A stretch of DNA of 46,747 nucleotides from Thermoplasmatota archaeon (GTDB lineage Archaea; Thermoplasmatota; Penumbrarchaeia; Penumbrarchaeales; Penumbrarchaeaceae). The stretch lies in NCBI GenBank assembly GCA_029762535.1, contig JARVGK010000023.1, positions 1 to 46,747 on the forward strand, written 5' to 3'. Position numbers and translations under genes: made by a program. A model generated the notes under the pieces. The model was not told where the DNA came from. It worked only from the letters and a program-made list of their open reading frames with translations, and searched no databases. Below are positions 1-46,747 of this stretch, in pieces. Every line of letters begins with the position of its first letter. Positions within the stretch are counted from its first letter, which is position 1.

Positions 1-1
1 G

Positions 2-505
2 GTGAACCTGACCGTCCTGTTCGCCGACCTGGCCTTCTCCGGAAAGATAGAGATCTCCGGAGGAAGCGGTGGCAGTTACAGGGCCGGTGATGTCCTGACG
101 ATAATCGTCAAGGTCGTCAACATCGGCGATATCGTTGCCGAGAACGTCGATGTCCAGCTCCTGATAGACGGTCAGGAGAAGAAGGTGCAGACGCTCAGGA
201 CCGTGAAGAACCAGAGCGATGACGTCAAGACGGTGATATTCACATGGATCGCTGTGGCCGGGTCACACGAGATCAAGGTGGTTCTGGACCCTGAGAACAA
301 TATCATCGAACGGGCGGACCAGTTCCAGCACGGAGGATCGCAGAACAACAATGAGATAAAGAGGACGGTATCGGTAAGAGGCAGCGACTTCATCAAGGTC
401 GCCGTCTCGAACAATCCGATAATCAGCACCCTCCTTATCATCCTGCTGGCGATAGCGATCCTGGTGGGAGCGGCTCTGTATCTGAAGAAGAAGAACATGA
501 TCTGA
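2..505 (+). CDS. C-terminal part of a CARDB (Ig-like) domain surface protein with C-terminal membrane anchor (5'-truncated by window edge)
   Basis: CARDB-like pattern (V.N.G...AENV.V.L.IDG...V.FTW....G.HEIKVVLDPEN.I.E...NN), then hydrophobic helix LLIILLAIAILVGAALYL and basic tail KKKN. Confidence 0.75.
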   Translation: MNLTVLFADLAFSGKIEISGGSGGSYRAGDVLTIIVKVVNIGDIVAENVDVQLLIDGQEKKVQTLRTVKNQSDDVKTVIFTWIAVAGSHEIKVVLDPENNIIERADQFQHGGSQNNNEIKRTVSVRGSDFIKVAVSNNPIISTLLIILLAIAILVGAALYLKKKNMI

Positions 506-526
506 TAACGCCAAAGGCGTCGGATC

Positions 527-560
527 GGGGGGGATATTTCCCCCCCTTTTTTTTATTTTT
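527..560 (+). terminator. Hairpin + T-tract terminator
   Basis: GGGGGGG-ATATTT-CCCCCCC followed by TTTTTTTTATTTTT, ~20 nt after the stop at 505. Confidence 0.7.
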
Positions 561-651
561 CTCACTCTTAGCCATGGGCTACTGACTTAGGTAATGGAGT
601 ACAAATAACAATCACCATTGCGAAAATGGAAACCATTTCATTCATGTGGAC

Positions 652-2043
652 CTACGGGACGAGCCTCTTCTTGTCCCTGGGGAAGAGCACGGTCTCCCTG
701 ACATTGGTCTGTCCCGTGAGGATCATCGTCAGTCTCTCGGCTCCCAGCCCCCATCCGCAGTGGGGGGGCATGCCGTACTCGAACGCCTTGACGTAGAACC
801 CGAAGGCCTCGGGGTTGAGCCCCTTTTTGATCAATATATCCCGAAGTAGGCCCGGTTCGTGTATCCTCTGCCCCCCGGATACCAGCTCCTTCTCACCGAA
901 ATTGAGGTCGAAGCCCTGTGATACCTCGGGATCATCATCCTTCGGATGGATGTAGAAAGGTTTCAGCGACATCGGCCATTCCGTTATAAAGTAGAGTGAT
1001 GGCCTGTCCTTCGCGATGATCTTCATGCCCTCCAGGGGTATGTCGTCACCCCATCGGATGACCCGTGAACGATGTCCAGCCTCGTCCTCCACCTCGAATC
1101 CGGCCGATGTCAGCTTATCGATGATCTGCGTGTATGTGACGCGTGGGAATGGCCTTTCCGGGACCACGAGGTTCATCTTCAGCTCCTCAAGGTCCAGGTA
1201 GTTCTCGTTCAGAACGCTGGTGTAGGCCCTCTGGATCACCATCTCAAGGAGGTCAAGTGAATCGTCCAGGTCCGCCCAGGCCATCTCCATATCGATCGAT
1301 GTGTACTCGTTCAGATGTCTGATGGTATCATGCTCTTCAGCCCTGAATGCGGGGCCGATCTCGAAAACGCGGTCCAGCCCCGTTGACATCATCGTCTGTT
1401 TGAAGAGCTGAGGGGACTGGTTCAGGTAAGCGACCCGGTCGAAGTACTGTATCTTGAAGAGGGCGGTACCCCCCTCCGTGGCGGTCGCGACGATCTTTGG
1501 CGTGTTGATCTCGATGAACCCCTCTTCGAGGAAGACGTCCCTTGCGGCAGCGAGTACGGTGGACCGGATCTTGAATATGGATTGGACGTTGAGCTTTCTG
1601 AGGTCAAGGAAGCGGTTGTCCAACCTGGTGTCCATGTCCGCATCGACCTTGTCGATGACCCCGAGAGGCAGTGGTGTTTTTGCCTCGTTCAGGAGCGTGA
1701 AATCGTGTGGGATGATCTCCCATCCGGCCTTGGCCTGGGGGGATTGCCTTACAATTCCATGAATGGAAACGGTGGATTCCCTGGGGATGCTGACAAGCCT
1801 CTTGAAGAGATCCGGGTCCATCCCCTTGCTCAGGGCGGTAACCTGCGAGATCCCCGAGCGGTCCCGGACCCGTATAAAGGCCATTTTCCCCATGTTCTTG
1901 GTGTTCTCTATCCAACCGCAGATGACCACTTCGGTATTATAATCCTCCTCTCCGATCTCGGATGAATACCTGGTCCTCTTCCAGACCTTGTCGGGATCCA
2001 TTGCCTTCCTCCTGGGAGCGCCCCTGAAATTCTCATGGGCCAT
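652..2043 (-). CDS. aspS: Aspartyl-tRNA synthetase, archaeal type (probably discriminating)
   Basis: OB anticodon domain (RTRYSSEI...GW...RDRSG), [52 protein letters not shown], motif 3 [15 protein letters not shown]...LFPRD. Start may be 2001. Confidence 0.95.
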
Positions 2044-2330
2044 CGGGCACTTGGAAAGGCGTATCGAGTACTAGTATAAATAAATGATATACTGGAACGG
2101 GAGAGATGATGTGACACGTGGCGCATCTATGACATGGGCCTTCCGTTGATCCACGGCTCGATGCTTTCCTCCGCCGATGATTTACACGATAAGATAATTA
2201 ATATTAGCCAATAATACGACGTTAAGTAAATTATTCAGGGAAAGGCTTATATGAAAGTATTTTATTTTTCACTCCGTCATGGGGAATATAGCCCATAGTA
2301 TGGCTAAATAGGAAAAACAGCATAGAGGTT

Positions 2331-4415
2331 GTGATGGAGATGACTGGAATGATGAAGAAAAGCACAGCGATTTTGGCCATGGCCGCATTGGCCATGTTGG
2401 CCTTCGCAGGGCTGATTGTAGCCGATGTGGAGCCAGAACTGACGGAACCGGCCCTCAGCATTGAGGACACCTTCGCACCGTTCGACGATATGAACGCGTA
2501 CACCATCGTGGACACGTTCACCTTCTCGGTGCCTGGATACGGGGCGGGTTACAACAACTCGAACATAACCATGTGGATCAAGATCGGTCCATTCGACTAC
2601 GATCCCATGGAGTGGAACGATACCAACATGGAGTGGACCTATGTGTTCGCCCCTGATTCACCGGCATATGTCGGGACACACGATGTTCACGTGAAGGCGT
2701 TCGATACGAACAACGCCACCAACGAGAACATGTCCGCGGTGCACGAGATAACCATTTGGCACCCGGTCCTTGTCGACGATACGTTCACCATGCCGGAGTT
2801 CTCCGAGGACATGACCACGGCATGGAACGTCTCCGACGCTTTCCTGCCGGAGTTCGACGTCACGGGAGAACCCCTTATGTTCGGCTTCGGGCCCGAGGGC
2901 GCACCTGACGGTTGGACCTTCGAACCGATGATGGTGGACAACTATACTCACTGGCACGTCACCCCGCCCGCAGATTACTTCGGCTGGGTCCATGTGAACG
3001 TGACCGCGGCCGACACCAACGGCGTCGGACCCGGCGCTGCCTACAAGATGTTCAACATATCCGTTGCGGCCGTCAACGACGCCCCCGTCATCGAGGGGAT
3101 CATGATCGGCGATGACATGCACGATGTCGAGGAGATGGAGATCGTGACCGGTGTCAACGAGACCGGACACAACATCACCGAGACCAGGATGGTAGTTCAC
3201 CTTCCCCTGCTCGAGGACGAGCATCTGATGTTCTCCGTCATCGCTGATGACGTGGATTCCGAGACGCTGACATACATGTTCATGATGGACGACGAAGAGG
3301 ACCCCTACATGGTGGAGGTCTACGAGTACGTCAACGAGACCAATGTCACCGTCGTGGAGGAGCACACCTTCGTCCTGACGCCCGATCCCGATGCTAACGG
3401 GATGTTCTGGGGCATGATCCAGGTCTCCGACGGGGACCTCGACGACACGATCTGGGCCCACATAATGGTAGAGGCCGTCAACGATGCCCCGGTACTCACC
3501 TCCATGGTTGCGGATATGACCGAGGCTGAGGTCGGTGAGAACATCACATTCACCGCGGCCGCGACCGATGTGGACGGCGACGAGCTGACCTACATCTGGA
3601 AGGTCGGCACCGAGATCATAGGCAACATGTCCTCGATAACCGTCGCTTTCGACGAGGCCGGCTGGAAGAACGTGACCGTCACCGTCAGCGATGGCGAGCT
3701 CGAGGTCATGGACTACGTGATGGTCAACATCACCGAAGAGGAAGAGCCTCCAGTGAACAATCCCCCGACAATAACCATGGTCCAAGCCATACCTGTGGGA
3801 ATGAGTGCAGGGGACACTGTCGATTTCCTCCTCAAGGGAGAGGTCGAGGAGGGTAAGGACATCTCCATTACCTGTCTGGCCGTTGACCTGGATGGTGACA
3901 CGCTCACCTATACCTGGACGAACAACGTCGATGCGACGTGGACAAAGACCACAACGACCGGTGAGTTGGTCGTATCGGCAGAGGATCTGGAGGTCGGCAA
4001 GAGCTATACCTTCACCTGTGTTGTAACCGATGGCATGGGCGGAGAGGACACAGAGACCTCGAACACCATAAAGATCGTGGAGAAGGAAGACCCCTCAGAG
4101 TTCGGGATGATCATAATCGTGATAATCGTTGTGATCGCCATCATAGCCATCATAGCCATACTCTTCTTCATCCTCAAGGGAGGCAAGAAGGAAGAGGAGG
4201 AAGAGGCCCCGGAGGAAGAAGAGGAGTCCGACGAAGGCGAGATGCCCGAGGAGGAGCCCCTCGAGGGAATGGAGGGCGAGATGCCCGAGGAGGAGCCTCT
4301 CGGAATGGAGGGCGAGATGCCCGAGGAGGAGCCCCTGAAGGAAGAGGGCCTTCCAGAGGAGGATATCCCCGAGGAGACCGAGGAGATCCCCCCGCCGCCG
4401 ATGCCCCCTCAGTGA
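2331..4415 (+). CDS. Acidic cell-surface glycoprotein with cadherin-like/Ig/PKD-like domains, C-terminal TM helix and acidic tail
   Basis: Signal peptide MKKSTAILAMAALAMLAFAG; repeated VNDAPV/NNPPT linkers and D.DGD.LTY.W motifs; many N-x-S/T sequons; TM IIIVIIVVIAIIAIIAILFFIL; E/P-rich tail. Confidence 0.75.
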   Translation: MMEMTGMMKKSTAILAMAALAMLAFAGLIVADVEPELTEPALSIEDTFAPFDDMNAYTIVDTFTFSVPGYGAGYNNSNITMWIKIGPFDYDPMEWNDTNMEWTYVFAPDSPAYVGTHDVHVKAFDTNNATNENMSAVHEITIWHPVLVDDTFTMPEFSEDMTTAWNVSDAFLPEFDVTGEPLMFGFGPEGAPDGWTFEPMMVDNYTHWHVTPPADYFGWVHVNVTAADTNGVGPGAAYKMFNISVAAVNDAPVIEGIMIGDDMHDVEEMEIVTGVNETGHNITETRMVVHLPLLEDEHLMFSVIADDVDSETLTYMFMMDDEEDPYMVEVYEYVNETNVTVVEEHTFVLTPDPDANGMFWGMIQVSDGDLDDTIWAHIMVEAVNDAPVLTSMVADMTEAEVGENITFTAAATDVDGDELTYIWKVGTEIIGNMSSITVAFDEAGWKNVTVTVSDGELEVMDYVMVNITEEEEPPVNNPPTITMVQAIPVGMSAGDTVDFLLKGEVEEGKDISITCLAVDLDGDTLTYTWTNNVDATWTKTTTTGELVVSAEDLEVGKSYTFTCVVTDGMGGEDTETSNTIKIVEKEDPSEFGMIIIVIIVVIAIIAIIAILFFILKGGKKEEEEEAPEEEEESDEGEMPEEEPLEGMEGEMPEEEPLGMEGEMPEEEPLKEEGLPEEDIPEETEEIPPPPMPPQ
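4233..4337 (+). repeat. Coding tandem repeat, 3 x EGEMPEEEPL
   Basis: GGCGAGATGCCCGAGGAGGAGCC at 4236, 4275 and 4311 (periods 39 and 36 nt). Confidence 0.85.
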
Positions 4416-4437
4416 TCGGAAGAAGATAGAGAGTTCC

Positions 4438-4480
4438 GGGGACGGGGTCGTAACCCCGTCCCTTTTTTTTTATTTTATTT
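4438..4480 (+). terminator. Hairpin + T-tract terminator
   Basis: GGGACGGGGT-CGTA-ACCCCGTCCC followed by T9-ATTTTATTT, just after the stop at 4415. Confidence 0.75.
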
Positions 4481-4530
4481 TATCATGTTTTTTATAAGGG
4501 CTCCTGCTTTAGGGTAGTACAGGTGCTGTA

Positions 4531-7254
4531 ATGTCGCATAAGATCAGGGATCCCCTTCTAAACGTTCTGGTATTTTTACTGCTTTCGATCCCAGGGCCCT
4601 TGTTCGCGATCCCTGCCAGGGGTGCGGATGACGATCCTTTCGATGATGCGGTCCCGATCACATACAGCACCCAGCTGAAGAACGGCACCCTTCACTCATC
4701 GGAGATGTACGATGCCTACCTCATCAAGGGCCTTATCGGGGATACGGACAACGATCAGAAGAGTTCGCAGAGGTTCCAGATGTCCCTTCAGAGGACCTCG
4801 GGTGCCGACATAGAGGCAAGGATATTCGAGCCCAACCGAAGGGAGATCGCATACCTTCGATCATCAGACGACTGGTCCGAAGTTGAGTTCGTCGTTCCAT
4901 ACGACGGGGATTATTACTTCATCTTGAACACGGACCCTCCAGGGGGGGACGCCGAATACGACTTCGTCATGGGGGGAGAATACGACTACGATAACAGCCC
5001 CTATTCGGGCAACAACATACCCGGAGAGGCCACGTTCGAGCGGAGCAGGAAGCTCTCCCTGACCCTCAACCCTGTTGGCGACATCGTGGACTACTACACG
5101 ATCGATCTACAGCCCGGCTGGGCTCTCGAATCCAGGTTCAACAGCCAGTATTCCCTGCGGCTGGAGGTCCTCGACTCGGATTTCGATCTCATAGGGCATT
5201 CTACCGATCAGGAGCCGGTCGAGTTCAGGAACGATGCTCTGACATCGAAAATAATTCACACGAGGATGAGCCATCCTCTCGATGGAAGGAACGACTACCA
5301 ACCGGTGAACAGGCCTTACGAGCTACATCTCGAGGTATGGGCGTTCATGTCAAGGCCCGAGGTCCGCGAGAGCGACCCGCAGTGGTCAGATCCCATAAGG
5401 ATAGATGAGGATCCAGAGAACCCGATCGTGCTGAACCTTTCCTATCATTTCTTCGAGGCCAACGACGACCCCCTTCAGTTCAGGATCACATCGGAACATG
5501 CCGGGCTCATGGTCTCGCTCATCAACGTCACCACCTCCTACGGGGATCCCCTTTACACACTGCTTGAGATCATGCCCAAGGAGAACTGGTTCGGAGAGGA
5601 GACCGTCGTCCTTCTGGCATGGGACAGGGACGGCTCGGTGACCGACAGCATCAGAATGATAGTCGATCCCGTCAACGACCCACCATACGTATCGAGGATA
5701 GGCGGGGCCGCCTATTCGGGCGGTACCTTCCATATGGGGGTCAACGAGGGTGAGAGGCGGATCTATACAATGGACTACAACGATGTGGACGACCCACTCG
5801 ACGAACTCGTCTTCACGATCGATGAGCCCCTGGGATTCGTTGATATCGATCCGGATAACGGCACGATGACGGTGACGCCCTCTCAGAAGGATGTCGGCGT
5901 CCATTATTTCAACATCACTGTGAGGGACCCTTCAGGCGGCGTTCTGACCATACCGACGATCCTGACCATAGTCGCGATCAACGACCCTCCCTTGAAGCCA
6001 TCCATAAACGTCGTATCTGGCAACGTCACGAACCTGTTCCCCGGTGAGATGATCGTCCTTGAGGCGGTCTCGCCACCGGATCCCGACGGCGACGAGCTGA
6101 CTTTCATGTGGGATTGGGGGGATGGGACGAAGAGCGAGGGACCTATCGCCAGCCACGTCTATGCCGAGGGCGTATACGGCAACAGGACCGTCAAACTGAT
6201 CTCATCCGATGGTTCGCTGACCAACTTCACGACGATTACAGTTCACATCAGCAGCCCTCAGGACATATCCGTCGGGGATCTAAGGCGTACCAATTCCGAC
6301 GTTCAGGGGGACTGCATCGAATTCAGGGAGGAGTGGAGGGAAGGTGAGGATAACAGGCGCTTCTCCATTATCCGTTCCTCATATCCGGGAGTGGACATTC
6401 TTTCCGTATCGACAGTTAGGAGGCTCAACGATGTTCAGGTGACACTTCACATCAGAGGGAGCATTGAGATGGACGGAGAGTTCCGATACCATGTCCTCAT
6501 TCTCGACAAAGGGACGGAGATCCCGCATCTGAACATCAGCCTAGTCGGCGGGTGGGATATGATCCCGGATCGTATGCCCGCCTCCAGCATCATCGCCAGG
6601 CAGTCGTATCTGGGTGCGCTCCATGAGAACACCACCGGTACGATCATGGACCAGGACAGGCTCGTCTTCAACTTCCCCATACTCTTCCTCAACATGAGCG
6701 GTCTCCCTCTCCCCCTGGACAGGGACGATATGATGGTCGTGGCAGTGACCGAGTTGATAAGGGGTGAGAGGACCACGGGCAGGCTGAACAACAGGATCGA
6801 GGTGTTCGATATGGCTGGGGATGATGTTCCGGATGCCCCGAACGTAACCACCTCGAACGCCACGGGCGGAGGCTCATCTCCGCTTGCCAACATCCCCAGG
6901 GCGACAGGGATAGCGATTTTTGCGGGATTGATGATACTCCTTGGGATCTCGGGAGCTGTTGGTTACATCCTATTGAAGAGGGAGAAGAAGAAGCGCAAGG
7001 AGGAGGAAGAACGCTTCATCTCCGAGGTCGAGCGGATGAGGGGCGAAGGAAGGAACCTCTTTGACAGGGTCAAGGAGGGCAAGACGCCCCAGGTATCCTA
7101 TGAAGAGCTGTACGGATCCCCCCCTCAAGGAAAGAAGAACGTTGCTGATATGCCCTCTTCCGAATCGCCGGGACCCGTCCTGGACAGTGTGGATATGGGC
7201 GACTTCACCGTGGGCATGGGACCACTTTCAGGTAAGATAAGCTGGGAGGAGTGA
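4531..7254 (+). CDS. Secreted/membrane-anchored protein with cadherin-like (VNDPP, INDPP) and PKD domains
   Basis: Signal-like N-terminus; PVNDPP/AINDPP linkers; PKD motif DPDGDELTFMWDWGDG...SHVY...G...V.L; TM GIAIFAGLMILLGISGAVGYILL then KREKKKRK. Confidence 0.7.
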   Translation: MSHKIRDPLLNVLVFLLLSIPGPLFAIPARGADDDPFDDAVPITYSTQLKNGTLHSSEMYDAYLIKGLIGDTDNDQKSSQRFQMSLQRTSGADIEARIFEPNRREIAYLRSSDDWSEVEFVVPYDGDYYFILNTDPPGGDAEYDFVMGGEYDYDNSPYSGNNIPGEATFERSRKLSLTLNPVGDIVDYYTIDLQPGWALESRFNSQYSLRLEVLDSDFDLIGHSTDQEPVEFRNDALTSKIIHTRMSHPLDGRNDYQPVNRPYELHLEVWAFMSRPEVRESDPQWSDPIRIDEDPENPIVLNLSYHFFEANDDPLQFRITSEHAGLMVSLINVTTSYGDPLYTLLEIMPKENWFGEETVVLLAWDRDGSVTDSIRMIVDPVNDPPYVSRIGGAAYSGGTFHMGVNEGERRIYTMDYNDVDDPLDELVFTIDEPLGFVDIDPDNGTMTVTPSQKDVGVHYFNITVRDPSGGVLTIPTILTIVAINDPPLKPSINVVSGNVTNLFPGEMIVLEAVSPPDPDGDELTFMWDWGDGTKSEGPIASHVYAEGVYGNRTVKLISSDGSLTNFTTITVHISSPQDISVGDLRRTNSDVQGDCIEFREEWREGEDNRRFSIIRSSYPGVDILSVSTVRRLNDVQVTLHIRGSIEMDGEFRYHVLILDKGTEIPHLNISLVGGWDMIPDRMPASSIIARQSYLGALHENTTGTIMDQDRLVFNFPILFLNMSGLPLPLDRDDMMVVAVTELIRGERTTGRLNNRIEVFDMAGDDVPDAPNVTTSNATGGGSSPLANIPRATGIAIFAGLMILLGISGAVGYILLKREKKKRKEEEERFISEVERMRGEGRNLFDRVKEGKTPQVSYEELYGSPPQGKKNVADMPSSESPGPVLDSVDMGDFTVGMGPLSGKISWEE

Positions 7255-7328
7255 GAGAGAAACCGCATAGTTAATTTATTCTACAAGTATCATAATGCCA
7301 TAATGTTACATTTGGCCCGAACGCGCAC

Positions 7329-10157
7329 GTGGCGGGGCTTGAGCAGGTGTACGTGATGGAGAAGAAGGACGGGGCAAAGGCCGAGGACAGGATCGCAAAG
7401 AGCGCTGAGAGGATAGAGAAGATCAAGAAGGCTGGACGCGACACCAGCCAGCTGGAGGTAATACTCAGAAAGATACAGGCCGCTCACGCTTCCGGAAACG
7501 TGAAGGAGAAGAACCTGCTCGAGGCCATAAGCAAGCTTGAAGGGCTGCTGCAGGTCACCGAGAAGCTGAGCTCCAGTCCGGAGCCCTCCAAGGATAAAAA
7601 GAAGAGATCCGATGCGAAAAAGAAGACTCCCAAGGAAGAAAAGAAGGATGAGCGCACAGAAGAGGATGATATCGAAAGGAAAAACGAGATGCTCGAGCGC
7701 CTCAAGTCCGAGCTCGTCTCCTACGGAGGCGACCTGTCACCAATACACCTTCACCTCGAGGCCCTGGACAAGGCAATGGATTCCAGGGACCGCACGACCT
7801 ATCGACGTTACTTCGATGTCGTAAAGCCGTGGCTTCATGAATACCTCTTCAACCTGAAGAGGTCCAGGATGAACGAGCGCATCGAGGCGATAAGGTCCAG
7901 CATCTCCGAGATGGAGAAATGGGGCCGGATGGACCTTGTCGGCCCGATCAAAGGGGAGCTAGAGCCTTTGATCCCTCTCGCAGAGAGGGCCGGGGACGAC
8001 ATCGATATGGTCCTTTCCGATCTCGACAACATATCGGAAATGGCATATAGTGCATCGATCGAACTGGACGGAGACCTCAGGGGCAGGGTTCTATCGAAAC
8101 AGAAGGAAATTAAGGATATCCTATCAGGTTCGGAAGAGGGTCTGGACCCGAGCGAGGCCGAGGGAGACATAGAGGGCACCAACGGTATGATGGAAGAGAG
8201 AAGGTTCGAGGAGGCCATCGAGGTCCTCGATAGAAGGATCAAGTCCATGATGCTCGAGGCCAATAAGGAGCAGGTGGAAGCGAGGGACCGCTATCTCAAG
8301 CTTCTCGATCCCCTTTTCGCCAAGGTGGTCGAGCTGCAGGGTGCCGAATCCGATGTCCACAAGGGATTGCTTGAAAAGAGGAAGAGTATCGACAGCATCC
8401 CCCTGGCCAACATAGATGAGGCGCTTGTACAGCTCGAGGCGCTCCTCGACGAGGCCGCCAGGGCTTCGGCGGAGGCGGAGGAAGGCGCGATACGCGCCAT
8501 CAGGAATAGGGTCTCCGAGATGGGATCCGAACTGCTCGACATGGACGAGGAGCACAAGACGAAGCTGAACAACTTATTCATGGCCATCAACGAATCCTTG
8601 ATAGAGGCCGATCTCCAGAGTGCTTCGATAACCTTGAAGGAGGCGGAGGCCGAGTTCGATCGATTGATCCGTAAGAAGAGCAGATCGATCATGGAATCGC
8701 ATATTAAGGAGATGAGGGAGAACCTGCGTTCTCTGCGCGATAGGGGCGCGGATGTGATGCCGATAGAGGAGATGCTCGCATCCGCACAGGAGCATTTGAT
8801 GCATAACGAGGACGGCACCGCCGCGGAGAGATTGTCAAAGGCCAGGAATATGTTCACCGGATTGCTGGAGTCCACTCTCAAGGCCGATCATCAGCTATTA
8901 AGCGAGAGGATCCGAGCAGAGATCGATTCACCCGACATGCCCCCCATACCCAGAGAGACCCTTCTTGAAAGATTGGATAACAGCAAACTGCTGTTCGAGG
9001 CGGGCGATCTCCCTGAAGCCGTCACGATCCTTAGAGAGACCGAGGAAGAGATCAGGAGCTCCAAGATGTCCTCGGTGCTAAATGAGAAGATGGATGAGCT
9101 TGAGGGGCTGATTCGCGAAGCATCGGCCTTCGGCCTCGACGTTCGCGAAATGGCCCAGAGCGTTTCCGACGCGCGCACCCTCAACGAGAGAGGGGACCTC
9201 GAAGGAGCTTTACAGGTCGTCTCGACCTCCAAGGTAGGGATCGAAGCGATGATCAGGGAGAGGAACCTCAGGAAGCTCGAGGCGGATATCGAGACGATCG
9301 TCATGGAGCTTAGGAGGCTGAACGCCGCCCCTGATGACCACAAAGAGACCATCGCGCGTTCGTATTCCCTGTTAGAGGCCGATAGGATCGACGAGGCAAT
9401 CAAAGAATTGACCGAGCTCAAGGCCAACCTTAAAAGAAAGCTCGACAGGAGAAGAACAGAGGTTATGATAGACACCATGTCGGCGCGGATACGCGAGGCC
9501 AGGGCCTTCGGTCTCGACATGTCTTCGTTCAAGGCCGCGCTGACAAAAGCAGGGGTCAGGTTCGAGATCGGGGACCTTGATGGTGCCATGAAGGACCTCA
9601 TCACCAACCTGGAGTCCCTGGAGGCCCTCATAAACGAAAGGAAGCTGTACAGGAGCAGGATGGACCGGCTCCGGGGATCACTGATATCTATTGAGGGAAA
9701 GGTCCAGAGGCTTTCGCAGAGGAACGTGGACACCTCGCACCTGAAGGAGGACATCGTCAGGTTGAAGGGTTTGATCGAAACCGGGGACGAGCCCGCCTCC
9801 AAAGAGCTCTACGAGCGTCTGGACGGAGAGATCACACGCCTTTTCAGGATGGTCCCGGTGGGTTCGATATCGGAACCGAATGCCCATACGAACAATTTCC
9901 CCGATTCACGTTCCCGCTCGTCCATCGAGGCCAAGAGCGCTCCGGTCCAACAAGAGGAGCTTGACCCCTTCGAGGCCAGAAAAAGGCTACAACTGCTGCT
10001 TACACGCATAGGAAGGGCAGTGCAGATGAGGGGGGGTATCGATGTCCACGATGAGATAAAGGCCGAGCTTGAGGGGATAAAGGCCCTCATCGTGGAGAAG
10101 AGATACAACGAAGCTTACGTCATCGCCATGGAATGCATGAAGAAGCTGGGCGGTTGA
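7329..10157 (+). CDS. Large all-helical/coiled-coil repeat protein, function unknown
   Basis: 942-aa E/K/R/L-rich ORF with no TM or NTPase motif; internal repeats IREASAFGLDV and IREARAFGLDM; likely start 7353/7356 after CAGGTG. Confidence 0.7.
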   Translation: MAGLEQVYVMEKKDGAKAEDRIAKSAERIEKIKKAGRDTSQLEVILRKIQAAHASGNVKEKNLLEAISKLEGLLQVTEKLSSSPEPSKDKKKRSDAKKKTPKEEKKDERTEEDDIERKNEMLERLKSELVSYGGDLSPIHLHLEALDKAMDSRDRTTYRRYFDVVKPWLHEYLFNLKRSRMNERIEAIRSSISEMEKWGRMDLVGPIKGELEPLIPLAERAGDDIDMVLSDLDNISEMAYSASIELDGDLRGRVLSKQKEIKDILSGSEEGLDPSEAEGDIEGTNGMMEERRFEEAIEVLDRRIKSMMLEANKEQVEARDRYLKLLDPLFAKVVELQGAESDVHKGLLEKRKSIDSIPLANIDEALVQLEALLDEAARASAEAEEGAIRAIRNRVSEMGSELLDMDEEHKTKLNNLFMAINESLIEADLQSASITLKEAEAEFDRLIRKKSRSIMESHIKEMRENLRSLRDRGADVMPIEEMLASAQEHLMHNEDGTAAERLSKARNMFTGLLESTLKADHQLLSERIRAEIDSPDMPPIPRETLLERLDNSKLLFEAGDLPEAVTILRETEEEIRSSKMSSVLNEKMDELEGLIREASAFGLDVREMAQSVSDARTLNERGDLEGALQVVSTSKVGIEAMIRERNLRKLEADIETIVMELRRLNAAPDDHKETIARSYSLLEADRIDEAIKELTELKANLKRKLDRRRTEVMIDTMSARIREARAFGLDMSSFKAALTKAGVRFEIGDLDGAMKDLITNLESLEALINERKLYRSRMDRLRGSLISIEGKVQRLSQRNVDTSHLKEDIVRLKGLIETGDEPASKELYERLDGEITRLFRMVPVGSISEPNAHTNNFPDSRSRSSIEAKSAPVQQEELDPFEARKRLQLLLTRIGRAVQMRGGIDVHDEIKAELEGIKALIVEKRYNEAYVIAMECMKKLGG

Positions 10158-10158
10158 T

Positions 10159-11511
10159 TCACCATAGCATGAAGAGCACCGGGACCATCAGCACCCCCAT
10201 GGAATGCGTCCTACGGATCCCCGTCAGGGGCGGTATCATCCCGATCATCGTGGAAACGGCAAGAATGATGACCCCGATCCAACCCGTGAATGCGAAGACC
10301 ATTGCCGTTATGAAGACTATGATGCCGACCACCACCTTCCTGTAAGGCATTCGGGGCATGATATTGGCCAATCTCTTCCCCATGAACAAGGTCAGGAAGA
10401 AGCCCAGTGTCGAGGCTATCAGGGCAGAGATCAACAGGAGAGAAAGCTCCTGTGGCATCTGGGCGGACCACTGCCTCACGTCAATGAGCTGGTCCACGAC
10501 TATCGCTGCTCCTGACCTGGGCCTCAGGATGATGAACAGGGCGCTGAGCACGAAAAAGGAGTTCGCCGTGTTGATGGCGGAGAGCGTGAGGATCACCGAC
10601 GAGGGTTTTGGGTCCTTCCGGAATAGCATCGCGATCACCGTTGCGATCCCTCCGCTCATTCCGGGGAGGAAGCCTACGACGGACCCCGCGATCCCTCCTG
10701 ATACGATCGAGGGAGCGGCCTCCTTGAGGTCGACACCCTGCCGCTCTATCCTCTGATGCGGCACGGATGCACCGCCTCGGAGCGATTCTATAAGGGTGGA
10801 TGTGCCGAAAAGGCCGGATAGCGCCGGGAACAGGACCGATGGCATCAGTCCGAATGGCGAGCTGACGTTCATGTCGAGAATGAGAAGTCCCAGGGTCCCC
10901 GCCAGTACGAACTGGAAACATGCGAGCGCAACCCCCAGGGGTCTCGAGAGCAATCCCTTTTCATACGTTATGCCTTCCTCGTTCCTTTTCCTTAAATAGG
11001 GTATCGAAGCGCTCTCAGTGACCAGCATCAGTATGCAGACCCCCATAAGGATGTAGGGTATGTACGACTTCATGAACGAATACAATCCGACAGGTTCGTT
11101 CATAAGCATCATGTAGGGTAGAAGCAGTATGAACCCTACCATGACCGCTCCGAAGCTACCTACGGCCGAAAGATGGACCGCGGTGAATCCCCTGCCCTCA
11201 AGCAACATCGAATGGGCGGGTAATACGGACAGGGCGGTATCCCCCTCCGGCGCACCCAAGAAGGTCGAGGGGATGAAATCCAGAAAGGTGTGGGCCATGG
11301 ACGTGGCGACGACCGTGGCTCCGACAAGCAGCAGGATCGTCCATTCATCCAATCCCGTTATGACCCCTATGATCGCCGCTATCGAGGGGCTCAATGAAAG
11401 CAGTATGATCGCTACGTTGTTCACATGTACGCCGGGTGTGAGGCCCGTGAACGTCCCCAGTAGAGTGCCCAACAGGCAGAAGAGGACTATAAGGCCGAGG
11501 ACCTCGATCAA
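10159..11511 (-). CDS. Tripartite tricarboxylate transporter TctA-family permease (archaeal COG1784-like)
   Basis: ~12 TM; GTFTGLTPGVH, HTFLDFIPSTFLGAPEGDTALSVLPAH.MLLEGRG, LFPALSGLFG, second-half repeat VGFLPGMS, IRRTHSMG. Confidence 0.85.
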   Translation of the reverse strand: MIEVLGLIVLFCLLGTLLGTFTGLTPGVHVNNVAIILLSLSPSIAAIIGVITGLDEWTILLLVGATVVATSMAHTFLDFIPSTFLGAPEGDTALSVLPAHSMLLEGRGFTAVHLSAVGSFGAVMVGFILLLPYMMLMNEPVGLYSFMKSYIPYILMGVCILMLVTESASIPYLRKRNEEGITYEKGLLSRPLGVALACFQFVLAGTLGLLILDMNVSSPFGLMPSVLFPALSGLFGTSTLIESLRGGASVPHQRIERQGVDLKEAAPSIVSGGIAGSVVGFLPGMSGGIATVIAMLFRKDPKPSSVILTLSAINTANSFFVLSALFIILRPRSGAAIVVDQLIDVRQWSAQMPQELSLLLISALIASTLGFFLTLFMGKRLANIMPRMPYRKVVVGIIVFITAMVFAFTGWIGVIILAVSTMIGMIPPLTGIRRTHSMGVLMVPVLFMLW

Positions 11512-12695
11512 ATCGCCGACCCCGCTTCTATGTAGTAGGCGTTCCTGTCGATATCGAACTTCACGATACCCCTGTGCTCGATATTGCCCTCGGATGCGCC
11601 GCGGATCTCGATCGAGGTGTTCTCATCGATTAGAAGGTCCATGTCCACCGTGCGGATGAGCTGCGCCTCTACGATGACGGCGCAGCCCTCGTATTCGCCG
11701 ATCCCGTAAGGCAGGGATGAGAGCCTCAGGCTCCAGGGGCCGTGGGCCTTGAGCAGCTGCAATGAGGACGGCAGCAGGTTGTACCTCATTCCCGATGGGT
11801 CCCATTCCAGAGAGCAGTTGATCAATCTTACCAGATCGCCCCTGGTCACGTTCTCCACGCTCTCCTGCATGAAGGCCTTTATCGATACCCTGGCCCCCTC
11901 CGAGGATTCCCCTATGTAAAGAGTTCGTCCGGTCGGGGTGTATCGAAGGTATCCTTCTATCACAAGCGGGTCGCGACTCACATGACCCGGTTCGAATCCC
12001 ATCAGCTCGTTCAGGGATGTAGCGACGGGTACTGCCTTGAACGTCGTCCTGACCGATCCGGACCCATAGCATATCAGGCCCCCCGATCGGTCATGAAGCC
12101 CGGTTGCCTCGATCCCGTCCCCTGTCCCGAATTCGCCCTTAGTGTTCATGACGAGGACCCAGATCCTCTCCCTGGCGGCCCCGGACCCGAACCTCTCGAT
12201 GGTCAAGTTCAACGAGGAGTATCCCTGCCTGTTCACGGATATCACCGTTCCGTTTAGCCGGCAGATATCCCCCTTTGTGATGCCTGAGTATTCCATGGGC
12301 TCCTGGCCTTTTTTGACCCTGACCGACCGGTCCGTCGGGACCGAGATGATTATCGCATCCCCCATTTCGAACGGCTCCCCTTTGATAATGACCAGGTCTC
12401 CCGGGTCGAACGTACTCGATGACCTTTCCACCGAAGCTTCGAGAAGGGCCCCCTCATCATGGACGAGCATTTGGACGAGCCCTCCCTTTTGAGCCGAAGA
12501 GCCAACGACCGTTCCTTTCACCTCGACCGTTTCTCCGATATATGATCCAAGGTCCGGGATGCCAACTTCCCGCGTTCCGGATAGCGAGGAGATGAGGGTT
12601 AGAACTGCCAGCCCCAGAACGGAGAATGCTATCACGATCATTCGTATCCTCTTCTCATCGAGCCATGCTGCCTTCATCACAACACCTTTGAACAT
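11508..12695 (-). CDS. Membrane-anchored protein with 3-4 tandem OB-fold-like domains
   Basis: N-terminal TM (IVIAFSVLGLAVLTLI); repeated OB pattern G..V.V.G.V ... GD.V...G (IGETVEVKGTV..PGDLVIIKG; KGDICRLNGTV..TGDGIEATG; PLVIEGYL..RGDLVRL); TTGA overlap with the tctA-like gene. Confidence 0.6.
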   Translation of the reverse strand: MFKGVVMKAAWLDEKRIRMIVIAFSVLGLAVLTLISSLSGTREVGIPDLGSYIGETVEVKGTVVGSSAQKGGLVQMLVHDEGALLEASVERSSSTFDPGDLVIIKGEPFEMGDAIIISVPTDRSVRVKKGQEPMEYSGITKGDICRLNGTVISVNRQGYSSLNLTIERFGSGAARERIWVLVMNTKGEFGTGDGIEATGLHDRSGGLICYGSGSVRTTFKAVPVATSLNELMGFEPGHVSRDPLVIEGYLRYTPTGRTLYIGESSEGARVSIKAFMQESVENVTRGDLVRLINCSLEWDPSGMRYNLLPSSLQLLKAHGPWSLRLSSLPYGIGEYEGCAVIVEAQLIRTVDMDLLIDENTSIEIRGASEGNIEHRGIVKFDIDRNAYYIEAGSAI

Positions 12696-12789
12696 CCGGT
12701 CTTAATGTCCTCTCTCAAAGTCCCGTTTATGGATAATAAACTTAAATACACTTGAGAACGATATCTACCTGTATATAATAGTTGTCGAG

Positions 12790-13257
12790 GTGATTATGTC
12801 CCTGAGAAAAGATGAGATATCACGGTCAAGCCACAACGAGGTGGAAGGAGGAGCCACGGTCATATCGAGCAGGAGCCTTGCAAGCGCCATTCAGCGGTCC
12901 TTCGTCAAACGGAGGAGAGAGGGCGGGATCGAGAATTCGGTGGCGCAGGAGATGGCGGACCATGTGCTGAACTTCTTCGGATACGGGGAGAGGATCATCG
13001 ACAACATGCTCCGCGTCGACGACAGGGACATATTCTACATGCTTGAGGACCTGGGAATATTGAAGACCGAGAGGGAGGAGACCACCCTCTATGACGGCAG
13101 GGAATGGCGGATCAATTACTGGACGATGAAGAAGGGTTACATCGAATCTCTGATCAATGGGGCGGGATACGGTTCCAAGACCCTCGAGGTCCAGGAGGAG
13201 GATCCTTACAAGGACCTTCCAGACGACCTATGGAGGCGGGGGGACGAATCCTTTTGA
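12790..13257 (+). CDS. DUF6015-like conserved protein (Thermoplasmata)
   Basis: HVLNFFGY..RIIDN.L..DDRD.FYMLED.GIL.TEREETTLYDGREWRI.YW and C-terminal Y..LP.D.W; CTTAAATA box upstream; GAGGTGATT-ATG at 12796. Confidence 0.7.
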   Translation: MIMSLRKDEISRSSHNEVEGGATVISSRSLASAIQRSFVKRRREGGIENSVAQEMADHVLNFFGYGERIIDNMLRVDDRDIFYMLEDLGILKTEREETTLYDGREWRINYWTMKKGYIESLINGAGYGSKTLEVQEEDPYKDLPDDLWRRGDESF

Positions 13258-13319
13258 ACCCTTCAGGCGCAAAGATTAACTGGACATCGCCCTGGAAATG
13301 AACCATATGAAAAGGAGGC

Positions 13320-13973
13320 ATGTGTTTGGCCCTTATGGATGAGGAGACAGCGGGAAAGGTGAAGGAAGCCCTTTCAGAGATGGTTGGCAACGTTCACATC
13401 ATCGTGTACACGGACGGTGCGGACTGCCGCCACTGCGAGGACGTTCTGGGCATACTGAAGGAGTTGTGCGAGATGTCCCCCCTTTTGACCTTCGAGGAGA
13501 GGCCGGAGGAGAGAGGGTCGGAACACGGCGTCGATCAGTTCCCCGCGATAGTTGTCATGAAGGGCTCCAAGGAAGAGAATTCATACACAGGGATACGTTT
13601 CTTCGGTGTTCCAGGAGGGTACGAGTTCACCTCCCTGCTCGATTCCATCCTTACCGTTTCCAAGGGCGACGAGCTTATCACACCGGCTGTGAGGGAGGAA
13701 CTGCGCGCATTAGATAAGGACATACACATAAAGGTATTCGTCACCCCCACTTGCCCATACTGTCCGAGAGCCGTGATCCTGGCCCATCACCTTGCACTAT
13801 ACAGCGACAGGATAGTCGCGGATATGATAGAGGCGACCGAGTTCCAGGACCTCGCCATCAAATATCAGGTCATGGGCGTGCCCAAGACCATCGTCAACGA
13901 CAGGTTCACACAGGAAGGGGCAGCCCCCGAGAGGATGATAATGGACCTCATCAGAAAGGCCTCTCGGGCGTGA
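13320..13973 (+). CDS. Protein disulfide oxidoreductase (two thioredoxin folds, PDO/glutaredoxin-like)
   Basis: CRHC and CPYC active sites; GIRFFGVPGGYEFTSLL; IKVFVTPTCPYCPRAV; YQVMGVPKT; GGAGG RBS favours TTG at 13326. Confidence 0.9.
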   Translation: MCLALMDEETAGKVKEALSEMVGNVHIIVYTDGADCRHCEDVLGILKELCEMSPLLTFEERPEERGSEHGVDQFPAIVVMKGSKEENSYTGIRFFGVPGGYEFTSLLDSILTVSKGDELITPAVREELRALDKDIHIKVFVTPTCPYCPRAVILAHHLALYSDRIVADMIEATEFQDLAIKYQVMGVPKTIVNDRFTQEGAAPERMIMDLIRKASRA

Positions 13974-14025
13974 TCACGACAATAATTAATACCCCCGGGC
14001 CCGTGTAGGTCCGGAGGGAAGAAGA

Positions 14026-14949
14026 ATGAAAGGAGCGGTCTCCCTTGTGTTCTTGCTGCTCTTGGCGTGCTCTGCCCTATGTTGCCCATCAGGTGCTATA
14101 GAGGGAACGCTTCCGCCACTCGTTGGGGATCCGGAGATCGAGATCGTTCTCTATCAGAGCGAGATGTGGTGTGATGTTGAGCCGGGCCAGAGGAGTGTCA
14201 TGGAGTTCACCGGCGAAGTGAATGCGGATATCACCTTCTCTCCGAGGGTACAATACCTGCTGGTCAGCATGGATTACTACGCAGAAGGTTGGCCCACTTC
14301 AGGTACTTCCGTTGTGATGTTCACGAGAGCTGACAGTACCATGCCCTTTTCGTGCACCGTCAAGGTGCCTCACGAGACGACCTCCTCCTTCATCGGAACG
14401 TTGAAGGTCAGCGGCAGATGGAGCTATCAACCGGGAACGTCGAGCGGTGACGTCGATCCGGCATACGCATCCATCAGGATATTGCCATATAGCGGGCCGG
14501 TTCTGGAAACAACGAAGAGGAACATGACGGCCCAACCTTTAAAGGACCTCGAGTTCGAGATGAGTTTACGCAATGGAGGAAACGCCGTTGACAACATCAC
14601 GCTGACGATCGAAGAGATCCCATCCCATATGGAGGCGGTCTTCCTTACGCCGACGACGATGACCCTTCAGGAGAAGGGGATCGGCAAGGTAAGGCTTCAG
14701 GTGAGGACCGGATCGTTGAGCCCTGAAGGGCACTCGACGATAAAGGTCTGCGCCAGGGGATCCCATAACGGGAGGGAGCCGGACAGCATACTGGTGCTGG
14801 ATATCGATGTGGAGACCCCTCCCTCCTCCATTCTGGGTTTGCCATGGTGGACCTCTCCTGTATTACTGTTCATATTGGTATCGGTCATCGCTATCATCGG
14901 GATCGTGTTCTTCAGGAAGAGGAGAAGGTCCCGCCGAATTTCCCGATAG
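14026..14949 (+). CDS. Exported two-Ig-domain protein with C-terminal membrane anchor (choice-of-anchor T-like)
   Basis: Signal peptide; DVEPG...G.V, V.G.W...PG, L.N.GN..D...L; TM plus RKRRRSRR tail; paralog of next gene. Confidence 0.6.
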   Translation: MKGAVSLVFLLLLACSALCCPSGAIEGTLPPLVGDPEIEIVLYQSEMWCDVEPGQRSVMEFTGEVNADITFSPRVQYLLVSMDYYAEGWPTSGTSVVMFTRADSTMPFSCTVKVPHETTSSFIGTLKVSGRWSYQPGTSSGDVDPAYASIRILPYSGPVLETTKRNMTAQPLKDLEFEMSLRNGGNAVDNITLTIEEIPSHMEAVFLTPTTMTLQEKGIGKVRLQVRTGSLSPEGHSTIKVCARGSHNGREPDSILVLDIDVETPPSSILGLPWWTSPVLLFILVSVIAIIGIVFFRKRRRSRRISR

Positions 14950-15031
14950 GGTGAGGGCCTCCGAGAGGGGATCGCTCTGCGAAAGCATATTATCCTAAAA
15001 CCGCGTTATTTTTTCAAGTTGGTGCGTAATT

Positions 15032-15967
15032 ATGGGAAGGGCCGGGATATATCTGGTCATCATGATATGCTCGTGCATATTCTTTCCGGGGTCGCTTTCC
15101 GGGGCGGAGGGAAGGGACACCGTCCCGTTTTATGGTTCGTCCGATCCCACTTTCGCGATATCCTTTGAGGGGGACAGGATCCCTGTGGATGTGGAACCTG
15201 GCAATGACATCCAATCCACTACCACAGGGAGAATAGACTGTCACCCAGGATCGCTTGCCCCGGGGCAGACCATTTACGTTACCATTTTCTCCGATTCCGG
15301 CCCCTGGGAATCGAGACTTGAGCCGAGCAACATGAGTTTCACCAGAAGCACCATTATGGAAACGTTCGTTCTTGAGGTGTACGTCCCTGCGGAGACCCCC
15401 GTCGGGGAGGAAAGGCCCATCACTGTATGGGGGAATTGGAGGATCGTTCCTGGCGTCAAGGAGGGCGGGATCGATAGGACATCGATCATGTTCTTCGTCC
15501 GGCCTTACAGCTGTGTCAACGCCACTGCGGTGGAGGACCGCAAGACCACCACGATCGGCAAGGAGACCGAGTTCACGATCCTTGTGGAGAACCGGGGTAA
15601 CATACTCGATAGATATCTCCTGACGGTCGGATACGACGGAGAATGTGATGTGATGCTGGATTCTGCGAATTTCAGCGTACCCCTGGGAAGTACCAGCAGT
15701 CTCACAATATCGCTGGTCCAGAAAAGCGGCGCCCCCGCCATGAAGACCTTCTCGATACATATCGCCGGTCAGTATCCCGGTACACAGGGGATGGCCGTGG
15801 TGACCCTTTATCTTGAGTCCAGGTACGGGCCCTCCATGATCTTCGCAAGGCCGTGGGGAGGGTTCATATCGCTCCTGATCCTGTTATGCGCAATTGCGTT
15901 CTCCGCTTTGGTCGGGACATGGTTATACCGGAGGAGAAGGGCCGTTCGCCTGTTAAAGGGCGTTTAG
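15032..15967 (+). CDS. Exported two-Ig-domain protein with C-terminal membrane anchor (paralog of 14026..14949)
   Basis: Shared motifs VDVEPG, V.VP.ET, VWGNWRIVPG, VRPYS, VENRGNILD; TM plus YRRRR. Confidence 0.6.
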   Translation: MGRAGIYLVIMICSCIFFPGSLSGAEGRDTVPFYGSSDPTFAISFEGDRIPVDVEPGNDIQSTTTGRIDCHPGSLAPGQTIYVTIFSDSGPWESRLEPSNMSFTRSTIMETFVLEVYVPAETPVGEERPITVWGNWRIVPGVKEGGIDRTSIMFFVRPYSCVNATAVEDRKTTTIGKETEFTILVENRGNILDRYLLTVGYDGECDVMLDSANFSVPLGSTSSLTISLVQKSGAPAMKTFSIHIAGQYPGTQGMAVVTLYLESRYGPSMIFARPWGGFISLLILLCAIAFSALVGTWLYRRRRAVRLLKGV

Positions 15968-15971
15968 GCGC

Positions 15972-17195
15972 TCATATCACGAAGCGCTCCATCTGGACTG
16001 CCCTATCCCTGAGCGAGATGGCCGATGTCGGGATCGCGCTGCCATCGAAGAGATCCGTGGTCCTCTCGCCGAGGACCCTTGATGCAGCGATCCTTCCGAT
16101 GGCGTCGGCCTTCATGATCCCCGATCCCGAGGCACCGCTCGCCCAGGTGATGTTGGACACTCTCTCCACGACCGGGTTCTTGTCTGGAAGGTGATAGGAG
16201 TAATATCCCGCCCATTTCATCTTCAATCCGTAGTCCACAAGGGCCGGGAAGTAATGCGACATTACAGGCGCTATCGCCCTCTCGAAATAGATCGGGTCCG
16301 GATCAGGATCCCCCATGCCGAAGGGCTGTCCCAGATCGTCCGCGAGACCGACGAGGACCAACTTCCTATCGAGCATGGGCTTGAGATAGGTGCCTCCGGC
16401 GGGAAGGATAACCGCGGGGACCCTTAAGGGATCCCCTCCGGGGATCATCTGGGAGGGGTCATCGATCCTCAGGCCGAAGAGCTGCCTCTTCTTGGGTAGA
16501 ACGCCGGAGAAGATGCCTATCCCTGACAGCAGTTCGTTCGTCCATGGCCCGCAGGCGATAACGAGATCCTCCGCCCCGTACCTCTCGCCGTCATCGGCGG
16601 TCACCGATAGGGCCCTGACATCGGTCCAGGGTGCGAAGCGCTGGGTGTATCCAGACAGATCTATGCTATCTATACGCTTGTTGAGGACTATCTCCCCGCC
16701 CATTCTCCGGAACTCGTCCCCGTAATGCTGGGCGAGCCCCATTCCGGAAAGGGATCCGCACAACCTGCCGTGTATCGCCCTGGAGATCCCGGGGAAAGGC
16801 CCCCTTGCCAGGGGATCGATCCTGAGCATATCGGAGATCCCCTTGACGTCGAGGAATTCCACTTCGTCCCTATTCGGGTCCAGGGTATCGATGGCGTCCC
16901 TGGACGCCCTCCACTGCGCCTCGGAGAAGGTCCAGAGGTATCCCGTGGGATCCATCTGAATCCTCGATCCCAGCTCGAGGTAATACCTGATGGAGCTCGT
17001 CGAGAGCAAACGAGATGCTTTGGAGGAGAATATGTTGCGGTAGAGGGCGGCGCTTTTGGCGGTGGATCCCTCACCGACCCGCCGGTTCATGTCAACGAGT
17101 GTCACTTCCCTGCGGGGATCGATCCTCTTGAGATGATATGCGGTGGATGCACCGATGACCCCCGCCCCGACCACGACCGTTGGTCCATACTTCAT
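15972..17195 (-). CDS. FAD-dependent oxidoreductase (D-amino acid oxidase/sarcosine oxidase beta family)
   Basis: VVVGAGVIGASTAYHL Rossmann motif, GSTAKSAALYR, VIACGPW, WAGYY...PD.NPV, GASGSGIMKADAIGRIAA; ATG at 17195 preferred over GTG at 17234. Confidence 0.85.
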   Translation of the reverse strand: MKYGPTVVVGAGVIGASTAYHLKRIDPRREVTLVDMNRRVGEGSTAKSAALYRNIFSSKASRLLSTSSIRYYLELGSRIQMDPTGYLWTFSEAQWRASRDAIDTLDPNRDEVEFLDVKGISDMLRIDPLARGPFPGISRAIHGRLCGSLSGMGLAQHYGDEFRRMGGEIVLNKRIDSIDLSGYTQRFAPWTDVRALSVTADDGERYGAEDLVIACGPWTNELLSGIGIFSGVLPKKRQLFGLRIDDPSQMIPGGDPLRVPAVILPAGGTYLKPMLDRKLVLVGLADDLGQPFGMGDPDPDPIYFERAIAPVMSHYFPALVDYGLKMKWAGYYSYHLPDKNPVVERVSNITWASGASGSGIMKADAIGRIAASRVLGERTTDLFDGSAIPTSAISLRDRAVQMERFVI

Positions 17196-17234
17196 GATAG
17201 TTGGATGTAAGGAATGGGTAATTAAACATACCAC

Positions 17235-20200
17235 TCAATACTCATCGAACTCGCATACGGGGATCGAATCCATATCGCGGTGTTCGAGTGCCTCGAACAG
17301 CCTTTCGGCGAGCTTAAGGTTGGTCAGAAGGGGCACGGAGCAGTCCACGGCCGTCCTGCGGATCAGGTAATCGTTGGTGATCTCCTCCTCCTCGTTGCTC
17401 TTTGGGATGTTGATCACCAGCCCGATCCTGCCCTCCCTGATGTATTCCAGTGAGTTCGGGGGGCCTTTCTCCAGGGGCCATCTCAGTGTCTCGGCCTCGA
17501 TACCGTTCGCCCTCATGAAGCGGGCGGTCCCGGACGTGGCATATAGTGTGTAACCCTTCTCCATCAGCCTCCTTATGACCGGAAGCCAGGCTGACTTGGT
17601 CATCTCGGGCCCAGTGGACACCAGGGCCGTTCTGGTCCCTATTCGGAACCCGACCGCCCTCAGCGCCGAAAGCAGGGCGCTCTCCATGTCCATTCCTAGG
17701 CATCCGACCTCGCCGGTCGAGGCCATGGCCACCCCCATGGTGGGGTCGGCCCCTTTCAGCCTCTGATAGGAGAACTGGGCCGCTTTGACGCCGACCCGGT
17801 CCAGATCGAGCATCGTCCCCTCGATCCGTTCGACCTTTTCACCCAACATCGCCTTTGTGGCGAGTTCTATCATGTTCTTTCCCAATGTCTTTGAGGCGAA
17901 CGGGAACGTCCTTGACGAGCGCAGATTGCACTCTATCACCTTTAGCCTGTTCTCCTTGGCTATGAACTGTATGTTGAATGGGCCCGTTATCTTGAGCGAG
18001 GCGGCGATGCGCCTGGAGGCTTCCTTGAGCCTCCTTATGGTCTCGACGTAAAGCCTCTGGGGAGGTATCACGACCGTAGCATCTCCGGAGTGCACCCCTG
18101 CGTTCTCGACATGCTCCCCTATGGAATAGAGCAGGATCTCCCCGTCCCGGGCGACCCCATCGAACTCGATCTCCTTTGCATCCTCGATGAACTTCGAGAC
18201 AACGACGGGGCTTGCGGGATCCACCTCCGTGGCCCTGCTGAGATAGCTCTCCATCGTCGACGGATCGAATACCACCGCCATTGATGCCCCGGACAGCACA
18301 TATGACGGCCTTATCATCACAGGGTATCCGACCCTTTCGGCGAAGGACCTGGCCTCCCCTATGCTCTTTGCCTCCACCCAATCCGGCTGGTCGATCCCCA
18401 GCCCATCAAGGAGGGACGAGAACTTGTTACGGTCCTCCGCCCTGTCAATGTCCATGGGCGACGTGCCCAGTATATGGGCCCCTGATGCGTGCAGCCTGGG
18501 GGCGAGGTTGTTGGCCACCTGTCCCCCCATCGATACGATTATCCCCTCCGGGGATTCGAAATCGTATATGTCCATGACCCTCTCGTAGGTGAGCTCCTCG
18601 AAGTAGAGCCTGTCGCAAACGTCGTAATCGGTGGATACGGTCTCCGGATTGCAGTTGATCATAATGGTCCGGTATCCGAGCCCTCTGGCGGTCCATGCGG
18701 CGTTAACGCAGCACCAGTCGAACTCGACGCTCGAGCCGATCCTGTACGCCCCCGAGCCAAGGATTACCACCGCACCGGCCCTTGGCCCGACATCGTTGGC
18801 GCTGCCGTTGTAGGTCATGTAGAGGTAGTTCGTCGCGGCCGGGTATTCCGCTGCGAGGGTGTCTATCTGCTTGATGCAGGGAACGATCCCCTCCCTGATC
18901 CTGAAAGCCCTGACCTGGTCCATGGGCACTCCGGTGGCCCGCATTATCTGGAAATCGCTGAACCCGAGCCTCTTCGCATTTAAGATCAGGTCCGGCTCCA
19001 AGGCGCCCGCTCCCATCAATCCCGCACCTGTATCGACGATGTCCTTCAGTCTGGCGAGGAACCACGGATCGATGTCCGTCAGCGAACGGATCCTCTCCGG
19101 ATCGGTACCGCGCATGAGAGCCTCGCCTATGGCGAATATCCTCCTCGGCGTCGGGTGTGACAGCTCCTCCTCGAGATCGGGGAAGACAAGCCTGTTGAAT
19201 ATCAGGCCGTGCATGCCCGTGCCGATCATCCTGAGGGCCTTCTGCAGCGCTTCCTCGAACCCCCTCCCTATCGCCATGACCTCGCCCACGCTCATCATCT
19301 GCGAGCCGATGTTCTTCTTGACCAGCTTGAAGCGGTCCAGGTCCCAGCGCGGGACCTTGACGACCACGTAATCGAGGGCCGGCTCGAAGAAGGCGACGGT
19401 GGACCCCGTGACGGCGTTCTTGATCTGGTCTAGCGTTCTCCCGACGGCGATCCTTGCAGCGACAGAGGCCAGGGGATATCCGGTGGCCTTGCTCGCCAGC
19501 GCCGAGGAGCGGGACAGCCTCGCGTTGATCTCTATCACCCTGTAATCGCAGGATCGGGGATCAAGGGCGTATTGTATGTTGCATTCTCCGATTATGCCCA
19601 GATGCCTGACGATATCAATTGCTATCCTCCTGAGGAGATGGTATTCCCGATCCGTAAGGGTCTGGCTGGGGGCCACGACAATGCTCTCTCCCGTGTGGAT
19701 CCCCATCGGGTCGAGGTTCTCCATGTTGCATACGGTGATACAGTTGTCCCCGGAGTCCCTGACTATCTCGTACTCCACCTCTTTCCAACCCTTCAGGTAT
19801 TCCTCGACCAGTATCTGTGGGGCGTTAGCCAGGGCGTTTCGGGCCAGGGCCTTGAGCTGCTCCTCGTCCATCGCAACGCCGCTTCCCAGCCCTCCGAGGG
19901 CGTAGGCGGACCTGATCATTACCGGATATCCGATATCCCTGGACGCCCTGATCGCGGAGTCCAGGTCCGTGCAGGCCCAGGACCGGGCGGTCCTAACCCC
20001 GATCTCGTTCAATCGGTCAACGAACCTCTTGCGATCCTCGGTGTCCTTGATGGCCTCTATAGGCGTGCCCAGGACCTGGACCCCGTATTTGTGCAGGACC
20101 CCTCTGTCGTAGAGTTCGATCCCCACGTTCAGGGCCGTCTGCCCTCCGAAGCCCAGTAGTATTCCGTCCGGCCTTTCAGCCTCTATGATCCTCTCGACCG

Positions 20201-20402
20201 TTTCCGCATCGACGCTGTGGAGGTATAGCCTGTCCGCCAGGTCCTTTGTCGTCTGGACGGTGGCGATGTTGGGATTGACCAGAATGGTCTTAATGCCCTC
20301 CTCTTTGAGTGCCTTCAGGGCCTGTGATCCCGAATAGTCGAACTCGCCAGCCTGTCCGATCATCAGCCCCCCGCTGCCCAGGACCAGGACAGTTTCAACC
20401 AT
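17235..20402 (-). CDS. carB: Carbamoyl-phosphate synthase large subunit
   Basis: IGQAGEFDYSGSQA, GIHTGESIVVAPSQTL, EINARLSRSSALASKATGYP, KQIDTLAAEYPA, GSSVEFDW, RPSYVLSG, C-terminal MGS domain. Confidence 0.97.
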   Translation of the reverse strand: MVETVLVLGSGGLMIGQAGEFDYSGSQALKALKEEGIKTILVNPNIATVQTTKDLADRLYLHSVDAETVERIIEAERPDGILLGFGGQTALNVGIELYDRGVLHKYGVQVLGTPIEAIKDTEDRKRFVDRLNEIGVRTARSWACTDLDSAIRASRDIGYPVMIRSAYALGGLGSGVAMDEEQLKALARNALANAPQILVEEYLKGWKEVEYEIVRDSGDNCITVCNMENLDPMGIHTGESIVVAPSQTLTDREYHLLRRIAIDIVRHLGIIGECNIQYALDPRSCDYRVIEINARLSRSSALASKATGYPLASVAARIAVGRTLDQIKNAVTGSTVAFFEPALDYVVVKVPRWDLDRFKLVKKNIGSQMMSVGEVMAIGRGFEEALQKALRMIGTGMHGLIFNRLVFPDLEEELSHPTPRRIFAIGEALMRGTDPERIRSLTDIDPWFLARLKDIVDTGAGLMGAGALEPDLILNAKRLGFSDFQIMRATGVPMDQVRAFRIREGIVPCIKQIDTLAAEYPAATNYLYMTYNGSANDVGPRAGAVVILGSGAYRIGSSVEFDWCCVNAAWTARGLGYRTIMINCNPETVSTDYDVCDRLYFEELTYERVMDIYDFESPEGIIVSMGGQVANNLAPRLHASGAHILGTSPMDIDRAEDRNKFSSLLDGLGIDQPDWVEAKSIGEARSFAERVGYPVMIRPSYVLSGASMAVVFDPSTMESYLSRATEVDPASPVVVSKFIEDAKEIEFDGVARDGEILLYSIGEHVENAGVHSGDATVVIPPQRLYVETIRRLKEASRRIAASLKITGPFNIQFIAKENRLKVIECNLRSSRTFPFASKTLGKNMIELATKAMLGEKVERIEGTMLDLDRVGVKAAQFSYQRLKGADPTMGVAMASTGEVGCLGMDMESALLSALRAVGFRIGTRTALVSTGPEMTKSAWLPVIRRLMEKGYTLYATSGTARFMRANGIEAETLRWPLEKGPPNSLEYIREGRIGLVINIPKSNEEEEITNDYLIRRTAVDCSVPLLTNLKLAERLFEALEHRDMDSIPVCEFDEY

Positions 20403-21465
20403 CGGACATCGCCTCCATGAACCGGTCGAAGAAACGCAGCGAATCCGTCGGACCCGGGCGCGCCTCCGGATGGAATTGAAGCGCGAAGGCGTCCCCCCTC
20501 TCGTTCCTTATGCCCTCGATCGTCCCGTCGTTCAGGTTCCTGTACCATACGCTCCATCCCTCGGGCATACTACCCTCATCCACGGCATAGCCGTGGTTCT
20601 GGCTGGTGATGACGCACTGCCGCGAGGAGGTCTCCATACAGGGTTGGTTCTGGGACCTGTGCCCGAATTTGAGCTTGTATGTCCTCGCTCCCGCGGCGAG
20701 GGCCATGATCTGGCAGCCGAGGCATATCCCCGCAACGGGGACCTCCGCATCGAGCAGCATCTTTACGTTATCGATCGTATCTTTCAGGAGGGAGGGGTCC
20801 CCCGGACCGTTGGATATCATAACTCCGTCGTAACCCTGGCCTGTAGGCATCACGTTGTAGGGGGTGAGGTGCACCCTGCAGCCTCTATCCAGAAGCTCCT
20901 TGATGATCCCCCTCTTGCATCCGCAGTCGATGACGAGCACTTCCGGGCCGTGGTTTCCCTTTCCCAGTTCGCAGGGCGCCTTGATCGAGACCTCGCCCAC
21001 GAGGTCAATAGCGTTCGGGTCGGATACGCGGAATTCGGAGTCGAGATCCTCCTTGATCACGATCCTCCCCAGCATGGTCCCTCTACTGCGAAGGTGTTTG
21101 GTGAGCTCCCTGGTATCGACGCCAGATATTCCGGTGACCCCCTCGCCCTTCATGAGAGCCTCAAGTGAGCCGTGGGCCTCGTGATGGCTGTGATCGCCCA
21201 TCATCCGCCCGGTCACGATCCCCCTGACCTGTATGCGGTCCGATTCGAAATTCTCCGTTTTGCTCGGGACCCCGTAATTCCCTATCAAGGGGTAGGTGAA
21301 GGCGAGTATCTGTCCTTTATATGAGGGGTCCGTCATGGATTCGGGATACCCGACCATGCCCGTATTGAAAACCACCTCTCCGTCGGATCCCTCTTTGGAG
21401 CCTGTGAGTACCCCCGGGAACTTAGTTCCGTCGTCGAGTTCGATGTAACCATCATATCCGCGGAT
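20395..21465 (-). CDS. carA: Carbamoyl-phosphate synthase small (glutaminase) subunit; true start unresolved
   Basis: GEVVFNTGMVGYPESMTDPSY, SNGPGDP, GICLG (catalytic Cys), FGHRSQNQP, TSQNHGYAV, QFHPE. The frame continues upstream of GTG 21375 through GYIELDDGTKFPG to TAG at 21520-21522 with no ATG/GTG/TTG; the 21465 boundary (ATC) is provisional. Confidence 0.9.
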   Translation of the reverse strand: MRGYDGYIELDDGTKFPGVLTGSKEGSDGEVVFNTGMVGYPESMTDPSYKGQILAFTYPLIGNYGVPSKTENFESDRIQVRGIVTGRMMGDHSHHEAHGSLEALMKGEGVTGISGVDTRELTKHLRSRGTMLGRIVIKEDLDSEFRVSDPNAIDLVGEVSIKAPCELGKGNHGPEVLVIDCGCKRGIIKELLDRGCRVHLTPYNVMPTGQGYDGVMISNGPGDPSLLKDTIDNVKMLLDAEVPVAGICLGCQIMALAAGARTYKLKFGHRSQNQPCMETSSRQCVITSQNHGYAVDEGSMPEGWSVWYRNLNDGTIEGIRNERGDAFALQFHPEARPGPTDSLRFFDRFMEAMSDG

Positions 21466-21553
21466 CCGTAGCCCCCCTGAAGAACGATACGATATCTGTC
21501 GAGAAAAGTATGGGACCGCCTATATCCCTGTCGTATGGGAAAGGTACGGTCAT
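21452..21553 (-). other. 33-aa upstream ORF overlapping the carA 5' region (MTVPFPYDRDIGGPILFSTDIVSFFRGATDPRI*)
   Basis: ATG at 21553 preceded by CAGGT and, further upstream, TTTATCTA; TGA at 21452-21454; the carA frame is +1 relative to this ORF. Confidence 0.4.
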
Positions 21554-21607
21554 CGGGAACCTGCGAAATATCCCAAGATAGATAAACCCTTTGCAGGGTC
21601 CTGCGAA

Positions 21608-22003
21608 TCATCGATCCGAGCTGTCGTATATCCTCTGTACCTTCCAGTCCTCACCGAGCCAAAGCCCGATCACCCTTACATCCAGGCCCCATGAGAGTAT
21701 TGACTCGCACCCTGCAAGGACGCTGCGGTGATGCTCCTCGGCGGAACAGGGGTATCCGGCGCAGTCGTGGTGCCCCACCACGGCCACGACCTTCGAACCG
21801 TGCTTCTGGACCGAGATCCCAACCCTCTCCTTGATATGTTCGAGGTCGCCCCCTCCGCACATGCAGAGTATCCTGTCCGGGCCTGGATCGGTTATGGTAT
21901 CGACGTAATCCGCCCCGAACTCGGACCTCATGTATTCGTTCACCGGCAGCTGCACCCTGCCGTCCATGCAGTTGATGGCCGTTACGAACTTTCCTACGGA
22001 CAT
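21608..22003 (-). CDS. Small beta-class carbonic anhydrase-like protein
   Basis: Zn-ligand motifs CMDGR and HHDCAG. Confidence 0.8.
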   Translation of the reverse strand: MSVGKFVTAINCMDGRVQLPVNEYMRSEFGADYVDTITDPGPDRILCMCGGGDLEHIKERVGISVQKHGSKVVAVVGHHDCAGYPCSAEEHHRSVLAGCESILSWGLDVRVIGLWLGEDWKVQRIYDSSDR

Positions 22004-22058
22004 TGTGATCGCCGATGCCTTAACTCCGTTTCGGATATAATATCATCGATTCAAGGCA

Positions 22059-23231
22059 TCAGGCCTTGGAGATGCCCTTGAAGAGATCGATCAAGCCCTG
22101 TATGTGGTTCTCCATCACGAACCTATCCCTCTCGATCGTGGGCCTTTTGCCCCGAACGATCTCGGGAATGTCCTTCATGGACCTGTAGACCGCCCCGGTC
22201 CCTTCCTTTTCGATGAAATGCTTCATGGATATGGACATGGGCGCCAGGACAGGGAGACCGCATACCAGGTAGTCGAAGAACTTGTTGGGCAGCATGGTGT
22301 CGAAATGGTCCCTCTCCCTTTCCGGGGGGTCGAAAGGGACTATGCCCCAGTCATACCTGGTCAGCTCCCTCATCAGCTCATGATGGGGGATGCCCTCATG
22401 GAAATGCAAATGATCGGAGCGTTCGGCCAGACTCTTGTATTCGGAGATGACCTCGGGAGGGCCGATCCCGTAAACATGGATGTGGACCCTCTCTTTGGCG
22501 ATGCCCATGAAGACCTTCTTCAACGGGGCCCTGTAACCCGTGGAGGAGAGCACCCCCTCGTAAACGACATGAGGTTGTCCGTCCGACTCCGAAAGCTTTT
22601 CAAGAGGAGTCGCCATATCATCTCTGGATGCGTAATTGTATAGGATGAGATTGTTTTTTTCGGGGATCTCGTGCTTCGACCTGGCCAGGGCATAGGTATG
22701 GTCCGATACCCAGGTCCTTCCATCGCTTCTCTCGAGGGCCGCTCTCTCGATATCGAAAAGCCTCTTGTAGACGGTCCTGAGTCCCAAGGACCTCGCCAGG
22801 GTTCTGTTTCTCAAGGCAGGCGGCAGGTAGTTCTCAAGGACCAGGTCCTTTTGAAAAGCCGTCACCATGTCCCTTTCATCCAAGACGACAGGTATGTCGG
22901 AGTATTCCACCGCGGCGGCGCCCAGGATGTCCGGCATGTTATGGACAAGGATGAGATCGTATTCGCCGCTCTTGAGAAGGTCCAAGATGTACCTCCTGTA
23001 GGTAGAAGGGAAGAGCGTCCTTTTGAAATGCGAGAGCCTTCCTGCGGATCCGTATATCCTCTCCTTCGAATCGAGGAATCCGAGGTCCATCCCCTTTAGC
23101 GATCCTCCGAAGCCCAGATATCTAAGATCGATCCTGAAACCCCTCTCATGCAAAGCTTTGAGCTGACGATAGGCCCTCATGCAGAATGCGGGGTTCAGGC
23201 AGAGCAATCTCATCGTGGTCCGTGTGGACAT
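22059..23231 (-). CDS. Glycosyltransferase, GT-B fold (GT4-like)
   Basis: YDLILVHNMPD, PVVLDERD, VVYEG, DWGIVPF...MLPNKFFDYLVCGLPVL; start at 23231 or 23213 (the ORF-track extension to 23558 overlaps the opposite gene). Confidence 0.8.
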   Translation of the reverse strand: MSTRTTMRLLCLNPAFCMRAYRQLKALHERGFRIDLRYLGFGGSLKGMDLGFLDSKERIYGSAGRLSHFKRTLFPSTYRRYILDLLKSGEYDLILVHNMPDILGAAAVEYSDIPVVLDERDMVTAFQKDLVLENYLPPALRNRTLARSLGLRTVYKRLFDIERAALERSDGRTWVSDHTYALARSKHEIPEKNNLILYNYASRDDMATPLEKLSESDGQPHVVYEGVLSSTGYRAPLKKVFMGIAKERVHIHVYGIGPPEVISEYKSLAERSDHLHFHEGIPHHELMRELTRYDWGIVPFDPPERERDHFDTMLPNKFFDYLVCGLPVLAPMSISMKHFIEKEGTGAVYRSMKDIPEIVRGKRPTIERDRFVMENHIQGLIDLFKGISKA

Positions 23232-23358
23232 CCGTTCACTGATATTTAATATTGGAACCCTATGATCGCCTCTTGTGGTCATTGGCCAATTTGGGGAAAT
23301 GAATATATCCCATGGTAGTATGATAGCATCAATACGGGTTGTCAAAGGGTGATTATAA

Positions 23359-23922
23359 ATGGATCTCAGGAACGATGAACTTGTGGTATGGAAGGATCGG
23401 GCCCACATGATGGTGAAAGGGCCGGCGGCAACGGGTGACCTCATGATAACGAACAAGAGGATCGCCTTCGTCGCCAAAAGCGGGAGCACTTTTTTCCAAA
23501 GGAGCACGAGCTCCGACCTGTGGGACATCGCCATAGAGAGGGTCATGGATATCGACATGCAGGAGATGTCCGGCCTCGACCATCCTGTAATTAGGATACG
23601 CTACAACGAGGATGAGATGTTCTTCACCCTGCCCGACAGCTCGCCTAGATCGTCCCTTGCCGCCATGCGTTTGTTCGTGAACTCGGCGAGGAGGATAGAG
23701 GGTGAGCTGGACATCATAAGAGGAGTATCGAGGTCTTTGAAGGAGGACACGCTTGTGACCGGAGACAGGCTACCGGCTCTGATCAAGGGAGTCCCCCAGC
23801 CGGCGGACCAGGTATGCTTCCAGTGCGGAAAGAACCTGGATGAGCCAGGCGGGGTCCAGGATCTCGACGACACCTCCTCCTGCACCGTTTGCGATCCGGA
23901 AATGGCCAAACATGAGCACTGA
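23359..23922 (+). CDS. Hypothetical protein: PH/GRAM-like N-terminal domain plus C-terminal Zn-finger
   Basis: GDLMITNKRIAF ... WDIAIERVMDI pattern; CFQC...CTVC. Confidence 0.55.
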   Translation: MDLRNDELVVWKDRAHMMVKGPAATGDLMITNKRIAFVAKSGSTFFQRSTSSDLWDIAIERVMDIDMQEMSGLDHPVIRIRYNEDEMFFTLPDSSPRSSLAAMRLFVNSARRIEGELDIIRGVSRSLKEDTLVTGDRLPALIKGVPQPADQVCFQCGKNLDEPGGVQDLDDTSSCTVCDPEMAKHEH

Positions 23923-24010
23923 GGACCCGTTCATCCTATCGATACGGGCGAGACCTTGTTCGGGAGGGATACCTCGAAGGGGATCCTCCAGGTTCTGATC
24001 TTATCCTCTA

Positions 24011-24856
24011 TCACTCTTCGTTGCCAGAAGATGATCCCTCCTCGGGGATCCCGAGGTCGCCGAGCAGGCCCTTTGGATATCCATCCTCCGATGGTCCCGC
24101 CTCGTAGTAAGCCTCGCCTCTGGATCCCTCCTCCTGAGGCCTCTCATCCTCTGGTCCGTCATCAGGATCACGAAGCTCTCTGGCGGGGGAACTCCGGTCC
24201 TCTTCTCTCGGGTATGATGAGCCATTCTTCTTCTCCGAGGATGACTTCCTCACAGCGATGATGATAACCACCAGTATGAGAACGCCTCCTATCAGGAAGA
24301 GCATGAACATGCACAGCGCTGATGAGGCATCCTTGCTCATAACGGGTCCAAAAGCCATGTTATCTTCAGATTCCCTCCCGCCGGGTCCCGTCTTGTAATC
24401 GGCGGTGATCCCTACTGCTGTAAGATCTATGGTCCCGTAAACTCGGATGTCGAACCTCCCGTCCCTGAATATCAGGATCTCTACCCTGTAAATGTCCCGG
24501 TTCGGGATCCTCACCCTCAGCTTGCCCTCGGCCGAGGTCTTTTTCGGTATGTTGGAGAGCGTGTCCTGGGCTTCGTCCATCGCGAGATTGCTTCGCGTCT
24601 CAATAGTAAAGGCGCGGATCTTCAGCGTGTCGATCTCCTTGTCCCCGATGTTGGAGATGAATATCATGATCTCGATCTCGGAGCTTTCCTCTCCCTCCTC
24701 CACGAGCCCGAAATAGACGTCCTCCACCTTCAGATCCGGTTCCCCCTCCTTATGGAAAAGGACGTATCCGAGGAGGCCTGAACCGACGAGCAGAAAGACG
24801 GCCAGAGCGTAGATCCCGGCATCCAATGCCTTGAACCCCTTCCTCATTGGGACCAC
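24011..24856 (-). CDS. Membrane-anchored Ig-like protein (DUF7490-like) with two TM helices
   Basis: N-terminal TM, L.VEDVYF, FISNIG, NLAMDE, YRVEILIF.DG, second TM, acidic tail; paralog of 24844..25488. Confidence 0.55.
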   Translation of the reverse strand: MVPMRKGFKALDAGIYALAVFLLVGSGLLGYVLFHKEGEPDLKVEDVYFGLVEEGEESSEIEIMIFISNIGDKEIDTLKIRAFTIETRSNLAMDEAQDTLSNIPKKTSAEGKLRVRIPNRDIYRVEILIFRDGRFDIRVYGTIDLTAVGITADYKTGPGGRESEDNMAFGPVMSKDASSALCMFMLFLIGGVLILVVIIIAVRKSSSEKKNGSSYPREEDRSSPARELRDPDDGPEDERPQEEGSRGEAYYEAGPSEDGYPKGLLGDLGIPEEGSSSGNEE

Positions 24857-25488
24857 CTCCTCCTCCTTGCGGCCGCGAAAATTGCCGCCGTGATGAAGAC
24901 CGCCGTGATGAGAAGGGCGATCCCGGGGAACGGGAGGGCGCCCTCATCCTTGGGAACAGCTGCGCTGTCGCCGTCGGTCGTCTGGTAATCCTTTCCCCCT
25001 GCGCCCTGATGGGCCAGGTTCACGTAGCCCAGGCCCTTGACGCTTATGAGGCCGTCCTTGAACACTATGAGATCGATCCTGTAGGTGACGTTCTTCTCGA
25101 ACTCCATCTCGGCGGAGAATTCCACGGTCTTCCCTGCGGGGACCGTGCCTATGCTGAGCTCGATGTCGTCCACGGCCAGATTGGTCTTCTTATCGATCCC
25201 GAAGCCTCTGAGCTTTGATACACAGTCCTTCTCACCCTTGTTGGTGATGAAAGCGGTTACGCTCAGTCGGTATTCCCCGTTCTCCGATGGCAGTAGGACG
25301 AAGTAAACCTCCTCGACCTCGAGGAAGGCATCGGTCTTCTGATGCTTTTTGATCACGTCGCGGTAGATGATGGCGGCTCCGAAGAGGCCAACTATCAAAA
25401 GTAGCGTGATCACTATCACGATCCCGAGGATCCGGTGCAAAGGCATCTTTTCGTCTTTCATGTTATCACATCGTAAAAATAATACCAA
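24844..25488 (-). CDS. Membrane-anchored Ig-like protein (DUF7490-like) with sorting-signal-like C-terminus
   Basis: LEVEEVYF, FITNKG, TNLAVDD, YRIDLIVFKDG; ends LPFPG-hydrophobic helix-RRRR; start may be 25461 (MKDE). Confidence 0.55.
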   Translation of the reverse strand: MVLFLRCDNMKDEKMPLHRILGIVIVITLLLIVGLFGAAIIYRDVIKKHQKTDAFLEVEEVYFVLLPSENGEYRLSVTAFITNKGEKDCVSKLRGFGIDKKTNLAVDDIELSIGTVPAGKTVEFSAEMEFEKNVTYRIDLIVFKDGLISVKGLGYVNLAHQGAGGKDYQTTDGDSAAVPKDEGALPFPGIALLITAVFITAAIFAAARRRRWSQ

Positions 25489-25529
25489 TGTCGGTACTTA
25501 AGTAGTTTGAAACAAACTTTTTACAAAAA

Positions 25530-25780
25530 ATGGATGATAAGAATCGAGTGGGCCGTTCCGGACCGATTAAAAATGCCAGATGGCATTTTCAAAGTCAATG
25601 TACTCACATCAATTGTTCGTAACGTCCCACTCTGCAAATAATGGATAATAAGGATCGAGTGGGCCGTTCCGGATCCGTAAAAATCCTTCGGATTTTCACT
25701 CTCAATGTACTCTCATTAATTATTCGGGTCGTCCCACTCTACAAATATTCATTAATGAAAATCGAGTGGGCCGTTCCGGA
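25530..25780 (-). repeat. tRNA-linked tandem repeat: two units (111 and 107 bp), each carrying a copy of the tRNA-Val 3' end
   Basis: ATCGAGTGGGCCGTTCCGGA (20 bp) at 25543, 25654 and 25761 (last copy overlaps the tRNA); units 25530-25640 and 25641-25747 align end to end. Confidence 0.9.
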
Positions 25781-25840
25781 TTTGAACCGGAGACCTCCGC
25801 CATGTCAAGGCGACGTCATAACCAGCTAGACCAACGGCCC
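25767..25840 (-). tRNA. tRNA-Val (anticodon GAC), no intron, CCA not encoded
   Basis: GGGCCGT-TG-GTCTAGCTGGTTATGAC-G-TCGCC-TTGACAT-GGCGG-AGGTC-TCCGG-TTCAAAT-CCGGA-ACGGCCC-A forms a complete cloverleaf. Confidence 0.97.
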
Positions 25841-25892
25841 ATGTACAAGACTGGATACCCCGATCGGGGGAATATCGACAACATGCAGAACG

Positions 25893-25900
25893 ATATAAAA
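25893..25900 (-). promoter_or_regulatory. Putative TATA box of tRNA-Val
   Basis: TTTTATAT on the minus strand, ~50 nt upstream of the mature 5' end. Confidence 0.5.
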
Positions 25901-25913
25901 CTTGTCCCCGCCC

Positions 25914-27044
25914 TCATATGAGGTTTACTTCGACTATACGAAAAGACGAGGCGAACCTGATGTGGTTCATATCGGCCCCGATCGCCGGGCCGTTGTCCGC
26001 AACGCTCACGGTGATATTGTACCTGCCGACCTTGGTATAGGTATGCTTGAGGTTGATCGTTGCCGGATTCGTGGTCAGTTCGTATTCGTAGATCTCATCG
26101 TCATCGTCCCAGTTGATCATCAGCGAGGTCAATCCACCGTTGGAATCCGGATCCAACGCCCTGCACGTCACCTCCATCTCCTGGTTCACACGTATCCTGG
26201 AGGTAACGACGTTGAACTGGGTGATGACCGGGGGCCTGTTTATGAACCTGGTCGCATCCCCGCCTTCGGGATAGATGGTCCTGTATTGTGAATCCGCCTT
26301 AACGTGCTGGTTCACCATGCTGGCGCTGGCTCCATACCACCCCATGATGCCGCTCGTTATCCTGAATATCTCGGAATAGTTGCCATCGTTGAGGTCGCGC
26401 TCCTCGTGCATGTATCGGGAGATCCCCAATTCCTCCCCGTTAGGGTCCGTTATCAGGACGCTCATCTGATATGCCTTGTGGAACCTCTCTATGTTGAAAC
26501 CCTTGCCGATGCTCTCGCCCAACGAGAATAGAGGTGTGACGACGACGAACGCGGCATACTCGCCGGTAAGCGGATCGGTCATCTCCTGTATGGTCATGTT
26601 CAATGATGTCGGCACGAAAGCGGCTATGTAATCGCTCTTGTCAGAGGCATCCCCGACACTCGCCTCTATCTCGTAGAGACCGTTCCCGACGACGAAGGAA
26701 TCGTATTTTATATCGACGTATGTCTGCTCGTTCTTGACGTTCTTATCAGCGCTGTGAACGACCTGCCCTTCATGTCTTATGGTGATCCTCGCCGACTCGT
26801 CGAGTCCGCGGAATCCGTCCTTTACGCTGACAAGGGTGAACCTTATGGAATCGTATCCACCGTCACCGTTCGTGTCCACATCCTCCGGGTTGATCACCGA
26901 TACCACTTTCACGTCAGGGCTCCAGAATAGGAAGAACATGAAGCTTGACAGAAGGATAAGTGCTACCACTATGGCTATGATCGGTCCCAGGCTAAGCCCT
27001 CTGGGAGGCTGCATCTCCTGGACCTCGACGGCATCGACTGTCAT
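25914..27044 (-). CDS. N-terminally anchored PKD-domain surface protein
   Basis: TM IIAIVVALILLSSFMFFLFW; DTNGDGGYD Ca-type motif; NRPPVI...A.DPD...INWDD...HTY...G.YNITVSVADN. Confidence 0.65.
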   Translation of the reverse strand: MTVDAVEVQEMQPPRGLSLGPIIAIVVALILLSSFMFFLFWSPDVKVVSVINPEDVDTNGDGGYDSIRFTLVSVKDGFRGLDESARITIRHEGQVVHSADKNVKNEQTYVDIKYDSFVVGNGLYEIEASVGDASDKSDYIAAFVPTSLNMTIQEMTDPLTGEYAAFVVVTPLFSLGESIGKGFNIERFHKAYQMSVLITDPNGEELGISRYMHEERDLNDGNYSEIFRITSGIMGWYGASASMVNQHVKADSQYRTIYPEGGDATRFINRPPVITQFNVVTSRIRVNQEMEVTCRALDPDSNGGLTSLMINWDDDDEIYEYELTTNPATINLKHTYTKVGRYNITVSVADNGPAIGADMNHIRFASSFRIVEVNLI

Positions 27045-27116
27045 CGTATCACCGAATACGGGATATATTATCTAATGTTCTGAACCATTATAGCCTTGGT
27101 ATATAAAACTTGAGAA

Positions 27117-27914
27117 TCATACGCTTCTCCTAATCAGAGCGAGTATGCCAAGCGGCAGGAGCAGAACGAGACCTGCGGCCGCTTTGCCGTATATGGTTCC
27201 AAGCTCGTAAACGCTACCCACGTCCGAAGGGAACAGGAACGGTGCCACTGCCAAAACGCTCGAGAATGCCGAGAAGACCAGCAGGAAGAGCACGTTCCTC
27301 GTCACGATGGAGGATGGCATTATGCAGTCCTCGAGCTCCTTGCACCGTCTCATCAATCCCATCGCCTCCACGAACAGGACAAGGCCCCAAACCGTTATCA
27401 TCGAGGGTATTACGCCCTGGTCGAGAAGCAGGTTGTACCTCGCCTCGGAATAGATCATGCTCACTAGCGGTATTAGCATCATGCTCCCTATCGTCACGCT
27501 CATGCCAGCCTTCGAACCAGATATCAACGCATAACCGCCGAAGATCCCGGGCAGCATCGCCACTATGGAGTAGAATGTCGAGAACCAAAGCCCCAGCACC
27601 CTGTCGTTCTGGATACGATCGCCTATGCCTCCCTCAGATGCCGTGAGAGCCGAGATGAAGCCGATGACCATCCAGATCAGATACGCGATGGCGATGCTGT
27701 TCAGTACCCGTGTGAACTTCTTGCGGAGCCTGTCCACGGCTATATTGGAGACCATTCCAATGGCCAGACCCAGAAGGACGAACAGCGGGAAAGGTATTCG
27801 GCCCAAGCCAACCCCCTCCCCGATCTCGGATATCTGGGGGAACATGAGGTATATACCGATCGAGGAGATCATGATCCCGGCAGCAGCCGAGCCTCTTGTG
27901 ATCCCATCGTTCAT
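27117..27914 (-). CDS. Multi-pass membrane protein, last gene of the DUF58 operon
   Basis: ~8 hydrophobic segments; ATG at 27914 overlaps the DUF58 stop (ATGA). Confidence 0.65.
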   Translation of the reverse strand: MNDGITRGSAAAGIMISSIGIYLMFPQISEIGEGVGLGRIPFPLFVLLGLAIGMVSNIAVDRLRKKFTRVLNSIAIAYLIWMVIGFISALTASEGGIGDRIQNDRVLGLWFSTFYSIVAMLPGIFGGYALISGSKAGMSVTIGSMMLIPLVSMIYSEARYNLLLDQGVIPSMITVWGLVLFVEAMGLMRRCKELEDCIMPSSIVTRNVLFLLVFSAFSSVLAVAPFLFPSDVGSVYELGTIYGKAAAGLVLLLPLGILALIRRSV

Positions 27915-29149
27915 GCCCACACCTCCTCGATCGCCCATCCTACATCCCTCTCGGGCTTCCAGTCGATGACCTTGGCCCCCATTGACCTCAGGTCCTTGAT
28001 GAGGTTGCGCCTCTCGAGAGCCCTCAACAGGTACATGGGAACCTCGCCCTCGTAGAGGGCCCTCTCGAAATCGATCCCGGAGGGGCTGACGACAGTAAGC
28101 GGATGCCCTCTCGTTATCAGAGCCTTGATCCCCTCTTTGACGGTCGGGTCCTCGGCCAGGGACGATAGAATGATGACGGGCATTTCGGGCGGAAGGTACG
28201 GGAGCGCGTATTCTACGGTCGAGAGCAGGTTGTTGAAGCCTCCAGAGGAGATAGCGGTTAGTGTGTGCATGATATCGTCGAAAGCCCTCTGCCCTCCGTT
28301 CGGCTTCAACACCTTGACCGTCGATCCGTATACGATAAGGCCGACGCGGTTGGACGCTCCTATTAGGACGGAGGACATGCTGGCGCAGAATCTTATGGAC
28401 CTCTCGAGCGGGTTGTCCCTGATCGGACCGGCTCTGCTGACGTTCCTCGAATCTATGAAGAGGATCACGTCCGTTACGGTCTCGGCCTCGTATTGGTTGA
28501 CGAGTAGTTTCCCCGTCCTTGCATATGCCTTCCAGTTTATCGTATTGAAGGGGTCGGTCGGGGTATAATCCCTGATCGAGTGGAACTCCTTGCCCATGCC
28601 TATCCTTCTCAGGTGCATCGCACCGGGACGTTCTTTGAGCCTCTTGAGCTCCATGGCCCCTCTTTTTCCAGGATATATCTGAGGGAGTACGCTCAATTCA
28701 TGAACGTCATCGGTCGTATCCTGGGAGAACCACAGGAACAGCGGGTCCCATCTCCTGATGATTGTAGGCCCTATCTGGTGATAGCCTCTGAGAGGCGCCT
28801 TCAAGGACATGCTCATGGTGGACCTGCCAGGAGGAAGCATCCCCTTGTTGGATCCCTTGGCGATCTCGAGCATGGGGGAGAGCCTCTCGAAGACCTCGAG
28901 GGCCCCCGCATTGCCCTTTACGGATACATCAAGCTCGACATCTATCGTTTCGCCCTCCAGGAGCCTGGAGCTCGATACGGACCTTTTTATGACGGGCGCT
29001 CCCGTATTGAAGGCCAAGGAGAGCAGAAGGAGCGAGAAACCGAAAAGTGAGGCGATCAGGAAGAATTCCGAATGCAGGGCCAGAGAAAGAATGAGAAGGG
29101 CTAGGGATACTGAGAAATATGAAGTGGCCCTGAAAGTATAATCCCTCAT
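27911..29149 (-). CDS. DUF58-domain (VWA-like) membrane protein
   Basis: Two N-terminal TMs; RGYHQIGP...DPLFL; EFHSIRDYTPTDPFNTINWKAYARTGKLLVNQYEAE; ATGA overlap at 29146-29149. Confidence 0.88.
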   Translation of the reverse strand: MRDYTFRATSYFSVSLALLILSLALHSEFFLIASLFGFSLLLLSLAFNTGAPVIKRSVSSSRLLEGETIDVELDVSVKGNAGALEVFERLSPMLEIAKGSNKGMLPPGRSTMSMSLKAPLRGYHQIGPTIIRRWDPLFLWFSQDTTDDVHELSVLPQIYPGKRGAMELKRLKERPGAMHLRRIGMGKEFHSIRDYTPTDPFNTINWKAYARTGKLLVNQYEAETVTDVILFIDSRNVSRAGPIRDNPLERSIRFCASMSSVLIGASNRVGLIVYGSTVKVLKPNGGQRAFDDIMHTLTAISSGGFNNLLSTVEYALPYLPPEMPVIILSSLAEDPTVKEGIKALITRGHPLTVVSPSGIDFERALYEGEVPMYLLRALERRNLIKDLRSMGAKVIDWKPERDVGWAIEEVWA

Positions 29150-30357
29150 TCTTCGGACCATCGGGCAACCCTCCTTATGAATTCATTTGGATCATCGGGA
29201 TCTCGCCCTCTAACGAATTCGAATATCTCGTCGTCCCCTATCATCTCCCTTAACCGGTCCCAGGACAACGAGGAGAAGGCCTCGACGGCTATCGAGCTAT
29301 CCAGCCTTACCCTGTCCAATATAACTTTCCTCAGCAGGGTCATGCTCTTCGCATCGAGATGTATGTCGATGAGCTGTGCCAGTCCCGAACGATTGAGGTA
29401 GGTCGTATGCCTGTTCTTCGACGGGGGATCGTACAGGTACACGGCCGCGACGAGGATTACGGTGGAGAGCGTCCCGACAACGATCTTGAAGTTCAGGTCG
29501 GTGGTAAGGATCACAGGCCCTCTCAAAGCGCCTTGTAGTATCGAATTGATACCCGAGGTCCTGTGGGTGGAATCATCGATCAACACCATACCTCCGCCCG
29601 GGAGGAGATAGGACGCTATGAAACGCAGGAACTCGCGATTGTCCCCCTGTTCTATCATCTCATTGGTGAAAAGGGAGGGGTCCGACATGAAAATGACGCA
29701 TCCCCCCCCCCTCTCCCTGAAATCCGGGTCCGTCGATATCGCCAGTATCTTGGATCCCGGGAACTCACCGGAAGAAATGTTTTCAGGATCCCTCAATCCG
29801 TTCCCGTTGCGGTCTATCCAAGAGGAGGGTCCGGACCTGGCTATCACATCCCCTCCGGAGGAAGCCATGCCCGAGGGCCTGTTCATGACCATGGTCCCGG
29901 AGAAGGACCTCCAGTTCACGTCCGCCATAACGAGGTCAGGGGATCCCATGAACCTCTCGTCGTAGAGCTGCCCCTCAAGGTAGTCTATGTCGAAGCTTCC
30001 GGCGAAGGTAGAGGCGGCACCCCCGTCCTCCGCAATGAGGGCCTTGCCCCCCCTTGTATGGAATTTCCTCAGGTCCTGCGTCTCGGTAGGGGTGAGAGGT
30101 CTTCCGCGTCCGAGAGATATATAGAGAACCTCCGAGGGATCCACAATGTCCAGGAGCAATGCCGGTGTTGTGAGGATCCTCTTAACATCGAACCCGTCAT
30201 CGCGCAGGGTGCGGGTCAAGAGATATGTTCCGTTGGGTCCGCGATCGTCGCTGGCTAGGGCTTTGGATTCGTTGGAGAAGACGAGAAGGTAGGATGCGGA
30301 CGATGCTATGATGACGACCAGGATGGCCGTGAGGACCTGCCATCTGGATATCCTCAC
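29146..30357 (-). CDS. DUF4350-domain protein
   Basis: N-terminal TM; GTYLL...[48 protein letters not shown]; GTGA overlap at 30354-30357. Confidence 0.75.
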
Positions 30358-33300
30358 GGCCCTACCTCCTTGTCACCGAGCAATCCTTTCAGATCGCCCT
30401 CATGGTCCACCTTTACCATGCCAATTATCCTTTTTGACCCTCGGGGTGATGTCTCGGGAGCGGCCTGCAGCATCAGCTGCCCTGAGCCCTCCAGGGCCTT
30501 TACCGTTTCGGACTCGAGCAATCTGGACCTTGGTATCGCCGCGGGGTCCATGTCATGATCGGAGTATCTGGCCTCCATGAACAGGTCAGTCAGCTTCCCA
30601 AGTGTCCTCCCGCCCGATTCGCCAAGCGACGCCCCTACCCTTTCTTTGAACTCGTAGGGCGTTGTCCCTTCCGGTCGGGGGGCACCCCTGTTCGCCATCT
30701 GACCTAGAACGTTCCTGTACGATCTTGTGACCTCTTCCTGCACGGGACCTTTGGGTGTGAAATGGTAAAGGGAATCCCTGGCCGTGTCCAGCTTCCTTTT
30801 GCTCTCGCGTCTTTTCAATGCGATCGTGAATCGGGCCGCGGCGTAGATGAAGACCGTGAGGACCACGAGGGCAGCGATACCCATCAGGATCCCTTTCCAC
30901 GGCGGACCATTCCCGTTGGTCCTTTCATCGGGCATGGTGAAATTGGCCGATGAAGGCAGATGCCCCTCATCGCCGAGGTATTGGATCGATATGGTCGCCC
31001 CGCTCTCATATGGAGCGGTATCCAGGAGCACGCTCCCGTTCTCGGATGTCGTTAAGGTGGAGAAGTCCACGCCTGTTCCGATCCTTAAAAGGCGATCGGG
31101 GAGGGCTCTTCCGTAGTGGTCCTTCAACCGTACATGCAACCCATCCGCCTGGAGAGCCACCTCCAAGCTCGTGGGGGATACGGTCCGTACAATGGCCCTG
31201 TGCTCCACCGGCATGTACCAGCCCGATCTCTGGTCCTTGAGGTCCTTGAACCTCACGATCACGAGTATACTGTTCAAAGAGCGTCCTGTTGGTGGTGTGT
31301 ATGTCAGTTCGAACCTGCCACCCTCTGAAATGTCGGCACGGGCCACGGATTCCCCGTTGAAGAGAAGCTCCATGGCATCGGCCCCTTCGATCCCGCTTCC
31401 GGAATCCTCGAATATCCTTCCTTTCACTGAGAATGTCCCGCCCAGGACGAACTCCTCGGGCAGGCTATAGAACTCCAGGTAGGTCCTGGAAGTTACGAAC
31501 ACCATGAAATCGGAGAATGATTGGATCACGTCCCCTTCCGGGGAGGTCCTGACTATGTCCAGGGGCCTGGCTCCCAGCTCTTCGCCGTAAGGGATGGTCA
31601 CATCAAGAACGGCGTATCCGGTGCTGTTGGTTATCACATCCCTCTCTGCAAGCCAGCTCGTGTTGCGGGAAGAGATCCTGAGGGTGGCCCCGGCTATGGG
31701 CCTTCCGGTCCTCCCTCTGAGCTGGAACATGATGGTGTTCGATTCACCGCGGATGATCATCGGCTCCTGTATGAGAAGAATGCCCTCGTCCGTGACCGAG
31801 AACGATGATGAGCCTGCCTCGGTCCATACGCCATCGATGGATATCGATATGGTCAAGCGGTAGACGCCCCTTTTGAACAGATCGGGTTCTATCTCCAATT
31901 CCAATAGGAGGTCCCCGGGGCTAAGGATCCCATCGATGTAGCGTATGGGCCGCGATCGGGCATCCTCCATGACGGTAACGTTGTAAGGGACGCCGTCGAG
32001 GAATTCGGGGACGGAACGAACGTTGATGACGACCTTCTCACCGATGCCCGCTATCGAGGGGACCACCATGACCGTTAGTGGGTCCCCCTCAACGACTTCG
32101 ACCTCGATCTCCGAGATCGAACCTCTCAGGAACTGATCGCCTTGATATTCGGCCGTGAGCCTGTAGGTACCTGGGACCTGTGGGGCCGTTGATCCAATTA
32201 GGAACTCGCCGGATCCTGTGGTGGTAAGGGCGATATCATCATCCCAATGGGTTATCCGGACCTCCGCGGCACCCGGGGAAAGACCTCCGTTCTCGAGGAG
32301 CCTGCCTGATATGTCGAATTCGGCCCCGGTCAAAAACACTCTGTCCGGACCGAGCTCGATATGGGTGATCGATCTGACGATGAGATCGCCGGGATCCGAT
32401 ATGGCCTTCAGGTAGAGTACCCCGTCCAATCTGGATTGGGAACCGACCGCGAACAGCCTGACCTCGCCGAAAGGAGTGGCATCCCTCATCCGGCATCTGA
32501 TGCTGAAGCTACCGTCCTCGCCAGTGACCCCGGTACCGACTATGTAATCCGGGTTCCTGTCGAGGGATATTGCAGCCCTTGCATCCACCTCTTTTTCGGT
32601 AAGCAGTATTATGACCGGGATCCCCGCTCTTGGCTGTCCTGACCGCGTCAGGACCTGTCCGCTAATGCCGAATCCGTTCAGGGATCCATCCACATATTTT
32701 TCCAGGGAAGTTGGCGGTTCGACCATCCTTATACTGGTCCTATCCTCTGGAAATGTACCGGTCCCTGGATCTCCCCAGTCCAGTGGGTTCCAACCTCGGT
32801 TCACCTCTGTTCCGTCGTTTATGGAATCGAGGTCGGTATCCCTGTTGAGAGGGTCCGTTCTGTGATCGATATTGCCATCACCGGTCCAGTCCAACTCGGA
32901 TCTATCGTAGATGTGGGTGATCTCTATGTAATCGGAAAGCCCGTCGCCGTCAGTGTCTGACTTGAGCGGGTCGGTACCGTATATCATCACCTCTTCATAG
33001 TCAGTGAGCCCATCGCCGTCAGTGTCGGCCATGAGCGGGTTGGTGCCATATATCAGAACCTCCTCCCCGTCGCTCAATCCGTCGCCATCAGTGTCCCAGA
33101 GATCTGGCGAGGGGTAATGGTCCAGACGGCCATCGCCGTCCCAGTCCGTCGTCGTTTCAGCATAATAATAGGTGTAACTCTCATCGAAATCGAAGAGGAA
33201 ATCCCCGTCCGAGTCAAGGTATATCCCATCATCGTTCGGGTCCAGGGGATCCAGGCCCATCTTCACCTCGAAACCATCCATGGCCCCTCCGCCATCGGTG

Positions 33301-36300
33301 TCCGGGTCCAAGGGGTCGGTCTCGTATATCACCACCTCTTCATGGTCCGTGAGTCCGTCTCCGTCCGTGTCAGGATCGTTGGGGTCGGTTCCGAATTCCC
33401 TTTCTCCGTAACGGAACTCGCCCTCGAACATCACGTTGTATCCATCGAGCAATCCGTCCCCGTCGGAGTCGGGGTTCAAGGGGTCCGTGGGCCCGTACGG
33501 GCTGTTGAAACCCAATTCCCCTTTGACTACCCTGCCGTCCTTATTGACATCGTATCCATCCCACAATCCATCCCCGTCGGTGTCGGGTTTTAATGGATCG
33601 GTACCCTGGCGAACTTCGACACCGTCCGATAGCCCGTCTCCGTCCGTGTCCGGGTTGGCCGGGTCGGTCTCACCCTCGTCAACGATGCCGTTGCGGTTCC
33701 TGTCCTCCTCTCCGTCAAGAAGCCCGTCTCCGTCCGTGTCGGGGTCGTTCCATTTCGTTCTTGACCACGAGGCGTTCTCTATGTAATCGGGGATACCATC
33801 CCCGTCGCTGTCGATTATGTAGATATCGTCCCCGCTCCAGAGCGGATCGAACGGGACCGTTGTATTGAAAAGCTCGAAACCGTCCGATGCCCCTCCACCA
33901 TCAGTGTCAGGGTTCAGCGGGTCGGTCTCACCGGGGCCGGCCCCGTTGTTCCAATCCCCCTCATCGACGATCCCGTTCAGATCGCGGTCCTCGTATTCCC
34001 CCACATCCCTCTTTCCGTTACGGGGCAGCCCTCTCCATCCGTCTATCCACCCGTCAGGCAGCCCGTCCCCGTCGGTGTCCTGGTTCAAGGGGTCAGTGCC
34101 TGAGACGAAAAGCTCGATCCAGTCGGTCAGTCCGTCGTGGTCCCCGTCCACCTTCGTTGGGTCCGACGGGTACCCGAAAACTCCCGATATCTCGTCGGGA
34201 TCAAGTATCCCGTCGGCGTCCGTATCGTTCGAATGTGGATTGGTTATGTAACCGTCCTCTCCCGGGACCATCTCCTCCCCATCGGGGATCGTGTCGTTGT
34301 CGCAGTCCGGGTTGAGGGGGTCGGTGATCCAGCCCAGTGTTCCCCAGACCTCGTGCGAGTCCAGGGCGCCATCCCCGTCGGTGTCCTGGTCGAACGGGTC
34401 CGTCCCCAGCCGCAGCTCTTCGATGTCCGTGAGCCCGTCCTGGTCGGAATCTAGCAGCAAACCGTCATCCGATGGGTCCAGGGGGTCCAGGCCGTTCCTG
34501 ATCTCCGCCCCGTCCTCCGCACCGCCCCCGTCGGTGTCGGGGTCGAGCGGGTCTGTCAGGAATATCTTCACTTCGTCCCCGTCGGAGAGCCCGTCCCCGT
34601 CGGTGTCGGGGTCGAGCGGGTCCGTGCCGTGAACGAATATCTCATCGCTGTCGCTCAGCCCATCGAGGTCGGTATCGTTCCTGAGCGGATCCGTCCGATG
34701 CTTGAAGATCTCGTCGCGGTCGCTCAAGGTGTCCCCATCGGTGTCGGGATCTAATGGGTCCGTCCCGTAGATGTTCACTTCGTCCCCGTCGGAGAGCCCG
34801 TCCCCGTCGGTGTCGGGGTTGAGCGGGTCCGTGCCCGAGATGAGCACTTCGTATCCGTCCCTCAATCCGTCCTTGTCTGTATCGGGATCGTCCGGATCCG
34901 TCCCGTGGAGAAGCTCGGACGCGTCGTCGAGTCCGTCCCCGTCCCTATCGTCAATGGGAAAATCGTCCAGCGGTTCCAGAGGATCCCTGCCGAGCAGGAC
35001 CTCCAGTAGATCGCTGAGACCGCCCCCGTCGGTGTCGGGGTTGAGTGGGTCCGTGCCAATCATCGCCTCATGGCCGTCGGAGAGCCCGTCCCTGTCGCTG
35101 TCCTTAAGGACGGGGTCCGTCCCGTAGATGTTCACTTCGTCCCCGTCGGAGAGCCCGTCACCGTCCGTGTCAGGGTTCAGTGGGTCAGTGTAATGTCGGA
35201 GCACCTCCTCGCCGTCGAGTATCCCGTCCCCGTCGGTATCGTTCATGAGAGGATCGGTCATATAGATTCGAAGCTCGTCCCCGTCGAGTATCCCGTCCCC
35301 GTCCGTATCGGGGTTGAGCGGGTCGGTCCCGAAGATGGCCTCCATCGTATCGGGTATTCCGTCCCCGTCAACATCCGGCGGATGCGGGCCGTTATCGAAG
35401 ACCAACGGGTTCGTGCCGAGCCACCAGACCTCCTGGCCGTCAGTGAGCCCATCCCCGTCGGTGTCGGGGTTGAGCGGGTCCGTTCCGTAGGTATTCACCT
35501 CCTGGCCGTCGAGTATCCCGTCCCCGTCGGTATCGGGGTTGAGCGGGTCGGTGAAGTGGATCATGATCTCGTCATGATCGCTCGATCCGTCGCCGTCCGT
35601 GTCGATCCTGCGGGGGTCCGTCCCGTATAAGTGTGTCTCGTCATGATCGCTCAATCCATCTCCATCCGTATCCGCCTTGAGCGGGTCGGTGAAGTAGAGC
35701 ATGATCTCGTCATGATCGCTCAATCCGTCGCCGTCCGTATCGACCGATGTGGGGTCCGTCCCATAAGAATAGTATTCATGGCCGTCGAGGAGTCCGTCCC
35801 CGTCGGTATCGGGGTTCATGGGGCTTGTCCCTATCAGAGATTCGAGGTCGTCAGGAAGTCCGTCCAGGTCCCTGTCGTTGATCATCCTGTCGTCGAGTAT
35901 GTCCAGCGGGTCCATTCCAAGTGATATCTCTATGCCGTCCGGGACGCCACCCCCGTCGGTGTCGGGGTTGAGCGGGTCCGTCCCGAAGATGTTCACCTCG
36001 TCCCCGTCGGATAAGGAGTCCCCGTCCGTGTCCCAGTTCGTAGGATCCGTGAAGTGTATGTTCACTTCATCCCCGTCCCATAGCCCGTCCCTGTCAGTAT
36101 CGACCAGGAACGGGTTGGTCCCGAGCATGGCCTCCTCCCTGTTGGTGAGCCCGTCCCCATCCGGATCGGCGTCTGGATGAAGGTCCGCTCCGGACGCGCT
36201 GCTGAAGACGCCTCCTCCGTCCCCTCCGTTGATCCCTATTACCATAGGATCGATCCCGTCCGCTCGGGGGCGTAGGAATCTTTCAGGTGCGGGGGTGGAC

Positions 36301-37823
36301 GGGGTCGTCTCGACCGGAACCCATCCAGCTCCTGCCAGGTGGATCTCGCTCCATACGTGGAGATGCCCCGCTTTATAGGTCCGCAGGCCATGATCTTCCT
36401 GTCCGAGAGCGTATCCGACGACGAGCCGCGAGGGAATTCCCAGAACTCTCGAAATTATTGTGAAAGCGGTGGAGAAGTCCAGGGGGTCCCCTCTTCTCGT
36501 CCTGAAGAGGAGATCGTGGACCGGTTCCCCGCCGGATTCGTCCATTGTGCCCTCGGTCGATAGTGAGCATATCTCATGTATGGCCTCGAGAACGGCGATC
36601 GACAGTTCGACGGGTGAAGCATCGGGAAATTCCTTTCCGATCCTCTGAGCGAAGGTGATGACGTTCTCGTCCATCTCGGTCGAATAGCTCAGATAATATC
36701 CTGGCGTATCTCCCGTTGAATTGATGCGGGAAACGTCGCCGGTCGCGTTCCCGGCGATGGTGACCATATAGGATCCTGTCGGGACGAAAGAATATAGGGT
36801 GCCGGAATGGAAGAAGGGCTCCCTCTTTCCGGAGTCGGGGAAAGTGGGATGTATCCTTACGTACGAAGCCAAGCCCGCACCGTAAGGCGTCGGTATGGAG
36901 CTGGACCAGTAACCGTTTAGCGTTATCGTATGGTTCCGTCCTTCGGTCAGTGATCGCCCCTCATCCTCGGGATCCGGTACCTGGACCCAGGTCGATCCAT
37001 CGAGCAAGGCGTATGCTGAGACCGGAACGTATCTGGGACCCACCCCTTCAACGGTAAAGGCCATTTCGTTGATGTTTTCCAATAGCCTGATCTCGTAGGG
37101 AGAGGGTGCCCCGTGATGACCCCTTATCGTGTCGTAATGGAGCGGGTCCCAGCCTCCGAGGAACTCGTCCAGGTTGTTCCTTCCGTCGCCGTCGGCGTCT
37201 CCCTGCGGATCGCTGATGCCGTAGAACCTCTCCCAATCATCGTCAAGGCCGTTGCCGTCCAAGTCGAGCAGGACTCCGTTCGACGTATCGAATGCATCCG
37301 GGACCATGTCGCCGTCGGAGTCCGGGTCCAGGGGGTCCGTTCCCGCCTCCACCTCGTAGCCGTCGCTGAGCCCGTCGCCGTCGATGTCCGGGTCGATGAT
37401 GTTGACCACGCCGTCGCCATCAAGGTCCGCGAGTGGCCCCATGGGTGAGTAGAGGAAAACGTCATCCTTCGTCCCGGTGAGCCTCCCGACGATCCACGAC
37501 GGGTCCCTTCCTATCCCGGCGGACCTGTTGAGCAGCATGTCCCGCTCGAACCCGTCGCTGAGCCCGTCGCCGTCCGTATCGGCTATGAAAGGGTGCGTGG
37601 GATAAAGTTCCGAGCCGTCGATGATGCCGTTTAGGTTCAGGTCCTCCTGAACATCCTTGATCCCATCGCCGTCCGTATCGATCCCCGGTGCGGCCTTGCC
37701 CGTACCGGACGGATCGAACGGCGAGTACATATGCTGCGCGGGTCCTAAGCTGATCAGGAACGAGGCCGAGATGACGATGGCCGCGATGGACACTATTGTC
37801 ATGTATATCGCCGGCAGCCTCAT
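30354..37823 (-). CDS. Giant surface protein (2489 aa): Ca-binding DxDxDG repeats, transglutaminase-like domain (catalytic Cys absent), Ig-like domains, TM, DUF4129-like tail
   Basis: ~50 DTDGDG-type repeats; LLF.TRRG...F...[12 protein letters not shown]...HVWSEI...GWVP.ETTP; [20 protein letters not shown]; [10 protein letters not shown]...[11 protein letters not shown] (DUF4129). Confidence 0.85.
32780..36170 (-). repeat. Coding repeat array of ~45 (DPLNP)[15 protein letters not shown] units (thrombospondin type 3-like Ca-binding)
   Basis: Recurrent CCGTCCCCGTCGGTGTCGGGGTTGAGCGGGTCCGT-like segments at ~69-72 nt period. Confidence 0.9.
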
Positions 37824-37998
37824 TCACTTCACCTGAATTACCGATCGAAGGGCCCGGTCGGAAAGTGATTTCGGGCCCCTGAGGAAACATTACCTCGTTC
37901 GAGCGTATATATCTGTTGTTGTACGCCAGTCTTCAGTGATTGGTCCTTATATATTGGTTATGCCTACTTGTGGGACCAACAAAGCGGACGGGACTACC

Positions 37999-39156
37999 AT
38001 GCTGGACAGGAAGATGGTGCAGGATATTGCAAGGAGTTACGAATGTTCCAATGTAAAGATAGGCGTCATAGGGTCACACAGCGCTCTCGATACTTGCGAC
38101 GGCGCGGTCGAGGAAGGGTTCAGGACCGTGGCGTTCTGCCAGAAGGGGAGGGGGAGGACCTATGACAGGTACTTCCTCGCCAAGAGGGATCCCGACGGAC
38201 GCGTGGTGAGGGGGGTGGTCGATGAGCCGATCCTCCTTGACAGGTTCAGGGACGTGATGGAGAAGAGATGGCAGGACTGGATGAGAGAGAACAGCGTGCT
38301 GTTCGTTCCGAACAGGGCGTTGACATCCTATGCGAGCATCGTATCGGTCGAGGATGAGTTCGCCATACCGCTAATAGGAAGCAGGAACATGCTGAGGTCC
38401 GAGGAGAGGGAGGAGCAGCAGAGCTATTATTGGTTGCTAGAGAAGGCGGGGCTCCCGTTCCCCGATAGGGTATCCGATCCGGATCGGATCGATTCGCTCA
38501 CAATAGTCAAGCTTCATCACAAGCAGAAGAAGCTGGAGAGGGGCTTCTTCACGGCATCCTCTCCCGAAGAGTACCACGAGAAGGCGCGTAAGCTCATCGC
38601 CTCGAACGTGATAGACGAGGAGACGCTGAGAACGGCCCGAATGGAGCGCTACGTGATAGGCCCCGTCTTCAACTTCGATTTCTTCTACTCTCCCTTGGAG
38701 GAGGAATATTCCCCGATCGAGCTCATTGGCGTGGACTGGAGGTTCGAGACGTCCCTGGACGGGCACGTCAGGCTACCGGCGGAGCAGCAGCTGTCCCTTA
38801 AACCGTCCCAGTTCATGCCGGAGTACACGGTATGCGGACACAACTCGGCGACGGTGAGGGAATCGCTACTTGAAAGGGTATTCCCCATGGCGGAGAAGTT
38901 CGTTTCGGCAGCAAAGGAGCATTACGATCCCGGGATAATAGGCCCTTTCTGCCTGCAGACATGCGTCGATAAGGACCTGAACTTCTACATTTACGACGTC
39001 GCCCCGAGAACGGGAGGAGGCACGAACGTGCATATGTGGGTGGGCCATCCTTACGGCAACTCCCTGTGGAGAGGCCCCGTCTCCACCGGACGGAGGCTGG
39101 CCATGGAGGTGAGAAGGGCCCAAGACGAGGAGAGGCTCGAAGAGATCGTAACATAG
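37999..39156 (+). CDS. purP: PurP-family ATP-grasp protein (formate--phosphoribosylaminoimidazolecarboxamide ligase family)
   Basis: IGVIGSHSALD..DGAVEEGFRT, FVPNR, GSRNMLRSEER, ERGFF, IIGPFCLQT, YDVAPR.GGGTN, STGRRLAMEV; ATG at 37999. Confidence 0.88.
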   Translation: MLDRKMVQDIARSYECSNVKIGVIGSHSALDTCDGAVEEGFRTVAFCQKGRGRTYDRYFLAKRDPDGRVVRGVVDEPILLDRFRDVMEKRWQDWMRENSVLFVPNRALTSYASIVSVEDEFAIPLIGSRNMLRSEEREEQQSYYWLLEKAGLPFPDRVSDPDRIDSLTIVKLHHKQKKLERGFFTASSPEEYHEKARKLIASNVIDEETLRTARMERYVIGPVFNFDFFYSPLEEEYSPIELIGVDWRFETSLDGHVRLPAEQQLSLKPSQFMPEYTVCGHNSATVRESLLERVFPMAEKFVSAAKEHYDPGIIGPFCLQTCVDKDLNFYIYDVAPRTGGGTNVHMWVGHPYGNSLWRGPVSTGRRLAMEVRRAQDEERLEEIVT

Positions 39157-39232
39157 AGTTACGGCCTCTCATTAATAAGAAGTTATTTATATCATCCCGT
39201 CCCATATATAAGAGGCCTATGGGGGAATAGCA

Positions 39233-39466
39233 ATGGCCTTCGAGTCAATTAGGAAGTTCTTCAAGTTCGGATCGGCATCCGCTCAAGCTGGCGTAGAGGA
39301 GGAGAGGAAGCATCTCATCGACAGCGAGCTCGACTCCTTCGAGCGTGACATACAGGAATACCTTGACTATACCCAGTCCCATGATAGGACCGCCGGCCCT
39401 GAGATGCCCCCCAAATTCGCTCAGGGCGGAGGGATCGCCCAGGTAAAACCCGAAAAAGAAGCTTAG
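39233..39466 (+). CDS. Small hypothetical protein (77 aa)
   Basis: TTTATATC box and GGGGAA RBS upstream; fills the gap between purP and the convergent gene. Confidence 0.55.
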   Translation: MAFESIRKFFKFGSASAQAGVEEERKHLIDSELDSFERDIQEYLDYTQSHDRTAGPEMPPKFAQGGGIAQVKPEKEA

Positions 39467-39469
39467 TCC

Positions 39470-39841
39470 CTAATCCTCTTCCAGGGCCAGTATGGCCTCT
39501 CTGGCCTTTTCGAGCAAGAGGTCGTGCATCTCCCTCCAGCGTACGTTTGGGACAGTCTCGTTCTTGGAGAGTTCCAATTCCGCCTCCTCGATGAAAGATG
39601 GGATGTATGTGCTTCTCTTTTCGAACTCGGCCCTCGCCCTCTCCAAAAGGAATGTGTATAGTTCCTTCCATTCCGCCTCATCCCCCTCGATGGTGCCCTG
39701 CATCAATCGGGCACTCAGGAAAGGATAGCGTTTGTTAACGATGGTCCTGCCGCATCCCGGGCATTCCCAGGATGGGTCCTCCGTGGATACCGGGAATTCC
39801 CTCCTGCACTCCTCATCGCCGCATACCACCTTTATCTGCAT
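39470..39841 (-). CDS. Small Zn-ribbon protein with helical C-terminal domain
   Basis: CGDEEC...WECPGC; GGAGG RBS upstream. Confidence 0.7.
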   Translation of the reverse strand: MQIKVVCGDEECRREFPVSTEDPSWECPGCGRTIVNKRYPFLSARLMQGTIEGDEAEWKELYTFLLERARAEFEKRSTYIPSFIEEAELELSKNETVPNVRWREMHDLLLEKAREAILALEED

Positions 39842-39956
39842 CGTCAGCCTCCGTTATCGCTCGACCTTAAGGGGCAGGAATATCTATGTTTTTTCCTTTC
39901 TTTCGGCCACCCCTCCGGCAGCATGTATATTCTCTTACACCCAGGGTCGGGTCCTC

Positions 39957-42050
39957 ATGGAGGGATCCATCCATCGAATGTTCCCGTATCGGATAAGACC
40001 CGTTCAGGAGGCCATCGTCCGTTCCGTAAAGACCGCTATCAGGACCGGTGGGCATGTCGTCATAGAGGCGGGGACGGGCTCGGGCAAGACCGTATCCGCC
40101 CTGGTACCGGCCCTGCACAGGGCGGTCCAGGACGGAAAGAGGATACTGTACCTAACGAGGACTAACTCCCAGCAGGTTCAGGTCGTCAAGGAGTTCAGAG
40201 CGATAAGGAATTTATACCCCCCTTCTGAGAACGATGCCGTTGGTCCGCCGCCTGAACTACTGGAGAGTATACTTTCGGATATCAATGGTGATGATCCCGA
40301 TGTCGAAAGAGAGGAACATGTCCCGAATACGATCTCATGCGCCCCCATACAGGGCAGATCGGGCATGTGCCCGATGATGTCGGATGACCCGGAGCTGATG
40401 ACAGGGACCCCTGATGAACTGTCCCGGCTCTGCTCGGAGATGAAGAGGAATTCTCTTCTTAGGGTGTCGGGGAAGCCCACTTCCGGGACAGAATGCAGGT
40501 TCTATGCGGGGTTCCTTCTGGATGACGGCAAGGCCGCCTGCGACTGGGCAGTATCCGAAATGCCCACTGCGGAGGAGCTCTCGAGGCACTGCATTTCCGA
40601 GGGGACATGTCCATACGAGGTGAACAAGGCCCTGGCCAGGCGAAGCGTTTTGGTCTGCGCCCCCTACATATTCTTCTTCCACCCTTTTATCAGAAAGAAC
40701 ATGCTGGATTGGATGGGCTGTTCACCGAAAGACCTCATCGTCATAGTCGATGAGGCGCATAATCTGGCCTCGTTCATAAGGGACATGGGTTCCATGGTCC
40801 TGACCACGAACACGATAAGGCTTGCGATGATGGAGCTCGAATCATGCGGGGATCGGCAGGCCGCCGGCAAGAGCGTATCCTCCTTCCTGTCCGCGCTCCT
40901 CGCTTCCCTGGAATCGATCGGCCTAGAACACCTCATCGACGAGGACGGCCTCGTTCCCCCGACATCGCTTTGCGATGAGATGATGATCAAGCTCTCCACG
41001 AACTCGGCCCGCCTCGACGCGATCGCGGGGGAGGCGGCCCTGATGGGTGAGGAGCTGCGGGAGATGAGGAAGGCCTCCGGCAAGCTGCCGAGATCGCACA
41101 TACTCACCTGTGCCAATTTCTACAGGACATGGAACAATCTGGAGTTCGACCTCTACACCCCCTTGATAGTGAAAGGCCGTAGAGAGGGCGATCTCTCCCT
41201 CGAGGCCTTCGCCCTTGACCCCAAGGTCATGACGCACGTGCTAGGCGATGTTCACGTGTCGATACACATGTCAGGGACCCTGTCCCCTCTCGAGGAGTAC
41301 AGGGATTCCATCGGGCTGCCGGAGAACGCCGTTCTGCTCCGGCTTCCCCCGCCCTTTCCCTTGTCCAACAGGCTGATGCTGTACGACCCTGAGCTGTCGA
41401 CGAACCACGAGAGGCTAATGAGGGAGCCCGAGACAGTTGTGAGGATCAGGGAGAGGATACTATCGCTCCTTGAGAGGGCCAGGGGTCGGAGCGTTGCCGT
41501 TTTCTTCCCCTCCTTCGCTCTGATGAGGTCCGTTCTGGGCAACGAGGAGCTGGAGGACGGCTTAGATCTTCCTGTCACATTGACCCTGGATCGCCCATTG
41601 TTCATAGAGAAGAGGGGATCGCCCCAGAACGAGGTCATGGAGCTTGTGGACGAGTTCAAGGCCACGCAGGGGAGCGCCCTCTTCTCTGTGATAGGCGGAA
41701 GGCTCTCCGAAGGCCTGGACTATCCGGGGGAGTGCCTCGAGATGGTCATCGTTGTCGGGATCCCCTACCCGAAGCCCAATGCCAGGCAGAGGGCCATATG
41801 CTCCTATTACGACATATTGTTCAGAAAGGGTTGGGAATACACCGTTCACGCCCCTGCCGCGAGGAAGATGCTCCAGAGCGTTGGAAGGATGATAAGGAGC
41901 GGCTCGGATAGGGGGGTGGGGTTCATAATCGACAGAAGGGCGATTCATTTCACTGAGCAGATCCCGGACATGCGGGTCGCCTACCCGGACGGTTCGGACG
42001 TTTCGGCCTTTTTCTCAAACGGCTCGAACCACTCCGCAAACGTGAAATAG
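39957..42050 (+). CDS. xpd: XPD/Rad3/DinG-family Fe-S DNA helicase
   Basis: Q motif FPYRIRPVQ, Walker A EAGTGSGKT, RTNSQ, four Cys (GMCP, LCSE, ECRFY, TCPYE), DEAH, MSGTLSP, FFPSF, LSEGLDY, QSVGRMIRS..DRG. Confidence 0.9.
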   Translation: MEGSIHRMFPYRIRPVQEAIVRSVKTAIRTGGHVVIEAGTGSGKTVSALVPALHRAVQDGKRILYLTRTNSQQVQVVKEFRAIRNLYPPSENDAVGPPPELLESILSDINGDDPDVEREEHVPNTISCAPIQGRSGMCPMMSDDPELMTGTPDELSRLCSEMKRNSLLRVSGKPTSGTECRFYAGFLLDDGKAACDWAVSEMPTAEELSRHCISEGTCPYEVNKALARRSVLVCAPYIFFFHPFIRKNMLDWMGCSPKDLIVIVDEAHNLASFIRDMGSMVLTTNTIRLAMMELESCGDRQAAGKSVSSFLSALLASLESIGLEHLIDEDGLVPPTSLCDEMMIKLSTNSARLDAIAGEAALMGEELREMRKASGKLPRSHILTCANFYRTWNNLEFDLYTPLIVKGRREGDLSLEAFALDPKVMTHVLGDVHVSIHMSGTLSPLEEYRDSIGLPENAVLLRLPPPFPLSNRLMLYDPELSTNHERLMREPETVVRIRERILSLLERARGRSVAVFFPSFALMRSVLGNEELEDGLDLPVTLTLDRPLFIEKRGSPQNEVMELVDEFKATQGSALFSVIGGRLSEGLDYPGECLEMVIVVGIPYPKPNARQRAICSYYDILFRKGWEYTVHAPAARKMLQSVGRMIRSGSDRGVGFIIDRRAIHFTEQIPDMRVAYPDGSDVSAFFSNGSNHSANVK

Positions 42051-42083
42051 TCCTTTCCGGCTCCATTACACCCTGGACATGGA

Positions 42084-43703
42084 TTGGAGCTGGTCCTGTT
42101 GGCGTCATCCGGCAAGAGGTCTTCAAGGGGCAGGAAGAAGAAACCTGCGGTCATCGTCGAGGAAGAGGCCGACGATGAGCTTGTGGAATGGGACGCTGTG
42201 GAATGGTCCGAGATCGAAACCCCAAGCGACGAGTCGGTTTTCCCCGAGGGCAGGACCGAGGCGATCCTCAAGGAGATGCTGAAGAAGGCATGGGAGGACG
42301 GCGAGATCACGGATGACGAGATGGCCCTCCTGAAGACATTTCGGGAGAACCTCGGCATGGACGAGGATAGGTTCAAGGCCATTCTTGAGGAGACTATGCC
42401 CGAGGAGGTTGACGTCCCGGAGGCGGAGGAGCTTCCCGATGAGGACCTGTCCTGGGAGGATGAAGTGCCCTGCCCCTCCGATGGGGGTGAAAGAGGATGC
42501 GAGGTCCTCGTTAAGGATGAGGATGCGGGTTCCGCCCTCCCCATGGATGAGAACTTGGACCGGTCCGGACCATCGATGATCACCTTGACGAGCACCATCA
42601 GGGACGGGGTCAACCCCCTCTCGACCTCTTTCGATCTGGAAAAGCCCGTGTCCGACCAGAGGACCAGATGTCCCACGTGCAGATCGCTGGTGAGGTTCGA
42701 CCCGTCATCCGGCAAGGACCGATGCCCCGTATGCGGGAACAGGATCTCGCGATCGGAGTGCTCCGGGGAGGTTCGGGCGCTTATAGATAGGGCCCGCCAG
42801 TCCCAAAAATCCGGGGACCTGCTGGGGGCAAAAGGCATTCTGCAGGACGTGATCGTGAAGGAACCTGGTAACAAGGAGGCGCAGTTCTTCCTGCAGAGGG
42901 TGAACCATGCCCTATCCAGCAAGGGGCTGGGCGGGACCCGGCCAACGACCCTTGATCCCAGGGAACTCTCCTCCTTCGGGACCGGAGTACCACGCCTGGA
43001 CCAGCTGATCAGGGGGGGAATACCCGTCGGGTCGCAGGTCCTATTGAAGGGGCCGGCCTTCTGCGGAAAGGAGGTGCTTATCGAGCACATGGTATCCTCC
43101 GCGCTTCGCTCCGGATTCCCTCTCATATACGTCTCATCCAACAGGGCGATGAAGGACGTTCTCAAAGGGATCCTGAGGCGAACCCCAGATTTCAAGAACT
43201 TCAACCGGGACGGCAGGGTGAGGATGTACGATCTGTTCACCCGGCAGGAGGGGCAGCAGGTCCTCAGAGATGGGCACAGGCTGTTCAATCTCGAACACGA
43301 GGGGGATTTCAAGAAGTTCCATGAGGACCTCCTATTCGTTCAGGAGGAGCTTGTCAAGGAGTTCGGCGGTGGGCTGATGGTCATCAATTCGCTCTCTCCC
43401 ATCCTCAACCATATCCCGGAGATATCCGTTCAGAAGCTGATCCAGACCATTCTGGCCAGATCGAAGGGGTACAGGTTCACGAACGTCTTTGACATAGCCT
43501 CCGGGATCCATTCGGAGTCCACGGTCAATTCCATAGAGTACCTGATGGACGGGATCATCGATCTCAGGGAGATCGACAACAGGAGGTCTTTGAGGATCAG
43601 GGGCCTGTCCCAGGGCGTTCTAACCAGGGACTGGGTGGATTATTCCTACTCCGAGCGCGGGATCGATCTCTTCGGATCCTTCTCCGAGGAGAGGATAGTC
43701 TGA
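42084..43703 (+). CDS. RAD55/KaiC-family ATPase with N-terminal helical domain, Zn ribbon and TPR-like segment
   Basis: TGVPRLDQLIRGGIP.GS.VLLKGPAFCGKE; VINSLS; EYLMDGIIDL; CPTC...CPVC; AWEDGEITDDEMALL; start may be 42099. Confidence 0.8.
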   Translation: MELVLLASSGKRSSRGRKKKPAVIVEEEADDELVEWDAVEWSEIETPSDESVFPEGRTEAILKEMLKKAWEDGEITDDEMALLKTFRENLGMDEDRFKAILEETMPEEVDVPEAEELPDEDLSWEDEVPCPSDGGERGCEVLVKDEDAGSALPMDENLDRSGPSMITLTSTIRDGVNPLSTSFDLEKPVSDQRTRCPTCRSLVRFDPSSGKDRCPVCGNRISRSECSGEVRALIDRARQSQKSGDLLGAKGILQDVIVKEPGNKEAQFFLQRVNHALSSKGLGGTRPTTLDPRELSSFGTGVPRLDQLIRGGIPVGSQVLLKGPAFCGKEVLIEHMVSSALRSGFPLIYVSSNRAMKDVLKGILRRTPDFKNFNRDGRVRMYDLFTRQEGQQVLRDGHRLFNLEHEGDFKKFHEDLLFVQEELVKEFGGGLMVINSLSPILNHIPEISVQKLIQTILARSKGYRFTNVFDIASGIHSESTVNSIEYLMDGIIDLREIDNRRSLRIRGLSQGVLTRDWVDYSYSERGIDLFGSFSEERIV

Positions 43704-43763
43704 AGTTCATATGAACCAATTCAATTTAAATATCTCCTTTTCACTTATAGCATAGTATTCCAT

Positions 43764-44669
43764 TTGATTGGAGGTGATATTTCGGCATACAAGGAATCGA
43801 ATCCTGGGGTATCACATATCATCGTATTCATAATATTTATCGGGATTCTCGGGTTCATCCATCTTCTTTTCGTTTCCGTATGTGTCAACCTGTTCATGGA
43901 ATTGATGAACGAATCCAGTGGTGAGGGTGTCGGCCTGATGGCATCGGTCTTTGGCATTTATTTCCTTCTTCCCAAAGCCTATCTGTTCATGATCGTCGCC
44001 TTCGGTATCGCCATGTACAGAAGGAGCGTTTACGGTAAGAAGCATGAGAAAGCCACCCTTGCAGCGCTTTTGATCGCGATACTGGGCACGATCACACCGG
44101 TTTTTCTGTTCATATTGAGTTTCATATTCGATAGAGGATATCTGTCGGGGCCATTTTTTCTTCATTCCATCTTTGTGGCCGTTATAGTTGCGTTGTATCT
44201 GTATATAAAGGACTTCGGTTCAAGGATGGAGGCCGGAATAGGCCTTGCAACCTATGCAGTCGGAAGCCTGATGCTCGTTTTGATCGAGACCTTCATCCTG
44301 TATGTAGAGGGGGATGTCTCTCCGGGTTTGATGAAAGCCCTCTCCGCTCTATCGATCCCATGGGCGATCATGCTCGTCGTCGGATTGGTATTCGTTCTTC
44401 TGGCATACATCAAGGGGCTCTCGTATGTGAAGGCTCATAAACCCAAGATCGATGATCAGCAGGCCGAGCAGATAAGCATCCAGAGGGAGCAGTTCGTGAT
44501 GCAGAAAGAGCAGCTTGAGATGCAGAGGCAGCAGATCGAGCTCCTGGAAAGGACGGTATCGATGTTGACCGAGATGAGGACGGACCTTATCGAAGCCGGC
44601 ACGGATCAGATCCCCGACAAGGCCGTTTCAGCCGCAGAGGCCCCGCTCTCCCGAGAGGGGCCTGGTTAG
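43764..44669 (+). CDS. Multi-pass membrane protein with Gln-rich coiled-coil C-terminus
   Basis: ~6 hydrophobic helices; QQAEQISIQREQFVMQKEQLEMQRQQIELL. Confidence 0.65.
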   Translation: MIGGDISAYKESNPGVSHIIVFIIFIGILGFIHLLFVSVCVNLFMELMNESSGEGVGLMASVFGIYFLLPKAYLFMIVAFGIAMYRRSVYGKKHEKATLAALLIAILGTITPVFLFILSFIFDRGYLSGPFFLHSIFVAVIVALYLYIKDFGSRMEAGIGLATYAVGSLMLVLIETFILYVEGDVSPGLMKALSALSIPWAIMLVVGLVFVLLAYIKGLSYVKAHKPKIDDQQAEQISIQREQFVMQKEQLEMQRQQIELLERTVSMLTEMRTDLIEAGTDQIPDKAVSAAEAPLSREGPG

Positions 44670-44685
44670 AAAGATGTGATCGTAT

Positions 44686-45987
44686 ATGGCCCCTGCGTTA
44701 AAGACCGGTTTGGCCCTTATCCTGTTGATCCTATCCATGATGTTCATGGCTTTCGATTCGGAAGAGGTGATGGCCCAAAGTCCATATACCGGTTTTTTTA
44801 TCGAACTCGACCTGATGTTCAACACCCCCTATGCCGGGGAATTGGTTTTCTTCATGGGGAACGATGAAAGAGAGGACCTGAATTTGAACATGACCAGCCG
44901 GCCGGAACTTACCGGATTCGAGGACCCCAACCTCATAAAGGCGTTCGATCACCTGATCGGATCGGACCCGGATGATTTAGAATTGTTCAAAAGAGTGCTC
45001 GAAGGAAGGAATGAACCCGTTCTGGATCGGATGAACGTCAGCTATCATCATGCCGGGGGAAGAATAGGCATTTCGATCCGGAGCAACTTCACATTCGACC
45101 ACACGCTAGGAAGGGCAGAATATCGATATCTTGCATTTCTGGACCCTTTCAGGCTGCCGGCGGTGAAAAGGAACGATCCGGAATCGCTTGCGAATTACAA
45201 TAACGTCATGAAGCAATTCTTAAGGATCGAGATCAAAATAACCGTTCATCCTCCTGCGGGTGCCAATTTGGATTTTCAATGGGACGGCGCGTATCATTGG
45301 AGGACCAGAAGCACAGAGGGTTTGAGCTTTCGATCTGATCTGGTGGGATTCATGACGAACGGCCACAAGTTCACAATATCCGATGAGAGGCTGCTTTCGA
45401 CGTGGACCATGTTCTATTTCAGCATAGCATCTACCATTGCAGGGGCTATGCTAACCGGCATAGCATGTTTCAGGAAGAGGTTCAAGAGATGGGCTTTGAT
45501 CTTCCCCGCAGGGGCCTTTTTGATATTACCCGGTCCGACCCTATTCTTCCTTCGTCCATATCTTAACCCCTATGGACTTTACGATGCGGGGTTGATCATG
45601 ATGTCCGCGGTATTCATAGGATATACGATGGCCATCAACTTCGCACCTCGGGGAGAAAAGGCAGAGGAAGGGCCTATTGCAGTGGATCGGGAGAACATCC
45701 GTCATTTCAAGATGCCGAAAGTGATCTATGTCGATCGTCCCGTTTATCTAAAGGGACGAGGCGGCCCCCCGGAGGGTAATGAATACGATCCGTATGACGT
45801 TCTCGGGGTGCCCCCCTCCTCCTCTATGCGAGAGATAGAAGTGGCCTATAGAGAAAAGGTGCTGAAGTATCATCCAGATAAAGTGCATAATTCCCCGGAT
45901 TGGGTGGAGGAGGTCGCCCAGAACAGGATAAAAGACCTAAACGGGGCCTTCGAGGAGATCAAGAAAAGGAGAGAAACAAATATTTAA
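44686..45987 (+). CDS. Membrane protein with C-terminal DnaJ (J) domain
   Basis: Signal/TM at N-terminus, 3 TMs, then DPYDVLGV...EIEVAYRE.VLKYHPDKV...LNGAFEEI. Confidence 0.8.
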   Translation: MAPALKTGLALILLILSMMFMAFDSEEVMAQSPYTGFFIELDLMFNTPYAGELVFFMGNDEREDLNLNMTSRPELTGFEDPNLIKAFDHLIGSDPDDLELFKRVLEGRNEPVLDRMNVSYHHAGGRIGISIRSNFTFDHTLGRAEYRYLAFLDPFRLPAVKRNDPESLANYNNVMKQFLRIEIKITVHPPAGANLDFQWDGAYHWRTRSTEGLSFRSDLVGFMTNGHKFTISDERLLSTWTMFYFSIASTIAGAMLTGIACFRKRFKRWALIFPAGAFLILPGPTLFFLRPYLNPYGLYDAGLIMMSAVFIGYTMAINFAPRGEKAEEGPIAVDRENIRHFKMPKVIYVDRPVYLKGRGGPPEGNEYDPYDVLGVPPSSSMREIEVAYREKVLKYHPDKVHNSPDWVEEVAQNRIKDLNGAFEEIKKRRETNI

Positions 45988-46048
45988 ATCAGGTTACCGA
46001 TCCGTCCAAACAGGCATGTGCGAACAACATGGTGAAAGGGGTGATCTT

Positions 46049-46519
46049 ATGAGGATCGGGATCGTGGTATATTCGAAGACGGGGAACACGCTCTCTGCTG
46101 CAAAGGAGCTGAGGAAGGAGCTTTCGAACAGGGGGCATGACGTCTCCATCGAGAGGATAGAGACCAAGGGGGATCCCGAGAAGGATCCCAAGATAGAGCT
46201 GAAGATCGCTCCCTTGGTAGAGGGTTACGACGCCTTGATATTCGGATCCCCCGTGTGGGCCTTCAGATTGTGCCCGGTGATGAGCGTCTATCTCAAGGGG
46301 ATCCCGTCTCTTGCGGGGAGGAAGGTCGCTCTCTTCGTGACCAAGGAACTGTCTTGGAAGTGGCTCGGAGGGGGGGTTGCGATCTCCAAGATGAGGAAGC
46401 TCGTAGTGGACAAGGGGGGCAAGGTCGTCTCGTCCGGGATCATCGTCTGGAAGAAGAAAACGGGGGCATCTTCTGAGATGCCTCGTATCATAAAGGACCT
46501 GGTCGATCCGTTCGTTTGA
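46049..46519 (+). CDS. Flavodoxin-family protein
   Basis: IVVYSKTGNT, YDALIFGSPVWAF, L.GRKVALFVT; GGGGTGAT RBS before ATG at 46049. Confidence 0.85.
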   Translation: MRIGIVVYSKTGNTLSAAKELRKELSNRGHDVSIERIETKGDPEKDPKIELKIAPLVEGYDALIFGSPVWAFRLCPVMSVYLKGIPSLAGRKVALFVTKELSWKWLGGGVAISKMRKLVVDKGGKVVSSGIIVWKKKTGASSEMPRIIKDLVDPFV

Positions 46520-46604
46520 TATGTTGCGAGAGGACAAGATCCATGGCTTGCCAGCAATGTTTTTATATTCATATTTATATGTATAACATCCCCCTGGTGG
46601 GTAA

Positions 46605-46747
46605 ATGAGCAGAAGGAATTCGGGACTGTTTATAGGGATCGGATCCGTCGTGATAGTATTGCTGATGATCGCCATAGCCTACAGGGAGCCGATGGAAAGG
46701 AAGATCATCAAAGAATGGGAGGAGGATGAATATCGCTGGTTCCTTAA
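46605..46747 (+). CDS. 5' fragment of an N-terminally anchored protein (runs off window)
   Basis: MSRRNSGLFIGIGSVVIVLLMIAIAYREPMERKIIKEWEEDEYRWFL, open to the edge; TTTATA boxes and GGTGG upstream. Confidence 0.55.
   Translation, partial: MSRRNSGLFIGIGSVVIVLLMIAIAYREPMERKIIKEWEEDEYRWFL

Follow-up and report, generated by a model that had tools for sequence, protein, structure and literature searches.

Gene-less inserts behind archaeal tRNA genes look like a previously undescribed kind of tRNA-targeted mobile DNA

Organization of the locus behind tRNA-Val(GAC)

The window (the whole 46,747-nt stretch of Thermoplasmatota DNA that was analyzed) contains an intact tRNA-Val(GAC) gene, and the final 14 nt of this tRNA recur twice in a short array directly behind it (Table 1). 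If an insert is defined as all of the sequence between two tRNA-end copies, then this array holds two complete inserts and the beginning of a third. Element 1 is composed of the trailer CTC, a 24-nt AT-rich linker, a 17-nt antisense arm, two hairpins, and a terminal ACGGA. Element 2 has the same layout. The third-element remnant retains CTC and a linker resembling that of element 2, and it lacks an arm. Hairpin 2 consists of an A-run, a stem, and a T-run, a module that is common to nearly all of the element types in this genome.

An earlier note on this DNA had described a block consisting of the tRNA-Val end and 6 nt of trailer that is regenerated by each unit of the array. This 20-nt block does have exactly three exact occurrences, compared with 0.00 expected from 100 shuffles. 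The two inner hairpins are also present as the note described them, and the linkers, which it gave as about 23 nt, are 24 nt in length.

Table 1. Positions of genes, repeats, and predicted structures at the tRNA-Val(GAC) locus
Feature	Position	Strand	Remarks
Gene upstream of the tRNA	25914-27044	-	PKD domain
tRNA-Val(GAC)	25767..25840	-	Intact, no encoded CCA; ARAGORN; Rfam RF00005, 62.4 bits
Y0, final 14 nt of the tRNA	25767..25780	-	tRNA positions 60-73, TCCGGAACGGCCCA; the block that repeats
20-nt block TCCGGAACGGCCCACTCGAT	25761-25780, 25654-25673, 25543-25562		Last 14 nt of the tRNA plus 6 nt
Element 1	25674..25766	-	Type A, sub-lineage A1, 93 nt
5' arm of element 1, GAGTGGGACGACCCGAA	25739..25723		
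Junction hairpin H0-1	25723..25780	-	Y0 + CTC with the arm of element 1, over the 24-nt linker
Hairpin 1 of element 1	25702..25719	-	TTAATG-AGAGTA-CATTGA; one G.U pair on the tRNA-sense strand
Hairpin 2 of element 1	25677..25699	-	GTGAAAATCC-GAA-GGATTTTTAC
Y1, first downstream copy of the final 14 nt	25660..25673	-	Local Val-GAC type
Unit inside first insert	25739..25657		83 nt; 87.4 bits with model R1
Element 2	25563..25659	-	Type A, sub-lineage A2, 97 nt
5' arm of element 2, GAGTGGGACGTTACGAA	25632..25616		
Junction hairpin H0-2	25616..25673	-	Y1 + CTC with the arm of element 2
Y2, second downstream copy of the final 14 nt	25549..25562	-	
Unit inside second insert	25632..25546		87 nt; 72.5 bits with model R1
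Left-end remnant of third element	25522..25548	-	Repeat family D2, 86% identity
Two paralogous DUF7490 genes downstream of the array	24011-25461	-	

Folding of the inserts and the best-supported helix

The 5' arms of both elements are 78-83% complementary to the 20-nt block and share an A.G mismatch, so the near-complement with which the earlier note opened each unit is real. The note had closed the unit by pairing this arm with the tRNA-end copy at its far end. Each unit is predicted to fold as a three-way junction, with z scores of -5.0 for RNA and between -4.8 and -5.4 for DNA. Folds of the opposite strand are nearly as good (z = -4.4 and -5.1). However, each arm pairs at least equally well with the upstream tRNA-end copy across the linker, creating junction hairpins with predicted DNA folding energies of -12.5 kcal/mol (z = -4.1) for H0-1 and -12.6 kcal/mol (z = -4.3) for H0-2. 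A fold of the whole read-through RNA likewise picks the upstream pairings. If an element were circularized, then the two alternative pairings would merge into a single helix.

It is the upstream pairing that covaries family-wide. We compared the three bases before the TGGG of each arm with the three bases after the upstream tRNA-end copy. Among related genomes, which are non-independent samples, and in a model-based alignment, which leans towards the structure of the model, 71 of 75 of these trailer-arm combinations are Watson-Crick pairs (shuffled mean 37, maximum 55), as are 122 of 150 combinations between the arm and variable tRNA positions (92.7 when shuffled), and none of 5000 shuffles reaches either observed value. 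Eight different trailer triplets are represented (CTC, TTC, TTT, CCA, CTG, TCC, CTT, and CCT), and in many copies the trailer pairing extends over 4-6 nt. The same arm bases are complementary to the bases after the unit's own downstream copy at 43/75 positions and to CCA at 26/75. A primer-binding site for mature tRNA is ruled out because the arm pairs with the genomic trailer and not with CCA.

The trailer bases lie outside of the tRNA, so conservation of the tRNA does not explain why they match the arm. The match implies that trailer, linker, and arm move as one and that the element starts with the base right after the discriminator. It also defines the conserved helix, in which the tRNA end and trailer pair with the trailer complement and antisense arm. 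The best-supported helix therefore spans the AT-rich linker and is not the unit as it was drawn before.

Distribution within the genome

Of the 40 tRNA genes in the genome (2.96 Mb, 93% complete), 21 are followed by copies of their own 3' end. The 43 copies are spaced about 95-190 nt apart, and several unrelated, similarly built insert types lie between them, often interleaved. The copied block has a discrete left edge: 26 copies begin at tRNA position 59/60, 14 begin at 55/56, and 3 begin at other positions. Its right end is at position 73-75, and the duplication measures 14 or about 19 nt. Type-A copies occur behind Val-GAC, Val-TAC, and Pro-CGG. A different insert type is found at six or more tRNAs (Gly-GCC, Gly-CCC, Glu-CTC, Glu-TTC, Leu-TAA, and Ser-TGA). 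Local copies flank it in every case, and the tRNA contributes just 4 nt to its junction hairpin.

When compared with element 1, the tRNA-Val(TAC) insert on contig C34 shows 98% identity (91/93) and element 2 shows 73%. Local tandem duplication is ruled out because element 1 is closer to the C34 copy than to its neighbor. The decaying local duplication that the earlier note had set against its own proposal is likewise contradicted by the C34 match, and also by the presence of the core in many genomes of the family (see below). Element 2 carries an arm adapted to Val-GAC, and the 3' half of this element is similar to the tRNA-Pro(CGG) copies. Judging from these sequence relationships, the array is best read as two separately acquired type-A copies, and we count the near-identity of element 1 with the C34 insert as pointing to a recent transfer.

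Occurrence in related archaea

A covariance model (R1) built from 11 type-A units finds type A in 14 of 24 family genomes, representing 6 of 7 genera, at E<=0.01. The 7 genomes of genus g6 yield no type A. At E<=1e-4, matches remain in 10 of the 24 family genomes, and the 13 genomes from elsewhere in the class have none. We examined 41 matches together with their flanking sequences. All of these units have the orientation of the tRNA and end with the last 14 nt of the local tRNA, and they are located either 25-31 nt downstream of tRNA-Val, Ile, Met, or Pro or within arrays of at most four units. The core for which the earlier note had proposed to look behind other tRNAs is thus found at Val-TAC and Pro-CGG in this genome and at Ile, Met, Val, and Pro in other genera, and the covariation of the arm with the host tRNA end that it anticipated is observed. 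Its conserved hairpin 1 is a feature of this genome; in other genera the corresponding structure is a variable small hairpin.

Units at the same tRNA vary in number and sequence between species of one genus. For example, tRNA-Ile is followed in different species by a truncated copy or by one, two, or four units, and the unit sequences differ. Downstream tRNA-end copies of some kind extend beyond the family: they are present behind 2 of 7 sampled tRNAs in a genome from another family of the same order (G024) and behind 5 of 7 in a genome from another family of the same class (G029), and they are present behind none of 6 in a genome from another class (G038). A pattern scan of a genome collection returned a few Thermoplasmatota assemblies and chance bacterial matches. 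The type-A right-end pattern has no match in viral contigs. The scan of metagenome contigs returned two matches, both of them attributable to chance in high-GC bacteria. It yielded no strain variants, and we saw neither empty sites nor excised forms nor polymorphism among strains. A full-text search of the literature found no account of such elements in archaea.

Origin of the flanking tRNA-end copies

Element 1 is a hybrid that may indicate where the flanking copies come from. Its arm suits Val-TAC (GACCC with GGGTC), whereas both of the tRNA-end copies that flank it are of the Val-GAC type (GGAAC). Because the host's own last 14 nt are found on both sides of the insert, we read the block as a target-site duplication. 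A conservative crossover within the block would leave one copy of the donor type, so the two local copies favor duplication of the target. Combined with the fixed edges of the block, they favor staggered cleavage at about 59|60 and 73|74 that is followed by fill-in. In this one case (element 1) the local flanks appear to be more compatible with target duplication than with an att core that travels with the element. The hybrid could also have resulted from ectopic gene conversion involving related units. One observation goes against a simple duplication model: many arrays end with a partial left end, which it does not predict.

Search for a mobilizing enzyme

The earlier note saw no recombinase or HUH enzyme in the window, and we also find no mobilizing enzyme there. 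The neighboring genes encode DUF7490, PKD, DUF58, and glycosyltransferase proteins. The searches beyond the window cover a 93%-complete assembly and genomes that are metagenome bins, from which mobile genes may be missing. There are no matches to the Y1/HUH transposase domain (PF01797) in the genome, and control genomes respond to this search. No RVT_1 reverse transcriptase, TnpB, or casposase (Cas1 outside of CRISPR) is found in the assembly. It does encode one IS110 transposase (C22:32710-33153), which is not near any array. The only two PF00589 matches in the genome are a Xer-like recombinase on contig C25 and a tyrosine integrase fragment (C53:7237-8098, 45.9 bits) situated 500 nt downstream of tRNA-Arg(TCT) and truncated at the end of its contig. 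Branched hairpin repeats are not recovered around C25:101143. The integrase fragment probably belongs to a classical integrated element.

The sole Cas1 of the genome (C5:61000-66800) is a 555-aa Cas1-containing frame with a 91-aa neighbor, located beside cas2 and by a CRISPR array that has a 37-nt repeat and at least 35 spacers. Cas1 is found in 5 of 24 family genomes. It is absent from all 3 genomes of genus g5, which carry 3-15 copies, and from a 97%-complete relative with 7 type-A copies. We reject a casposase as the mobilizer because the only Cas1 in this assembly is CRISPR-linked and Cas1 is missing from element-rich relatives. A larger autonomous relative was not apparent on contig C7, where the 2.8 kb between tRNA-Ile and a tRNA-Pro-type array encode DUF362/ferredoxin and unknown proteins and no recombinase.

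Comparison with known systems

Each of the known systems that we compared differs from these inserts in at least one defining feature. The closest in architecture is the E. coli tyrT tRNA-linked repeat. Its copy of the tRNA 3' end, from the account of Egan and Landy in 1978, reportedly spans 19 nt. Both it and the archaeal arrays consist of tandem gene-less units behind a tRNA gene that end in the 3' end of that gene; the E. coli units are 178 bp and correspond to the rtT RNA. Unlike the tyrT repeat, the archaeal inserts comprise several types at about 20 tRNAs, have an antisense arm that tracks the host, and occur in a whole archaeal family. RtT (Rfam RF00391) has no match here, and a cmscan of 24500-26800 at E<=10 gives only the tRNA and chance matches. 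The function of the tyrT repeat is itself unresolved (bioRxiv 10.1101/2024.07.17.603846).

By analogy, the closest systems in mechanism would be casposons, the IS200/IS605 family, and folded-hairpin recombination sites. The nearest mechanistic precedent may be the family 2 casposon of Aciduliprofundum boonei, which occupies a tRNA-gene 3' end by the T-loop motif TCAAATC, makes a 14-15-bp duplication, is predicted to insert in tandem, and accepts single-stranded ends (PMC5137440, PMC6614799). It resembles the inserts in having a Thermoplasmatota host and a duplication of 14-15 bp beside the tRNA T-loop. In A. boonei only 5 bp of the duplication lie within the tRNA, compared with tRNA positions 60-73 for the inserts. 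The inserts have no terminal inverted repeats and no TCCCC end of the casposon kind. Comparison of their own ends (CTCGAT... and ...ACGGA/AATCGG) by eye shows no more than about 6 nt in common in some copies, and in other genera there is no similarity. A classical MITE, with a duplication of 2-10 bp at many kinds of site, is ruled out by the missing terminal inverted repeats and by the 14- or ~19-nt duplications at tRNA ends.

The IS200/IS605 elements and their gene-less derivatives also have end hairpins, an internal segment that pairs with the target, and insertion 3' of a specific sequence. Their pairing involves 4-5 nt, and they do not duplicate the target. In contrast, 14-nt local copies flank each insert here, and a Y1 transposase is absent from the assembly. 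Integron attC and the CTX phage attP(+) that is used by XerCD are recombination sites formed by folded single strands. A circular form of the inserts would similarly fold into an imperfect hairpin that mimics a duplex target, and serial insertion regenerates the target. Differences from these sites are the lack of R'/R'' core motifs and of IntI, and local flanks that a single crossover does not predict. Archaeal integrase islands and proviruses at tRNA genes likewise displace and regenerate the 3' part of the tRNA. Those that give rise to tRNA fragments are 9-23 kb and carry the integrase (PMC4383910; PMC9897764), compared with 93-190 nt and no gene for these inserts.

On paper, the array also resembles an insertion into the tRNA at position 59/60. 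The read-through RNA (25522-25840, minus strand) has a minimum-energy fold in which the 5' acceptor strand of the tRNA pairs with the last tRNA-end copy and the arms pair with the upstream copies. Non-canonical archaeal tRNA introns are known to occur at position 59/60, so the elements, if they insert there as single-strand transposons (see below), could be a DNA-level source of such introns. A bulge-helix-bulge (two 3-nt bulges and a 4-bp helix) is not present at the borders on inspection. The arm helix has 1x1 mismatches only, which are 7 bp apart, and a 4-bp TCCG/CGGA border pairing is found in element 1 only.

Proposed mechanism and alternative explanations

On balance, we lean toward regarding type A as a non-autonomous, gene-less DNA element of ~95 nt that targets tRNA 3' ends, duplicates its target, and is mobilized in trans. 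Such an element would insert at the 3' end of a tRNA gene and leave the gene intact. The element opens with a 3-6-nt trailer directly after the discriminator base and continues through an 18-25-nt AT/T-rich loop into the trailer complement, which runs into an imperfect antisense tRNA end. The tRNA/element junction consequently lies inside a long hairpin stem. The last part of the element is a small variable hairpin followed by the A-run/stem/T-run hairpin. Type A is accompanied in this genome by several other types, and between them they are found at about half of the tRNA genes. The trans-acting enzyme may recognize the structure of the tRNA gene at a constant position next to the T-loop, with staggered cuts giving the duplication and the junction hairpin serving as a recognition or joining structure. 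This scheme retains part of the earlier note's picture of mini-elements inserted serially by a trans-acting recombinase or HUH enzyme: the core recurs and the arm covaries as that picture would have it. Other parts of the picture are lost, since the pairing is with the upstream copy, the flanks are local, and the assembly has no Y1/HUH enzyme.

A more specific reading, which is possible if rather doubtful, is that the elements represent a putative novel class of transposons, very small in size, which would move as single-stranded DNA and target tRNA-gene 3' ends. The hairpin formed by the first bases and the antisense arm might then align the cut end of the tRNA gene with the end of the element. 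A host enzyme or a new one would insert the element at 59/60 beside the T-loop, producing a 14-nt duplication.

The units might instead be functional structured RNAs that are co-transcribed and cut by RNase Z/RNase P, or independently transcribed, and that multiplied because they are useful. We regard this as unlikely. It would account for the stable three-way junction of each unit (z about -5) and for the G.U pairs that hairpin 1 in the window requires on the sense strand, and the E. coli tyrT repeats do yield a processed RNA, rtT (bioRxiv 10.1101/2024.07.17.603846). The sense strand also folds better in 31 of 39 whole units, with a mean advantage of 3.0 kcal/mol, and G.U pairs make up 8.9% of predicted stem pairs in the sense strand versus 6.5% in the antisense, a weaker bias than in the genome's own tRNAs (11.7% versus 6.7%). 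The helix that covaries best looks less like RNA, with no G.U in the first three pairs of the trailer helix and no RNA-type wobble bias in the arm helix (18 G.T versus 20 A.C). Hairpin 2 has 3 G.U and 4 A.C combinations. We do not rely on the 45:3 excess of G.U over A.C in hairpin 1, since the model forces a conserved TTGG/TTGA motif into this stem in other genera. In most genera the trailer is followed by a run of 5-7 T, which should terminate archaeal transcription before the arm is reached. A candidate promoter motif (ATTTGTA/TTTATA) precedes the arm in the linkers of this genome only and is absent from other genera. The lack of an Rfam match at E<=10, the varying number and sequence of units at the same tRNA in different species, and an arm that complements the genomic trailer rather than CCA also argue against an RNA function. 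The balance of these sequence features favors a DNA-level element, and the predicted folding advantage of the sense strand leaves room for an RNA role.

Two other origins appear quite improbable to us. The units could be scars, or minimal "attP-only" circles, of tyrosine integrases that target tRNAs, in which case the element itself would carry the tRNA-end copy. One class of copies begins in the T-loop (55/56), a place where crossover is said to occur according to Williams in 2002, and serial integration results in arrays. The genome contains the integrase fragment beside tRNA-Arg(TCT) and the Xer-like recombinase, and integrase islands are typically recognized by direct repeats of the tRNA 3' part on either side of the insert (PMC4383910; PMC9897764). 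An integrase would be expected to leave a donor-type copy, yet one lineage is found at many tRNAs with differing ends and its flanks are always local. About 20 targets would also require many integrases, compared with two PF00589 matches, and none lies in or beside any array that was examined. The last possibility, to which we assign the same low probability, is that no dedicated machinery is involved: slippage or unequal crossing-over at the hairpins and ectopic conversion via the T-arm would spread the units, and template switching at quasi-palindromes would correct their arms. Quasi-palindrome correction, which is reportedly a process described by Ripley and by Lovett, would yield near-perfect Watson-Crick arms without G.U, as observed. 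A conversion tract that ends within the flanking copies would suit the hybrid element 1, and partial units do often close arrays. Such processes do not readily explain transfer to tRNAs with unrelated 3' ends, where there is no homology on the right side. They also leave aside the discrete edges at the same structural positions in 20 different tRNAs and the use of one architecture by several unrelated element types.

If the type-A elements are mobile as we propose, then they would be among the smallest site-specific mobile DNAs known. Choice of target by tRNA structure, with an arm that is retuned to each host, would point to an unrecognized or repurposed insertion enzyme in an archaeal class that has received little study, and possibly to a recognition principle that can be retargeted. 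The elements bear on two old puzzles, the tRNA-linked repeats of E. coli and the extra pieces found at odd positions of archaeal tRNAs. Their tRNA-end copies will also mislead the mapping of genomic islands from displaced tRNA fragments.

Additional arrangements of tRNA-end copies

Several other loci in the genome depart from the simple array. The array of tRNA-Met(CAT) (C29:1-4400) consists, in this order, of three mini-units, a gene-bearing block of ~2.5 kb, and a further mini-unit. The block is itself flanked by copies of the tRNA-Met 3' end, which suggests that larger cargo can occupy such arrays; a PF00589 scan finds no integrase in it. An array of alternating type-B and type-A units at tRNA-Pro(CGG) appears twice (C7:38300-39000 and C44:1-520), with units that are 100% identical. 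The C7 copy sits behind a run of N. The pair is likely either an assembly duplicate of one locus or a second array with its tRNA hidden in the gap.

Lone left ends, which consist of trailer, linker, and arm and have neither hairpins nor a downstream tRNA-end copy, occur behind tRNA-Ile (C7:41640-41710), behind tRNAs that have no other insert, and at the far end of most of the arrays, including those on contigs C44, C10, C21, C25, C33, C58, and C102. An armless type-A fragment comprising half of hairpin 1 and hairpin 2 is located away from any tRNA (C25:47957-48022).
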